This document shows, piece by piece, positions 1 to 64,000 of a DNA stretch of 64,000 nucleotides (position 1 is the first letter of the stretch; the number at the start of each line of letters is the position of its first letter). Below the pieces are notes generated by a model. That model was given only the letters and a program-made list of their open reading frames with translations, did no database searches and was not told where the DNA came from. The position numbers and the translations under genes are program-made. This DNA comes from Coleofasciculus sp. B1-GNL1-01 (GTDB taxonomy: Bacteria; Cyanobacteriota; Cyanobacteriia; Cyanobacteriales; Coleofasciculaceae): assembly GCA_040220235.1 (NCBI GenBank), contig JAVJTO010000031.1, one strand, 5' to 3'.

Positions 1-3
1 CCA

Positions 4-1332
4 TCAAGCACTCACATCAGCAACCGATTTAAACCGAGCAGTCTCGGCTAAAGCTGGGTTTACTCCAAACCAACGACCCAAGTCATCGCGGTATTCATAG
101 ACAAACATACTGCGTAACAGAGTTTGATATTCTTTTTCCCCGCGAATGGACTGCTGCTGAACCACCTGAAAGAGTAACTGCCATTCTGCATCCTCAACCG
201 CTAACGCCAGATCGTCCCGGTATCCCTTAATTACACTCTCTAAGCATTCGCGAGAAAAGGGTGGATCTTCTTGTTGCAGGCAGTTATACAGCAGTCCCAA
301 CAAGTTACGAATGTGACCCCCACTAATCCGACAGATGCGATCTAGGGTTTCGGGACTGTCAAAAACCTCTGGGATTAAATTTAAGCGCTCTTGGGGAGGA
401 ACCTGGGGAAACGCACGGGCTAAAACCAGTTGTCGGAGTAATGCCATTCCTTGCGGAAACTCCCGCCCATCTCGATACCAGATCGGCACCATGGGTAACA
501 CTTTAGGAGCCACACCCCCGCCCAAGCGATTCTTTAGGGTTTCGTACTCGTTCGAGAACATCAGCGCTAAGGGGATGGTATAAACCAGATGACAGCGTAA
601 GCGTCGCAATTGAGAGCCGCGATCGATAAACAAGTACTCAGGCTGCGATCGCCCCGCATGAACGGGTCGGGGATCAACGCGATCCAAGTTGTCTATAATC
701 ACGACTAACCCTTGTTTACCTCGTTGTTTAAGCTTTTTAATCGCCGGTTCAATGATTTCAGTATTAATCGCCTGCAAAATCCCTTGAGTACGAGGCTCTA
801 GGTGTTGTCTGAGCTGTTCGCGCAGTTGAGGACTATCTTTGGTTTTGGCAGTGACTTTGGCAATACCGACGGACAGTTCAGCCGCTACATCCACATCGAT
901 AGGCGTCTGTAAAAAATCATTAATCTCGTTGAAGAGTTTGTTAAAGTACCGGGGTTGGAGACGAATCCCGATCGCTTCCAGATTTTCACTCACTGACCGA
1001 GCGATGCTGAGTAAAATATCGCTAATATCAACATCTGCCATATCCAAGTCTTGAGACGACTCAAAATAGACAACGTGAAATTGTTCCGCCTCTAACTGAG
1101 CCTTCAAGCGAAACAATTCTGTAGACTTACCACAGCCAATATGTCCCGTAAAAAGCTGACAGGTAGGTTCATCCGGCGAAAGTCGTGCGATCGTGCGTCC
1201 TAAGGCTTCGATAATTTTGCCGCCCCGCACAGACGAAAAATTAATATAGTACTGACGATCCTCTGGATTGCCCATCACTAGAGTTCTAGCTGGGTTACAA
1301 GCTTTGAAAAAAGTAGGTAGATGCAGTTTCAT
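4..1332 (-). CDS. P-loop AAA+/KAP-like ATPase (cyanobacterial family)
   Basis: Walker A GHIGCGKS and Walker B VVIIDNLD. Likely start MKLHLP at 1332. The stop overlaps an ATG (TGATG) of a next gene running off the window edge. Confidence 0.8.
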   Translation of the reverse strand: MKLHLPTFFKACNPARTLVMGNPEDRQYYINFSSVRGGKIIEALGRTIARLSPDEPTCQLFTGHIGCGKSTELFRLKAQLEAEQFHVVYFESSQDLDMADVDISDILLSIARSVSENLEAIGIRLQPRYFNKLFNEINDFLQTPIDVDVAAELSVGIAKVTAKTKDSPQLREQLRQHLEPRTQGILQAINTEIIEPAIKKLKQRGKQGLVVIIDNLDRVDPRPVHAGRSQPEYLFIDRGSQLRRLRCHLVYTIPLALMFSNEYETLKNRLGGGVAPKVLPMVPIWYRDGREFPQGMALLRQLVLARAFPQVPPQERLNLIPEVFDSPETLDRICRISGGHIRNLLGLLYNCLQQEDPPFSRECLESVIKGYRDDLALAVEDAEWQLLFQVVQQQSIRGEKEYQTLLRSMFVYEYRDDLGRWFGVNPALAETARFKSVADVSA

Positions 1333-1427
1333 AAAGCAAGACTCTTGAGTCACCTGATTCAAGTAGAGCGTAAATCATTGACCGAACCCTTATACGTAGG
1401 GGTAATACCCCCTTTAGTGTAGAGGAG

Positions 1428-1545
1428 GGGGTGATGGGGTGATGGGGTGATGGGGGAGATGGGGGAGATGGGGAAGATGGGGGAGCAAATGACGAATGAC
1501 GAATGACGAATGACGAATGACGAATGACGAATGACAAATGACGAA
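1428..1545. repeat. STRR tandem repeats (GGGGTGAT/GGGGGAGAT, then AATGACG heptamers)
   Basis: Tandem arrays directly visible. Confidence 0.9.
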
Positions 1546-1694
1546 CCAATGGTTAAATGGGAAAAGTAGGTTAAGTTGACCAACAAACAAGCAAATTCAA
1601 TAGGCTGACGTTATTTCATCCGGATTCTTTACTCTCCCGGCAAGGAAAAATAGGATGGTGGCATTGATATATTTTGAACCTCTAGCGGTAGTAG

Positions 1695-2516
1695 ATGGCA
1701 AATATTGCATCAGTTTCCCAAGCCCAAATCAGTAATCGGCGACAACAGCTAAGACGCGCACGCCGAGTTAAATTTTTTCAGGCGCTGTGGCGATCGCTTA
1801 TGGTAGGCGGTATGGCTAGCGGTTTGATTTGGGCGATTACCTTACCCGATTGGGTAATTCGCCAACCGGAACAAATTGACATTGAGGGCAATCAATTTCT
1901 CTCAACTCAGGCGATTCGGTCGCTGCTCCCCTTATCCTATCCTCAATCACTCTGGCGAGTGGAACCCCAGGCGATCGCAGAGTCTCTCGAAGATGCTGCA
2001 CCCATTGCTGAAGCCACAGTAACTCGTCAACTTATGCCTCCGGGGTTGATCATTCAAGTGCAAGAACGCCAACCTGTGGCGATCGCTCAGGGGCAAACTC
2101 AGACAACCTCAGAACCAGGCTTTTTGGATGAACGAGGCGTCTGGATGCCCCAGAGTAGCTATCGTTCTCTCAAAGCCAATGTTGAGTTACCCACGCTGCA
2201 AGTGCGGGGTCAGAATGAACACTATCGTCCATACTGGTCGCAAGTGTATCCGGTTGTCCATCACTCTCCCGTCAAAATCCTGGAGATTGATTGGCGCAAC
2301 CCAGCCAATTTAATCTTGAAAACCGAATTAGGAAATGTGCATCTAGGATCGGATAGTTCCAAATTGGCGGAACAACTGGCAGTTTTGGATCGCATGAGAC
2401 AATTACCCACTCAGCTTCAACCTAGTCAAATCGCCTATATTGATCTCAAAAACCCAGACCGTCCGGTGATTCAGATGAATGCGGCAAGTGAAACCCCTAA
2501 ACCGGATCATGACTAA
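1695..2516 (+). CDS. ftsQ: cell division protein FtsQ/DivIB
   Basis: N-terminal TM segment, POTRA-like region, C-terminal YIDL motif; directly upstream of ftsZ. Confidence 0.9.
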   Translation: MANIASVSQAQISNRRQQLRRARRVKFFQALWRSLMVGGMASGLIWAITLPDWVIRQPEQIDIEGNQFLSTQAIRSLLPLSYPQSLWRVEPQAIAESLEDAAPIAEATVTRQLMPPGLIIQVQERQPVAIAQGQTQTTSEPGFLDERGVWMPQSSYRSLKANVELPTLQVRGQNEHYRPYWSQVYPVVHHSPVKILEIDWRNPANLILKTELGNVHLGSDSSKLAEQLAVLDRMRQLPTQLQPSQIAYIDLKNPDRPVIQMNAASETPKPDHD

Positions 2517-2706
2517 CCATGGCGGTAATAGTGGTATAAAAGAAAATTCAGCTATGCCCATTGGGGCAACTCTTGAGGAGAGTACCCTTCAAGAGTATTT
2601 ACAACAAACCGGGGTGTTCGTTGGTTTTTCAATCGACTTACCCTATAGTTGACTCAGATTGTTACATATAACTGATAAAGTTGATTATCAACCCTGACCT
2701 ATTCCA

Positions 2707-3975
2707 ATGACGCTTAATAGTAAACTAGGGCTTGTCCATCAAAGCTCTCCGATAACGCTGAATACCGATCTTTCAGTTGGAGCGGAGAATACCCATCCCT
2801 TCAGCAACTCTGGGTTGCAGTTTAGTCAACCCCATGATTATGATTCCAAAGGGATTCCCAGGGAAGACGCGAGGAGCGACAACATTTTGCCAGGTAATGT
2901 TGCCAGAATTAAAGTGGTTGGTGTTGGTGGTGGCGGTGGTAATGCCGTCAACCGGATGATTGCCAGTGAAGTGGCTGGGATCGAGTTTTGGTCAATTAAT
3001 ACCGATTCTCAAGCCCTTTCTCAAAACTCCGCCGCCAAACGCTTGCAGGTGGGTCAGAAGTTGACACGAGGACTCGGTGCGGGGGGAAATCCCGCCATTG
3101 GTCAAAAAGCCGCAGAAGAATCTCGTGATGAAATTGCCCAAGCCCTAGCCGAGTCCGATTTGGTTTTCATTACAGCCGGGATGGGTGGCGGTACAGGAAC
3201 GGGTGCAGCACCAATTGTGGCAGAAATCGCCAAAGAAATGGGCGCGTTAACGGTGGGCGTAGTCACTCGCCCGTTTACCTTTGAAGGACGCCGCCGCACG
3301 TCTCAAGCGGAGGAAGGGATTGCGGCGCTGCAAAGTCGCGTCGATACTCTAATCGTGATTCCCAATAATAAGCTGTTGTCGGTGATTTCTGAACAAACAC
3401 CCGTTCAAGATGCGTTTAGAGTTGCCGATGATATCCTGCGTCAAGGTGTACAAGGGATTTCAGATATTATCACCGTTCCAGGGTTAGTGAATGTCGATTT
3501 TGCTGATGTTCGAGCTGTTATGGCAGATGCGGGTTCAGCGTTAATGGGAATTGGTGTAGGTTCCGGTAAATCCCGCGCTAGAGAAGCGGCGGTGGCAGCG
3601 ATTTCCTCGCCGCTGCTGGAGTCGTCGGTGGAAGGCGCTAGAGGGGTAGTTTTTAATATTACAGGTGGTAGTGATCTGACGCTACACGAAGTTAATGCGG
3701 CGGCGGAAACAATTTACGAGGTGGTTGATCCTAACGCTAATATTATTTTTGGTGCTGTGATTGATGACAGGCTGCAAGGTGAAATTAGAATTACGGTGAT
3801 TGCCACGGGATTTAGTGGTGAAGTGCCACCTCCCCCACCTGTCAATGAAGTTCCCCGTTATACGCGACCAGTCACACCGAGACCTAATCCGCCAAACCCT
3901 GCACCAGAACCGAAAAGCCGACCGGGACTAGATATTCCCGAATTTTTGCAACGGCGTCGTTTTCCCAGAAGCTAG
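2707..3975 (+). CDS. ftsZ: cell division protein FtsZ
   Basis: GGGTGTG tubulin signature, [15 protein letters not shown]-terminal LDIPEFL peptide. Confidence 0.99.
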
Positions 3976-4094
3976 TACGAGAAGGTAGGGAAGCAGGGGA
4001 AGCAATGTAGAGACGTGCCATGGCGCGTCTGGAAGCTGGGGGAGTTAACTTAAAACGCTTACTGTTAACTGTTAATTGTTAACTGACAAAACTG

Positions 4095-4895
4095 ATGCAA
4101 GTACCAGTAGCGCTGACAATAGCCGGATCAGATAGCGGCGGTGGGGCGGGAATTCAGGCAGATTTGAAAACCTATGCCTTTCACCGGGTTCATGGTGCGA
4201 GTGTCCTGACTTGTGTCACCGCCCAGAATACTCAAGGGGTCAACCGCGTTGATGCTTTGCCAGTCGCCGCCGTTGTTGCTCAAATTGAGGCGGTGGTGTG
4301 CGATATGGGGACTCAGGCAACCAAAACGGGCATGTTACTCAACGCCGAGATTATTAATGCTGTAGTGTCTCAGGTTAAGAGTTTCCAGCTTGAACCTCTT
4401 GTTGTTGATCCGGTGATGGTATCGCGCACAGGAGACCAACTGATTGATGATCAGGCGGTAACGTCTTTGCGAGAAGGTTTGATTCCTCTGGCAACGATAG
4501 TGACACCCAATCGTTATGAAGCTCAATTACTCAGTGGTTTAGAGATTCATACCCTTGATGATATGCGATCGGCTGCCCAACGCATTTATCAACTGGGAGC
4601 AAACGCTGTCTTAGTTAAAGGCGGTGCGATGAGGGGTGATCTGTGTGGGGTCGATGTCTGGTTTGATGGGTCTCAGTTCTACACCCTGAAAACAACGTTG
4701 ATTGAAACCAAGAATAATCACGGCACAGGTTGTACACTCAGTAGTGCGATCGCGGCGAATTTGGCGATGGGCAAAAATCCACTCACCGCCGTGCAAAGGG
4801 CAAAGGAGTATGTGACAACAGCCCTGCAACACGCTCTCGACATTGGTCAAGGATATGGACCTGTCGGGCATTTTTTCCCATTATTGCCCGCTTGA
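4095..4895 (+). CDS. thiD: hydroxymethylpyrimidine/phosphomethylpyrimidine kinase
   Basis: ALTIAGSDSGGGAGIQADLK and HGTGCTLS motifs. Confidence 0.97.
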   Translation: MQVPVALTIAGSDSGGGAGIQADLKTYAFHRVHGASVLTCVTAQNTQGVNRVDALPVAAVVAQIEAVVCDMGTQATKTGMLLNAEIINAVVSQVKSFQLEPLVVDPVMVSRTGDQLIDDQAVTSLREGLIPLATIVTPNRYEAQLLSGLEIHTLDDMRSAAQRIYQLGANAVLVKGGAMRGDLCGVDVWFDGSQFYTLKTTLIETKNNHGTGCTLSSAIAANLAMGKNPLTAVQRAKEYVTTALQHALDIGQGYGPVGHFFPLLPA

Positions 4896-5100
4896 TGACC
4901 GGAAATGGCAAAAAGATGGGGTTAATGTTAAATAGCATTGAACTCTTCTCGAAAGAGGCGAATAGTGTAAGATAGGCGTCGTATAATTGCCACAGTAATG
5001 GAGCTAGGAGATCAGCGGCAGGATGGTTACAACTCTACCTAGATCGTTCACTACCCCACCTATGCTCATCCCATAAACAAGGTATCCAGCCGCGAATTAA

Positions 5101-5700
5101 ATGAATTCTAATCCCCCAATTAATCCTTCTATGCAAAATCCGCCAACCGACCGTTATAGCCCGTCAACCGCTGCCAATACTTATTGCCCGTCAGTGCCAA
5201 TCTCTGTATACCGGGAACTAGCGGCTGAGTTACAAGCAGCCCAAGCGATGTTGGATTCCCTCAATGGTCAAAATAAGCAGTTGGTCAAACAAAACCAAAA
5301 ACTGCGCCAAGAAGTGGAAAAAGTGCTGCAATCGAGCCAACATCTCCAGCAGGTAGTGGATTCATTGACACCCGTCACCGGGGTGGAAATGCCTCGACGC
5401 CAATCGATTCCCTCAGCATCCCATCCCACCCCGTCAATCCCTAAATCACCTAAATCCGCTCCCTCTAGGGTAGGGGTTGAGGTTCCCCCTCCTCATCCCC
5501 AGTTAGACCCCCTTTCCTCGCCTTACAGAGAAAGTTTCGTCATTGAACAGGGAGACTCTCGTTCCCGGCGTACATCCGCCTCTGAGGGTCACAGAGAGGT
5601 CAATGGTTGGTTTTTAGTCTTAGCCATCGTGTTGATTGTACTCAGTGCCTTTGGTGCAGGTTTTCTGATTGTACGACCCTTATTAAATAACAATCGTTAA
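5101..5700 (+). CDS. conserved hypothetical coiled-coil protein with C-terminal TM anchor
   Basis: PSVPISVYRELAAEL coiled coil, Pro-rich linker, C-terminal hydrophobic helix. Confidence 0.75.
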   Translation: MNSNPPINPSMQNPPTDRYSPSTAANTYCPSVPISVYRELAAELQAAQAMLDSLNGQNKQLVKQNQKLRQEVEKVLQSSQHLQQVVDSLTPVTGVEMPRRQSIPSASHPTPSIPKSPKSAPSRVGVEVPPPHPQLDPLSSPYRESFVIEQGDSRSRRTSASEGHREVNGWFLVLAIVLIVLSAFGAGFLIVRPLLNNNR

Positions 5701-5707
5701 TTGTCCA

Positions 5708-5796
5708 ATGGCGAATGACGTAGCTTGCTTCTTGTCAAGAGCGAGTACGACAAAGGACAAATGACAAATGACAAATGACAAATGACAAATGACGAA
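5708..5796. repeat. STRR heptamer array (ACAAATG) with an inserted 27-bp dispersed repeat
   Basis: Tandem repeats between convergent genes; TAGCTTGCTT...GCGAGTA insert at 5721-5747. Confidence 0.85.
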
Positions 5797-6201
5797 TTAA
5801 AGATTCGTAGAAATTGCCTGAACTGGACAAGTGGGGATACACTGCTCACAGACAATACACCGCGATCGCGTAAAGTTGAGTCGAAAGTCATCGGGGTTCA
5901 GGGTTAAGGCTTCTGTGGGACACACACCCGTACACAATCCACAATCGACACAACTGGTTTCGTCAATCAAGATTTCTCGGTCAATCAGGGATACATTGAT
6001 ATCGTGCGATCGCATCCACTCAATGGCAGCATCAAGCTGATCGATATCTCCTGAGAGTTCCACCACGAGTTTGCCAATTTGATTGGGGGCAACTTGAGCG
6101 CGGATAATATTGGCGGCGACATTGAAATCCTTTGCCAGTCGGTAGGTTACTGGCATTTGGACTGTGCGTTTTGGAAAGGTGAGGGTTAGCCGTTTTTTCA
6201 T
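5797..6201 (-). CDS. NIL-domain 2x[4Fe-4S] ferredoxin
   Basis: N-terminal NIL domain plus two CxxCxxCxxxCP motifs. Confidence 0.93.
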   Translation of the reverse strand: MKKRLTLTFPKRTVQMPVTYRLAKDFNVAANIIRAQVAPNQIGKLVVELSGDIDQLDAAIEWMRSHDINVSLIDREILIDETSCVDCGLCTGVCPTEALTLNPDDFRLNFTRSRCIVCEQCIPTCPVQAISTNL

Positions 6202-6271
6202 GGTCTTGTTAGCCTATGGACAGCATCGTTTTGATGAAACTTGACAAGTTGTAACTTAAATTGCGTTAAAC

Positions 6272-6871
6272 ATGACCGCGAATTCCCCAGACTCCGGCTC
6301 TCCATCTCCCCAGACACCTAAAGCAAGTCTCAGCTCTCGGCTGAGAAATTTTATAATTGCCCTAGTCGCCATCATTCTTGGCGTTGCCCTATTCTTAGGA
6401 TTACAAACACAGACGGGTTCGGCTTCTCTCGATGCCCAAGCTGAGGAATCTACCCCCCTAGAAGTTGCCATGAGTAATGGCAAGCCAACCTTAATGGAGT
6501 TCTATGCTAACTGGTGTACTACTTGTCAAGCCATGGCGCAAGACTTGGGGGAATTGAAACAACAGTACACCGACTCGGTTAATTTTGTGATGCTGAATGT
6601 GGATAACAGCAAGTGGTTACCCGAAATTCTCAACTACCGAGTCGATGGTATCCCCCATTTTGTGTTTTTAGACGCCCAAGGCGAAGCCATTGCCCAAACG
6701 ATTGGGGAACAACCTCGCCCAGTTTTAGAGGCGAACTTAGAAGCCTTGGTCGCTGACCTACCTTTACCCTATACTCAAGGTGATGGACAAGTCTCTACAT
6801 TTAAAGCGCCTGTGTCATCGTCAAAGGCGTCTCCAGATGATCCTCGGAGTCATGGCAGTCAGGTTAATTAG
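6272..6871 (+). CDS. txlA: membrane-anchored thioredoxin-like thiol:disulfide oxidoreductase (TxlA/HCF164 type)
   Basis: TM helix, FYANWCTTC, VDGIPHFVFL. Confidence 0.85.
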   Translation: MTANSPDSGSPSPQTPKASLSSRLRNFIIALVAIILGVALFLGLQTQTGSASLDAQAEESTPLEVAMSNGKPTLMEFYANWCTTCQAMAQDLGELKQQYTDSVNFVMLNVDNSKWLPEILNYRVDGIPHFVFLDAQGEAIAQTIGEQPRPVLEANLEALVADLPLPYTQGDGQVSTFKAPVSSSKASPDDPRSHGSQVN

Positions 6872-7065
6872 TCAGCACCGTTTAACGTGAACAGTTAGGA
6901 GCATCATTTGTCCTTTGCCTTATGTCTTATGTAGGAGTTTGAGGAAAACCCTTGCCAAAAAAAAATCTACCAATAGTAAAGTTTTCGTTACAGAGTTTTG
7001 GAGGCAGAGGCTTCACTCTATTATCTTGGAGATGGGAGAGCTATTAGGCTACTAGGAGGATAAAA

Positions 7066-7359
7066 ATGGCAGATCAACACTCCCCAGCCAATTACACCAG
7101 CGCAGACTTAGAGAAGGCGGCACTCAGCCGATTTCGTTCTCTTATATCGTTTCTACCTAAAAATTGTAAATTATTTCGAGAACTCTGGAACCGTTCTACA
7201 GTATTATGCTTAGACTTTGAAAATTGCCCTAACTTTCTTGATCAGGTTATGGGTCAATCTTTTTTACTACTACTCGTCGCCCATTACTTAGGATTAGCAG
7301 ACTCTGTACTTTTCCGAAGAGGTAAAAAGGTAATGGGATGGATGACTATGATGACCTAG
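7066..7359 (+). CDS. hypothetical protein
   Basis: AGGAGG RBS upstream of ATG; 97-aa ORF. Confidence 0.7.
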   Translation: MADQHSPANYTSADLEKAALSRFRSLISFLPKNCKLFRELWNRSTVLCLDFENCPNFLDQVMGQSFLLLLVAHYLGLADSVLFRRGKKVMGWMTMMT

Positions 7360-7625
7360 CACATTCATTCAATAAGCCCAGTTAGGCGGTCACGCTGTTG
7401 ATTAGCAAATCAAGCGTTATGTCAAGATTGGGCAAATTATAACCCTTACACAGGATAAATGACAAAGGATCTAGCTTGCTTCTTGTCGGGAGCGAGTATG
7501 ACGATTCCAGCTTGAACTTTAATTGTGTCCACTGACTTGGGTAATTGCAGAATCTGTAACGATTGCTACTGTGCTGCCTATGAGTTTAATGAACCATAGA
7601 CTTGATTTATTCCTTCCGTAGTTTT

Positions 7626-7865
7626 ATGACGCTGATACTTTGGTCAATAACTTTACTGATTGCCTTAATAGCCTTCTACCTCAGCATTAAAGTTACTGAA
7701 GAAATAGAACGAGTGGCGGCTGTACTCACTGCCTTAATCTGCTTAATATTTTGCTTGTTTTTTGCTCCGTTGCCGATAAAAATAACAATTCTACTCCTTC
7801 TCCTCGTTAGTCTCAACTACACAGTTAATTTAATTAGTCGATATATTTCATCTGACTCTGATTAA
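7626..7865 (+). CDS. small hydrophobic membrane protein
   Basis: Three hydrophobic segments; ATG start MTLILW. Confidence 0.6.
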   Translation: MTLILWSITLLIALIAFYLSIKVTEEIERVAAVLTALICLIFCLFFAPLPIKITILLLLLVSLNYTVNLISRYISSDSD

Positions 7866-8065
7866 CACAACTCAATCCGGGTTAACTACTCCCTGCTGGA
7901 ATAGGGAGAAGCTCCAAGGCTACAAGGCAGGGGGGTAGAGGGTAGAGGTTAAAAGGGTAATGCTTTCTCCCTCTAAAAATCCAAAATTTTCCTGACATTA
8001 TTACCTGGTACTGTTAATGATAATATTGACATGACGTAAATTGGCTGAAACGTTGAGGAGAAATC

Positions 8066-8581
8066 ATGAATAAGAAGAATCTGCTTCGCAATATTCTCAT
8101 CGGTACGGGTGTGGCTGCGGTTGGTGGTATTGGAACGAAAATGGCGGTTGATTATTTACGCAACCGAGACCAAGAAGAAGTGGTTGATGAAAGTCAAGAA
8201 GAAGCAGAACCTGCATCTGAAGAAGAAGTTGCTTATGCGACAGTTGCCACAGATTCGGTACAAAGTTTCCTTGATGCTAGCTTTGGTGATGAAGGTCGTT
8301 ATACGCCCACTCGTCCGCCTAAGGTTTTCGAGTATCAGGGACAACAATATATGGTGATTTGGGCTTACGACAATCAGAAAGATAAAAATCAAATGTTGGC
8401 ATTTGCTTACACCGATGAAGGGCGGAAAATGATTGCTAGTGTGGGGTATACAGCCGACACAACAGATTATAATGTGAACCTGGAAGATACCCCCTTCTGT
8501 GTTGATGTAAATGGAGAACAAGTTACATCAGGACAAGGTGAAACCTCTGGCGCAGAAGAGGTGGACTTTGTTTTAGCTTAA
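8066..8581 (+). CDS. acidic hypothetical protein with N-terminal membrane-associated segment
   Basis: GAGGAG RBS; 171-aa ORF. Confidence 0.8.
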   Translation: MNKKNLLRNILIGTGVAAVGGIGTKMAVDYLRNRDQEEVVDESQEEAEPASEEEVAYATVATDSVQSFLDASFGDEGRYTPTRPPKVFEYQGQQYMVIWAYDNQKDKNQMLAFAYTDEGRKMIASVGYTADTTDYNVNLEDTPFCVDVNGEQVTSGQGETSGAEEVDFVLA

Positions 8582-8680
8582 GCTGAATTGAATTGGGTTT
8601 AATATTACCCGTTGTGGTAGGATGAGGTGGTTTAAACAACCACCTTATTTTAATTTATTTGTCGTTATCCTAAAAATCGA

Positions 8681-9340
8681 ATGACCAGTGATTTGCAACC
8701 CACCCTAAACGTACAAGCTGCTATTGAACAGCGCCGTGCGGCGCGTTCTTTTCGCCCGGATACGATTCCGGAGGCTATTTTAACAGAAATATTTCGCTTA
8801 GGCGTGCGATCGCCCTCCGGTTACAACCTGCAACCCTGGCGATTTGTAGTGGTGCGGGAAGCGGCGAATCGGGAAAAACTCAAAACCTGTGCCTTTAATC
8901 AGCGTCAGGTGGGAGAAGCTCCGGTAATATTAATTTGTTGTGGCGATCGGCGCATCAACCAAAAGGAGTATATTGAATCCGTGATTCAATTGGGACAAGA
9001 AGCTGGTGCAATGAATGACGCCTATGCTGATACACTGCGATCGGCGGTTCCTCAGTTATTTGAAAATAAACCCTGTTTTGACTCCATAGAAGCCTGGACA
9101 AATCGCCATACGATGTTAGCCGTGGCGCATTTAATGATTGTGGCAAAAAGTTTTGGCGTCGATACCTGTCCCATGGAAGGATTTACCACTGCACAAGTAA
9201 AGGAAGCGTTTAATATTCCAGCAGATGTGGATGTTTGCTGTTTGTTGGCGATGGGATATGCGGCTGAACCATTTAAAGAATACGGCGGACGCTTTGATGT
9301 TGAGCAGGTTTTTTATCAAGAAAGTTTTGGTGAATCATAA
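8681..9340 (+). CDS. nitroreductase family protein
   Basis: RRAARSF, SPSGYNLQPWRF and CPMEGF motifs. Confidence 0.93.
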   Translation: MTSDLQPTLNVQAAIEQRRAARSFRPDTIPEAILTEIFRLGVRSPSGYNLQPWRFVVVREAANREKLKTCAFNQRQVGEAPVILICCGDRRINQKEYIESVIQLGQEAGAMNDAYADTLRSAVPQLFENKPCFDSIEAWTNRHTMLAVAHLMIVAKSFGVDTCPMEGFTTAQVKEAFNIPADVDVCCLLAMGYAAEPFKEYGGRFDVEQVFYQESFGES

Positions 9341-9404
9341 GTAGTTATCTCTGTCCGGTTAACTAAGTTTCCAGAGGCAGAGGGGGAAAGATAAGATAGT
9401 AACA

Positions 9405-10004
9405 ATGGATATAACAATTCAGTCTCAATCCCTCCCGATTCAAGGAGCGACCATTCATTATCGAGAAGCGGGCAATCCGACAGCGCCTTCAGTGCTATTT
9501 TTGCATGGCGCAAGTTTTAGTTCCCAGACGTGGCAAGACATTGGCAGTTTAAAATTATTGGCGGAAAACGGATATCGGGCTGTAGCAATTGATTTGCCCG
9601 GTTATGGTCAATCTCAGGAAATATCTGGTTCTCCTGAAGCATTTTTACGGGAATTCATTGTGCAATTAAACTTGCCAAAGCCCATTCTTGTTTCTCCTTC
9701 CATGAGTGGCAACTATAGCTTGCCATTTCTTGGCAAGCATCCAGACATGTTAAAAGGATTTGTTGCTGTTGCGCCTGTGGGGATTTCTCGATTGAGTTCT
9801 CAATTACAAAGAATAGAACTCCCTATCCTAGCAATTTGGGGAAGTAATGATAATATTGTACCCGTGGCACAAGCCGATAAATTACTGCAAGCCATTCCCA
9901 CTGGTAAAAAAGTTATTTTAGCTGAGGCAGGTCATGCTTGTTATATGAATAAAACCGATGAATTCCATCATCATTTGCTTGAGTTTATTCAAGCTAATAA
10001 TTAA
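9405..10004 (+). CDS. alpha/beta hydrolase (ABHD14-like)
   Basis: LFLHG, DLPGYG, SPSMSG nucleophile elbow, AGHACY. Confidence 0.9.
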   Translation: MDITIQSQSLPIQGATIHYREAGNPTAPSVLFLHGASFSSQTWQDIGSLKLLAENGYRAVAIDLPGYGQSQEISGSPEAFLREFIVQLNLPKPILVSPSMSGNYSLPFLGKHPDMLKGFVAVAPVGISRLSSQLQRIELPILAIWGSNDNIVPVAQADKLLQAIPTGKKVILAEAGHACYMNKTDEFHHHLLEFIQANN

Positions 10005-10035
10005 TGATTCATCGTTAATTAATCTCTGGAAATCC

Positions 10036-10479
10036 ATGCCTATTTTGAATAAATTACTCGAAATCGAAACGGAGTCAGGAATTACTATCTGTAATGTGAC
10101 GCCTCACATTGAGAAGCTTTTAGCACAAACCTCTATTCACAATGGGCAAGTGCTTATCTTTTCCCGCCACACAACCACAGCCTTAGCGATTAATGAAAAT
10201 GAACAACGATTGTTAGAGGATATTAAGGTTTATCTGAGAAAATTAGCGCCAGACTCTGACCGCTATTTACATAATGATTTACACCTAAGAGATGTGCCAG
10301 ACAATGAGCCGATGAATGCTCATTCGCATCTTATGGCAATGACACTGAGTACCAGTGAGGTAATTCCGATTGTTGATGGCAAGTTAGCACTGGGAACCTG
10401 GCAATCGGTCTTATTTTTTGATTTAGATGGTCCGCGAAAACGGACGCTATTTGTGCAAATTACTGGGGAGAGGAGATGA
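10036..10479 (+). CDS. yjbQ: YjbQ family protein (secondary thiamine-phosphate synthase enzyme)
   Basis: HTTTALAINENE, NAHSHL, LGTWQ and DGPR motifs. Confidence 0.92.
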   Translation: MPILNKLLEIETESGITICNVTPHIEKLLAQTSIHNGQVLIFSRHTTTALAINENEQRLLEDIKVYLRKLAPDSDRYLHNDLHLRDVPDNEPMNAHSHLMAMTLSTSEVIPIVDGKLALGTWQSVLFFDLDGPRKRTLFVQITGERR

Positions 10480-10836
10480 GAGTGTCTTTCACCCTCATCG
10501 AGTTGTCTTAACCGATTCCTCGTACTTTATGGGTCACATTCGGGTATTATTGGTGTTTACGCCAATATCTGGTATCAGTAACCTAGCTAAATCCCCAAAA
10601 AATTTGTAGGACTACGATACAAATTTCTCAGGCAATACGTTTAGACTCACTGGGAGCAAATTGGCGGAGTTCCATCACTATTTTCTTTAACAACAAGGAG
10701 AACAACAATGACCCGTGCGTTGCAATTCATCTTCGGGTTAGCCTTTGCTATATGCTTGGGAATAGCACCCCGCGATCGCGGTAGAACGTCCCTTCGATTT
10801 GACGGGAACAGGCACATTATAGGTAATGACTGATGA

Positions 10837-10964
10837 TAAGCTGTTCGGCATTTAAACCTTAATATCAATAATGGCTAAATCCTTGTAGTGCGTTAAGCGA
10901 AGCCATGCCGCAGGCTTTGCATCTTGCTCGCTACTAATACCCAATTTAAATGCATGACAGCTTA
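10837..10964. mobile_element. 128-bp MITE-like element, copy 1
   Basis: Terminal inverted repeats TAAGCTGT-N3-GCATTTAAA / TTTAAATGC-N3-ACAGCTTA; near-identical copy at 39869-39996. Confidence 0.8.
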
Positions 10965-11107
10965 ACGGACAGTTGACCAGTGGTGAGCTTAATGCTTCGG
11001 GTACAGCGACCTACTTAGGAAAATGGACTCAAACTGGAAACTTGACGTAAGGAAATGATATTGTAGAGACGTTGCCTGCAATGTCTCTACTCTCAGAGGG
11101 AAAGCTT

Positions 11108-11653
11108 ATGCTGACTGAACTACAAACGCGCAAACTGACTAAATTTTTCAGTATGCACGATGCCAAGTTTGATGGCGCTTTAGCTTATCAAGATTTTGAA
11201 AATATTATAAAAAAGTTAGCCGCATTAAGACACTGGGGTTCACGCTCTCCTAGGTATCAAATTTTACTGAATAACTGTAATCGCAACTGGGAAGAATTGA
11301 AACGAGATGCAGATATAACCCACAATAAAAAAGTTAGCTTAGAAGAATGGTTATCCTATTATTCTATTATTTTAAATGATGAAGAGAAATACCTGCACAA
11401 CATCCATTTCTTTATGGAATTAGTTTTTGAGGTGTTTGACAAAGATGAAGATGGAAAAATTAGCCAAGTAGAGTGGGCAGGGATTTTAAGTGTTTACAAT
11501 GTATCGCCTGTTTATGCTCCACGAGTATTTCCTAAATTAGATACCAATCAGGATGGTTTTTTAAGCAAAGAGGAAGTCCTGCAACTCATTCGTGAGTTTT
11601 TCTACAGCGACAATCCAGACATTCCAGCTAACGAGATGTTTGGACCTTATTGA
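11108..11653 (+). CDS. EF-hand calcium-binding protein (calerythrin/SCP-like)
   Basis: DKDEDGKIS and DTNQDGFLS EF-hand loops; C-terminal FGPY. Confidence 0.9.
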   Translation: MLTELQTRKLTKFFSMHDAKFDGALAYQDFENIIKKLAALRHWGSRSPRYQILLNNCNRNWEELKRDADITHNKKVSLEEWLSYYSIILNDEEKYLHNIHFFMELVFEVFDKDEDGKISQVEWAGILSVYNVSPVYAPRVFPKLDTNQDGFLSKEEVLQLIREFFYSDNPDIPANEMFGPY

Positions 11654-11816
11654 TGTAGAGGTGTGGGGGAACCGGGGAGCAAATGTTTATTACTGATAAG
11701 TAGTTGTTTCAGCCGTTAAATCTGCCCTAAACGTTATGACGACAAGCTATAATTTAAACCTAAAAACACAGACGTAGCCTGCTACGTCTGTACTTATTGT
11801 TCTATTTTGCCTATAC

Positions 11817-12209
11817 TTAGACAGCGCCGGGTCCTCGACCACGCTCATCTTTTTCCATCGTCAACTCGCCTTGGCGTTCTTCATCGAGTTGTTGCAGTTC
11901 TTGGCGGCGTTTAGCCGTCTCTTGTTCTTCTTTTTGGCGCAAGTCACCCGGTTCGTTGACATACATTTCGGGTTCAACGGCAAAGTTATTCACTAAGCCT
12001 TCATTATCTACGGTATAACCCTCAGTAGTGTTGATACTATCAGGATTCGTTTGGTTCTCTTCCGTAACCTTCGTCTTATAGTTATCTCCTTCCCGTTCAT
12101 GACGGGCGGCTGTTTCCGCCGGAACAATCTTTCTGTCGTAGGTTTCGGATTTAATTTGCTCTTTTGTCTTGGCTTGGCGATCTGAAGGATTTGTCTGATT
12201 CATATTCAT
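11817..12209 (-). CDS. conserved hydrophilic cyanobacterial hypothetical protein
   Basis: GYTVDNEGLVNNFAVEPEMY block; start codon uncertain. Confidence 0.75.
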   Translation of the reverse strand: MNMNQTNPSDRQAKTKEQIKSETYDRKIVPAETAARHEREGDNYKTKVTEENQTNPDSINTTEGYTVDNEGLVNNFAVEPEMYVNEPGDLRQKEEQETAKRRQELQQLDEERQGELTMEKDERGRGPGAV

Positions 12210-12619
12210 ATATAAGTCCTCGAAAATCATCAATATGTATGTATTTCACTTTCCAAGTTACATAAGGATGAACTGACGTGCATCCCTCTGGCGAATTAAA
12301 TTAAACTCACCTTAGAGGCGTTCAGCACAAATGCATCCCTCTATGGACTTAAACTTTAAAGAGAGATGAGAGAGATGGGGGTGTAGAAACGTGCCATGGC
12401 ACGTCTGGGGGATGGGAGTGGGTTGAGTAACATCAGGGTAAATGACCAATCAGCAGAAACGTGGGGCAATTGGTGATAAAAGTTACAATAGTCCAGAGAG
12501 TCGGTCAAAAATAAGGGTTGACGTATCGGACAAGATGTGTGTAAGTAAAAACAACACTTTATTTGCTCTGCCATCCCCGTTTTGACTTATTACTTATTAC
12601 TTATTACTTGATCGTAGTT

Positions 12620-13771
12620 ATGTCATCATCTCGAAAGCCGCCTTATATGAGAGACTTTGCTCAGTTTGAGCAACATGTGGCAACGATTTTTCAGAACGAG
12701 GGGTGGACTGTTACCACTCCCGACCCCAAGCCGCCAGAGTATGATTTAGTGGTTAGCAAAGAGGGTCAAACTGGTGCGGTTCATCTGAAATGGTTGATCA
12801 GTAATGTTCAAAAACCCCAAATACTCCGATTTCTAGGCTTTTTAGAATCGAAAGCGGGTCAAGACTTTAACTGTGGTTTTTTTATCACCACTAAAGGCTA
12901 TGGTGCGCCCGCCAATGCTTTAATTCGCTCTTGGGGGTCAGACGCTAAAATCCAATGTGGAATTGCAGCAGACACCCAAATTCTCTGGGTGAATGAGGAT
13001 GAATTACCGCCGCCAGAACCGCCGAAACCGGGTAAAATTTATGTTGGCGTTTTTACCTGCAAAGGTGGCGTCGGCAAAACCACCGTATCTGCTCATTTAG
13101 CGGGTGCATTTGCCCTAGAGGGATTTAATGTGGCGCTTGTCGATTTAGACCCGGAACAAAACCTACAAAAGCTATTAGGCGATGGGGTGGATGTTCCCCG
13201 ACCTAGAGGTGTTGGTGCGAGTACCTACATCGCCGTCTATGACTGGCGTGAGTGGCACGAAGATGCGGCACGGGATTGTAAAATGGTCGTTTGTGATTGT
13301 TCCCCTGCCTTAGAACGTAACCCGAAAGAGCTGGTGAGTCAATTTGACTATTGTATTATTCCCACCACCTTAAATCCCTTGGGACTGAACAAACATGGTC
13401 AAGTGATTAAAGATACGGTAAGAGGCATCCGAGAACTCAATCACAACGCTCACTTATTTGTACTGGTTAATAATTTTAAATATCCCGGCTCTAAACGGCG
13501 ATTGCGGTTGCTCAGAGATACGTTTTTGAATACGTATAATGAGGTCAAAGCCATCGATCATAAGTTCCACTGCATTGATCCCAAATACGCTTGTATTCGC
13601 TCTAGTGATCAACTGTATTATTGGGGAATTCATTTACTGGAAAATCCTGACGAAGCTCGCAGTGAGTTAGCGTTTAAACTGGTGGGCGGAATTTGTTATC
13701 CCCGCGATGATTTTATTAACCTCGCCGATTATATTGAACGGGAAGCAGGGTTAGGGATTCTCCGGAATTAA
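12620..13771 (+). CDS. ParA/MinD family ATPase with N-terminal restriction-endonuclease-like (Mrr-type) domain
   Basis: KGGVGKTT deviant Walker A, DLDPEQN; N-terminal FE..VA..F...GW...YDLV...AVHLK. Confidence 0.8.
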
Positions 13772-13975
13772 GAGCAGGGGTAGCAGGGGGAGCAGGGGTA
13801 GCAGGGGGAGCAGGGGGAGCAGGGGGAGCAGGGGGAGCAGGGGGAGCAGGGGGAGCAGGGGGAGCAGGGGGAGCAGGGGAAGATGAGGGAGATGGGGAAG
13901 ATGAGGGAGATGGGGAAGAGAATTTACAAAGGACATAAGACGAATGACGAATGACGAATGACGAATGACATAAGA
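13772..13975. repeat. STRR nonamer (GGGGGAGCA) and heptamer (AATGACG) arrays
   Basis: Tandem repeats directly visible. Confidence 0.92.
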
Positions 13976-14087
13976 CATTTGCTGTCAACGCAAAGAAAGA
14001 CTACAGAGAGTAGCCGAGCGATCGCATAACCTGGTAAATCTGTACTCAACCCTATTTGGGGTTTAGCTGTAAATTTATAAGATTGCG

Positions 14088-15602
14088 ATGACGACTAACG
14101 CTAAATACGTCCTAGCCCTTGACCTCGGTACCACGGGGAACCGAGCCATTCTATTTGACAAGCAAGGTGCGATCGCGGGACAAGTTTATCAGGAATTCAC
14201 CCAACACTACCCCCAACCGGGTTGGTTGGAACATGATCCCCAAGAAATTTGGCGGGATACTCGCGACTGTATGCAGCAAGTCTTAAAGGATAAGGGGGTT
14301 TCGGCGTCGGAAATTGCGGCGGTTGGTTTAACCGTACAGCGCGAAACTTGTTTACTCTGGGATAAGACAACAGGGGAACCGTTGCATAATGCGATCGTTT
14401 GGCAGGATCGACGCACCGCCGCCCGATGTCGGGAGTTAAGCCAACAAGGGCATGATGCGGATATTCAAGAACGCACTGGATTAGTCCTGGATGCCTATTT
14501 CTCAGCCACGAAGTTAGAATGGCTGCTGAATTGGGTGCGCCAGGAAAAACCGGATACCAACTTCGATAATGTTTTAGCTGGCACTATTGATACCTGGATT
14601 CTCTGGAATCTCACCGGGGGCAAAGTCCACGTTACCGATCACAGTAATGCCAGCCGCACTATGCTGATGAATCTCGCCAATCAAGATTGGGATCACAGCC
14701 TCTTGGATTTATTTGGCATTCCGGCTCAGATTTTGCCCCAAATTCAACCCAGTATGGGACTGTTTGGTAAAACTGAATCCAGTTTGCTAGGGGAAGAAAT
14801 TCCGATTATGGCGATTTTCGGTGACCAACAAGCGGCGCTGTTTGCCCACGGTTGCGATCGCCCGGGTATGCTCAAATGTACTTATGGTACAGGTTGCTTC
14901 TTAATTTCCTATACGGGCAAAGAACTGACGCGATCGGGCAATCGACTCCTTTCCACCGTCGCCTGGACAAATGCCGCAAATGGTAGTGGCACTGATGTGG
15001 CTTTTGCCCTAGAAGGGGCGATGTTCACCACTGGGGCTTGTATTCAGTGGCTGCGAGATGGTTTACAACTGATTAATTCGGCTGCCGAAACTGAACCCCT
15101 AGCCAGTCAAGTCGAAGATACCAATGGCATCTATTTTGTTCCGGCTCTCAGTGGTTTAGGTGCCCCTCACTGGGATATGAGTGCCAGAGGTGCATTCCTG
15201 GGTATTACAGGCGGTGTCAAGCGGGAACATATGGTACGGGCGGTATTGGAATCGATCGCCTATCAAGTCAGAGAAGTCGTTGATGCCATGAACAAAGATG
15301 GCGACACCCCTATCGAACTGCTGAAAGTAGACGGTGGTGCGTCTCAGAATGACTTCTTAATGCAGTTTCAAGCCGATGTCCTCAACATTCCCGTGGAACG
15401 CCCCGCCGTTCTCGATGCAACAGCGCAAGGTGCGGCATTTGGTGCAGGGTTAACCGTTGGGTTCTGGGATGATTACCATAAGCTCGTTACCCAAACCGCC
15501 ATCGAACGTACATTCGAGCCAGGAGAGGGGGCAAAACCTGCCCAGGATAATTTTATCGGTTGGCAGAAAGCCGTTGAACGCGCCAAGAATTGGGTAGAGT
15601 GA
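14088..15602 (+). CDS. glpK: glycerol kinase
   Basis: LALDLGTT, QRET, WQDRRT, GDQQAALF, KCTYGTG and VDGGA motifs. Confidence 0.97.
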   Translation: MTTNAKYVLALDLGTTGNRAILFDKQGAIAGQVYQEFTQHYPQPGWLEHDPQEIWRDTRDCMQQVLKDKGVSASEIAAVGLTVQRETCLLWDKTTGEPLHNAIVWQDRRTAARCRELSQQGHDADIQERTGLVLDAYFSATKLEWLLNWVRQEKPDTNFDNVLAGTIDTWILWNLTGGKVHVTDHSNASRTMLMNLANQDWDHSLLDLFGIPAQILPQIQPSMGLFGKTESSLLGEEIPIMAIFGDQQAALFAHGCDRPGMLKCTYGTGCFLISYTGKELTRSGNRLLSTVAWTNAANGSGTDVAFALEGAMFTTGACIQWLRDGLQLINSAAETEPLASQVEDTNGIYFVPALSGLGAPHWDMSARGAFLGITGGVKREHMVRAVLESIAYQVREVVDAMNKDGDTPIELLKVDGGASQNDFLMQFQADVLNIPVERPAVLDATAQGAAFGAGLTVGFWDDYHKLVTQTAIERTFEPGEGAKPAQDNFIGWQKAVERAKNWVE

Positions 15603-15627
15603 TATCCTCAATTTGATTCACCCTCAG

Positions 15628-15660
15628 CTTCCCCGCCCTCGCCCCAGGCGGGGAAGTTTA
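15628..15660 (+). terminator. putative intrinsic terminator after glpK
   Basis: CTTCCCCGCC/GGCGGGGAAG 10-bp stem followed by a short T run. Confidence 0.6.
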
Positions 15661-16002
15661 TCTGTAAGTACAAATCATCGAACTTAATTATAAATATAAC
15701 TAATGCTGATTAATCAGGGGTTTAATCCGTCAATAGCTCTAATCAAAAATCCGGTAAACCCTTGCCAATAGCGTCATTGACTGGCATAATTATGCCGCCT
15801 ATATCTGGACACTAACGGCTTGATGTACATATAAGAATAACTGATTTAATATTCAATTAACACTTTCATTCCTAATCCTGTTTAAACTTTTTAACTTTTT
15901 TTCGTAGTATCAGAAGTGAGGCAGAAAATGTTTGCCAATTAGCTGATGCTAGCTTGGTCAGTATACTAAGGCACAATTGATTCTGCTGCTTCAGAGTAAT
16001 AG

Positions 16003-16314
<312 letters not shown>

Positions 16315-16714
16315 TTCTGTCAATATTACTCAGGCGTTAACTCACTCGCCTAATCCATCAATAAGCCTGCTAACTATCTTAGTAGGGAAGGCAGGAACAC
16401 CATTTTTTTGTGTTCCTGCTTAAAACATATATGGCGTTTTCATTTGCGATGTGGAACTCACGAGAGTAGACAAAGGGAACAGGGAACAGGAAACAGTAGG
16501 AAAGAGGTACAGGTGTTTTTTTATGTGATGAGAAACTAGCATTGGATTCCATAAATGATTTGGAATTGCTCTAGAAGAAGACACCGCTTTTCCCTACATG
16601 ACGTGAGGATAAAAACCGTGTTATTTTCGCTGCCAGCCAGACTCAGGTCAAGCTGTAGAGAGACTAAAACATCTCCAAACAGCCACCCATGAACCATCAA
16701 CAATGAACAATTAT

Positions 16715-17050
16715 TTACCCTCCTAGTTGTAACTGTGTTTCTGTTCTGGGATGAGGTATTGCTTGAGGAATTGGTAACTCCAGGCTTCTCGGTGATTTCT
16801 TCTTGAGTTGCTGGAGTTGTTTTCGACTCGCTTTATCTTTGTTAATAAAACGGTTATTGAGAGTTTGAATTTCCTGGAATTCACTGTCGGCGGACTTAAA
16901 TAACCACTTATCATCCGAGTCAAACTCAAACATCGAGGTTAAGTGACATTGAGTAGGATGACTATATCGCATACATCCGCTATCAGAAGAGTTGGCATCG
17001 CAAAAAGGGCATTGAATTTGGGAACACGTATTCATAGTAGACTGTGACAT
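16715..17050 (-). CDS. hypothetical Cys-containing protein
   Basis: ORF with a CPFC motif preceded by a long AT-rich upstream region. Confidence 0.45.
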   Translation of the reverse strand: MSQSTMNTCSQIQCPFCDANSSDSGCMRYSHPTQCHLTSMFEFDSDDKWLFKSADSEFQEIQTLNNRFINKDKASRKQLQQLKKKSPRSLELPIPQAIPHPRTETQLQLGG

Positions 17051-17542
17051 AGGTGAATTTTTCTTCAACCTCAACAGGCACGGAAATTAAGACATTTCAT
17101 CCTTACCTTAACATTTCTAGACTCATTAAGTGAGGCTTAGGTTCCGATGTCCTCAAGGCTCCTACCCTAAACTTTCCCTAGGGGGGTAGCTATAAATTCC
17201 TTATTATATAAAGCTTTTATAAACATCCCCATGGTGGGGATGTAGTTATAAGGGCTTATGCCCCCTTGTCTTCATGGAAGATTCACAGAATTTTACCGTT
17301 ATTTTTACTCATACTTTAAATAAATTTTTACAACCAATTATTCTTCTGAGCAATTAAATTGGAACACCTCAATTATTCTCTCAAGCTATCAAATTACTTT
17401 TGGAAATTTGATTCCGAAGTAAAATTATTAATCATTTTCTTTTGTGACTATAAAAACTGTAAAATGTAACGAACGCTACGGAATATTTTCCATTATAACC
17501 ATTACTTTTCACAACAACTGCTGAGATGAAAGAGAGGAAAGC

Positions 17543-17649
17543 TATAGCCCTACGGGGATACGTTAGGACATTCCCCTGTTGCCTATTGCCTGTTGCCTGT
17601 TGCCTTTTCACCCAATTGTATTGTCCTAACCTTAATGCGTAGTGCTATA
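17543..17649. mobile_element. MITE-like element with TATAGC...GCTATA ends
   Basis: Imperfect terminal inverted repeats (TATAGC-CCTACG...GTTAGGACA / TGTCCTAAC...CGTAG-TGCTATA) enclosing TGCCTGT heptamers. Confidence 0.6.
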
Positions 17650-17729
17650 TATTACGATGAAATCGGGCGCAAAGCTTTGCGCCCCTACAGTGTATGAGAC
17701 TAATCCATCAAATTAGGTGTGCCACGCCA

Positions 17730-18857
17730 CTAGGCTAAAAAACTGGATAAACTCGGTACATCTACCCAACTGTTCTGTTGATGTGATTGATGGGTTAAAT
17801 CCATTAATAATTGGGAATAGACTCCTTCCGCCAGCGAAGGACTCTGATGTTTATCCGCATCAATACTTTGTACCCACTGATCCACAACCCGAATAAAGGG
17901 TGCTAAACGTCCATCCGGGTAAACTTGGGGAAATGCTAGTCGTTTGGGAATGTCTACTTCTGACAGCGATTCTCCAGCCGGGGCTGCCCAAAGCTGAAAT
18001 CCATGAACATAATCGTTTTGGTTGGAACTGCCCAAAACCAACGTTCCGCGATCGCCATAGACTTCGACAAAATGCCCCCGCCCGTTATAAGTCACGGAAC
18101 TGATGCAAAGTTGGCAAGGTGTACCATCGGCTAATTCCAGCATGATTAAGCCCGTATCATCGGCGTCTACAGGTTTTAGTTTCCCCCCTTCACTCGGATC
18201 AGGGCGTTCGGGAATGGCTGTATTCAGTTGGGCGCACAACCGACGTACCGAACCAAACAGCCAATTAATGTAATCAAACGAATGAGACGCCACAGCACCC
18301 AATGCACCGCCGCCCTTCTCTTTTTGGGCGTACCAGTTCCAAGCCCGTTGCGCGTTAGCCCGACTGGAGACTAACCAGTCAATTTTAATCAGACGCTTTT
18401 GACCAACGTAGCCGGATTCTAAGTGTTCTGCCAAGAGTTGCCATGGGGGAACAAAGCGAAATTCAAAATCTGGCATAGCTACAACCCCTTGCTTATTGGC
18501 GAGGTGATAGAGATCTCGCGTCTCGGTGGCTGAGAGGGTCATTGGTTTTTCCAATAACAGATGCTTCCTGGCTTGCAACACTTGCTTTGCCATTTCGTAG
18601 TGAAGGAAGGGTGGGGTAGAAATGCTCACCGCTTGGACATCTGGCATCGCTAGTATATCCTCCAGGCGATCGCTCGCTTGGGGAATATTATGAGATTCAG
18701 CTACCGACTTGGCTTTCTCCAGGTGAGGATTATAAACCGCTACCACCTGCGTGCGGGGGTGAATCTGAAAACCTGGGATATGAATTTTCTGTCCAAATCC
18801 GGTACCGATTACAGCAACTCCAATTTGATTTGTCATTTGTTTTTCGTCATTGGTCAT
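17730..18857 (-). CDS. Gfo/Idh/MocA family oxidoreductase
   Basis: VAVIGTGFG Rossmann fold, EKP motif, GGGALG; start lies inside an STRR array. Confidence 0.92.
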   Translation of the reverse strand: MTNDEKQMTNQIGVAVIGTGFGQKIHIPGFQIHPRTQVVAVYNPHLEKAKSVAESHNIPQASDRLEDILAMPDVQAVSISTPPFLHYEMAKQVLQARKHLLLEKPMTLSATETRDLYHLANKQGVVAMPDFEFRFVPPWQLLAEHLESGYVGQKRLIKIDWLVSSRANAQRAWNWYAQKEKGGGALGAVASHSFDYINWLFGSVRRLCAQLNTAIPERPDPSEGGKLKPVDADDTGLIMLELADGTPCQLCISSVTYNGRGHFVEVYGDRGTLVLGSSNQNDYVHGFQLWAAPAGESLSEVDIPKRLAFPQVYPDGRLAPFIRVVDQWVQSIDADKHQSPSLAEGVYSQLLMDLTHQSHQQNSWVDVPSLSSFLA

Positions 18858-18968
18858 TCGTCATTGGTCATTCGTCATTCGTCATACTCGCGGAACGCCA
18901 AGCAAGCTAAGTCATTCGTTAGGGAACAGGTGAGAAGAAATTCAAATTTATCGCTCATAACTCATACT

Positions 18969-19937
18969 TCAGGCGTTAGTTTTTTGTTCAACCCAGGCAA
19001 TCACGTCTTTGCCTAAGCACGTACCATTAAGTTGGTCAATCTCGCGGATACCTGTGGGACTGGTAACGTTCACCTCAGTGAGATAGCCACCAATCACATC
19101 GATTCCCACAAAATACAAACCATCTTGTTGCAACTGTGGCTTGAGTAAAGCACAAATTTTTTGCTCTTGCGGTGTAATTTCTGTCGCCGCCACTCGACCC
19201 CCAACTGCCATGTTGCCGCGAAATTCGCTGCCTGTAGGAATGCGATTGACTGCCCCAATCGGGTCACCATTGAGCAGGATGATCCGCTTATCTCCCTCTT
19301 TAGCCGCCGGAAGATAGGTTTGCACCATGACAGGTTCAAGCCCCCATTTGGTGCTAACTTCAACTAGGGAATTAAAGTTGCGATCGCCTGCTTCTAGAAA
19401 CAGAATCCCTTCCCCAGCTTTACCGCCCAAGGGTTTAAGCACGGCTGCTCCTTGTTTCTCGACGAATTTCTGGATGGTCAACTTATCCTGGCTAACAATG
19501 GTTTCCGGAATTACTTCATTAAACTGTAGGGCATACATTTTCTCATTTGCCCGTCGCAAACCTGTCGGCGTATTGATAACCTGAGTCTTTTTGGGGTTGA
19601 TGTAGTCAAGAATGTACGTCGCATAGAGGTAGGGAATAGTCACGGGGGGGTCAGTCCGCATAAACACAGCATCCATATCCTCTAACGGTAGGGATACAGT
19701 ATCCGAGATAGCGTACCAGCGTTCACTTACCACCCAACGCCCCTCAACGAGTTCGGCTGGGGTTAGCTGGACTTTCTCCAGATTTGCCCACGCTTGATTC
19801 TTAACAACTGTTAGCTTTTGAGCTTGAGTAATCCAAACGTCATGACCTAAGGCTTGGGCAGCTTCCATGAGTGCCACACTCGTATCATGACTGGGATTAA
19901 GCTTTGAGAGCGGGTCAATGATAAACGCAAATTTCAC
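18969..19937 (-). CDS. gshB: glutathione synthetase
   Basis: FMRTDPP, NEKMY, GDKRI and EVNVTSPTG motifs. Confidence 0.97.
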   Translation of the reverse strand: MKFAFIIDPLSKLNPSHDTSVALMEAAQALGHDVWITQAQKLTVVKNQAWANLEKVQLTPAELVEGRWVVSERWYAISDTVSLPLEDMDAVFMRTDPPVTIPYLYATYILDYINPKKTQVINTPTGLRRANEKMYALQFNEVIPETIVSQDKLTIQKFVEKQGAAVLKPLGGKAGEGILFLEAGDRNFNSLVEVSTKWGLEPVMVQTYLPAAKEGDKRIILLNGDPIGAVNRIPTGSEFRGNMAVGGRVAATEITPQEQKICALLKPQLQQDGLYFVGIDVIGGYLTEVNVTSPTGIREIDQLNGTCLGKDVIAWVEQKTNA

Positions 19938-20110
19938 GCTGGAATCCTACCTCGGTGATTAATAATCAAGTTGCGGCTAATAGTACCATTTTGGGGTTTG
20001 TCGGGGCGGGTTTAGGGACGTTCGTTTCACTATTGACGATAACGTTGGTTCAAAACCCGCCCCCAGCTTCCCCAGCTTCTCCAGCTTCCCCAGCTCCCGG
20101 AACTCCCCTA

Positions 20111-20389
20111 TCAATGACTCGCCCCTGCTCCGTCTTGCAGTAAGGTATCTAGTTCACCTTGTAGTTCTAACCCATACAGGTCATCGCAACCCCCAATATG
20201 GTGGTCATTGATAAAAATTTGTGGCAGAGAACGGCGTCCATTTGCCCGTTGTGCCATTTGCTCTCGCGCCTGTTCATCGCCATCGATACAATATTCGGTA
20301 AAGTTAATGCCCTTTTCATTGAGCAACCCTTTAGCTCGCATACAATAGGGACAACGACTCCAGGTATAAATTTCGACCTTGGGTTCCAT
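20111..20389 (-). CDS. grxC: glutaredoxin 3
   Basis: CPYC, SLPQIFI and IGGCDDL motifs. Confidence 0.96.
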   Translation of the reverse strand: MEPKVEIYTWSRCPYCMRAKGLLNEKGINFTEYCIDGDEQAREQMAQRANGRRSLPQIFINDHHIGGCDDLYGLELQGELDTLLQDGAGASH

Positions 20390-20496
20390 TCTCTTTTCTC
20401 AACGTCAGCAACATGTCTTGAATTTTAGCTTTCTTCGCCGGAACGTCTGCACACAGTAATTAAAATTAAGTCATTCAAGCTCAACTTAAGCTAAAA

Positions 20497-20512
20497 CGTG
20501 ATCAAAATCACA
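20497..20512. promoter_or_regulatory. candidate CRP (SYCRP1-type) binding site
   Basis: CGTGA-N6-TCACA, one mismatch to TGTGA-N6-TCACA, in the grxC / MBL-hydrolase divergent intergenic region. Confidence 0.45.
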
Positions 20513-21091
20513 TATTGGTGTTGCCTCAAATGCCAGACGGGGTTTAGCTAAACTTGTTAGGCTGTGGAAAACAGTAGGTATAAACTAGAGGTAAAGCGTC
20601 TCAGACCTGATGCTAATCCGTGAGGAAGTAGTATCAGATATAGTAGCTAGACCCCTTGACCCAAAAAGGAACTGGATCGCTCCCGTGCAACTACCTTCCT
20701 CAGACCACTACTGCTGAATAGCCTTGAATGATGAGCGGTGTGAGCAACTCAAGAGTGTCAGGAACGGATTGATCGCGATCACGGAAGTTATTCCCTGGTG
20801 ATAAATTCCGCAGGCGTTACATGTTACTTGACGTCCCTAAGCTCGTCCATCCACAATCAAAACAACTGGTTCAAATCAGCTTAAACAAAAAAACTCCTAA
20901 ACTACCATGACTATATCTACTTATATCTCTCCGGGAGTTTTATTGGGTTGCCTGCCGCTAATAAGGATATGTTGATGATTACTCCGGGTCGGTGGAGATG
21001 TTAAGACTGTGGGAATTGGATGAAAAAGACTCCTCATCAACCTGAAAACACTAACAAATGGACTGTCTGAAAAAGCCTGCAAGGAAAAATT

Positions 21092-21997
21092 ATGTCTAGT
21101 CAGCACAACGGATTCACAATTCACTTTTGGGGCGTTAGAGGAAGTATTGCCTGTCCGGGTCCAGAAACGGTTCGCTATGGCGGAAATACTCCTTGTGTGG
21201 AAATGCGAGTGGGTAAAGAACGATTAATTTTTGATGGAGGTACGGGCTTGCGGGTGTTGGGACAGTCCATGCTGTCACAAATGCCAGTGGAGGCTCACAT
21301 GTTTTTCACCCACTCCCACTGGGATCATATTCAAGGGTTTCCGTTTTTTGTTCCCGCGTTTATCAAAACCAATCGTTTCCGTATCTATGGAGCGATCGCG
21401 CCTAATGGTTCCACGATTAAGCAACGCCTCACCGACCAAATGCTCCATCCCAATTTTCCCGTCCCCTTGCAAGTCATGCAAGCTGATTTGCAGTTCTATG
21501 ACCTAGAGGTTGGTGAAAGCGTTGAGCTGGGCGAGATTACCGTCGAAAATACCTTGCTCAATCATCCCGGTGAAGCCGTGGGATATCGGGTGAATTGGCG
21601 GGGACATGCAGCCGCCTACATTACCGATACCGAACATAGACCTAGTGGTTTAGATGAAAATATCTTAAAACTGATTCAAGATGTGGATGTGCTGATCTAC
21701 GACGCCACCTACACGGATACTGAATATTATTCTCCGGCAACGAGCAAAGTGGGGTGGGGTCATTCAACTTGGCAAGAAGGCATTAAGTTAGCCAAAGCCG
21801 CTAACGTGAAAACTCTGGTTATCTTTCACCACGATCCGTTACACAACGATGATTTCTTGGATCGAATTGGGGAAGAAGCCATTCAACACTTTCGCAATAC
21901 CGTTATGGCTCGTGAAGGCTTGTCCATTTCTTTGGTGGAGTCGGCTGTCTCCGATCCAGTGCCCCTACAACAAGAGATAAAAGCTTCGATTCGATAA
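21092..21997 (+). CDS. MBL-fold metallo-hydrolase (phosphodiesterase-like)
   Basis: FWGVRGS, THSHWDHIQG, TDTEH, GHST and FHHDP motifs. Confidence 0.92.
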   Translation: MSSQHNGFTIHFWGVRGSIACPGPETVRYGGNTPCVEMRVGKERLIFDGGTGLRVLGQSMLSQMPVEAHMFFTHSHWDHIQGFPFFVPAFIKTNRFRIYGAIAPNGSTIKQRLTDQMLHPNFPVPLQVMQADLQFYDLEVGESVELGEITVENTLLNHPGEAVGYRVNWRGHAAAYITDTEHRPSGLDENILKLIQDVDVLIYDATYTDTEYYSPATSKVGWGHSTWQEGIKLAKAANVKTLVIFHHDPLHNDDFLDRIGEEAIQHFRNTVMAREGLSISLVESAVSDPVPLQQEIKASIR

Positions 21998-22125
21998 TAT
22001 CCCCGACTTTATCTCTCCTACCCGATCCCTGACGTCTTGAAGAAGTCGGGGATCTAATTTAACGCAAAGCCAACGAGTTGGTCAAGATCTAGCCACGACT
22101 CCTAGAATGTGTAAAAATGTAAAGC

Positions 22126-23103
22126 GTGTGGGTTACTTCTTCTCTTGCCACTGCTTTAACACCAACTGCTGTTGCCCTAGGAAACTTTGACGGCATTCAC
22201 CGAGGGCATCAACAGGTGATTCATCCTATTTTGCAGCACTCTAGCCTTTTACCCGGTCAGTCTGAGCCAATACATCCTCAAGAGAGGGTTAATCAGGAAG
22301 GAGAGCATATTTATCCGACTTTGGCAACCTTTTATCCCCATCCCCGTGAATTTTTTTCCGGTCAACCGTGGAAGTTATTGACGCCAAAACCCGAAAAAGT
22401 AGACCAGTTAAAGCGCTTGGGCATTGAACAACTGGTGCTGCTGCCCTTTGACCGAGAACTGGCGGCATTAAGTCCAGAACAATTCGTGGACAAGATTTTA
22501 ATTGAACAATTGCGAGCCACCCATGTCAGTATCGGAGAGGATTTTCGCTTCGGATATCGCCGGACTGGAACCGCGAAGGACTTGCAGGCGATCGCTGCTA
22601 CGTATGGGGTTAAGGTTAGCATCGTTACCCTCCAAACCTGTCAAGGGGAACGGATCAGCAGTTCCTTAATCCGCAAATCCCTAGAGGAAGGAGATATCCT
22701 CAAAGCTAATCGCTTACTGGGTCGTCCTTACAGCATCAGGGGTCAAGTGATTAAAGGACAGCAATTAGGCAGAACGATAGGATTTCCCACCGCCAATCTA
22801 GAATGGTTCCCCGACAAGTTTTTACCCCGCAATGGGGTTTACTGTGTGCGCGTCAGTAGTCCCTCAGTCCCGGAGCAATGGGGTGTAATGAATATTGGAG
22901 AACGTCCTACCGTCAAGGGAACTTGCTTGACAGTTGAGAGTCACCTGCTAAATTGGTCTGGTGATTTATACGGACAGACGATAACCGTGAGCCTAGAGCA
23001 GTTTTTGCGACCAGAACAAAAATTTGCCTCCCTCGATGATCTCAGGAAGCAAATCCAGGCTGACTGTGCGGCGACAATCACTTTTTTTGAATCTCAGCAA
23101 TAG
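22126..23103 (+). CDS. ribF: bifunctional riboflavin kinase/FAD synthetase
   Basis: GNFDGIHRGH, ISSSLIR, GRTIGFPTAN and FLRPEQKF motifs. Confidence 0.97.
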   Translation: MWVTSSLATALTPTAVALGNFDGIHRGHQQVIHPILQHSSLLPGQSEPIHPQERVNQEGEHIYPTLATFYPHPREFFSGQPWKLLTPKPEKVDQLKRLGIEQLVLLPFDRELAALSPEQFVDKILIEQLRATHVSIGEDFRFGYRRTGTAKDLQAIAATYGVKVSIVTLQTCQGERISSSLIRKSLEEGDILKANRLLGRPYSIRGQVIKGQQLGRTIGFPTANLEWFPDKFLPRNGVYCVRVSSPSVPEQWGVMNIGERPTVKGTCLTVESHLLNWSGDLYGQTITVSLEQFLRPEQKFASLDDLRKQIQADCAATITFFESQQ

Positions 23104-23119
23104 GGAATGGGGAAGGGTA

Positions 23120-24028
23120 ATGAGAGAACGGATTGAGCAACTCAAAGAAAATCTGGCTCAGACGATTGTAGGTAAAGCCGATGCCATTCGGTTAGTCTTG
23201 GTTGCTTTACTCTCAGGCGGTCATGCTTTGCTAGAGGATGTGCCTGGGGTGGGTAAAACTCTGCTGGCAAAATCCTTGGCACGTTCCATTGATGGGCGAT
23301 TTCAGCGCATTCAATGTACCCCGGATCTCTTACCTGCGGATATCACCGGGACGAATATCTGGAATCCCAGTAGCCGTGAATTTGAATTTCTGGCTGGTCC
23401 AGTCTTTGCCAATATTCTACTGACGGATGAAATTAACCGGGCAACCCCGCGCACACAGTCAGCCTTACTGGAGGTGATGGAAGAACGGCAAGTTACGGTG
23501 GATGGGAAATCTCGTAATGTTCCCCAACCCTTTTTTGTGATTGCTACTCAAAATCCGATTGAGTATCATGGGACATTTCCCTTGCCAGAGGCGCAAATGG
23601 ATCGATTTACCCTATCTTTATCCCTGGGTTATCCGACGCCTGAGGAAGAACTGCAAATGCTGCAACTGCATCAGGGAGGGATGGTGCTTTCGGAGCTTAA
23701 ACCCTGTATTTCAACAGAGGACGTTTTGGAATTACAGCGTCTTTGTCAACAGGTGCAAGTGGAACGAGAGTTACAGCAGTATATTCTCAACTTAGTACGG
23801 GCATCTCGTGAGGCGGAAGATGTGGTCTTAGGAGTCAGTCCACGGGGTACTGTAGCCTTACAACGGGCGGCACAAGCTTTGGCATTTTTGGACGGGCGAA
23901 ATTATGCGATTCCCGATGATGTGAAGATGCTGGCACCTCATGTTCTGTCCCATCGTCTCATGGCAGCAGGAGGACGACAGGCGAAGCCAATTGTTGAACA
24001 GTTATTGCGTTCTGTGGCAATTCCGTAA
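23120..24028 (+). CDS. MoxR family AAA+ ATPase
   Basis: LEDVPGVGKT, DEINRATPRTQSALLE and ATQNP motifs. Confidence 0.95.
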   Translation: MRERIEQLKENLAQTIVGKADAIRLVLVALLSGGHALLEDVPGVGKTLLAKSLARSIDGRFQRIQCTPDLLPADITGTNIWNPSSREFEFLAGPVFANILLTDEINRATPRTQSALLEVMEERQVTVDGKSRNVPQPFFVIATQNPIEYHGTFPLPEAQMDRFTLSLSLGYPTPEEELQMLQLHQGGMVLSELKPCISTEDVLELQRLCQQVQVERELQQYILNLVRASREAEDVVLGVSPRGTVALQRAAQALAFLDGRNYAIPDDVKMLAPHVLSHRLMAAGGRQAKPIVEQLLRSVAIP

Positions 24029-24309
24029 GAGGATCTCGTAGAAAATTGTCATAAAAGCGACAAAATTATTTCGGTTAGGACGAAGGGTGGGTTTTGCTGT
24101 TCCATTATCGGTGGGGAGGAGAGGTTTTGTTTTTGATGTAGTTAATTTATCGGTGAGGAGGGCGGGTTTTGTTGAACATTTATTGGTGGATATCTGAATT
24201 AAGTCCCTAAACCCGCCCCTACGATTTGTCCCTAAAGGGAATTTCTCAAATTGACCCTGATACATTTTTGGAGGGTCAGAAATAAAAAATGACAAATGAC
24301 GGATGACGA

Positions 24310-24855
24310 ATGACAAACTATAACAATCTGCGATCGCACACTGTTTTATTTGTACTTGTACTGGTTTGGAGTATCCTTCTCGGCGGCGGTATGGCAGGGG
24401 TTTTAAGGGCAGCAGAGACACCTCAACCCCCGAATTTAGAAACACTGATGGCGATTGGCACTGTTGATCCAATTCCAGAGCGCTATCAAACTGGATTAAA
24501 ACTGTACCTGGAAAACTGTGGCAGTTGTCATGTTGCCTTACCCCCAGAAGTTATGCCAACTCAAACCTGGGAAACTTTGCTATTAGAACCTGAACAGCAT
24601 TATGGACAACGGTTAGAGCAGATTCCGCGTCCATTTATCTTCATTGTCTGGAATTATTTACGAACGTTTTCTCGTCCTGTAGGGGAAGATGAGCAAGCAC
24701 CCTTTCGGGTGACTGAATCACGGTATTTTAAAGCCCTTCATCCCCGTGTTGATTTACCTCCGACATTGACGGCGGCTGGATGCATCAGTTGTCATCCGGG
24801 AGCAAGAGATTATGACTATCGACGTTTAACGCCAGAGTGGGAAGATTCACCGTAG
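24310..24855 (+). CDS. diheme cytochrome c family protein
   Basis: Two CxxCH motifs (CGSCH, CISCH) and an N-terminal signal/TM segment. Confidence 0.88.
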   Translation: MTNYNNLRSHTVLFVLVLVWSILLGGGMAGVLRAAETPQPPNLETLMAIGTVDPIPERYQTGLKLYLENCGSCHVALPPEVMPTQTWETLLLEPEQHYGQRLEQIPRPFIFIVWNYLRTFSRPVGEDEQAPFRVTESRYFKALHPRVDLPPTLTAAGCISCHPGARDYDYRRLTPEWEDSP

Positions 24856-25069
24856 GAATGTGGAAAGATGATGGATTTGATTGTTATTTTTGCTTGAATG
24901 GATTACTATAGAATGTATGTAATTTGAATAATAATTGAAAGTGACTTAGGACGTCAATTCGCTCTAGCGAAAAGTACCTAGGCACAAAAATAATTATCCC
25001 GTCTGATGTGTATTTTAGATACGCATATAAGACGGTTCGTTTTTTTTGTTGTCTAGATAGGAGCGAATT

Positions 25070-25276
25070 ATGCCAGCACGAGGAAACCTATCTGATTCAG
25101 GAATCCTAGCAGAGGCTTATCAGCTACTGAGGGAAGGTTCAGCTAAAACATTATGTCAAGCCCTCGATATACTCATGAGAGATGCCAAAACTACTCGTGA
25201 CACCGCTAGAATTCTTAGAATCAAAGGAACCCAGAAGGCTAAAGGATGCCGCCGTAGTCGCCGACGAAAAGGTTAA
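25070..25276 (+). CDS. small basic protein, Ntox34-like polymorphic toxin domain (putative)
   Basis: AGGAG RBS; GNxxD (GNLSD), an LC..L helix and IKGTQKAKGCRRS C-terminus. Confidence 0.55.
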   Translation: MPARGNLSDSGILAEAYQLLREGSAKTLCQALDILMRDAKTTRDTARILRIKGTQKAKGCRRSRRRKG

Positions 25277-25286
25277 ATACATTCAG

Positions 25287-26090
25287 ATGGTTCAGCAGAC
25301 GATTCAGACATGGATAGAAGATTGCGCTTCCGATGATCCGTCACGGCAAGCAAAAGCTGTGATTGAGCTAGTGGATGCTCAAGCTTATGTGGCTGCACCG
25401 CAAATCGTAACGTTGCTAACTGCGGCTGATCCGGCGATTCGCTCTACGGCGGCTTACGCCTTGGGTTATCTGGGAATACAGGAACCAGAAACAATTGGTT
25501 GTACCTTAATAAACTTACTTAACGATCCAGAAGTAATTGTTAGATCTGAAGTGGTTGAGGCACTGGGAGGGCTTCGTTATAAACCTGCGATCGCACCTAT
25601 TCAGCATGCTTTACGAAATGATGCTGAGCCACTGGTTCGGGCTTCAGCGGCTGAAGCATTGGGAGATATAGGGGATGAACAAGCTTTAACAGCCCTAGAA
25701 GATGCCCTAAAGGATGCTGATGAGGCTGTGCGAGCTTATGCGGCTAACTCCATTGGGCTTTTAGGTACAGCGCAACTTTTACCTAAACTTGAAGTATATC
25801 TGAAATCTGAATCTTCTGTGAAAGTACAAGCCGAATTGCTCGGAGCAATGTATCGGCTGGGCGCGGTAGATGCCTTAAGTCAGCTCTTAAATTTGTTGGA
25901 TAATGCTGATGAAGATTTGGCAACCTGTATTCTGAATCTTTTAACGGATTTAACAGAACGCCAAATTCCCTCAACGCTGATAGAGAGCGCCTCTGAGATT
26001 CGCCAGTCATTATCCGCGATCGCACAACATTTTCCGATACTGCGTTATCAAGCTGAAGATATTGGCGAACAGTTAATAACTGGAGTTTAG
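25287..26090 (+). CDS. HEAT-repeat protein (candidate immunity protein)
   Basis: Repeated D..VR..AA.ALG units; starts 10 bp after the small basic ORF. Confidence 0.85.
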   Translation: MVQQTIQTWIEDCASDDPSRQAKAVIELVDAQAYVAAPQIVTLLTAADPAIRSTAAYALGYLGIQEPETIGCTLINLLNDPEVIVRSEVVEALGGLRYKPAIAPIQHALRNDAEPLVRASAAEALGDIGDEQALTALEDALKDADEAVRAYAANSIGLLGTAQLLPKLEVYLKSESSVKVQAELLGAMYRLGAVDALSQLLNLLDNADEDLATCILNLLTDLTERQIPSTLIESASEIRQSLSAIAQHFPILRYQAEDIGEQLITGV

Positions 26091-26158
26091 ATGATGAAAT
26101 ATTGATTTAACCATCGTCACAAGCTGAGAAAGACTAACATATATCCCAAAAATTCGAT

Positions 26159-27079
26159 TTATTCATTTTCTATCGCGGGTAGAGCATAAAAGCCTAAGTG
26201 ATTGGCAACTGGACGTTCAACCATGGGAAGTTTGGTATGAATTGGCGCATTTAATACAGTAGTTCCTGATGATGTTGCCATTACTAATGTGCTGGAACCG
26301 CCTCCGTCTAAGTTTAAGGCTTGATCAGCACCTAAATTAATGACAATTTCAGCTAATTCAGCTAAGGTTACTCCTTCGCTGTAAAAGGGTTGCTTGCCAT
26401 CTACAGCAATTAGCCATAATTTTTGACCTTGCTGATCAACAGCGACAGCGATTCGTGAGTAGGGTTTGGTGTTACTGTGCTGAGAGAGACTAGCCGTGAC
26501 AGGCTTACCATGGTTGACAAAAATACGATTACCCGCAACCGCCTGCACTGTACCTTCTGGACAGTTTCCCTGTTCAACAATTTGGGCGCGATCGCTCTCT
26601 AAAAAGCATAACGCAGACCAATTCGTTTTCGGGGGTGAGTAACGATTGCTATTGGATATGGCTTGTCCGATTACAGTCGTGCGATCGCCACTATGAGGAT
26701 AATAATCCCAAGGCGTCTTTTCCCGAAAGGGATAGAAGAAGTTAGCATTGATTGCTAGTTGCAGTTTAAACTCGCGGACAAATTCTGAGGTGGTTCGCGC
26801 ATTGGTTACGGTATTATCTGACGTTGTTGTTCCTGGGGTAACAAATACCTTCACTCCGGGTGCTGTCAAGTCAATGGTGACACGATGAATAACCAGTGGG
26901 CGGGGTGATAATCGGACATCACGTTTATAAACAATACCCTGAAACAGGATTTTTTCCACATCAGTACGGGGTGGGCGTAAGCTAATCAGCCGACTATAAA
27001 GTAGTAGTGGGATAGCTAAGATACCCATACCCGCAATGATGAAAAATTGCTTCCAGTTAATCCAATTTCGGTGACTCAT
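26159..27079 (-). CDS. phosphodiester glycosidase (NAGPA) family protein
   Basis: AINANFF, AVDGKQ and ALNLDGGGSS motifs; start uncertain (27079 or 27100). Confidence 0.88.
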   Translation of the reverse strand: MSHRNWINWKQFFIIAGMGILAIPLLLYSRLISLRPPRTDVEKILFQGIVYKRDVRLSPRPLVIHRVTIDLTAPGVKVFVTPGTTTSDNTVTNARTTSEFVREFKLQLAINANFFYPFREKTPWDYYPHSGDRTTVIGQAISNSNRYSPPKTNWSALCFLESDRAQIVEQGNCPEGTVQAVAGNRIFVNHGKPVTASLSQHSNTKPYSRIAVAVDQQGQKLWLIAVDGKQPFYSEGVTLAELAEIVINLGADQALNLDGGGSSTLVMATSSGTTVLNAPIHTKLPMVERPVANHLGFYALPAIENE

Positions 27080-27091
27080 CGTTCTCAATTC

Positions 27092-27898
27092 ATGATTCAT
27101 TCGCACCCGCTTAACTTTACTAACCAAGACTTGCGAAACCGCTCTTTTAAAGGTCAAAACCTAAACGGTGCAGACTTTAGCGGTTCAGATATTCGAGGTT
27201 GTGATTTTAGTTATGCTTCCTTAAAAGGAGCCAATTTTGAGCGAGTCAAGGTGGGTCAAACACTCAGACAGATCATCTTGGTACTAGGGGTGGCGGTGAT
27301 AGTGGCATTATTAGCAGTTGATGCGATCGCGCATACAATTTTTGGGGCTTTGGGTCAGATTCCGGGAGGTTCAACTTGGGCTTATATTCTAGCCTTATAT
27401 ATTAGTTTGGGAATTGCTGGGGCGGGTTCGGGAGTTAGGAATCTCACGGGTATCAAGTCTAGCGTCGGACAGATTGCAACCGTGATATCGGGAACAGCAT
27501 CCGGTGCTTTGCTGAGTTTCTTCTACGCCGGAACCACCACTGACAACAACCCCCAAATCGCTACGGCGGCGGCGGTGTTGGGAGGGATAATCGCAGCAAT
27601 TATCAGTTTCAAAGTGAGAAGTCGATTCGTCGCCATTGCGATCACAGTGGCGGGAACTCTCGCGGGGTACGGGTTTGCCTTTCTGGTGGGAACGAGTGCG
27701 ATCGCGTTTTTAAGCGTGCAAAAGCTAACGTTGGGAGTTGTCTGGAGTTGTTTATCGGTGAGTTTTCTCTGGCTGACGATGCACTCCCTGATCCTCACGA
27801 TTCGAGAAATTAAAGAGTTTTCGGGGACATGCTTTAGGGGTGCTAACTTGACGAATGCTTTATTTGAGCCAAGTCTGAGAGAAAAAGCGAATAACTGA
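27092..27898 (+). CDS. pentapeptide-repeat membrane protein
   Basis: N-terminal pentapeptide repeats, about 6 TM helices, short C-terminal repeat. Confidence 0.85.
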   Translation: MIHSHPLNFTNQDLRNRSFKGQNLNGADFSGSDIRGCDFSYASLKGANFERVKVGQTLRQIILVLGVAVIVALLAVDAIAHTIFGALGQIPGGSTWAYILALYISLGIAGAGSGVRNLTGIKSSVGQIATVISGTASGALLSFFYAGTTTDNNPQIATAAAVLGGIIAAIISFKVRSRFVAIAITVAGTLAGYGFAFLVGTSAIAFLSVQKLTLGVVWSCLSVSFLWLTMHSLILTIREIKEFSGTCFRGANLTNALFEPSLREKANN

Positions 27899-28101
27899 AT
27901 TCTCGTCTGGATCAGCAATTTTAGGGGATATGCCAATCACAATAAATAGTTTACTGGAGTATCAGAGGATGGGTTTTTTACCCCGATTGCACCCCCTATC
28001 TCTCTTGATGGAGGTTGTCATCTGATTCCCCGACTATCCTAAGCAGTATCTCAGGGTAAATCCCTGTTCATTCAACATCTTTGAGGCTTTAGCTGTCATT
28101 C

Positions 28102-28251
28102 ATGCAATATCGAACAACAATCGGGTGGTCACTTCTTACTTCGGGAATCGTAACCCTCTTGCTCAAGAGTTTCCCAGGTAACTCCCTGTGGTGGGGAATT
28201 GGTTTTCTCGTTATCGGAACGGTTATACTCTTGGCGCGAAAAGCTGTTTAG
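28102..28251 (+). CDS. small 49-aa two-helix membrane protein (not in ORF track)
   Basis: MQYRTTIGWSLLTSGIVTLLLKSFPGNSLWWGIGFLVIGTVILLARKAV, translated by hand. Confidence 0.5.
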   Translation: MQYRTTIGWSLLTSGIVTLLLKSFPGNSLWWGIGFLVIGTVILLARKAV

Positions 28252-28407
28252 TATTCCCAAAACCTGGCATTATTAGGCAAGATGACTCATTTTGCTCGAC
28301 CACCAGCGACAAGGGAATCAACCTGACCAAACGACAACATCCCGGAACTGTTTCCAAGTCCGGGATGAGGCGATCGCATCAGCCGAAAACTTAATTAAAA
28401 TTAAACC

Positions 28408-29250
28408 TCAAGCTGACACAGCCGCTAAACTGGCTGGGATTTTTCGCCCGACGGCGGCGGCGACGGGGTGTAAGCTGTGAACCAACTGCACCATATCGTC
28501 TAACGATAACGCTTGACGGGCATCCGATACGGATTTTTCCGGTTCGGGATGACACTCGATGATTAATCCATCCGCACCTACTGCGACAGCCGCTTTCGCC
28601 AACGGGGAAATTAATTCCCGTTTGCCCGTGGCGTGGGAGGGATCTACAATCACAGGCAATGAAGTCATCTGCTTAAGTGCCACAACTGCTCCCAAATCTA
28701 AGACATTCCGGGTATAAGTATCGAAACTGCGAATCCCTCGTTCACACAGTACCACCTGAGAATTCCCATGACTGAGAATATATTCGGCTGCCATAACGAA
28801 TTCTTCTAGAGTCGCCGCTAATCCCCGCTTCAGCAGAATCGGTTTATCAACTTGACCCAAGGCTTTGAGTAAATCAAAGTTTTGCATATTACGACTGCCT
28901 ACCTGAAGCATATCAGCATGGGCAGCCACTAACTCGATTTGGGTAATGGACATGACTTCCGTCACCACGGGAATCTGATGACGCGATCGCACCTGGGATA
29001 ATATCTCTAGTCCCTCTACCCCTAAACCTTGGAACGAGTAAGGAGACGTGCGAGGTTTGAAAGCACCGCCGCGTAACGCCTGAACCGGGGCGCGTTGCAG
29101 TTGAGTGGCGACGGTTTCCATCTGCGATCGACTCTCCACCGTACAAGGACCAGCAATTATCACCAGTTCCTCACCCCCGAAAGTGATATGATTCGACAGA
29201 TGAACCAAAGTTGGGCGATCGGATTGGGTGGCAAGTGTAGCATTCACCAT
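28408..29250 (-). CDS. aroF: 3-deoxy-7-phosphoheptulonate (DAHP) synthase, type I-beta, without N-terminal regulatory domain
   Basis: IAGPCTVE, GAFKPRTSPYSFQGLG, GSRNMQNF and DPSHATG motifs; about 280 aa. Confidence 0.95.
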   Translation of the reverse strand: MVNATLATQSDRPTLVHLSNHITFGGEELVIIAGPCTVESRSQMETVATQLQRAPVQALRGGAFKPRTSPYSFQGLGVEGLEILSQVRSRHQIPVVTEVMSITQIELVAAHADMLQVGSRNMQNFDLLKALGQVDKPILLKRGLAATLEEFVMAAEYILSHGNSQVVLCERGIRSFDTYTRNVLDLGAVVALKQMTSLPVIVDPSHATGKRELISPLAKAAVAVGADGLIIECHPEPEKSVSDARQALSLDDMVQLVHSLHPVAAAVGRKIPASLAAVSA

Positions 29251-29280
29251 CAGACTAATTCCTTTAAACAATGAGTGGAC

Positions 29281-29315
29281 AATAAAAAAACCCGGTTCCT
29301 TGTGGGTTCCGGGTT
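29281..29315 (-). terminator. attenuator terminator 2 (proximal to aroF)
   Basis: Minus strand AACCCGG-AACCCACAAGGAA-CCGGGTT followed by TTTTTATT. Confidence 0.85.
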
Positions 29316-29340
29316 CTGAGAAAATTTAACGCAGCATCAC

Positions 29341-29409
29341 CTACCCGGAACTGCTTCCGAACCAAAAAAAGTAAAACAAGGTAAACCAGTGATTCAGGTA
29401 GGTTGTCAT
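29341..29409 (-). CDS. aromatic-amino-acid leader peptide 2 (MTTYLNHWFTLFYFFWFGSSSG)
   Basis: AAGGAG RBS; 9 of 22 codons are F/Y/W; 3' end GTTCCGGGT is complementary to the terminator 2 arm ACCCGGAAC. Confidence 0.85.
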   Translation of the reverse strand: MTTYLNHWFTLFYFFWFGSSSG

Positions 29410-29421
29410 CAGATACTCCTT

Positions 29422-29457
29422 AAAAAACAAAAAGACCGCAGCTTTCGCTCTGCGGTC
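29422..29457 (-). terminator. attenuator terminator 1
   Basis: Minus strand GACCGCAG-AGCGAAAG-CTGCGGTC followed by TTTTTGTTTTTT. Confidence 0.85.
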
Positions 29458-29486
29458 CACCGGGGAGGTTCCATGAGGAACTCTGC

Positions 29487-29543
29487 TCACCTCCGGTGAA
29501 CCTCCGTAAACCAAAAATAAAAGTAGTTGTTGCAGTTGAGCAT
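29487..29543 (-). CDS. aromatic-amino-acid leader peptide 1 (MLNCNNYFYFWFTEVHRR)
   Basis: Six consecutive aromatic codons YFYFWF; GGTTCACCGG can pair with CCGGTGGACC overlapping terminator 1. Confidence 0.8.
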   Translation of the reverse strand: MLNCNNYFYFWFTEVHRR

Positions 29544-29720
29544 AGCTGAGGGCTTTTTATGAAACGTTAATTAGATGCCTGTTACTGGACACGATAGCAA
29601 GCTGTTGTGGCTAAGTCAATACCTGATCTGGATCAAGTTTCTGTTTTCCACGGGTGTGATCATGCACCTGGGGGAGCTGGGGGAGCTGGGGAAGCTGGGG
29701 AAGCGGGGGGAGGATAAAGT

Positions 29721-29823
29721 TATAGCACTTCTCGATTGGGTGCAATACACCTTGGTAGAGACAGGGTGTGGGGTGTGGGGTGTGGGGTGTAGGGTGTAGT
29801 GCTTTCAAATGAGAACCGCTATA
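29721..29823. mobile_element. MITE-like element with TATAGC...GCTATA ends
   Basis: TATAGCACTTCTC / GAGAACCGCTATA imperfect inverted ends around GGGTGTG heptamers. Confidence 0.55.
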
Positions 29824-29949
29824 TATCTTTGAATGCAACTTGGTATAAAGTACAGTCTATCCAAGCAAGATCCCCGACTTCTTTGAGGAGTCGGGGATCT
29901 GTTTACATCACTTATTTGAAAAATAATATAAGACTCAAAAGCGCAAACA

Positions 29950-31059
29950 ATGAACCTAAATTTAACCGAACATACCGAAGGCAATGCCACATTTAAAATT
30001 GGTAATGCGTTTTATCGCCCAGGGACGCAAGTGGTGCGAGATTTAGGCATTTTAGCCGCAGCAATTTATAAGTTTCAAATCGGTCACTTACGAGTAATTG
30101 ATGCGATGAGTGGCTGTGGAGTGCGTTCTCTACGCTATAGTTTGGAAAGTCAAGCCGATTGGATCTGGGTGAATGAGGGAAATCCTGAGCTTAACCCGAT
30201 TCTACAGCAAAATTTAGCAGGCGCGATCGCCAGCCATAAAGCTACCCTTACCCATCTCGACGTTAATCAGGTCTTTTTTGAGTGCTATAACCGTCGAGAT
30301 TACTACGATTTCATCGATGTGGACTGTTTCGGTTCCCCTACTCCCTATCTGGATACCAGCCTCTGGGCGCTGAAACTAGGGGGACTTCTTTATCTCACCA
30401 GTACCGATGGGCGTAAACTAACAGGTCATGCTTCAGAAAGCAGTTTGGGGATTTATGGGGCGTATCCCCGCAACCATCCCGCCGCCCAGGAACAAGGATT
30501 GCGAGTGGTGATTGGTAAACTTCAGCAGCAAGCCATCGCCAAGGGTTTGGGGATTGAGCCGATTTTCTCCCTGTTTACGGGTCAAACTTACCGCCTAATG
30601 GTACGTTTGGTCAAAACCCAGCCGTTGACGCTGCAAAATTACGGATTTTTGGGTTATTGTCATCACTGTGGTAATTATCAAACTGTGTCTTGGCGTCAGT
30701 TAGGGCGTGTGGTTTGTGCTTATGACCAAAAATCCCTGACCCTGAGTGGTCCGTTGTGGCTGGGATTGTTGCATAATCAATCTTGGTTAAGACAGATGCA
30801 GGGATTAGCTCAAAAGTGGCACTGGTCAAAACGGGTACAACTCCTCAGCCTCATGGAAGCAGAAGCCGATTTCCCGCCCTACTTTTATACCTTGGCGGAA
30901 ATTGGACGCCGAGGGCGTTTGGATATCCCAAAACGAGAGTATCTGATTCAGGCGTTGCGCGATCGCGGATATTTCGCCTGTGCCACTCATATTACACCGG
31001 GAGCGATTAAAACCAACGCCGATATTCACACTTGTATCGCTGTTGCGATAGACCGATAA
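29950..31059 (+). CDS. Trm1-like tRNA (guanine-N2)-methyltransferase
   Basis: FY.P...RDL, DAMSGCGVRSLRY, DVDCFGSP, LTSTDG, C..CG and GPLWLG motifs match the Trm1 family. Confidence 0.82.
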   Translation: MNLNLTEHTEGNATFKIGNAFYRPGTQVVRDLGILAAAIYKFQIGHLRVIDAMSGCGVRSLRYSLESQADWIWVNEGNPELNPILQQNLAGAIASHKATLTHLDVNQVFFECYNRRDYYDFIDVDCFGSPTPYLDTSLWALKLGGLLYLTSTDGRKLTGHASESSLGIYGAYPRNHPAAQEQGLRVVIGKLQQQAIAKGLGIEPIFSLFTGQTYRLMVRLVKTQPLTLQNYGFLGYCHHCGNYQTVSWRQLGRVVCAYDQKSLTLSGPLWLGLLHNQSWLRQMQGLAQKWHWSKRVQLLSLMEAEADFPPYFYTLAEIGRRGRLDIPKREYLIQALRDRGYFACATHITPGAIKTNADIHTCIAVAIDR

Positions 31060-31297
31060 GACCGATTCATCCACCCAAACAGCCTTGTACCCGGAAGAAA
31101 CCTTCTGCCTTTGGCTATATTCCCGTTGAACAAAAAAATTAACAAAATCCTCGCCCCAAGGAAAAATCTTAACTTTCATAAACTTTCAATTAATATTGGC
31201 GCTAGAGTATAACGCTGAGTTGAAGCAAGATGTTATCTTGGAAATCACCCAGTCTATAACCTATTGAAAACACTACCTTGAGAGGCTTCTCACCACG

Positions 31298-32035
31298 ATG
31301 ACTGCCATTTTAAAGGTTGGCGACCAAACCATCACGGCTGAAGAAGTAATTCCCCTGTTAGCCAAATATCAATTACTCCCTCAGTTATTGCGAGAAATCA
31401 TTATTGATCAAGCCATTGCCACCATAGATTGTACCGACGATGAAAAAAATGCTGCCTGCGAACAGTTCTATGCTAAGAATCAACTCACGACTGAGGAAGA
31501 ACGTCAAGCGTGGCGCGATCGCCAAGACTTAAGCTTAGAACAAGTTGAAGAGTTAGCGGTTCGGGGACTGAAGCTGGAAAAATTTAAACAGGCGACCTGG
31601 GGACATAAGATTGAATCCTATTTCCTCAAGCGCAAAGGGCGGTTAGATCGGGTCATTTATTCCCTGATTCGGACAAAGGAGGCGGCGATTGCCCAAGAAC
31701 TCTATTTTCGTATCCAAGAAGGAGAACAGTCATTTAATGAACTTGCCAGGGACTATTCCCAAGGACCAGAGGCGCAAACAGGCGGATTAGTCGGACCCGT
31801 GGAACTGAGTACACCCCACCCCACCTTGGCGCAAATGTTAACTGTCAGCCAACCCGGTCAACTTCTACCCCCTACCCGCTTGGGGGACTGGTTTATCGTC
31901 ATTCGTTTAGAAAAGTTTTTACCCGTGCAACTTGATGATGCCATGCGTCAGCGACTCCTAGATGAAATGTTTACCACCTGGTTAAAAGAACAACTGCGAC
32001 AGCAGATATCCTTAGGTACACCTGTTCAATCCTAA
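31298..32035 (+). CDS. parvulin/PpiC-type peptidylprolyl isomerase
   Basis: F.ELA.DYSQGPEAQTGG.VG rotamase motif; lies upstream of a T1SS ABC transporter. Confidence 0.88.
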   Translation: MTAILKVGDQTITAEEVIPLLAKYQLLPQLLREIIIDQAIATIDCTDDEKNAACEQFYAKNQLTTEEERQAWRDRQDLSLEQVEELAVRGLKLEKFKQATWGHKIESYFLKRKGRLDRVIYSLIRTKEAAIAQELYFRIQEGEQSFNELARDYSQGPEAQTGGLVGPVELSTPHPTLAQMLTVSQPGQLLPPTRLGDWFIVIRLEKFLPVQLDDAMRQRLLDEMFTTWLKEQLRQQISLGTPVQS

Positions 32036-32092
32036 ACCCTGTCAAGACGTGCCATGCTACGTCTCTACAATGCTATTCCCTGAGGCTGCCCC

Positions 32093-35000
32093 ATGACCTA
32101 CACAAAGACAACAATTCAGGATTTTCTGGCAGATATCGTTCCCTTCAATCAACTTGACGCCTCGACCCTAACCAAGTTGGCGGAAAAAAGTCAACTGCTG
32201 CGCTATCGTATGGGTCAACCGATCCTGATGCGAGAAAAAATGCCCTCTCAGATCTCGATTCTCTATGAGGGAAAGGCGCGGCTTTTGAGTTACGAACAAA
32301 CCACCCAAAAACCCGTCACCCTGGACTTGCTGAAACCGGGCTCAATTCTGGGTTGGGTGAGTCTGATGCGGGGTATCCCTTGTGAAACAGCGATCGCATC
32401 GACGGAATCAGTCTGCTTAACCATCCCCACGGGTCAGTTTCTGGCGCTGATGGCACAGGAACCTACCGCTACCGCCGCGTTCCAAAACCAGTGCAGTGTC
32501 ATCGAAGCCTTTGAGTTAATTGGCGCGGAATTGGTACGCCAAGCCAGTGGGATTATGAATCTCAAAGAACTGGCGACAAACGCTTACCCAGATGCCGAGG
32601 TGCGTTACCTCTATCCCATGACTGACGCCACTGAACTCTTGACCCCTGATCGGGTGTGGTTCGTCAGTGGTGGGAGTGTCGTTAAAGATTTTCCCCTAGG
32701 AAGTCGGCTGACGCCAGAGGTGATTTCTCAAGGGTTAGACATCCAAGGATCTACCCCCGCCCGGATTATCGGGTTTCGTGAATCGGATTTAGTCGGGGAA
32801 GCTGAAACCGAACTCCCGACTACTCCGGTGACGGTAGTTGGTGAACCAACCCCCCTAACCACCGACGATGACCCCTGGCTGGATGATGGCGATGGCGACA
32901 ATAGCATTCCCTATGCCTCCGATAAACTGCTAGAAGCCACAGAGGATGAAGATCAAACCGCTGACTCCCAGCGCAAATATCCCCATGTCCGAGGGAAGGG
33001 ACTCCTCGATGGTACCGTCGCCTGTTTCCAAATGCTGAGTAAGTATTTAGAAATGCCCTTCCGCCGCGATGTGATTCGTCGGGTACTCAATGAACAGATG
33101 CAGCGCACTGGAGGGTTGTCGTTACCCCTGTGTGGGGCGGTAGCTGATTTAATCGGCTTACACGCCCAATTGGTAAATGTACCGCCCCAATCAATCAACC
33201 GCCTGCAAACCCCCGCCCTGGTTCCTTGGCATGAAGGTTTTGCCGTTCTCTATGAAGCCAAGCCACGAGAATTAGTACTGGGTGTGCCAGAACTGGGGAT
33301 TGTCCGCCGTAAACCTGCTGATTTACTGGATAGTTTACCGAGAAGCGAAGACGGGCAGTCACCGGAAGCGATCCCGGTGTTGTTGGTACAACGGACGAAA
33401 CACACACCGAAGCAGCGGTTTGGCTTGCAATGGTTTCTCCCCTCGCTGGTGCGCTACCGTCGCGTTTTAATCTTGGTGTTTATCGCCTCGTTTTTTGTGC
33501 AGCTATTCGGACTGGCGAATCCGTTGATGATCCAGGTGATTATCGATAAGGTGATTGTACAGAACAGTATTGATACGCTGCATGTGCTGGGCTTGTTCCT
33601 GGTGATCATTGCCGTTTTTGAGGCATTATTAACCAGTTTCCGGACGTATCTATTTGTGGATACGACGAACCGGATTGACATGCATCTGGGGTCGGAGATT
33701 ATTGACCACTTAGTCCGCTTACCGTTGCGGTATTTTGAACGGCGTCCAGTAGGGGAACTGGCAAGTCGAATTAATGAGTTGGAAAATATTCGTCAGTTTC
33801 TCACGGGAACGGCGTTGACGGTGGTGTTAGATGCGGTGTTTTCCGTGTTGTACATCGTGGTCATGTTTATTTATAGCTGGGTGCTAACAATTGTCTCGTT
33901 GGGGATTATTCCCCTGTTTGTGTTGTTAACCGTAATTGTTTCACCGATTGTCCGTCGCCAACTGCGAACCAAAGCAGAACGGAACGCCCAGACTCAATCC
34001 TATTTAGTGGAAGTCATGTCCGGGATTCAAACCGTCAAAGCGCAAAACATCGAATTGCGATCGCGCTGGCAATGGCAGGAACGCTATGCCCGGTATGTAT
34101 CGGCAGGGTTTAAGACGGTGCTAACGTCTACAACGGCGGGTTCAATGAGTAATTTCTTGAATAAACTCTCCGCTTTGTTAGTGCTATGGGTGGGTGCTTA
34201 TCTGGTTTTAGATGGGCAGTTAACCTTGGGGCAATTAATCGCCTTCCGAATTATTTCCGGCTATGTTACCAGTCCCCTACTCCGATTAGCCCAACTGTGG
34301 CAGAATTTCCAAGAAACGGCGCTATCCTTAGAACGGTTAAGTGATATCGTGGATAGCCCCCAAGAAGCGGATGAGGCAGATCGCTTAAATATTCCCATGC
34401 CTGCGATTAAAGGGGAAGTGGAGTATGAAAATCTCTCCTTCCGCTTTGGCACCAGTGGTCCTTGGCAATTAACCAATATTAACCTGCATTTTCCGGCTGG
34501 CGTATTTGTCGGGATTGTCGGTCAAAGTGGTTCCGGTAAGAGTACATTAATGAAACTGTTACCCCGCCTCTATGATGTCGATTCAGGCAGAATTTTAATC
34601 GACAACTACGATATCTCCAAAGTTGAACTCTATTCCCTGCGTCGTCAGGTAGGGATTGTACCCCAAGATAGTCTGCTGTTTGATGGTACGGTACAAGATA
34701 ATATTGCTCTGACCAATCCCGATGCTAGCGCCGAGGAAATCATTGAAGCCGCTAAAGTCGCCGCCGCTCATGAGTTTATCATGGGGTTGTCCAGTGGTTA
34801 CAATACAAGAGTCGGGGAGCGAGGATCATCCCTATCCGGGGGACAACGCCAGCGGATTGCCATTGCCCGCACGGTACTACAAAATCCGCGACTCTTAATC
34901 TTGGATGAAGCCACCAGCGCCCTTGACTATGACACCGAACGGCAAGTTTGTTTAAATCTAATTGAAGCCTTCAAAGGACGCACTGTCTTTTTCATTACCC

Positions 35001-35143
35001 ACCGTTTAAGTACCATTCGTAACAGCGACGTCATTTTAATGATGGATAAAGGATCAGTCGTTGAACAAGGAACCCATGACGAACTGATGGCACTGCAAGG
35101 GCGCTACTACTGCCTCTATCAACAGCAAGACGCTCAACTTTAA
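32093..35143 (+). CDS. type I secretion ABC transporter (HlyB family) with cNMP-binding and C39-like domains
   Basis: GQSGSGKS, LSGGQRQR and LDEATSALD motifs; ABC membrane domain; N-terminal cNMP domain. Confidence 0.95.
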   Translation: MTYTKTTIQDFLADIVPFNQLDASTLTKLAEKSQLLRYRMGQPILMREKMPSQISILYEGKARLLSYEQTTQKPVTLDLLKPGSILGWVSLMRGIPCETAIASTESVCLTIPTGQFLALMAQEPTATAAFQNQCSVIEAFELIGAELVRQASGIMNLKELATNAYPDAEVRYLYPMTDATELLTPDRVWFVSGGSVVKDFPLGSRLTPEVISQGLDIQGSTPARIIGFRESDLVGEAETELPTTPVTVVGEPTPLTTDDDPWLDDGDGDNSIPYASDKLLEATEDEDQTADSQRKYPHVRGKGLLDGTVACFQMLSKYLEMPFRRDVIRRVLNEQMQRTGGLSLPLCGAVADLIGLHAQLVNVPPQSINRLQTPALVPWHEGFAVLYEAKPRELVLGVPELGIVRRKPADLLDSLPRSEDGQSPEAIPVLLVQRTKHTPKQRFGLQWFLPSLVRYRRVLILVFIASFFVQLFGLANPLMIQVIIDKVIVQNSIDTLHVLGLFLVIIAVFEALLTSFRTYLFVDTTNRIDMHLGSEIIDHLVRLPLRYFERRPVGELASRINELENIRQFLTGTALTVVLDAVFSVLYIVVMFIYSWVLTIVSLGIIPLFVLLTVIVSPIVRRQLRTKAERNAQTQSYLVEVMSGIQTVKAQNIELRSRWQWQERYARYVSAGFKTVLTSTTAGSMSNFLNKLSALLVLWVGAYLVLDGQLTLGQLIAFRIISGYVTSPLLRLAQLWQNFQETALSLERLSDIVDSPQEADEADRLNIPMPAIKGEVEYENLSFRFGTSGPWQLTNINLHFPAGVFVGIVGQSGSGKSTLMKLLPRLYDVDSGRILIDNYDISKVELYSLRRQVGIVPQDSLLFDGTVQDNIALTNPDASAEEIIEAAKVAAAHEFIMGLSSGYNTRVGERGSSLSGGQRQRIAIARTVLQNPRLLILDEATSALDYDTERQVCLNLIEAFKGRTVFFITHRLSTIRNSDVILMMDKGSVVEQGTHDELMALQGRYYCLYQQQDAQL

Positions 35144-35262
35144 GGTATTTGTCTTATGTCCTTTGTTTCTTTTCAAGACCTCAATATGACGAAATTGGTT
35201 TGAGAGGAAACAGGGACGAATGACCAATGACGAATGACCAATGACGAAGGACTAATACTACC

Positions 35263-36804
35263 ATGAATCAACGCAACGGATCATCCAGCCAACCCCTTGC
35301 CACGCGATCGCCCGCCCAGTCAGTGAAAACTGCAACCAAAGCCGGAGCTACTCGGCGGACAACGCACCCTCCGGAATTTGATCAACCCGTTATCCTGCAA
35401 CAATCTCCCCTGTGGCCCCGCATGATTGTTGTGGCGTTGATTGGGGTGACAACCCTCAGCGTCGGGTGGGCGTGTTTGGCGAAAATTGAAGAAGCCATTC
35501 CCGCCCAAGGCAAACTCGAACCCAAAGCCGCCGTCAAAGAAGTCCAAGCCCCTCAAGGGGGGGTGGTTAAATCAGTGGAGATTGAAGAAGGCGATCGGGT
35601 TGAAAAAGGGGATACCCTGCTCACCTTTGACCAAACAGCGGCTCAAGCTCAATTTAAATCCCTCCAGCAAATTCGCGCCGCTTTAATCCAAGAAAATCAA
35701 TTTTATCAGGCTCAGATGACGGGCAAAGCTGTTTCCATTGACCCCGAAAATCTACCGGAGAAACTCCCCCCTCAAATTGCCTCACTCACCAAAAATCGGG
35801 CGGCTTTAGTGGCAGAAAAGAACTTCTATCAAGCTCAACTCACCGGAGATCCCACGGGTCTAACCTTGGCACAACGGCAACGCTTACAGGCAAGCCAAAA
35901 CGAGTATAACTCTCGCGTTGCTGCTGCCGAGTTAGAAGTCGAACAACTCAATCGCCAACTGACTCAAACCCAAATCCAACTTGCCGATGCTGAACAAGTA
36001 TTGCAGTTTAACCGACAAATTACTGAGCGCCTAGAGAAGCTGTGGCGAGAGGGCGCATTTGGCGAACTCCAATATCTACGTCAGAAACAAGACACCGACA
36101 GTAGCGCCGCCGAGGTAGCCCGTCTCCAGAAAGAACAGGAACGGTTAGAGAAAGCGATTCAGCAAGCCCAGGAACGCAAACAAAACACCATGGCGCTCTC
36201 AGAAGAAGAACTGCGAACCCAAATTGCCCAAAACGAACAACGGATCGCCGAAATTGACAGCCAACTCACCAAAATTATTGTTGAAAACCAAAAACGTCTC
36301 CAAGAAATCGAGAGCCAACTCAGCCAAATCCAGGTAACGCTAACCAATCAGGAATTACAGGCACCTGAAGGCGGCATCGTGTTTGACCTGCAAGCCAGTC
36401 CTGAATTTGTGGCAAACACCAGTGAGCCTGTTGTGAAAATTGTCCCGAATGACACACTGATTGCCAAAGTTTATATCACCAACCAGGACATTGGTTTTGT
36501 CAACGAAGGAATGCCCGTAGATGTTCGAGTTGATTCCTTCCCCTACAGCGAATTTGGCGATGTCAAAGGCGAGTTAGTCCAAATTGGGTCGGATGCTTTA
36601 CCGCCTAATGAGGTTTACCCGTTCTATCGTTTCCCCGCCGAAATTCGCATGAATCGACAAACCATATCGGTCAACGGCAAAGAAGTTCCCTTACAATCGG
36701 GGATGTCGATCAGCGCCAATATTAAAGTCCGCAAGCGTCCGGTCATTAGTATTTTCAGTGACCTATTTATGCGGAAAATTGACAGTCTCAAAACGGTACG
36801 GTAG
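35263..36804 (+). CDS. HlyD family membrane fusion protein
   Basis: TM segment, lipoyl-like halves, long coiled coil, DIGFV and LQSGM motifs. Confidence 0.93.
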   Translation: MNQRNGSSSQPLATRSPAQSVKTATKAGATRRTTHPPEFDQPVILQQSPLWPRMIVVALIGVTTLSVGWACLAKIEEAIPAQGKLEPKAAVKEVQAPQGGVVKSVEIEEGDRVEKGDTLLTFDQTAAQAQFKSLQQIRAALIQENQFYQAQMTGKAVSIDPENLPEKLPPQIASLTKNRAALVAEKNFYQAQLTGDPTGLTLAQRQRLQASQNEYNSRVAAAELEVEQLNRQLTQTQIQLADAEQVLQFNRQITERLEKLWREGAFGELQYLRQKQDTDSSAAEVARLQKEQERLEKAIQQAQERKQNTMALSEEELRTQIAQNEQRIAEIDSQLTKIIVENQKRLQEIESQLSQIQVTLTNQELQAPEGGIVFDLQASPEFVANTSEPVVKIVPNDTLIAKVYITNQDIGFVNEGMPVDVRVDSFPYSEFGDVKGELVQIGSDALPPNEVYPFYRFPAEIRMNRQTISVNGKEVPLQSGMSISANIKVRKRPVISIFSDLFMRKIDSLKTVR

Positions 36805-36835
36805 TCGTTTGTCGGGGTGAGTCAAAACCAAACCC

Positions 36836-36865
36836 TGTAGAGACGTTGCATGCAACGTCTCTACA
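36836..36865. repeat. GTAG-type REP-like palindrome (TGTAGAGACGTTGCATGCAACGTCTCTACA)
   Basis: Perfect palindrome; related copies at about 4007-4030, 11063-11090, 12383-12406 and 32045-32068. Confidence 0.85.
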
Positions 36866-36903
36866 ATCTGTACATAACAGGGTTATGGATACAAAATTTG
36901 GTA

Positions 36904-37305
36904 TCATGGGTTTTGTTGATGTATTATTTTTTCAACTTCCTTAAGCACCTCCGCTAAAAGTGGAGCATCTGATGTAATAACATTATCCTCGCTGCCATCA
37001 TGTTTATGATGAGGAAAAGTAGAAAGATTTAATTTTCGGTGGTGTTCTGTATTGTCATAACGAAAAATTAAATTATTTTCTGAATCCATATATTGATAAC
37101 TATACATTTTTCTATTCAGATAAATTTCTACATAGACAAATTCTCGAAAATGCAGTGATAAATTATCGTTGAAGTCAATTTTTCCTCTAATAAAACCTTC
37201 ATACATTCCTCTTTTGTCTCGTTCAAGATTAAATAATTGTACGATTGAAGAGGATTCAATTAAAAGCTGAATTTGCTGAAAATACTCTTCAATCAACAAA
37301 ATCAA
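36904..37305 (-). CDS. DUF6516/TumE-like toxin
   Basis: YSYQY...LIFRYDN..HH...TFPHHKH motif; overlaps the upstream small gene. Confidence 0.75.
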   Translation of the reverse strand: MILLIEEYFQQIQLLIESSSIVQLFNLERDKRGMYEGFIRGKIDFNDNLSLHFREFVYVEIYLNRKMYSYQYMDSENNLIFRYDNTEHHRKLNLSTFPHHKHDGSEDNVITSDAPLLAEVLKEVEKIIHQQNP

Positions 37306-37579
37306 TTTCCTCTATAGACTCTTTGGTTTTTTGTAGGTGGGTCAACATTCGAGATTCTCCAATCCATTCATCAAAGTCAAAATCATGGGCGAATTCATCA
37401 TTATTAAATCGGGTGAGAAATTCCTCTGTCGATAATTGATACTTGGTTTCAAATGCTTGAAGACGTTCTTGTGTTTTTTTTATGCCTGCGTTAATGCTAT
37501 GTAATCTTTCCGACAAAGCACTTTGAATAATTTGTCTGAGAGAATCTGGATCGTTTGACCTAAGTTTGAGTTCAGCCAT
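37289..37579 (-). CDS. putative antitoxin (TumA-like)
   Basis: L..FE.KY.LS.EEF...F......D..EW pattern; upstream of and overlapping the DUF6516 gene. Confidence 0.7.
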   Translation of the reverse strand: MAELKLRSNDPDSLRQIIQSALSERLHSINAGIKKTQERLQAFETKYQLSTEEFLTRFNNDEFAHDFDFDEWIGESRMLTHLQKTKESIEEIDFVD

Positions 37580-37923
37580 CCTTTTTTGTTTAGATTTTGA
37601 AGGAGTTGTTTAATTGTATCGTAGTGCGATCGCGGATTTTGTCGCGGACTTTCCTTGATAAAGCTTTAACCTGAAGTTCTCCCAGCAAAAAGAACGAAAC
37701 AGCCTCACGGTGAGGCTTTCCGCGATTTTTGAGCCACCCTGCTTATGTACAATCGATGAAACTTATCTCATTGATGTGGCTCAACCCGCCCCGACTCAAT
37801 TCAATCGGTTATCCCTAGCGCTAGTATGAAAGGCAGAGCCTCCCTAAAAGCATTCCCTTCTCAAGCCTGGAAACGAGGCGACGAGGCTACGGAGAGCTTC
37901 CCTGTTCCCTGTTCCCTTGACGC

Positions 37924-39780
37924 ATGAGTTACTGTATCAACCTCACCTGTCAATCTCCCCAAAACCAGAATGGGAGTAGGGTTTGTCAAAGCTGTGGGGC
38001 AAAATTACGACTAGGCGATCGATATACACCCATTCGCCCAATTGGTCAAGGGGGGTTTGGGAGAACCTTCTTGGCGGTGGATGAATATAAACCCTCAAAA
38101 CCCCATTGTGTGATTAAACAGGTTTTTCCTCATATTCACGGACATCAAAACCGACAAAAAGTCGCCGAACTCTTTGAACAAGAAGCGGTGCGCCTAGATG
38201 AATTAGGTAAACATCCCCAAATTCCGGAACTCTTGGCGCATTTTGAAGCAGAGGGTTGTCAATATTTGGTGCAAGAGTTTATTCAGGGACAGACTTTAGC
38301 TGAAAAACTGGCTCAAGAGGGGAGTTTTAATGAAACTCAAATTATTAACCTGTTGCAGGATTTATTACCCGTCTTACAATTTATCCACAACCAACAGGTG
38401 ATTCATCGAGATATTAAACCCGAAAATATTATTCAACGTATTCCATCTTCTTCGTCTCAACTGACTCAAATTTCAGCAACCTCTCAGACAGAATCTGTCA
38501 CCTCTTTCCAGACGTCTGCCCCCAAACTGGTACTGGTAGATTTTGGTGCCTCTAAGTTTTCCCCTAGAACCGCCCTATCGGTTACCGGAACCGTGATTGG
38601 CAGTGCTGGCTATACCGCCCCGGAACAAGCCGCCGGGAAAGCCGTATTTGCTAGCGATATCTATAGTTTAGGTGTAACTTGTATTCATCTTTTAACCCAA
38701 ACTGATCCCTTTGATCTGTATTCATTCGATGACGGGGTTTGGGTATGGCGAGACATTCTTAACCATCCAATCAGCGAACGGTTAGGTTGTATTCTGGATA
38801 AAATGTTGCAAGGTGCGACAAAGCAACGTTATCAGTCAGCCACAGAAGTCCTCCATGACTTAGAGGCGGTGACAAATCCGCCTTCATTATCCCTGTCTAA
38901 AACCCCTTCCTTACTTCCGATAAAAAAAGAACTGATTGTCGCTAAACTGGGTGAGGCGAATTATCGACGTATCCGGGATGCGATTAAACAGGCGGAACCT
39001 CAGACGCGGATTGTCGTGCGTCCCGGTTTCTATCAGGAAAGTTTAGTGATTGATAAGGACGTGGAAATTGTTGGACAGGGACAACCCGAGGATATTATCA
39101 TCGAAAGTCGATACCAACCTTGTCTGCAAATTCAGACCGAACAAGCCGTTGTTCGCGGGTTAACCCTGCGTCATCAAGATTGGTTTAATGTACAACAGGC
39201 AAATGGGATTGGGCGTCTGGTGAGTGAACCCCTACTGAAGCCTTATGCCATTGATATTCCGCAAGGACAATGTATTCTAGAGAACTGTACGATTATATCC
39301 AATGGTATTGCCTGTATCTATATACATGGCGCGATCGCGAATCCCAAAATCCGCTATTGTCAGATTCAGGGAGGGGCAATGTATGGGATTTTGGTTAGTC
39401 AGAATGGTCTGGGATTAGTAGAATACTGTACCTTATCAGACCATAATACGGGCGTGTATATTCTCAAAGGCAGTTATCCCACGCTAAAGAACTGCAAAAT
39501 TTATAGAATGCAGCAGGATGGCGTATTTATTGGTTCGGATTGTAAAGTGACGTTAACCGCCTGCGATATTGGCGCAAATGGGGGAGTTGGTGTCACCATT
39601 AAAAAAGAGGGTAATGCTAAAATTTGGCAATGTCAGATTAATCGGAATCAGGCACAAGGAATTTATGTCGAATCCAATGGTGCCGGTCCAATTGAAGCCT
39701 GTGATTTGAGTGGGAATCGAGGTGGTGCTTGGTATATTGCCCCCCAATGTTCCGTCAATCGGCATGGGAATCGAGAATAG
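37924..39780 (+). CDS. Ser/Thr protein kinase with C-terminal right-handed beta-helix domain
   Basis: N-terminal CxNxxC...CxxCG, GQGGFG, HRDIKPEN, DFG and APE motifs; parallel beta-helix repeats. Confidence 0.93.
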   Translation: MSYCINLTCQSPQNQNGSRVCQSCGAKLRLGDRYTPIRPIGQGGFGRTFLAVDEYKPSKPHCVIKQVFPHIHGHQNRQKVAELFEQEAVRLDELGKHPQIPELLAHFEAEGCQYLVQEFIQGQTLAEKLAQEGSFNETQIINLLQDLLPVLQFIHNQQVIHRDIKPENIIQRIPSSSSQLTQISATSQTESVTSFQTSAPKLVLVDFGASKFSPRTALSVTGTVIGSAGYTAPEQAAGKAVFASDIYSLGVTCIHLLTQTDPFDLYSFDDGVWVWRDILNHPISERLGCILDKMLQGATKQRYQSATEVLHDLEAVTNPPSLSLSKTPSLLPIKKELIVAKLGEANYRRIRDAIKQAEPQTRIVVRPGFYQESLVIDKDVEIVGQGQPEDIIIESRYQPCLQIQTEQAVVRGLTLRHQDWFNVQQANGIGRLVSEPLLKPYAIDIPQGQCILENCTIISNGIACIYIHGAIANPKIRYCQIQGGAMYGILVSQNGLGLVEYCTLSDHNTGVYILKGSYPTLKNCKIYRMQQDGVFIGSDCKVTLTACDIGANGGVGVTIKKEGNAKIWQCQINRNQAQGIYVESNGAGPIEACDLSGNRGGAWYIAPQCSVNRHGNRE

Positions 39781-39868
39781 CTTTATCACCCATAATAAAA
39801 ATGTACGGACTTGGTAACCAAGCCCCTACTCAACCTTGCCGTAATTATGGGTATTCAACCGAACATGA

Positions 39869-39996
39869 TAAGCTGTTCGGCATTTAAACCTTAATATCAA
39901 TAATGGCGCAATCCTTGTAGTGCGTTTAGCGAAGCCATGCCGCAGGCTTTGCATCTTGCTCGCTACTAATACCCAATTTAAATGCATGACAGCTTA
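39869..39996. mobile_element. 128-bp MITE-like element, copy 2
   Basis: Near-identical to 10837-10964, with the same terminal inverted repeats. Confidence 0.8.
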
Positions 39997-40066
39997 TGAC
40001 TCACTGAATGTTGAGGTTTTCCACTATAATCGCATCAGCTTTTTTGACCAGTTTGTTGGCAACTTG

Positions 40067-41371
40067 CTACTGGTAAGCTCTTCTGGATTTGACACTTTGT
40101 TCTGTCTCTTCTTCTGATTCATCTCTGACTTGGAAATACCAGTAGAGGTTGGCAACGGCTAAGTTTGAGGCTTTTTCCAGGTTTGCCGGAACTAAGGTTT
40201 TGTAACCCGCGATCGCAGCTTGTTGAGTGATGTATGTTTTCCACTCTTGACGTAACTTAGGTTTGATCATAAATTGCAGTTGGTCAAGCAGGGATGCGGG
40301 ATGAGATTTTTGCTTTAAGTTCTCATAGAGTAATTGTTCGGGGGGTTCTGCTAAGACATTTGGATCTGCACTGGCGTCTGGGGTAGCTGTAGCGTCTGAG
40401 TTGCTGAAGTCGGCACTTTGAAGTAGTTTAACTTCGGATGCAGGAAGCGAGCGCATCCAATCCACCTGATTTTGCCAAGACTCCAGTACGAGTAAATCAT
40501 GGTCATGAATTCGGGTGAGTTCAGGGAAGAGAAAATCTAACTCGTCTTCGGTGTCACAGCGTTCAATGACAGTGAGGGCATCTTGACGAATTTTATCCTG
40601 GAGATGAGAAAGGCGATCGCTGACGGCGGCTAACTCATTTTGCTGTTGATAGGAGAGTGCGATCGTCTGATCAATTGCCCAAGCACATTCGTGTCTTCGC
40701 AGTTGTCCGGCGGCACAGGTTTCTGATAATAGGCGAGGATTGTTATAGTCTGCTAATGCTTCTGATAACATCTGCCGTGCATTGGCTAAGTCTGCATTTT
40801 TGATACTTACGTCTTCACATGATATAGCGGTTTTCATCAGCTTGGTTGCTTCGAGGAACCGTCCATAAGCCTGAATCAAGACTAAACGATGCTGTTCAAA
40901 TTTGATATCTTGGGCAACTTCGTCAATGTGTTGGATTATTTCTTTCCCTTGGTCTTTTAGGGCTTTTTTGAGGTCAATAAAGCCATCTCGAACATCAAGC
41001 TTTAGTTGTTTTACGTCTTGCCTCAGTTTCAAAGTCTGCCACAGGTTCACGGCTGACAGTGCCACTCCTGCTACAGTTCCCACACCAATCACGGCTGTTG
41101 TGGCTTGCAGAACTCCCAAACTAGCTTGGACAGCTTGAAATCCCCCGTGCATTTGATACATCTGTCCTGCACTCATTGCCATCTGGGGAACAGCAACTAG
41201 CGGATTCAGCGCAGCGCCACTATTATTGAGGAAACCAACCGCATGACCAACAAACTGACCTGTTGCTGCATCTCTCGCCAAACCTATGGGGACTCCTGCG
41301 GATGTAAAGACTTGGGCGTACTTGCCAGCAGCAAGACCAGCCTGAATTACCGGGGGAAATTGAAACAGCAT
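40067..41371 (-). CDS. hypothetical protein (Gly/Ala-rich hydrophobic N-terminus, helical C-terminus)
   Basis: 434-aa ORF divergent from the TerB-domain gene. Confidence 0.75.
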   Translation of the reverse strand: MLFQFPPVIQAGLAAGKYAQVFTSAGVPIGLARDAATGQFVGHAVGFLNNSGAALNPLVAVPQMAMSAGQMYQMHGGFQAVQASLGVLQATTAVIGVGTVAGVALSAVNLWQTLKLRQDVKQLKLDVRDGFIDLKKALKDQGKEIIQHIDEVAQDIKFEQHRLVLIQAYGRFLEATKLMKTAISCEDVSIKNADLANARQMLSEALADYNNPRLLSETCAAGQLRRHECAWAIDQTIALSYQQQNELAAVSDRLSHLQDKIRQDALTVIERCDTEDELDFLFPELTRIHDHDLLVLESWQNQVDWMRSLPASEVKLLQSADFSNSDATATPDASADPNVLAEPPEQLLYENLKQKSHPASLLDQLQFMIKPKLRQEWKTYITQQAAIAGYKTLVPANLEKASNLAVANLYWYFQVRDESEEETEQSVKSRRAYQ

Positions 41372-41509
41372 CGTTCTGCCTGAGTGAAAGTTCTTTTCTT
41401 AGAGCTTAACCTGTCGTATTAAGAAAAATCACTATGTTTATCGAAAGTTTAAACACTTTTCGGAAAAACTAGGCAATACTAGAGTTAAACCGATTCGCTC
41501 ACAAAGATT

Positions 41510-43039
41510 ATGGATACAGCGCTAGTTAGTCCAGAAGCGGTTGCTTTATTGTCACGGATTACTGGGCAAAAGCTCAGTCAACGGCAACTTACTCCTCCCA
41601 TAATCTTCTTGGCAGCTTTAGTAACGGTTCTGCTGGGAGTGATGTTGGCAGATGGCACAGTTACCGATGAAGAGAAGCAACAGCTACAGGCGATCCTTGA
41701 CAATTTAACTTCTTCAGAAAGCAAACTAGGTAAATTGGCACAACTCCTAATCAAGGGAGTTAAACAACATCAGGTTTATAAAAAATTAGATCAGTTGACG
41801 ACACTGACAATCCCGCTTTCAGAAGCAGAAAAACTATTAGTCATTAGCTTTGGCTATAAAATGTTAGCCAATGCTAAATATATAAACTCTCGTGAAACAA
41901 GCTACTTGCAATCTATCACCAACCAGTTAGGGGTTAATTCTAAATATTTAGCCGTTCTTGAATCTGGATTCAGTGGACAAGAAACTATCAATCTAGAAGC
42001 CTTACAACAATTTTACTCTTTCCTCAACCCAGCTAGCTTTCAATCAGTTGACCCCTTATTTGTTAATGCTGCTAGTTATATCCTAACCGAGTTACCTGCT
42101 ATACCCCCATACCTCGGCAACCAGGCAGTTAAAAGTTATTCCCTGGAACTGCAACAATTTGCTACTAAAATCAAGGAATCCATTCAAGTCTGTTTAAATG
42201 AGCTGGATCAAGCTGAGACTGTTTTGAATACCAAGCCACAAATTCTTGAGGTGGCAAAGCAGGAAATTTTGGAACAGCTTGGGGAGTGTAGTGGGCGTGA
42301 CATCAGAATCCGTCGTCTAGGAGAGCAGCGCAAGTTACAGGTAGCAGAGCAAGCTAAAAAATCTTGGGAAGAACGAATTGAACGCTTGAGAAAAAAATGG
42401 TTTATAGACGCTCAAGAGAAGCAGAAGGAATCAATTGGTTGGGGAGATAAAGATGGCTTTATTAAGGAAATACAGCCAGAAGTTGAAAAATATGATAACT
42501 ATATTGGGTCTATAATCAAGGAAAAAATACTTCCAATTTATGAAGAAATTGACACTATTAACGTAGAATTGCTTCATCGATGTGTAAACCTTGTAAAACA
42601 GCAGCAGAAACAAGGAGATTTGAGTACAAAGATTAACTTGAATTTTTTTAAAATTAAATTTAAATTCAATAACCCTACAGCGCATTTGCCTAACAATACC
42701 AAAGTTTTTGATACTCCTATTAAGCCTACTTTAGATGCTTTGGTAAATAAGGGTTGGGGGAATATTTATTGGGAAGAGGTTATTAAGTTCAAAAATGAAG
42801 GTATTTCAATAATAGATGAGCTAGTTACTGCAATTTTTGATGATAGGGTTAAATTAGCGACTCAAGCTGTTACACAAGCTATCTCATTCTATGACGACTT
42901 CTTAGAGCGACAAGAGAGATATAAACAGGAGACACCAGAACAAGGTGAGGCTGAAAAAGCTTGGATTGCCCAACAGCGTCAAGAATTGGAAAAAGTGCAG
43001 AATAATATTGAGATAGTTTTATCAATGCCGTCTTCTTGA
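41510..43039 (+). CDS. TerB-like domain protein with long helical C-terminus
   Basis: VMLADGTVTDEEKQ TerB motif; coiled-coil C-terminus. Confidence 0.75.
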   Translation: MDTALVSPEAVALLSRITGQKLSQRQLTPPIIFLAALVTVLLGVMLADGTVTDEEKQQLQAILDNLTSSESKLGKLAQLLIKGVKQHQVYKKLDQLTTLTIPLSEAEKLLVISFGYKMLANAKYINSRETSYLQSITNQLGVNSKYLAVLESGFSGQETINLEALQQFYSFLNPASFQSVDPLFVNAASYILTELPAIPPYLGNQAVKSYSLELQQFATKIKESIQVCLNELDQAETVLNTKPQILEVAKQEILEQLGECSGRDIRIRRLGEQRKLQVAEQAKKSWEERIERLRKKWFIDAQEKQKESIGWGDKDGFIKEIQPEVEKYDNYIGSIIKEKILPIYEEIDTINVELLHRCVNLVKQQQKQGDLSTKINLNFFKIKFKFNNPTAHLPNNTKVFDTPIKPTLDALVNKGWGNIYWEEVIKFKNEGISIIDELVTAIFDDRVKLATQAVTQAISFYDDFLERQERYKQETPEQGEAEKAWIAQQRQELEKVQNNIEIVLSMPSS

Positions 43040-43043
43040 AGAA

Positions 43044-43173
43044 AAAAGTGAGTCGCAATTGCTAGCGTGGGGACAATTTGTTGCGCTGGTAAAAGGATTG
43101 CTCGCAACAGCCGTTTTACAACACCTGCACCAAGCCTGCAAACTAGAACAATATTGGTTGCATCACTTTTGAC
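43044..43173 (+). repeat. 130-bp direct repeat, a degenerate copy of the 3' end of gene 44198-44689
   Basis: Aligns without gaps to 44561-44690. Confidence 0.9.
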
Positions 43174-43219
43174 AAAACACTGAATCTGGCTTAAATAGAG
43201 TAAAACAAGACTGTTGAAT

Positions 43220-43426
43220 ATGAACACTAAACTCGTTGATTCTCTAATCCAAGTTATCCTCTCTCTCTCGAAAGAGGATCGTCATTTACTTGAGGAAAAG
43301 CTGTTTTTTGAATCATCAATTCCTTCAACGGGTGACTTAATGCAAATGGCTCAAAAGGGTGGCTCGTTGAACTTCCTGTACGATGAACCCGATTTGTATA
43401 CTCTCGAAGATGGGGAACCCATATAA
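43220..43426 (+). CDS. putative antitoxin
   Basis: FL.DEPDLYTLEDGEP C-terminus; stop overlaps the toxin start (TAATG). Confidence 0.7.
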   Translation: MNTKLVDSLIQVILSLSKEDRHLLEEKLFFESSIPSTGDLMQMAQKGGSLNFLYDEPDLYTLEDGEPI

Positions 43427-43773
43427 TGTCTGTCAAAAAAGGAGATATTGTTTTGGTTCCCTTCCCTTTCACAGATTTGAGTACAACAAAGCTGCGTCCG
43501 GCTGTAGTGTTATGGGTAGATTCTACAGGTGATGATGTAACTCTCTGTTTTATTTCGTCTCAAAATCTAACTCGTCTCAGTCCAGATGAATTTGTTCTAG
43601 ATGCTTCAGATTCCGAATTTTCCAATACTGGACTAAAGGTTGCTTCTAAAGTTAGGGTGACACGAATCGTTACTCTTGAACGTCGATTGATTACACGACG
43701 TATCGGCAAGTTAGGAGTCAATCAAATTCAGCAATTGAACTCAGTTATGCTTCAAGCCTTTCAACTTTTGTAA
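43426..43773 (+). CDS. PemK/MazF family toxin
   Basis: KGDIVLVPFPFTD...K.RPAVV and GLK..S motifs. Confidence 0.92.
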   Translation: MSVKKGDIVLVPFPFTDLSTTKLRPAVVLWVDSTGDDVTLCFISSQNLTRLSPDEFVLDASDSEFSNTGLKVASKVRVTRIVTLERRLITRRIGKLGVNQIQQLNSVMLQAFQLL

Positions 43774-43884
43774 TTGAGTTTTAATGTGAATGGTACTGAA
43801 ATTTTGGCTGGTGGGCAATGCCCACCCTACTTAACGTCCTTAACTGGTTATAGCGTTGTTTTAATTATGGCGCTTGGCTTACGT

Positions 43885-44097
43885 CTACTCTTCCACAATC
43901 TCAACCATATCCTCAACCATCACATCAAAGGTGCGAGCTAGCTTCTGGACAGAGATAAAGTCAATCTTTGACATTCCAGGACAACGAGCATAATGCCTCA
44001 CGGTGCTGTAAATGACGCCAGAACGCTCAGACACTTCCTTGAGTGTCCACCCCTTCTCTTGTGCAAATTCTCGAACCTTAAGCCTGACTTGCCCCAT
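43885..44097 (-). CDS. XRE/Cro-family HTH transcriptional regulator
   Basis: RLKVREFAQEKGWTLKEVSERSGV.YSTV HTH. Confidence 0.88.
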   Translation of the reverse strand: MGQVRLKVREFAQEKGWTLKEVSERSGVIYSTVRHYARCPGMSKIDFISVQKLARTFDVMVEDMVEIVEE

Positions 44098-44197
44098 ACT
44101 TGACAAGTGATTGCATACCGTCATTTAATGAATTAATCGGAAAAAGCGATCGCTCTTCCAAGTCTGACAAACCCAAGAGCGATCGCGCCAATGTCCC

Positions 44198-44689
44198 ATG
44201 AAATGGGAAGTATCTTCTATGTTATCAACACATACCACAAAAACGCCCACCTTTGAAGCATCAAAACTCAATTACAAATCCTCCAGCCGTCACCCCCTGG
44301 CACGATTTGTCACCGTCGAGACAGTCGCCTTGCTGTTTAGCTGCTCTCCTGACGAGATTTATCGCATCGAATGCTGGCAACATATCGTTTATGTTCACGG
44401 TAAAGGGTTGAGCCGTTTCGTCAGCTATGCTGACTTTCCGCCAATCCTGGAAGCCGAACCCCCTACCCCTCAAGACATGGTGCGCTGGCGCAAGCGCTGG
44501 AAATCTCAAATTGCCCCAGAGTTTTGGACAATATTCTATAGATATCAGTTCAACCGAGCCAAAAGTGAGTCACAATTGCTAGCGTGGGGACAATTTATTG
44601 CTCTGGTAAAAGGATTGCTCTCAACAGCCGCCTTACAACACCTGCGCCAAGCCTACCAGCTAGAACAATATTGGTGGCGTCACTTTTGA
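44198..44689 (+). CDS. hypothetical protein divergent from the HTH regulator
   Basis: IYRIECW..VYVHGKG.SRFVSYADFPP block; start may be 44219. Confidence 0.7.
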   Translation: MKWEVSSMLSTHTTKTPTFEASKLNYKSSSRHPLARFVTVETVALLFSCSPDEIYRIECWQHIVYVHGKGLSRFVSYADFPPILEAEPPTPQDMVRWRKRWKSQIAPEFWTIFYRYQFNRAKSESQLLAWGQFIALVKGLLSTAALQHLRQAYQLEQYWWRHF

Positions 44690-44868
44690 CGCAGCGCTAA
44701 CTCTAGCTCAACTCGAGGAAAACCAGACTTTTGTCCGACTACTTATAGGTTTTTGTCCCAATACCTAACAGGTAGGATAGACTCTCAACACAACCGGACA
44801 TGGTGTAATGTGCCTTTGCTAGCTGGCTATTTGCCTCTCAGCGCCAAATCCCCAGTTGATCAGCCACC

Positions 44869-45894
44869 CTATAGTTTACCTGCTCGCACACCTGGAATTT
44901 TGAGGCGGATACGGTAAAGGCTATTACTGGTAGTAATGTAGAGAGTTTGGTAATCGTCATCGCCCCAGGCTAGATTGGTAGCAAGTTCAGGAACTTCAAT
45001 CCTGCCTAATAGATTGCCTGAGGGTGAAAAAATCCATACGCCTCCTGGTCCAGTACTGTAAACATTCCCCTCTTGGTCTACCTTCATGCCATCGGGTACA
45101 CCCTTTGTACTGGGGTCTTTTAATTCAGCAAATAGCTGCCCATTTTCCAAAGTACCATCGGATTTCACATCGAAGACACGAATGTGACCTTTTTCCGAAT
45201 CATTCACATATAGTTTTTCCTCATCCGGTGAAAGGGCAATGCCATTCGGACCCACAAAATCTTTGACTAACAACGTCAATTTCCCATCCGGTGTCAACCG
45301 ATAGACACCATAAAATCCCAGTTCCTCTTGCTCAGATTTAATACCATAGGGGGGGTCAGTGAAGTAGATACTTCCATCTGATTTGACCACAAGATCATTG
45401 GGACTGTTGAGTCGCTTTCCCTGGAACTGATTTACCAGCGTAACAATTGTGCCGTCTTTTTCAGTACGGGATAGGCGGTGATTACTATGTTCAGCACTGA
45501 TCAAACGCCCTTCCCGGTCTAGAGTATTACCATTAGCATTACCAGAAGGACGACGAAATATCTCTGTTTTTTGATTCGGTGTCCACTGATAGATAGTATT
45601 AGCCGGAATATCACTAAAGAGTAAGAAGCCGTTTGGATGCCAAATGGGTCCCTCTGTAAACCGAAAGTCTCCCGCTAGTTTTTCGACTTGGGTATTGTCA
45701 TCTAGAATCGCTTCTAGACTATTTGGATTACCCTGATTATTTGATTGTGCTGTAGTTAGGCGGGAGTTTGTTCGAGACCTTGAACATCCAAACCCTAAAT
45801 CGTTTCTGGCTTCAGTAACACCGTTGCTGGGCGCAATAGTTAAAACCGTAAAAACAAGGCTGTATAGAGTACCTCGAAAGATTAGGTTTTTCAT
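44869..45894 (-). CDS. SMP-30/gluconolactonase/LRE family protein (secreted)
   Basis: FTEGPIW, NSPNDL, PNGIALS and PDGMKVD motifs. Confidence 0.93.
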   Translation of the reverse strand: MKNLIFRGTLYSLVFTVLTIAPSNGVTEARNDLGFGCSRSRTNSRLTTAQSNNQGNPNSLEAILDDNTQVEKLAGDFRFTEGPIWHPNGFLLFSDIPANTIYQWTPNQKTEIFRRPSGNANGNTLDREGRLISAEHSNHRLSRTEKDGTIVTLVNQFQGKRLNSPNDLVVKSDGSIYFTDPPYGIKSEQEELGFYGVYRLTPDGKLTLLVKDFVGPNGIALSPDEEKLYVNDSEKGHIRVFDVKSDGTLENGQLFAELKDPSTKGVPDGMKVDQEGNVYSTGPGGVWIFSPSGNLLGRIEVPELATNLAWGDDDYQTLYITTSNSLYRIRLKIPGVRAGKL

Positions 45895-46347
45895 GTCAAT
45901 GGCATTGATGAAGTCGGTGGACACAATTAAAGTTAACAGTTGAGATTGGGGAACTCTTAACAGGGAACAGGAAACAGTAAGGGTTTGAGGGTGATTTACC
46001 CAACTTAATCCAGTACTGTTTTCTTTTTTCCGATTCCTTTAAGGTGGCTACAGCAAATAAACTGGAGACGAGTGATATCCTCCCAGTCTATCGGGTAGAG
46101 GCGTGAGGCGTCTCGACAGATTAAGGGATTGAGCGCGATCGCTCTCCCTAAAATGATACAAAACTTAATTTTATCGTCACTTAATTGTCTCCAACTGCAT
46201 TGTCGTAGACAATTAGGCGTGGTAAAGTTCAATGTGGTGTAAAAGTACAGTAAACCGACCAATTTACCGTAGATTAAATCGGTACAATATAAATCACGGA
46301 ACTGGAAACAACCACAAGACTGGTAGGAAGACTGGGAGTTTAGGGAA

Positions 46348-47106
46348 ATGGTAAGTGCGATCGCACAGAAAACTCAACTGGATCTAGAGGGGGTCAATCG
46401 ACAACTCGTCGATGCCGATGCCACCTCAATGGTTAAATGGGCAGCCGAAACCTTTAGCGATGGTTTGGTGATGAGTACCAGCTTCGGCATCCAATCAGCG
46501 CTGATGCTGCACTTAGTCACTCGCATCGTGCCTGACATTCCCGTAATTTGGGTCGATACAGGGTATCTACCCCCAAAAACCTACAGATTTGCTGAACAGT
46601 TAACCAAACAATTAAATCTAAATCTACACGTCTATCAGTCACCCATTAGTCCAGCCCGTATGGAAGCCCTCTATGGCAGACTCTGGACAAAAGATGATCC
46701 CGAAGCGCTAAATTTGTACGACTATATGCGTAAAGTCGAACCCATGCAACGGGCATTACGAGACTTAAAGGCAACAGCATGGCTAGCGGGATTGCGGGCG
46801 GAACAGACACATCACCGTCAGACATTGCGTCCAATCGATCTTCAGTCTGGGATTTACAAGGTATTACCCATTCTGCACTGGAGTAGCCAAGATGTCCATG
46901 AGTACATCACGGAACACAATCTGCCCTATCACCCCTTGCGTGAACTTGGCTATGCCACTGTAGGCGATTGGCACTCAAGCCGCCCAGTGACGACAGAAGA
47001 TCAGCACGAACGCGACACCCGCTTCCGGGGAATTAAGCAAGAATGTGGTTTACATCTGCCAAAGACTCAAGGTGAAGCCCAGAGTCTCGATTCCAGTTCG
47101 CTGTAA
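46348..47106 (+). CDS. cysH: phosphoadenylyl-sulfate (PAPS) reductase
   Basis: STSFG, DTGY, KVEP and ECGLH motifs. Confidence 0.95.
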
Positions 47107-47149
47107 GATAGCCGCTAGTACAAAAAGACAGACGGCAGAAGGTAAGGAA

Positions 47150-47520
47150 TAAGCTGTTCTGCATTTAAACCTTAATGTCAATAATGGCGAAATCCTTGAC
47201 GTAGAAACCTGGTCGGGGCGGGTTTAGTCACATCTGGATTAGGACTTACGCAACACCTCTATCTGTAGGGTGCGTTAGCATAGCGTAACGCACCATTGCC
47301 ACCATATATGAACCTGCTATGATGTACCTGCGTAAGTCCTGCTGGATGCAACCGAAAAGATAGTAGTGAAACCCGCCCCTACACACTCTCCCACTCAAAA
47401 CTTACTTACCTTCGTTACGCCACATACCGTGAAAAGAAAGATGGTAATTCCTTCCCAGAACAGTTTTCTGGGCGCAAGGCTTGCGCCCCTACAAAATTTA
47501 TCCAATTAGGATTGCTATAT
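47150..47520. repeat. nested cluster of MITE/REP-like elements
   Basis: Partial 128-bp MITE, GGGGCGGGTTT...AAACCCGCCCC pair, AGGACTTACGCA...TGCGTAAGTCCT pair, internal hairpin, and another REP at about 47470-47492. Confidence 0.75.
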
Positions 47521-47536
47521 AATGGCACAACCTCAA

Positions 47537-48454
47537 TCATTCTAAAAAGCCTTCTTGGATCAGAAACTCTCTAGCCACTTCAGCCGGTTCGCGCTTTTTG
47601 CCACTCACTTCATAATTCAGTCGTCGCATCGTTTCATTCGTCAACTTGGGTGCTAACTGATTCAGCGCGTCTCGAATTCCGGGATGCTTCTCCAGTGTTT
47701 CTTGGCGCACCACTGGTGCAACTTGATAGGGCGGAAAAAAGTTTTGATTATCCTCTAATACAACCAAATTAAACGCATTGATTTCACCATCAGTACCAAA
47801 TGCCACAGCGACATCGGCTTGACCTTCACTTAAGGCTTGATATCTTAATCCCGGATCAGCCGGAATAAATTTTTCAAGCTGAAAGTCCCCATAAACTTGT
47901 TTTAACCCCAGTAATCCATCCTCACGCACCTCAAATTCTGGTGGACCAATCAGAGTTAATTGACTTGCCTGATCAACCATATCGGAAATTGTTTTAATAG
48001 TATAGTCTTTCGCCCCTTCTGGCGTCATGACCAAAGCTTGCGTGTTATTCATCGGTGCAGGTTCTAACCAAACCAGATTATATTTCTCCTGATAACTATT
48101 TGCCACAGTTTGATAAACCTGCTGCGAATCACTACTGACCGGACGATTTAACACAGTTAACAAAGCCGTCCCCGTATACTCTGGATATAAATCAATTTGA
48201 CCACTTTCCAAACCCGCTTGCGCCACGGGTGTTCCGCCTAAATTTAGCTTCCGTTCGACATCAAAACCTTGGTTTTCCAGTACCAAAGCATACATTTCCC
48301 CTAAAATAAATTGCTCAGTAAAATCTTTCGATCCGACCTTAATTGCACTCCCACCCCCCTGACAGGCGATCGCGAACAGCATCGTCAACACAGCCAGTCC
48401 AATCAGCATAACAGTTCGACGCATTCGGGGCATAAATCTACCAAGTCTCAACAT
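47537..48454 (-). CDS. glycine betaine/osmoprotectant ABC transporter substrate-binding lipoprotein
   Basis: Lipobox AIAC; VGSKDFTEQ, YPEYTGT and FFPPY motifs. Confidence 0.92.
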   Translation of the reverse strand: MLRLGRFMPRMRRTVMLIGLAVLTMLFAIACQGGGSAIKVGSKDFTEQFILGEMYALVLENQGFDVERKLNLGGTPVAQAGLESGQIDLYPEYTGTALLTVLNRPVSSDSQQVYQTVANSYQEKYNLVWLEPAPMNNTQALVMTPEGAKDYTIKTISDMVDQASQLTLIGPPEFEVREDGLLGLKQVYGDFQLEKFIPADPGLRYQALSEGQADVAVAFGTDGEINAFNLVVLEDNQNFFPPYQVAPVVRQETLEKHPGIRDALNQLAPKLTNETMRRLNYEVSGKKREPAEVAREFLIQEGFLE

Positions 48455-48766
48455 TCTTGTATAGTACCAAGAAACAGATCAGTTTCCGACTAAGTGGCTG
48501 CTGATCCAAAACTGAGAGTGACACACCTCATCACTGCTTTATAAAGTAAATATTACGAAAATACCCATATTTTTTTGGCAATTACAGCGGATATTTCATG
48601 GAATAGTGCTTTCGGCTCAATGAGCGACTATCTAACCCACTCAGCAATATCTCAAGGTTTTATGCTTAAAGAGTCTTTTTCATCAACTAATCCTTCGTAA
48701 GGAATAACAAGTCAATTCCATTCTTTTTAATTTGTCCTGTGGACATCTGGATCACGTCCAGTCCTA

Positions 48767-49687
48767 ATGACCAATGACCGAGAAAGCTATACTGAATTTA
48801 TAGTCATGCAGAACGGGAGTCCGAATACTATGATTTGTCATAAAAGTTGGATGCTAGCTTGTTTAAGCTCATGGATAAGTCTAATTGGATTAGCCATGTC
48901 ACAGCCAGCCCAAGCCGAGTCTTGGCTTGTCACAAATTTTAATAATGAAACTCAAATTAAAGATTTGGTAAAGTGTGGCTATGCCAAGGAACAAATTACG
49001 CTGAAGGCTCCTGACAAAGAAGCCTTAAATCAATTAGACATTACACCAGGAAATAGGATTGAAGACTATGCCGCAACTCGTTGCCAAGGATACCGCCCAC
49101 CGATTCCGTTAATGGCGTTAATCCCTCAATCTACATTTGGCAAAACTCTCGATGAATATCCAACATTATATTTTTATATTCCGGACGTAAGTTTAAAAAA
49201 TGTTAAAGCTGAGTTTAGTTTCTACGATCAAAACTTAAAATCTATCATTTATGAAAAAGAAATACCACTGCACGAAAGTGATAGCATTGTTGCCGTTGAT
49301 CTAGCCAATGCTTCAGATTTACCCCCCTTAGAAGTGGACAAACCCTATTTCTGGTACTTCAGTATCATTTTTGATCCTTATGACCGCAGTGACAGCACTT
49401 ATGTCGGCGGTTGGATACAACGAGTTACGCCAACGTCCCGGATTAATCAGGAATTAGACAGAGCTACACCTGAGGCAAAGCCTGCTATCTATGCCAACCA
49501 TGGGATTTGGTATGAAACTCTCGAAAGTCTAGCCCAGTTGCGTTGTTCCGATCCTGAGAATTCTACTTTAGCATCAAATTGGCAATCTGTATTGCAGCAA
49601 GTTGGATTATCCAACATTGCTAGAAAACCGTTGGCGCAATGTCAGTCAGACTTAATAGCCGAGCAGTTCTCAGAATCGACAGAATAA
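48767..49687 (+). CDS. DUF928 domain protein
   Basis: LMALIP...G.T..YPT.YFYIP, Y.WYF, GWIQRV and GIWYE motifs; start uncertain. Confidence 0.8.
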   Translation: MTNDRESYTEFIVMQNGSPNTMICHKSWMLACLSSWISLIGLAMSQPAQAESWLVTNFNNETQIKDLVKCGYAKEQITLKAPDKEALNQLDITPGNRIEDYAATRCQGYRPPIPLMALIPQSTFGKTLDEYPTLYFYIPDVSLKNVKAEFSFYDQNLKSIIYEKEIPLHESDSIVAVDLANASDLPPLEVDKPYFWYFSIIFDPYDRSDSTYVGGWIQRVTPTSRINQELDRATPEAKPAIYANHGIWYETLESLAQLRCSDPENSTLASNWQSVLQQVGLSNIARKPLAQCQSDLIAEQFSESTE

Positions 49688-49776
49688 CCTGAGTATAGGG
49701 GATCACAGGGAAATCATCGACTTTAGCGTTAAGCTAGGCTGGGATCAGTCGTGCCAGATTCATTACAACCAAGACT

Positions 49777-50667
49777 ATGGCGTGGGTATTTTCAGGACAA
49801 TTAAGAGTTGAGCGGATAACGGTTGCGATCGCGAATTTGCCACCGTCATTGCAAGGAACCAAATTGGTACAGCTTAGCGATTTACATTATGATGGTTTTC
49901 GCCTGTCGGAAGCGATGCTGGCTGAAGCAATTCAAGTCAGTAATCAGGCGGAACCGGATTTAGTGCTGTTAACCGGAGACTACATCACCTATCAGCCAGA
50001 ACCGATTCATCAACTGGTACGGCGATTAAAATACTTGGAAAGTCGTGCTGGAGTCTATGCGGTACTGGGAAACCACGATATTTATCATCACCAAGCTAAA
50101 ACCACAGTCACTGAGGCGCTAACCCGGATTGGTGTGGGTGTTTTATGGAACGAAATTGTCTATCCGTTAGGGAAGGAATTAGCCTTGGTGGGATTGGCTG
50201 ATTTTTGGTCGCGTGAGTTCAATCCCGCCCCAGTGATGAACCAAATCGATCCGCAAATACCCCGTATCGTCTTATCTCATAACCCAGACACGGCTGAACC
50301 CTTGCAGGAATGGCGCATTGATTTACAACTATCGGGTCATACCCATGGGGGTCAAGTAGTAATTCCCGGATTTGGACCGATCGCCTTATTACTACCTATT
50401 CTCCGACAAAATGTGCCTCGACCCCTGCACAAATGGATTCCCTTCCTGAGAGAATGTTATCGAGTGGTCGATCATTGGGAATGGGGTCAAGGAATGCATC
50501 AGATTGGTGCAAATCGTATGTATGTGAATCGGGGTTTAGGAACTTACGCACCTGGACGCCTATTTTGTCCGCCAGAAGTTACCATAATTACGTTGGCGAG
50601 GGCAAAAGGAACAGGAAACAGGGAACAGGGAATCAGCAAACCAGTATCGCTAGAAACAGGTAACTAA
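49777..50667 (+). CDS. metallophosphoesterase (YkuE-like)
   Basis: SDLH, TGD, GNHD, SHNPD, GHTHGGQ and NRGLG motifs. Confidence 0.93.
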
Positions 50668-50668
50668 T

Positions 50669-51811
50669 ATGTTGGGGTTCATCCGGTCAGATTTGGCTCA
50701 ATTTACGGCTTACACTCCTAATCCAGGGGGAGATTCGGGTAAAGCCATCAAATCCGTTGATCGCGTGGATGCGAATGAAAGTCCTGATGATTTGCCCGTT
50801 GAGTTAAAAGAAAAGCTGACATGGACATATCAACAGGAGATTGAGGCGAACCGCTATCCCGATGGTTCTCATCAAACCCTCAAAGACGCGATCGCGAATT
50901 ATGTGACTGAATCGGCTTCTCTAGAAACACCCGTAACCTCTAGCCAAATCTCAGTCGGTAATGGTTCAGATGAACTGATTCGTTCTCTCTTAATTGCCAC
51001 CTGTTTACGGGGAGAAGGTTCAATTCTCGTCGCCAATCCCACGTTTTCCATGTACGGGATTCTGGCGCAAACCCTGGGTATTCCGGTGGTAACAGTTGAG
51101 CGGTGTTCGGATACCTTTGAGATTAACCTAGAAGCAGCCCAACGCGCGATCGCCCAATCTGAACATCCCTCTATCCGTGTCGTTTTCGTAGTCCACCCCA
51201 ACTCCCCCACGGGAAATGCACTCACGGCGGCTGAACTTAAGTGGTTGCGGAGTTTACCCGACGATATATTGGTGGTGATTGATGAGGCATACTTTGAATT
51301 TAGCTGCACCTCAGTTGTTAAAGAATTATCCCAACATCCCAACTGGGCAATTCTGCGAACCTTTTCCAAAGCCTTTCGCTTAGCCGCCCATCGGGTAGGA
51401 TACTGTATCGCCCACCCAGAATTAATTGCCGCATTAGAAAAAATGCGCTTACCTTATAATTTACCAAGCTTTTCTCAAGCCGCCGCCCTTGTCGCCCTGA
51501 CTCACCGCGATCAACTCTTAGCCGCGATTCCCCACATTATTGCCGAACGCGATAAATTATTAGCTACATTATCAGAGCATCCTGGTTTACAGGTGTGGTC
51601 GAGTGCTGCCAATTTTATCTACATTCGCCCTCGCCAACTGGAACAAAATAGCTTAAGCCAGATTGTTCAACAAATGAAAGTCCAAGGTACAGTCATCCGG
51701 AATACAGGTGGCGGATTACGGATTACTGTGGGTTCTCCAGAGGAGAATCAGCGCACCTTACAGCGACTGTACCAAACCTTTGAGAAGGATTCGCATTTCG
51801 GTTATTCTTGA
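50669..51811 (+). CDS. hisC: histidinol-phosphate aminotransferase
   Basis: DANE, RYPD, GNGSDE, PNSPTG, DEAY and RTFSKAF motifs. Confidence 0.93.
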
Positions 51812-51860
51812 CAATCCGCGCTAAATTTATTGATGCATTGTTTAAACCAAGTAGACTTCA

Positions 51861-52182
51861 ATGCCATCAGGTAACATCCTAACTGCCATAGATGCCCTAA
51901 ATCGGCTCATCAATGGAATCGATAAAACCACTCTCGAAACCGAACTTATCGCTTCAGGTTGGACATCCACTCCAGCCAAAGGTGGATCGAAAAGCGGTCA
52001 AGGTACGATCTGGACAAGCGTAGACACTCAATGCAGCGTCAGAATCATGACTCAACGCGATGGTTCATCCTACGTTCGCGTTTACTAATGATCCTGGAGG
52101 TGGCGCACCCGGAGAACAACCCCTAAACTCCTCAGGAAAACCTGGAAGTCGTCGAGACAGCCACTTTATCTTACTCCCCTAA
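51861..52182 (+). pseudogene. frameshifted small toxin-like ORF
   Basis: Frame stops at 52088, but the +1 frame continues NDPGGGAPGEQPLNSSGKPGSRRDSHFILLP to TAA at 52182. Confidence 0.55.
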
Positions 52183-52202
52183 CCAAACTCATTCGCCAGA
52201 CT

Positions 52203-52628
52203 ATGAACTTTGAAGAAATTTGGCAACAATACGACTTTACCGAAGCAGAATTGCTTTCAATGGAGTGGCAATTCCCCTATGATTATATTCTCAACCTCAA
52301 CTACTACTGGGAACTCAACTCAACCAACACTTATCCTGAAATCGCTAGCACTGACCAACCCTTAAAACTGATCTTGAAATCTTGCATTCGCCTTAACGTA
52401 CAACTGTACCCAAATCCCAATGAATTAGAACAATCTCCAGCCAACCTTGGTACCATTATTGGCTGGGGAAAAGTCACTCCTTCACCTTGGTTAGAACAAC
52501 TCTCTCTTTCCCCTAGCGACTGGCTGCATCTATTTTTTGACATCGGTGGAAATAACAAAATTGAAGCTCTTTGCCATTCGCTAGCTATCGAACAATTAGC
52601 CCAACAACCTTTAGCACTAACTTCATAA
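52203..52628 (+). CDS. acidic hypothetical protein (candidate immunity protein)
   Basis: 141-aa ORF starting 20 bp after the toxin-like ORF; DF.EA.L motif. Confidence 0.65.
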   Translation: MNFEEIWQQYDFTEAELLSMEWQFPYDYILNLNYYWELNSTNTYPEIASTDQPLKLILKSCIRLNVQLYPNPNELEQSPANLGTIIGWGKVTPSPWLEQLSLSPSDWLHLFFDIGGNNKIEALCHSLAIEQLAQQPLALTS

Positions 52629-52799
52629 GTCAAAATCTTTTGGCTTCCATCCCTGCTACAGGCGTGAAAGTGCGATCGCGTCGCGTCTTTCTCTTTCCCC
52701 AGATATACCATGTCACCAAGGATGGAAGCGATTCGACACCATTGCGCCGATCACCTGAAACACCGTAGGGGCGCACAGATGTGCGCCCTCAATACTTCT

Positions 52800-53216
52800 T
52801 TATCTCAAAGGACAGGTCATTTGCTCAGATTCTTTCTCAAGCTGACGCACTAAGTCTTGATCTCCTTTTGCCCTCGCTACGTTTAAGCGACGTTCCAAGG
52901 ACTGACAAATATTTTCCAGATGAGTAATGCTGGTTTGCTGGAAGGCTTTTTGGCGCGAATTCTTCAGAAACCAAGAACGAGTTCCAACCATCGTCATCGG
53001 TGTCTCGACTGGTCTAGACTTGACAAAACCGGGTTCACCTGTCTTATATCCAGAACCCCGCCACTTCAAATCATGGGTAGGTGGGGGTTCGGGAATATGT
53101 CTGAGATAATGAAACCGCCAATTTTGACCCCGATAGGTGCCGCCAATCTCGCCTTCGTTTACGTCTAATGTGGATGGTGTTTCATTGTAATGAACACCCC
53201 GATAACAACGTTTCAT
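52800..53216 (-). CDS. DUF4278 domain protein with PirA-like C-terminus
   Basis: YRGVHY/GTYRG/WRG repeats; HLENI..SLERRL.VARAKGDQDLVRQLE.E. Confidence 0.8.
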   Translation of the reverse strand: MKRCYRGVHYNETPSTLDVNEGEIGGTYRGQNWRFHYLRHIPEPPPTHDLKWRGSGYKTGEPGFVKSRPVETPMTMVGTRSWFLKNSRQKAFQQTSITHLENICQSLERRLNVARAKGDQDLVRQLEKESEQMTCPLR

Positions 53217-53283
53217 CTGTCTTGTCTCCCTTAAGTCTTTTAAAAAATGATTTGAATTGAGTGATGTCTAGACTCTAAGCGTC

Positions 53284-53484
53284 TTAGCTGCGCCGATACG
53301 TGACACCTCGATAGGTCAGTTCCGTTGACCCTTGGCGTCCAACTGAGCCTGGGCGTCTCCGGTACAGCTTCGGCTTGTGAATTTTCCAAGTGTGACCCCG
53401 GTATGTGCCACCCGTCTCACCTTCGGTTACGTCTGCCATTGATGGCTCTGAATCGTAGTTGACTCCTCGATAATGAAGTTTCAT
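53284..53484 (-). CDS. DUF4278 domain protein
   Basis: MKLHYRGVNY...GTYRG...LTYRGV.Y; GGAGG RBS. Confidence 0.85.
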   Translation of the reverse strand: MKLHYRGVNYDSEPSMADVTEGETGGTYRGHTWKIHKPKLYRRRPGSVGRQGSTELTYRGVTYRRS

Positions 53485-53620
53485 GGTTTACGCCTCCGAT
53501 TGATTTCCACCACCAGCGAATCTCTGCTTGGGGGAAATGAGCTCCTTGCTCTAATTGGACTGAAAACGCATCTGACTTTGGATAGATTCCTGAATTCAGA
53601 TAGCTTTATCAAAATATTTC

Positions 53621-53636
53621 TGTATATATTTTTACA
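53621..53636. promoter_or_regulatory. NtcA-binding site
   Basis: TGTA-TATATTTT-TACA, full TGTA-N8-TACA consensus, about 137 bp upstream of the DUF4278 operon. Confidence 0.6.
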
Positions 53637-53896
53637 TTTTTGAGCCAAAAGTGTCAATTATCCAGAAATGATCACATAAAAGTGGTGATTTCCCACCAAT
53701 TCCAGTACCGAGGCGATGGGGGAGTAGGGGAAGTGGGGGGAGCGGGGGGAGCAGGGGAAGATGAGGGAGTAAACGAATGACGAATGACAAATGACAAATG
53801 ACGAATCACCATAAAATACCGCCAGTCTCCATAAAACTGGAAAACTGGCGGTGTCAATTCTCAGATATTCAGTTCAACTGAGGACAGCGATCTATC

Positions 53897-54016
53897 CTAC
53901 ATCGCAGAACCAACGCCTGCGTAGGCGCCATAGAAGAAAAGACCAACAACGACTAGAACACCTGTTCCAGCAATTGTGGCGACAACCCACAACGGAATTT
54001 TTCCACTTCCAGACAC
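53897..54016 (-). CDS. psbJ: photosystem II protein J
   Basis: GTG start with [26 protein letters not shown]...[13 protein letters not shown], translated by hand. Confidence 0.95.
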
Positions 54017-54059
54017 GGCTAATACCTCCTAGTTCAAGCTAACGGATGATTGAGTTGAG

Positions 54060-54182
54060 TTAATTAAAGAAATAACTGGAAAAGAGAATGCCCAAAACAA
54101 AAACCAACAATAGACCGAGAAACAGAGAGGTCCGGTTCAGTTCAACTGGCTGGTTATTCGGATTGGGAGAACGCTCTGGCAT
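54060..54182 (-). CDS. psbL: photosystem II protein L
   Basis: [35 protein letters not shown], translated by hand. Confidence 0.97.
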
Positions 54183-54194
54183 GGATTTTATCTC

Positions 54195-54326
54195 CTATCG
54201 TTGAACAAATTGCATGGCGGCGATCGCGCCGAGGAAAAAGACGGTGGGAACCGCCAGCGTATGAACCGCTAGCCATCTAACGGTAAAAATTGGATAGGAA
54301 ACGGGTTGATTGGGAGTATTAGTCAT
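54195..54326 (-). CDS. psbF: cytochrome b559 beta subunit
   Basis: [30 protein letters not shown], translated by hand. Confidence 0.97.
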
Positions 54327-54356
54327 GATTTTTTACAGAAATCTCCAAATTTTACT

Positions 54357-54605
54357 TTACTTTTTGGTAAATTGATCGATTTGCTTTTTCGCCTCGTAGC
54401 GATCGCTCACAATCGGAACTTCCTGCTGCGGTTGCGTGAAATACTCGTTCGGACGGGGTGTGCCAAACACATCATACGCTAGACCTGTGCTGACAAATAG
54501 CCAGCCCGCAATAAACAGAGCCGGAATTGTGATGCTGTGAATGACCCAATAACGAATGCTGGTAACAATATCGCCGAATGGACGCTCACCAGTAGTTCCT
54601 GACAT
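54357..54605 (-). CDS. psbE: cytochrome b559 alpha subunit
   Basis: [10 protein letters not shown]...[14 protein letters not shown]. Confidence 0.99.
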
Positions 54606-54656
54606 AAATGATTCCTCCTTCCCAGTAACAGTTATAATTCACTCGACCTTACTATT

Positions 54657-54915
54657 GTGAAGTACCCCAACTTGCTTCGCTCTTATTTGGGATTTCCAAC
54701 TTAGCTAAACAAGGACGGTCTTATTCGTCTTTGGGATTTCCCGTCTCATTCGCCGATGCCACGTTGGGCACTTTCTAATTCCTAAGAGAGCAGAAAGTCC
54801 AGAACTCAATCTGGTGATGGTCTTACTCAGCGTCCACAGGCAGCCGCCCGTCTTCCACAGGCAGTTATTTTTTACTCGTACAACATAACTTGGCTTATAT
54901 TTTACCGTAGGGCGT
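54657..54915 (-). mobile_element. non-autonomous IS200/IS605-family remnant (tnpB 3' end plus right end)
   Basis: Minus strand encodes KITACGRRAAACGR* (TnpB-like C-terminus), then about 170 nt ending in a subterminal hairpin and GGGGTACTTCAC. Confidence 0.55.
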
Positions 54916-54997
54916 AACCTAACGAACCAGCGGTCATGTTCTTTCTGGCTTTACCGCCATAATCAAGCCGAGATGGCAACCACAGATTTATGAGCAA

Positions 54998-55996
54998 TCA
55001 AGCCGTTGTTTTTGCTGGGGGTTCATACTTGAGCAAAACACCTGCTTGACCAATAACAAATCCCTGTTTTGGCGTGATAAAGACAACTTTGTAAAAGTTG
55101 GATGGCACATCTTCTACTTCGCGATCTTTGAGCCAAGTTTTGCCACCGTCAAAACTACAAAGCAAATTGCCACTCCCTCCGGCAATCCACACTTCATCGG
55201 GAGTTCGGTAGGCTAAATCCAGTAATCCCCAACTGGTAGAAAATTCGGGATAAATTGGCTCCTCCCAAGCCTCTAAATCTTCGCTACCACTAAATTGCAG
55301 CATTCCTCCTCGTGCTAATCCCCAGAGACGCCCGTCTTCGGTGAATCCCATATTTTGCAGACGCTTAGAACTGCTGCGTTCATGGGGTTGCCAAGCACTT
55401 TGACCCGGTTCCCAAGTGGAGTAAAAGTTCCCCCTAGCTGAAACTGCGACATATTTGCCATCATTGGAACGGGAAATATTACGCAGGACACCCACCGCTT
55501 CTTCAACCTGGGCTTTCCAGGTTTTACCTCCATCCTGGGTTTGGTAAATTGCGCCAATTGTGGTTGTCATCTCCGCTGATTTGGGACCCAGTGCCAAAAT
55601 CGTGTTGGGGTCTCCGGGTAACTTCTCACTTAAGGGAATGCGTACCCAAGACTCACCCCCATCAGTGGTATGCAGCATAATTGAAGGCTCACCCACAATC
55701 CAACCTTCCTCATCCGCAAAACTCACGGATGTGAAACGATATTTATTCTCATCCCCAACATCAAGGACTTTCTCCTGCCAGGTTTCGCCACCATCGGTGG
55801 TTTCCAGGAGTGTGGAATTGCTGCCAACAAGCCATCCATGACTTGGGTTATCGGTAAACCCAATATCCCGTAGCGTTTCTTGGGTGGGTAAGGCAACCAA
55901 TTCCCAAGGGTTATAGCCCAAGGGTTCGGCATACTTACAACTAACACACAAGCAGGCGATCGCGAAGACTATTAAGATTCGTTTCAAGGTTTTCAT
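54998..55996 (-). CDS. ycf48: photosystem II assembly factor Ycf48/Hcf136
   Basis: BNR repeats (T.DGG.TW), VSARGNFY; canonical position between rubA and psbE. Confidence 0.96.
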   Translation of the reverse strand: MKTLKRILIVFAIACLCVSCKYAEPLGYNPWELVALPTQETLRDIGFTDNPSHGWLVGSNSTLLETTDGGETWQEKVLDVGDENKYRFTSVSFADEEGWIVGEPSIMLHTTDGGESWVRIPLSEKLPGDPNTILALGPKSAEMTTTIGAIYQTQDGGKTWKAQVEEAVGVLRNISRSNDGKYVAVSARGNFYSTWEPGQSAWQPHERSSSKRLQNMGFTEDGRLWGLARGGMLQFSGSEDLEAWEEPIYPEFSTSWGLLDLAYRTPDEVWIAGGSGNLLCSFDGGKTWLKDREVEDVPSNFYKVVFITPKQGFVIGQAGVLLKYEPPAKTTA

Positions 55997-56071
55997 GAAA
56001 TCGCTCATTGGCAACATGCTGTCGTTTGGCGTAACTGAGACATTGGTGTATTAAGGAATTGCCTCCTCGGT

Positions 56072-56419
56072 TTAGCGCAGTCCGTATAAACTTATAAAGA
56101 AGATAACGCCTAGCAGTAAGGCTCCAAAAATCAAGACATTTTTTTGACCTGGGGTCAAACGGTTCACCCCAAAGCCATAGCTGAGGTTCTCTTGAAACCC
56201 AGAGGGGGCACCACTGGCTCCAATATCCTGAAATTGGGGCTTTTTCGCACCGCATACTGGACAACGCCAGTCGCTGGGTAGCTCTTCAAAGGGCGTCCCG
56301 GCGGCGATATTACGGTTGCTATCTCCCTTGTTTGGCTCGTAAACGTAGCCGCAAGAGCGGCATTCGTAACGACTTGGCGCTTGTTCCGCCAAAGTTTGCT
56401 CGTTAGCTGGTTCGATCAT
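56072..56419 (-). CDS. rubA: membrane-anchored rubredoxin
   Basis: CRSCGYVY...WRCPVCG, C-terminal TM helix. Confidence 0.95.
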
Positions 56420-56680
56420 CGCTGGCAAAATTAAGTTGATGCAGCAAATCTTAAAACGTATGTTAAAAAATTTATCATAATAACCGACATTACGCACCAG
56501 GGAAGATTGGGAGCTGGGGGAGATGAGGGAGCTGGGGGAGAGTGTGTAGGGGCGGGTTTTACCACTAACGTTTCGTTTTCACCCTGATATAACTAAACCC
56601 GCCCCTACCTAACCGTTCAATTATCACAAATGACGTAGCTTGCTTCTTTTCGGGAAGAGAGTAGGACAAATGACAAACCT

Positions 56681-58405
56681 TTATCTAGATCGCGCAATTC
56701 GCCAACTTAATAGAATAACTGGAATTATCCCAACAACAACGATCGCTAATGCGGGTGCAGCCGCTTCTACTAACCGCTCATCTGAGGCTAGGTTATAGAC
56801 GCGCACGGCAAGGGTGTCAAAATTAAAGGGTCGAATAATTAAAGTTGCCGACAATTCCTTCATTACGTCCACAAACAGCAACATCCCCGCCGTGAGTAAT
56901 CCCCCCCACATCATCGGTGCATGGACTTTGACTAAGGTACTCGTCGGACTGTACCCCAAGGAACGGGCAGCATCGTCTAAACTGGGCTTAATTTTACCTA
57001 AACTGGCTTCTACACTATTAAACGATACGGCAAGGAAACGCACCAAATAGGCATAAACTAAGGCTGTAATCGTGCCACTGAATAGTAAACCTGTGGATAT
57101 GCCAAATATCGCCTGCATCCCCGCATCAATGGCATTATCCAGTCTGCCAATGGGAATCAGAATTCCGACAGCAATCACTGAACCCGGTACAGCATACCCC
57201 ATCGCCGCAATCCGCGTGGCTAAATGCATCACCAGGGTTGATCGCAACCGTAATCCATACGCCATAATCAGCGCGATCGCAACACCTAAAACTGCTGTGA
57301 TCACTGCCAGAATAAAACTATGACGGGCATAGACCCAAAACTCGCCCTCTAGCGTCGTCGTGGTATTTTTTAGCGTCATCTCCAGCAGGAGTGCAGCCGG
57401 AAGTAAAAACCCCAGACTCAATGGCACAAAACACGCCAGCGCCGCGCCGATTCCGCGTATACCCTCTAACTGATAACTGGGCAGTTGGCGATAACTGGTT
57501 GTGTTTTGATAATATCGTGCCTGACGCCGTGACCATCGCTCTAACCAAATTAACGCCAAAATAAATAACAGCAGAAATGCCGCTAATTGGGCGGCGGCGA
57601 CTCGTTCCCCTAAGCCAAACCACGTCCGATAAATACCTGTGGTGAACGTTTGCACGCCAAAATACTTTACTGTGCCAAAATCATTTAGGGTTTCCATTAA
57701 GGCTAATGCTACACCCGCTGCGATCGCGGGACGGGCTAAGGGCAATGCTACCGTAAAAAAACTGCGCCACGGACCACACCCCAGACTGCGGCTAGCTTCT
57801 AACGTACAAACCGATTGCTCTAAAAAGGCTACCCGTGCCAATAAATAAACATAAGGATATAACACCAGCGTCAGCATGAGAATTGCCCCACCCAGGGAAC
57901 GAATATTCGGAAACCAGTAATCGCCATAACTCCAGCCAAACCCATCCCGTAACGCGGTTTGAATCGGTCCTGAGAAGTCCAAAAAGTCGGTGTAGGTATA
58001 GGCTAAGACATAAGCTGGTGCGGCGAGGGGTAACAATAGCGCCCATTCAAACAGGCGAGATCCGGGGAAACGGCACATTGTCACCAACCAGGCGGTTCCC
58101 ACACCGATTAAACCAACACCACAGCCGACGCCAATCATCAGCCAGAACGAATTTGCCATGTAGCGCCATAAAACCGTTTGCGCCAAATGCTGCCAAATCT
58201 CACCTGCATCTGTAAAAATATTGCTCAATACAAATAAGACAGGGGTAGCGACTAAAAGCGCGATCGCTAAAACCGCCAGTGTCCATAAATTGATGCGCTG
58301 ACGTCGTTTTTTTCTTTGAACGATATCCAGTTTGGGCAGAGTCGAGGTAGATTGAGTCGATTGGTTCATCGTAAATGCGGCATCAGGATCAGAGCGATTT
58401 GCCAA
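56681..58405 (-). CDS. futB: Fe(III) ABC transporter permease (FutB/FbpB type)
   Basis: Two EAA-loop domains; LPLAAPAYV, DFGTV.YF and KEL.ATL..RPFN motifs. Confidence 0.9.
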   Translation of the reverse strand: MANRSDPDAAFTMNQSTQSTSTLPKLDIVQRKKRRQRINLWTLAVLAIALLVATPVLFVLSNIFTDAGEIWQHLAQTVLWRYMANSFWLMIGVGCGVGLIGVGTAWLVTMCRFPGSRLFEWALLLPLAAPAYVLAYTYTDFLDFSGPIQTALRDGFGWSYGDYWFPNIRSLGGAILMLTLVLYPYVYLLARVAFLEQSVCTLEASRSLGCGPWRSFFTVALPLARPAIAAGVALALMETLNDFGTVKYFGVQTFTTGIYRTWFGLGERVAAAQLAAFLLLFILALIWLERWSRRQARYYQNTTSYRQLPSYQLEGIRGIGAALACFVPLSLGFLLPAALLLEMTLKNTTTTLEGEFWVYARHSFILAVITAVLGVAIALIMAYGLRLRSTLVMHLATRIAAMGYAVPGSVIAVGILIPIGRLDNAIDAGMQAIFGISTGLLFSGTITALVYAYLVRFLAVSFNSVEASLGKIKPSLDDAARSLGYSPTSTLVKVHAPMMWGGLLTAGMLLFVDVMKELSATLIIRPFNFDTLAVRVYNLASDERLVEAAAPALAIVVVGIIPVILLSWRIARSR

Positions 58406-58566
58406 TTACATTATGCTAAGACTACTGTATTAAGTGTTAAAGATTGTAGGGGCGGGTTTGACCACTATCTTTGGTTTGTGACCATGATTTCACTAAACCC
58501 GCCCTGACCAAATGCAATAATTCTTTGACCAATGACGAATGACATAAGACCAATGACGAATGACCA

Positions 58567-58959
58567 ATGAGCCGAAAAATTATCCGCACAACCAACGCCC
58601 CTGCACCCGTCGGACCCTATAATCAAGCGATCGCAGCCAGAGGGGAACTGATTTTTGTCGCCGGTCAAATTCCCCTTGACCCCAAAACAGGTGAAATTAT
58701 TGGCGAAAACGATATCGCCAAGCAGACGGAACAGGCGATGGCAAATGTAGCCGCGATTCTAGAAGAGGCTGGGGTTCAGATGCAAGATATTGTCAAAACC
58801 ACCGTTTTTCTTTCAGATATGAATAATTTTGCGGCGATGAATCAAGTTTATGCCCGCTATTTTGACGAAGCATCCGCCCCCGCCCGTGCTTGTGTGGAAG
58901 TTTCCCGACTTCCGAAAGATGTTTTAGTCGAAATTGAATGTATTGCAATTGTGCCTTAG
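58567..58959 (+). CDS. ridA: RidA/YjgF family enamine deaminase
   Basis: [18 protein letters not shown] and [16 protein letters not shown] motifs. Confidence 0.95.
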
Positions 58960-59023
58960 ATCTTGCCAAAATGTGGCATTCCAGGACATTGTAGTAATCG
59001 TATCAGTAATTATCCGACACGGC

Positions 59024-59486
59024 GTACCTTGAGAAAAGGGCGAGTCGATATAGGTTAATTCTCATACCACCTACGATATGCAGCGACTCGCCCCTACAAC
59101 TGCGATCATCCCAATAATCCTAATAATTCCGATTGCCCCGTTTGTACGTTCAAAAGCGTTAATCAGGATTTATATGATATCACCTCCATCAAAACAATTG
59201 TAGGAGTGACCCGCCGCCTTAAATTTACACCACCCAACCCTTAATGTTATCGGGTCGCCCTCCACCAGGAATCAGGAATTATTTAACATCGCATCCATCA
59301 AAACAATTGTAGGGGCGACCCGCCGCCTTCAATTTACACCACCCAACCCTTAATGTTATCGGGTCGCCCTCCGCCGAGTACCTTTAGAAAAGAGCGAGTC
59401 GAGATAGGTTAATTCTCACACCACCTACGATGTGCAGCGACTCGCCCCTGCAACCGCGATCATCCCAATAATCCCAATAATCCCGA
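59024..59486. repeat. composite A-B-B'-A' array of about 110-bp long-loop REP-like units
   Basis: A at 59024-59132 and 59378-59486; B at about 59161-59263 and 59270-59372. Confidence 0.85.
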
Positions 59487-59645
59487 AAATCTCGACAATC
59501 CCGATAGTTTCTGAAAAAAGCGACAGATGCAATATCTGAGTCTAAGCTAGATCTAAGGTGGATTCAATCCAACTCAGGTAATGATCAGTCTCTGGTCATT
59601 CTGCCACGTCTAGATCCAGATAAACCAGACAACGCTCTCTCATCT

Positions 59646-62600
59646 ATGAAATTCCCTTTTCATTTTATCAAAGGATTTTCCGCCCTGTTTAAGCGCGTTA
59701 ACCTCTTACTCATCGCACTGATTGGAACTGGGTATTTAGGCAACTATTTCAGTCTATCCCTATTTTTTGGGGTGGACTTTTTATTTGGCAGTATTGCCGT
59801 CTTAATGGTGGTGTATTTTTATGGCATATTCTGGGGAACTTTAGCCGCCTTCATTGCCAGCAGTTATACCTACACTCTTTGGGGACATCCCTACGCCATT
59901 CTTGTTTTTACCGGGGAAGCCCTGTTTATTAGCTTGCTGTTGCACCGTAAGACGGAAAATATGCTGCTTCTCGCTGGTATCTATTGGGTGCTGATTGGTA
60001 TGCCTCTGGTTGGGTTATTTTATGGAGGCGTTTTAAATGTTGGGGCAACTCAAACCTGGTTGATTATCTTGAAGCAATCAGTTAATAGTATCTTTAATGC
60101 CTTGGTTGCCACGCTAATTGTCACGAATTTGCCATTACAAAATTGGTTAACTATTCGACACCAATCCAACCGACTTTCGCTTCAGCAGACGGTTTTTAAT
60201 CTCTTTGTGGCTTTTGTCTTATTCCCGGTATTAATTTTAACAGTTTTTAACGGGCGGCAAATTCTCAACACTATTGAATCAGACATTCGTACTGAACTCA
60301 ACGCCACATCTGCATCCCTCGCCGCCAACCTGAATTTTTGGTATCAGCAGCATTTACATGCAGTTGAGGAAATAGCTGAGATTGCCGCTCAATCTCCAGA
60401 GCAACCCTCGGATTTTTTACAGCAAAGTACCGAATTAATTAAACGCAGTTTTGCTGATTTTATTAAGGCTTATGTCACCGATACCAATGGCACAATAATT
60501 GCCGCTCAACCCCCGTTCAATCCAGACGGGGAATCAATCATCGGCTTGAATATTGCCAAACACTCGTTATTGGAGGAAACTGCCGCTAGTTTAAAGCCAA
60601 TTCTTTCCGATGTACATATTGATGATGCGTATCCATTACCTCATGTCGGCTTAAGTGTGCCAGTCATAGTCAATAATCGTTTTCGTGGTATTGCTTATGG
60701 CTCCTTAGATTTAAGTCACATTCAGGAATTTCTAAAACTGAATATCCAAGAACGGGGATTACAAATAACATTGGTTGATCATCAAAATAACTTGATTGCC
60801 AGTACCCAGTCGAATGTGAGTATAATGGAACCCTTTGATCCGCGTCAAGGCGGTGAAATTCGTGCCATTGATGCTGATATTTTTCAGTGGTTACCCCAAG
60901 ATCCTGGCACACCAATCATGGTGCGTTGGCGAAATTCTTTTCATATCCAAGAAGTCTCACTCGATCCCGATCTTCCTTGGACGTTAATTCTTAAAATTCC
61001 GACTGCTCCTTACATTGATAACTTAGAAGTACTCTACCTGCAAAACCTGGCAACAACACTGCTGATTATGGTCTTAGCATTGCTGGTTTCTGTCCTGTTA
61101 AGCCATCGATTAGTAAAACCTTTATTCAAATTAGCACAGGTAACAACTAACTTGCCCCAAAAACTTCTGGATAACACTGTTCCTGTTGATTGGTCTCAAA
61201 GCCGAGTCCGGGAAATTCATTCCCTGGTGAGTAACTTTCAGTTGATGGCATCTGTCCTGACTCAGAAATTCCAGGAAATTAAACAGGCAAAAGAAACCTT
61301 AGAAGAACGGGTGCAAGAACGCACGCAAAAACTATCACTGATTAATGATGAACTTGCCATCGAAATCAAAGAACGTAAACGGATAGAATCCCTATTACGG
61401 GAACGAGAAGAACGCTATGAACTAGCTGTTTCGGGGACAAATGATGGAATTTGGGACTGGGATATCTTAACCAATGAGGTGTATTATTCTCCCGTCTGGA
61501 TGCGGATTCTTGGCTATGAGGAGAATCCCTTGCCCAACCGTCTATCAAGCTGGTCTGATCATGTTTACCCGGATGATTTACATCAGGTAATCGAGGATAT
61601 TAATCATCATTTAGCTGGGGAAACCAAGATTTATGAAAATATCCATCGCATCAAACATCGAGATGGGCATTATCTGTGGATTGCAGCGAAGGGGCGCTGT
61701 ATTCGCGATCGCGACGGCAATCCCTACCGTCTTGTTGGCACTATTACTGATATTACGGAGAAAAAAATCGCCCAAGAACAACTTAAAGTGGCTAAAGAAG
61801 AAGCAGAAACAGCCAACCGTACCAAGAGTGATTTTCTAGCCATGATGAGTCACGAAATCCGCACGCCGATGAATGCGGTAATTGGTATGACTAGCCTACT
61901 ACTGGATACGAAATTAACTGCCCAGCAGGGAGACTTTGTGGATGTCATCCGCAATAGTAGCGATGCGTTACTGACGATTATTAATGATATTCTGGATTTT
62001 TCTAAGATTGAGTCAGGCAATCTGACCTTAGAGGAACATCCGTTTAATTTACGTTCCTGTATTGAGGAATCGTTAGATCTGCTATCGTCTAAGGCAAGAG
62101 AGAAAGGAATTGAGTTAGCCTACTTAATGGACGCTCAAACACCTGAGATGATTAGGGGAGATGTGACCCGATTGCGCCAAATTTTAGTGAATTTAGGCAG
62201 TAATGCGGTTAAGTTTACCGAAACCGGAGAGGTGGTGATTTCAGTAACCTCTACAGCCGAAATGCCGGATGATCAAATCGGTTTACAATTTGCGGTGCGT
62301 GACACAGGAATTGGCATTTCCCCAACCCAAATGGATCGGCTATTTAAACCCTTTAGCCAAGTCGATGCGTCAACCACTCGTCAATATGGCGGTACAGGAT
62401 TAGGATTAGCAATTAGCCAGCGACTGAGTGAACTAATGGGAGGCAGAATGTGGGTGGAAAGTCAAGAGGGTGTGGGTTCGACGTTTTATTTCACCGCGAT
62501 CGCGACTCCAGTTTCCTCAGATTCAGAACCCGATAATCGAGAGCAAGTATTGACGGATAAACGCCTGTTGATTGTCGAAGATAATCCGGCGACTCGGCAA

Positions 62601-63725
62601 ATGTTGACCGAACAAGCGCAATCCTTTGGTATACAAGTAGAAGCTACCGCCTCAACCACAGAAGCTTTAGGATGGTTAGACCAGGGAAAACGCTTTGATT
62701 TAGCGATTTTGGCATCCCAGATTCTCCAGATGGAGAATTGGGGTTTAATTACCCAAATTCGTCAGCATCCCCATTGCCAAAACTTACCCATAATCATGTT
62801 AGGATTGATCGGGCAAGTCGAGACACAGCCTGACACAGGATTGCCAAACCCCAGTCTGGCGATCGCCGGATATTTGCATAAACCGATTAAACAGTCCCAG
62901 TTGTACAATATCTTGGTCAATATCCTGACTCAGGAGGTAAGTTTACCCAGAAAGACTCGTTCCCATTCATCCAAATATGACCCCACCTTTGCCCACAGAT
63001 TCCCCTTGAAAATTCTCTTAGCGGAAGACAATGTGGTGAACCAAAAAGTGGCGGTTAATATGCTGAAGCGGTTGGGATATCGACCCGATAGTGTTGCCAA
63101 TGGGTTAGAAGTCTTACAAGCGTTACACCGTCAATCCTACGATGTGGTACTCATGGATATCCAGATGCCAGAAATGGATGGATTAACCGCAACACAACAG
63201 ATTTGTCAGGAATTTTCAGGATCTGCCCGTCCTCGGATTATCGCCATGACAGCCAATGCCATGCAAGGCGATCGCGAAGAATGTTTGGCGGCGGGAATGG
63301 ATGATTATATGAGTAAGCCTATTCATGTTGATGTTTTAAAACAGGTCTTGAGTCAATGTCAACCTCCGACAATGAAGCAGCCTACGAAACAGCCCGTTCT
63401 TGATCCAGGAGTGATGCAAACCTTGCAAGAAATGGCAGGAGATGAACTCAGCGAAGTTATTAATTGTTACTTACAAGAAGCGCCGGAATTGTTAGAATCC
63501 ATACATGATGCCGTTAAGCAAAAAAATACTGAGTTGCTGTATCATAAAGCACACAGTCTCAAATCCAGCAGTCAGGCATTAGGAGTTTTCAAACTTGCCC
63601 AGCTTTGTCAACAATTAGAAGCCCTGGGACGGGCGGGTACAATAGGCGAAGCGGAACAGTTAGTCTTACAGGCAATTACGGAGTATCAACAGGTGAAGCA
63701 GGCGCTTGAGTGTGAAAGTCAGTAG
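59646..63725 (+). CDS. membrane hybrid sensor histidine kinase (TM, Cache, HAMP, PAS, HisKA, HATPase, two REC, Hpt)
   Basis: SHEIRTPMN, DTGIG, GGTGLGL, LMDIQMPEMDG and AHSLKSSS motifs. Confidence 0.96.
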   Translation: MKFPFHFIKGFSALFKRVNLLLIALIGTGYLGNYFSLSLFFGVDFLFGSIAVLMVVYFYGIFWGTLAAFIASSYTYTLWGHPYAILVFTGEALFISLLLHRKTENMLLLAGIYWVLIGMPLVGLFYGGVLNVGATQTWLIILKQSVNSIFNALVATLIVTNLPLQNWLTIRHQSNRLSLQQTVFNLFVAFVLFPVLILTVFNGRQILNTIESDIRTELNATSASLAANLNFWYQQHLHAVEEIAEIAAQSPEQPSDFLQQSTELIKRSFADFIKAYVTDTNGTIIAAQPPFNPDGESIIGLNIAKHSLLEETAASLKPILSDVHIDDAYPLPHVGLSVPVIVNNRFRGIAYGSLDLSHIQEFLKLNIQERGLQITLVDHQNNLIASTQSNVSIMEPFDPRQGGEIRAIDADIFQWLPQDPGTPIMVRWRNSFHIQEVSLDPDLPWTLILKIPTAPYIDNLEVLYLQNLATTLLIMVLALLVSVLLSHRLVKPLFKLAQVTTNLPQKLLDNTVPVDWSQSRVREIHSLVSNFQLMASVLTQKFQEIKQAKETLEERVQERTQKLSLINDELAIEIKERKRIESLLREREERYELAVSGTNDGIWDWDILTNEVYYSPVWMRILGYEENPLPNRLSSWSDHVYPDDLHQVIEDINHHLAGETKIYENIHRIKHRDGHYLWIAAKGRCIRDRDGNPYRLVGTITDITEKKIAQEQLKVAKEEAETANRTKSDFLAMMSHEIRTPMNAVIGMTSLLLDTKLTAQQGDFVDVIRNSSDALLTIINDILDFSKIESGNLTLEEHPFNLRSCIEESLDLLSSKAREKGIELAYLMDAQTPEMIRGDVTRLRQILVNLGSNAVKFTETGEVVISVTSTAEMPDDQIGLQFAVRDTGIGISPTQMDRLFKPFSQVDASTTRQYGGTGLGLAISQRLSELMGGRMWVESQEGVGSTFYFTAIATPVSSDSEPDNREQVLTDKRLLIVEDNPATRQMLTEQAQSFGIQVEATASTTEALGWLDQGKRFDLAILASQILQMENWGLITQIRQHPHCQNLPIIMLGLIGQVETQPDTGLPNPSLAIAGYLHKPIKQSQLYNILVNILTQEVSLPRKTRSHSSKYDPTFAHRFPLKILLAEDNVVNQKVAVNMLKRLGYRPDSVANGLEVLQALHRQSYDVVLMDIQMPEMDGLTATQQICQEFSGSARPRIIAMTANAMQGDREECLAAGMDDYMSKPIHVDVLKQVLSQCQPPTMKQPTKQPVLDPGVMQTLQEMAGDELSEVINCYLQEAPELLESIHDAVKQKNTELLYHKAHSLKSSSQALGVFKLAQLCQQLEALGRAGTIGEAEQLVLQAITEYQQVKQALECESQ

Positions 63726-63865
63726 AGTGCAAGTGCAGTTAGGCTTCGCTCTTGTGACCCGACGTTGTAAACTTTTTGAGAAGTCGGTTAGCCACTTCCC
63801 TATCTGTTTCAACCTTCTGCTGTCTGCCCTCTGACTTGTGTTTAAAAAAATCGATAAATATCTGT

Positions 63866-63998
63866 TCAGTCGCCACCCTCAACCCCGCTTGCAAGGCGCT
63901 TGGAATTGCGCCCAAGTCGGATTTTTTATCTTTCCCTGGTTTCCTGCTTTGGGGGCTGTGGGTGTGGGTTTTGCCTTACTCGGAACCTGGTGGCAAGA
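63866..63998 (-). CDS. possible 3' end of a CDS entering from the right edge
   Basis: Open frame ...PTPTAPKAGNQGKIKIRLGRNSKRLASGVEGGD*. Confidence 0.35.
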
Positions 63999-64000
63999 CT

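Follow-up and report, generated by a model that had tools for sequence, protein, structure and literature searches.

An aroF-like gene for a short DAHP synthase of Coleofasciculus sp. B1-GNL1-01 is preceded by what is, at a probability of roughly 0.88, a conserved double attenuator that senses aromatic amino acids via the ribosome. The locus lies on the minus strand of the window, i.e. the whole 64,000-nt stretch of contig JAVJTO010000031.1 that was analyzed. Between 29620 and 29250, there are two short ORFs in which Phe, Tyr, and Trp codons abound. Each is followed by a hairpin and a U tract, and both ORFs end in a strand able to pair with the 5' side of their own terminator. The coordinates given in the original prediction for the leaders, the terminators, the Shine–Dalgarno (SD) sequence, and the aroF start were all reproduced on this strand. 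The features are as follows:

29591–29619, minus strand: predicted sigma-70-type promoter (TTGACT, 17 nt, TATCGT, with TG before)
29487–29543, minus strand: leader ORF 1, 18 codons, MLNCNNYFYFWFTEVHRR and stop; no SD
29493–29502, minus strand: 5' strand of antiterminator 1 at the end of leader 1, pairing with 29463–29454
29486–29500, minus strand: small 5-bp hairpin over the leader-1 stop codon (RNAalifold consensus)
29454–29463, minus strand: 3' strand of antiterminator 1, the last 4 nt of which form the base of terminator 1
29422–29458, minus strand: intrinsic terminator 1, hairpin and U tract, -15.4 kcal/mol
29416–29421, minus strand: SD sequence AAGGAG of leader 2, from the sequence
29341–29409, minus strand: leader ORF 2, 22 codons, MTTYLNHWFTLFYFFWFGSSSG and stop; control codons W8–F17 at 29388–29359
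29342–29351, minus strand: 5' strand of antiterminator 2, closing leader 2 and able to pair with the entire 5' arm of terminator 2
29281–29315, minus strand: intrinsic terminator 2, hairpin and U tract, 5' arm 29315–29306, -13.3 kcal/mol
28408–29250, minus strand: aroF-like gene, 280-aa type I-beta DAHP synthase, barrel only; ATG at 29250

The predicted transcription start lies about 40 nt 5' of leader 1. The underlying TTGAC-17/18-TA..T element recurs 5' of leader 1 in most homologues, and in 65 among the loci listed the best promoter site ends 43–51 nt before the leader-1 ATG. The stretch from leader 1 to aroF yielded no promoter-like site. Metatranscriptome contigs from four runs, which stem from a related strain and carry 27–33 differing letters each, cover leader and gene, as a single piece in three of the four runs; such contigs cannot show ends, strand, or level. 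They also extend 5' of the predicted promoter in three runs, and for both reasons we counted them neither for nor against the proposed layout. Upstream of the promoter, short tandem repeats at 29668–29712 (9-mer, five copies) and 29764–29797 (7-mer, 4.9 copies) draw many contigs from elsewhere. Further upstream, a divergent gene on the plus strand (29950–31059) resembles Trm1 tRNA dimethyltransferase below family cutoffs and is linked to the leader in close Coleofasciculus relatives only; beyond it, at 31298–36804 (plus strand), visual inspection suggests a row of genes for a peptidylprolyl isomerase-like protein, a peptidase-type ABC transporter, and an HlyD-like protein.

The aromatic codons stand out within the genome. 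Leader 1 carries six consecutive ones, as originally described for 29543–29487, with the control run YFYFWF at 29525–29508, and the nine aromatic codons of leader 2 were found as well. Among 6316 ATG-started upstream ORFs (uORFs) of 10–35 codons in 3818 upstream regions of the Coleofasciculus genome, only five contain at least six aromatic codons in eight. Two of these five are leaders 1 and 2, which are also the only aromatic-class uORFs in this test with a terminator after them. When the genome was scanned for 18 codon classes followed by a terminator, no further evident match between codons and gene emerged among the 40 candidates listed, with the match judged by the N-terminal sequence of the downstream gene only.

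Across 107 distinct loci, both reading frames are maintained. Leader 1 was scored in 97 loci (three were dropped for want of an anchor) and leader 2 in 104. An in-frame start is present in 97 of 97 leaders 1 (96 ATG, one GTG; none in the other two frames) and in 101 of 104 leaders 2 (93 ATG, eight GTG, three without; two and one in the other frames), numbers that express conservation rather than significance since related loci are not independent. The last Trp of leader 1 lies seven codons before the stop in 88 of 97 loci, and the leader-2 anchor six codons before the stop in 93 of 104. Core positions are aromatic in 93–100% of leaders 1 and, for the last four positions, in 98–100% of leaders 2; they swap Phe, Tyr, and Trp and vary between TAT and TAC, while indels keep the frame. 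All three residues occur together in 96 of 97 leader-1 and 99 of 101 leader-2 peptides. The ribosome binding site AAGGAG of the original prediction is present here at 29421–29416 but is not general: SD-like motifs were seen before leader 2 in 51 of 104 loci and before leader 1 in 3 of 97. Around both starts, the predicted RNA structure is weak (median -2.7 kcal/mol), which would be compatible with SD-independent initiation. Nearly all control Phe codons read TTT (at two leader-1 positions, 87 of 87 and 86 of 87). Close to the leader starts, by contrast, Phe codons without a control role are mostly TTC (26 of 33 and 35 of 38). Genome-wide, TTT makes up 74% of Phe codons, and tRNA-Phe(GAA) is the only one found. 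This bias may stem from selection that favors either the codon read by wobble or runs of U.

The competing RNA helices are conserved in their pairing and covary. For each unit, 51 diverse sequences were hand-picked and aligned, out of 100 and 103 distinct ones, respectively. Antiterminator 1 is paired in 89% of alignment cells, with two-sided changes at 5 of 12 pairs and in 32 cells compared to 8.0 after shuffling (reached in none of 500 shuffles). Terminator 1 is paired in 96% of cells, with 3 of 9 pairs two-sided. The corresponding values are 89%, 6 of 10 pairs, and 19 versus 6.2 cells (0 of 500) for antiterminator 2, and 91%, 6 of 10 pairs, and 35 versus 9.6 cells (0 of 500) for terminator 2. 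All four helices exceed all 500 shuffles in paired cells and in two-sided cells, though such shuffle counts are not probabilities, because the sequences are related and the helices were drawn from the same sequences. Moreover, the paired cells of all four helices exceed every slid register. The count of two-sided pairs is weaker for unit 1, being reached in 46 and 21 of 500 shuffles. RNAalifold independently picks terminator 1 together with the hairpin over the leader-1 stop, as well as antiterminator 2. The stop-codon hairpin (29486–29500) is highly conserved and free of two-sided change; it is possibly a pause hairpin. Conserved uORFs rich in Phe, Tyr, and Trp codons and compensatory stem changes, the two signs that the original prediction had proposed to look for in homologues, were thus both found.

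In unit 1, the antiterminator pairing comprises 10 bp including one G-U (-16.9 kcal/mol, compared to -15.4 kcal/mol for terminator 1). The competing pairing of the original prediction exists, but it covers the bottom 4 nt of the terminator-1 5' arm (5 nt counting G29458) and not the whole arm. That antiterminator 1 blocks only 4–6 nt of the terminator arm argues against our preferred explanation, as do the scarcity of SD motifs before leader 1 and the lack of covariation support for a classical 1:2 protector. In unit 2, antiterminator 2 (9–10 bp, -15.5 kcal/mol versus -13.3 kcal/mol for terminator 2) occupies the whole arm of terminator 2, as predicted. The antiterminator cores of the two units (29502–29454 and 29351–29306) resemble one helix with or without a 2-bp insert: the consensus core is GTTC-AC-CGG with CCG-GT-GAAC in unit 1 and GTTCCGG with CCGGAAC in unit 2, located at a nearly equal distance 3' of an FYFW core. 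Judged by these sequences, both units may derive from an old duplication; yet the covariance model of unit 1, which matches this locus only in the genome, does not pick up unit 2. None of the Rfam families searched (Trp, Phe, His, Leu, and Thr leaders, T-box, and others) reaches its threshold, the two matches being at chance level (E-values of 0.84 and 2.1) and far under the gathering scores.

Equilibrium folding of the full leader yields terminator 1 at every ribosome position; hence, the switch must be kinetic and co-transcriptional. Nascent RNA was therefore folded up to the end of the terminator 5' arm with the ribosome-covered part blocked, using footprints of 9 and 12 nt beyond the start of the A site, for 98 sequences of unit 1 and 101 of unit 2. 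As long as the A site has not moved beyond the last conserved aromatic codon, at least 97% of sequences form the antiterminator, compared to 0% with the ribosome at the stop codon. The antiterminator collapses 1–2 codons past that aromatic codon in unit 1 and 3–4 codons past it in unit 2. This footprint-constrained folding, suggested along with the original prediction, thereby locates the change from read-through to termination immediately 3' of the conserved aromatic codons. Thus, the conserved aromatic run ends where a stall stops working. The leader-1 codon following Trp is borderline for the switch and only 78% aromatic. The shortest natural variants stop three (leader 1) or four (leader 2) codons after Trp, past the switch point.

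When the model contains no ribosome, the antiterminator is expected in 98% of sequences for unit 1 and in 71% for unit 2; as it is predicted to win in untranslated RNA, termination would need a timely ribosome. This differs from the E. coli trp leader, where the 1:2 protector gives termination when the leader is untranslated. Candidate 1:2 protector helices display no covariation beyond shuffles on most measures: 148 and 428 of 500 shuffles reach the observed count of two-sided cells. Weak local hairpins exist. A four-segment attenuator of the E. coli trp type was considered and is not supported, given candidate protectors that lack covariation beyond shuffles on most measures and untranslated RNA that is predicted to favor the antiterminator. 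Of 111 terminator-like sites in the genome, 12 are located no more than 12 nt from a stop codon. Judged by this genome alone, terminator positions thus bear no signature of runaway transcription, which is compatible with transcription–translation coupling.

We propose that a leader transcribed from a single promoter contains two transcription attenuators, both dependent on the ribosome, that act one after the other. The 3' end of each leader ORF would double as the 5' strand of the antiterminator in its unit. As long as Phe-, Tyr-, and Trp-tRNA are charged, the ribosome would pass the aromatic codons and cover this strand, allowing the terminator to form. If any of the three runs short, the ribosome would stall within the aromatic run, the antiterminator would form ahead of the terminator 3' arm, and transcription would read through. 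Expression of the extra DAHP synthase, which has no allosteric domain, would require read-through at both units, and transcriptional sensing would stand in for feedback inhibition on the short enzyme. Because the untranslated default is predicted to be read-through and leader 1 has no SD, a single unit may be leaky. Each unit would leak when a ribosome loads late, and the series would multiply the leaks down; according to the folding model, limiting this leak may be the reason for the tandem. The arrangement would then act as the low-leak, sharper switch originally envisaged.

Several observations place the locus among ribosome-mediated attenuators, in line with the trpL/pheL-type logic of the original prediction. 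A conserved uORF carries codons for pathway end products, with preserved frames, Phe/Tyr/Trp swaps, and fixed stop spacing. An intrinsic terminator, seen in sequence and covariation, lies between uORF and gene, and a covarying, mutually exclusive antiterminator has its 5' strand in the distal uORF. In the model, the footprint geometry fits: a stalled ribosome frees this strand and a ribosome at the stop codon covers it. Further, the gene belongs to the cognate pathway, with one predicted promoter upstream of the uORF, and encodes a type I-beta DAHP synthase devoid of a regulatory domain. From this pattern, we infer that the leaders are translated in vivo, that transcription terminates behind them, and that they respond to starvation.

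The controlled enzyme scores above cutoff with TIGR01361 and PRK08673, the match beginning only at profile position 77 of 338. The domain scan identified PF00793; PF18152 and a chorismate mutase domain are absent. A second copy encoded in the same genome (on C77) comprises 352 aa, is 50% identical, and contains the ferredoxin-like PF18152, which we take to be the allosteric domain. The best PDB match of the 280-aa enzyme is 1zco (262 aa), presumably the unregulated Pyrococcus DAHP synthase. The missing domain suggests that the short enzyme escapes feedback. Its closest named relatives are from Coleofasciculus. No conserved downstream neighbor of aroF was found among the homologous loci compared, and the gene is apparently monocistronic. 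The leader stays with the gene across these varied neighborhoods.

The short enzyme is encoded in 64 of 401 sampled Cyanobacteriota genomes. The upstream region was read in 47 of these 64, the other 17 being unread for leader 2: both leaders are present in 42, leader 1 only in two, and leader 2 only in two, while in the remaining genome the leaders are split by an insertion element at the leader-2 start. Each unit can thus stand alone in some genomes. In a set of 110 loci, which includes the best 80 of 537 hits and is biased toward best hits, with some duplicates, 102 loci show leader 1 and 108 show leader 2. The exceptions are two contig ends, an upstream stretch of just 371 nt at one locus, three loci with leader 2 only (two of these identical in sequence), and two insertions. 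Single-unit loci (G228, G038, G190, and L043) share the same promoter type. A DNA pattern for leader 1 matches once each in 55 of the 401 genomes, 54 times at a short aroF and once at a decayed aroF, compared to a single match for the reversed control pattern. In one locus (L239, from G050), leader 1 survives beside a deleted, frameshifted aroF remnant. At loci of the long paralogue, the leaders are present in 0 of 30 (nine of which belong to one genus); one of the 30 has an unrelated Trp-rich ORF.

Among 80 metagenome matches with flanks, 68 accompany a DAHP synthase, four are true leaders at contig ends, and eight are chance matches lacking the helices; none of the 80 is a true leader before a different gene. 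Viral contigs gave no matches. The tandem also precedes DAHP synthases in sequence clusters named Melainabacteria or Obscuribacterales at NCBI. In one such context (L107), a chorismate mutase–prephenate dehydrogenase fusion lies 3' of the gene, and L110 has a similar downstream ORF. Genomes of the non-oxygenic classes yielded 0 of 19 by protein search and 0 of 47 by RNA model, and other-class genomes within the 401-genome protein and leader-1 pattern searches gave no match, although proteins named Melainabacteria at NCBI cluster with leader-bearing loci. A quick tree, built on 48 of the 62 rows picked and weakly supported at its inner nodes, groups sequences named Melainabacteria or Obscuribacterales together; it supports no direction of transfer, and we claim neither donor nor age. 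One clade (L159, L115, L186) carries only unit 1; here, a chorismate mutase domain, as scanned in L159 and L115, is fused to the C-terminus of the DAHP synthase.

Variation within the leaders takes several forms. Three loci (L033, L240 from G164, and L147) carry insertions at or just after the leader-2 start, a possible insertion hotspot; the G164 insertion encodes a 419-aa ORF, presumably TnpB-like. Leader 2 runs past its usual stop (44 codons) in L017, L058, and L060, leader 1 stops early, three codons after Trp, in L031 and L246, and in L112 the second aromatic ORF is of a different kind and very short.

The closest competitor of this explanation is a variant of attenuation rather than an alternative to it. 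It is possible, if doubtful, that the units are specialized (e.g. Tyr/Phe versus Trp), or that both report translation speed or Phe-tRNA alone, so that the series forms an AND gate or a Phe sensor. The consensus cores do differ, with one Trp in leader 1 and usually two in leader 2, and the last Trp of leader 1 sits at the edge of the switch (window value 0.75–1.0). A Phe sensor would also agree with the nearly exclusive TTT among control Phe codons, set against 74% genome-wide, and with the statement in PMC11802643 that Tyr availability is without effect on aroR–aroF. Against specialization speaks the joint presence of all three residues in almost every peptide of either leader. Likewise, either unit may be the sole one in a genome, which fits interchangeable function.

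The strong conservation and U-richness of the core nucleotides, together with a leader 1 that has no SD, could instead point to an RNA switch sensing a protein or metabolite, or to a pyrBI-type UTP/pause sensor, with the aromatic codons as a U-rich by-product. This reading is very improbable. Starts are confined to the leader frame (97/97 and 101/104, versus 0–2 in other frames), indels keep that frame, third positions vary, and aromatic substitutions include the G-rich TGG. No Rfam family reaches threshold, and the switch point coincides with the ribosome footprint. Most improbable of all, the conserved C-terminal motifs VHR and SSG might mark TnaC-like arrest peptides or peptides acting in trans, with terminators that end small mRNAs and a separate aroF promoter, but the VHR and SSG codons constitute the antiterminator strands, where they change together with the sequences they pair with. 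Moreover, the leaders tolerate premature stops and the loss of a stop (L031, L246, L017), and the search for a promoter-like site in the interval from leader 1 to aroF gave none.

Several known systems resemble the double attenuator in part. The E. coli trpL, pheL, and pheST leaders each act as a lone unit that responds to one amino acid and includes a 1:2 protector; for the cyanobacterial units, no covarying protector was found and the default is predicted to be read-through. The nearest parallel is the attenuator of Corynebacterium glutamicum aroR–aroF, reportedly described by Neshat et al. in 2014. It has a single Phe-Tyr-Phe leader and responds to Phe but not to Tyr (PMC11802643, PMC4046766). 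As described, it shares with our locus a mixed aromatic leader before a DAHP synthase and ribosome stalling that raises transcription; C. glutamicum belongs to a different phylum. In contrast, aroR is one leader with three control codons and no Trp, whereas the cyanobacteria have two units, each with Phe, Tyr, and Trp codons and a terminator. With the E. coli leaders, our units share a uORF with cognate codons, an antiterminator that overlaps the terminator, and a decision made by ribosome position; these leaders are mentioned as leader-peptide attenuators in PMC11802643. Two uORF-based attenuators in a single leader are known from Salmonella mgtCBR (mgtM/mgtP), which sense ATP and proline additively and are contrasted with a two-intrinsic-terminator leader (PMC3641672). 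The cyanobacterial units differ from mgtCBR in that both use the same codon class, have their own intrinsic terminators, and precede a biosynthetic gene. The Acholeplasma uORFC-13-1 motif resembles them in that a uORF containing a Phe codon, along with a terminator, is predicted upstream of aroF; it is a single, Phe-only, computational candidate from another phylum (PMC8632094).

For cyanobacteria, a 2016 paper by authors who had surveyed attenuation notes that there are no reliable data on it (PMC4833913). Term look-ups in the available text of PMC1173090, PMC11848123, PMC2965389, and PMC5314783 gave no mention of the leader element. No cyanobacterial report of it was found in the literature searched, which comprised the main text of openly available papers. 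Two leader-peptide attenuators for the same signal in series, each with its own terminator, were likewise not found in the searched literature. The mechanism itself is textbook knowledge. What appears undescribed is its occurrence in this phylum, the doubling of a pan-aromatic unit, and the combination with an enzyme that has no regulatory domain.

For a wider reading, the odds are about even: classical ribosome-coupled attenuation may be a phylum-level trait in cyanobacteria, with two default-ON pan-aromatic units in series whose doubling offsets unreliable ribosome loading and replaces allosteric feedback on an unregulated DAHP synthase, shared with the non-photosynthetic Obscuribacterales, where it would head an aroF–(chorismate mutase–tyrA) unit. 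If confirmed, the double attenuator would imply that RNA polymerase and ribosome are coupled tightly enough in cyanobacteria for sensing at the level of codons, and the leader would provide a simple in vivo reporter of this transcription–translation coupling. Natural one-unit versions permit a direct test of the benefit of doubling, and the module is a candidate aromatic amino-acid biosensor part for cyanobacterial engineering. Finally, it offers a possible explanation of how large-genome cyanobacteria raise shikimate flux, namely via a second enzyme that has no feedback domain and is held down transcriptionally.
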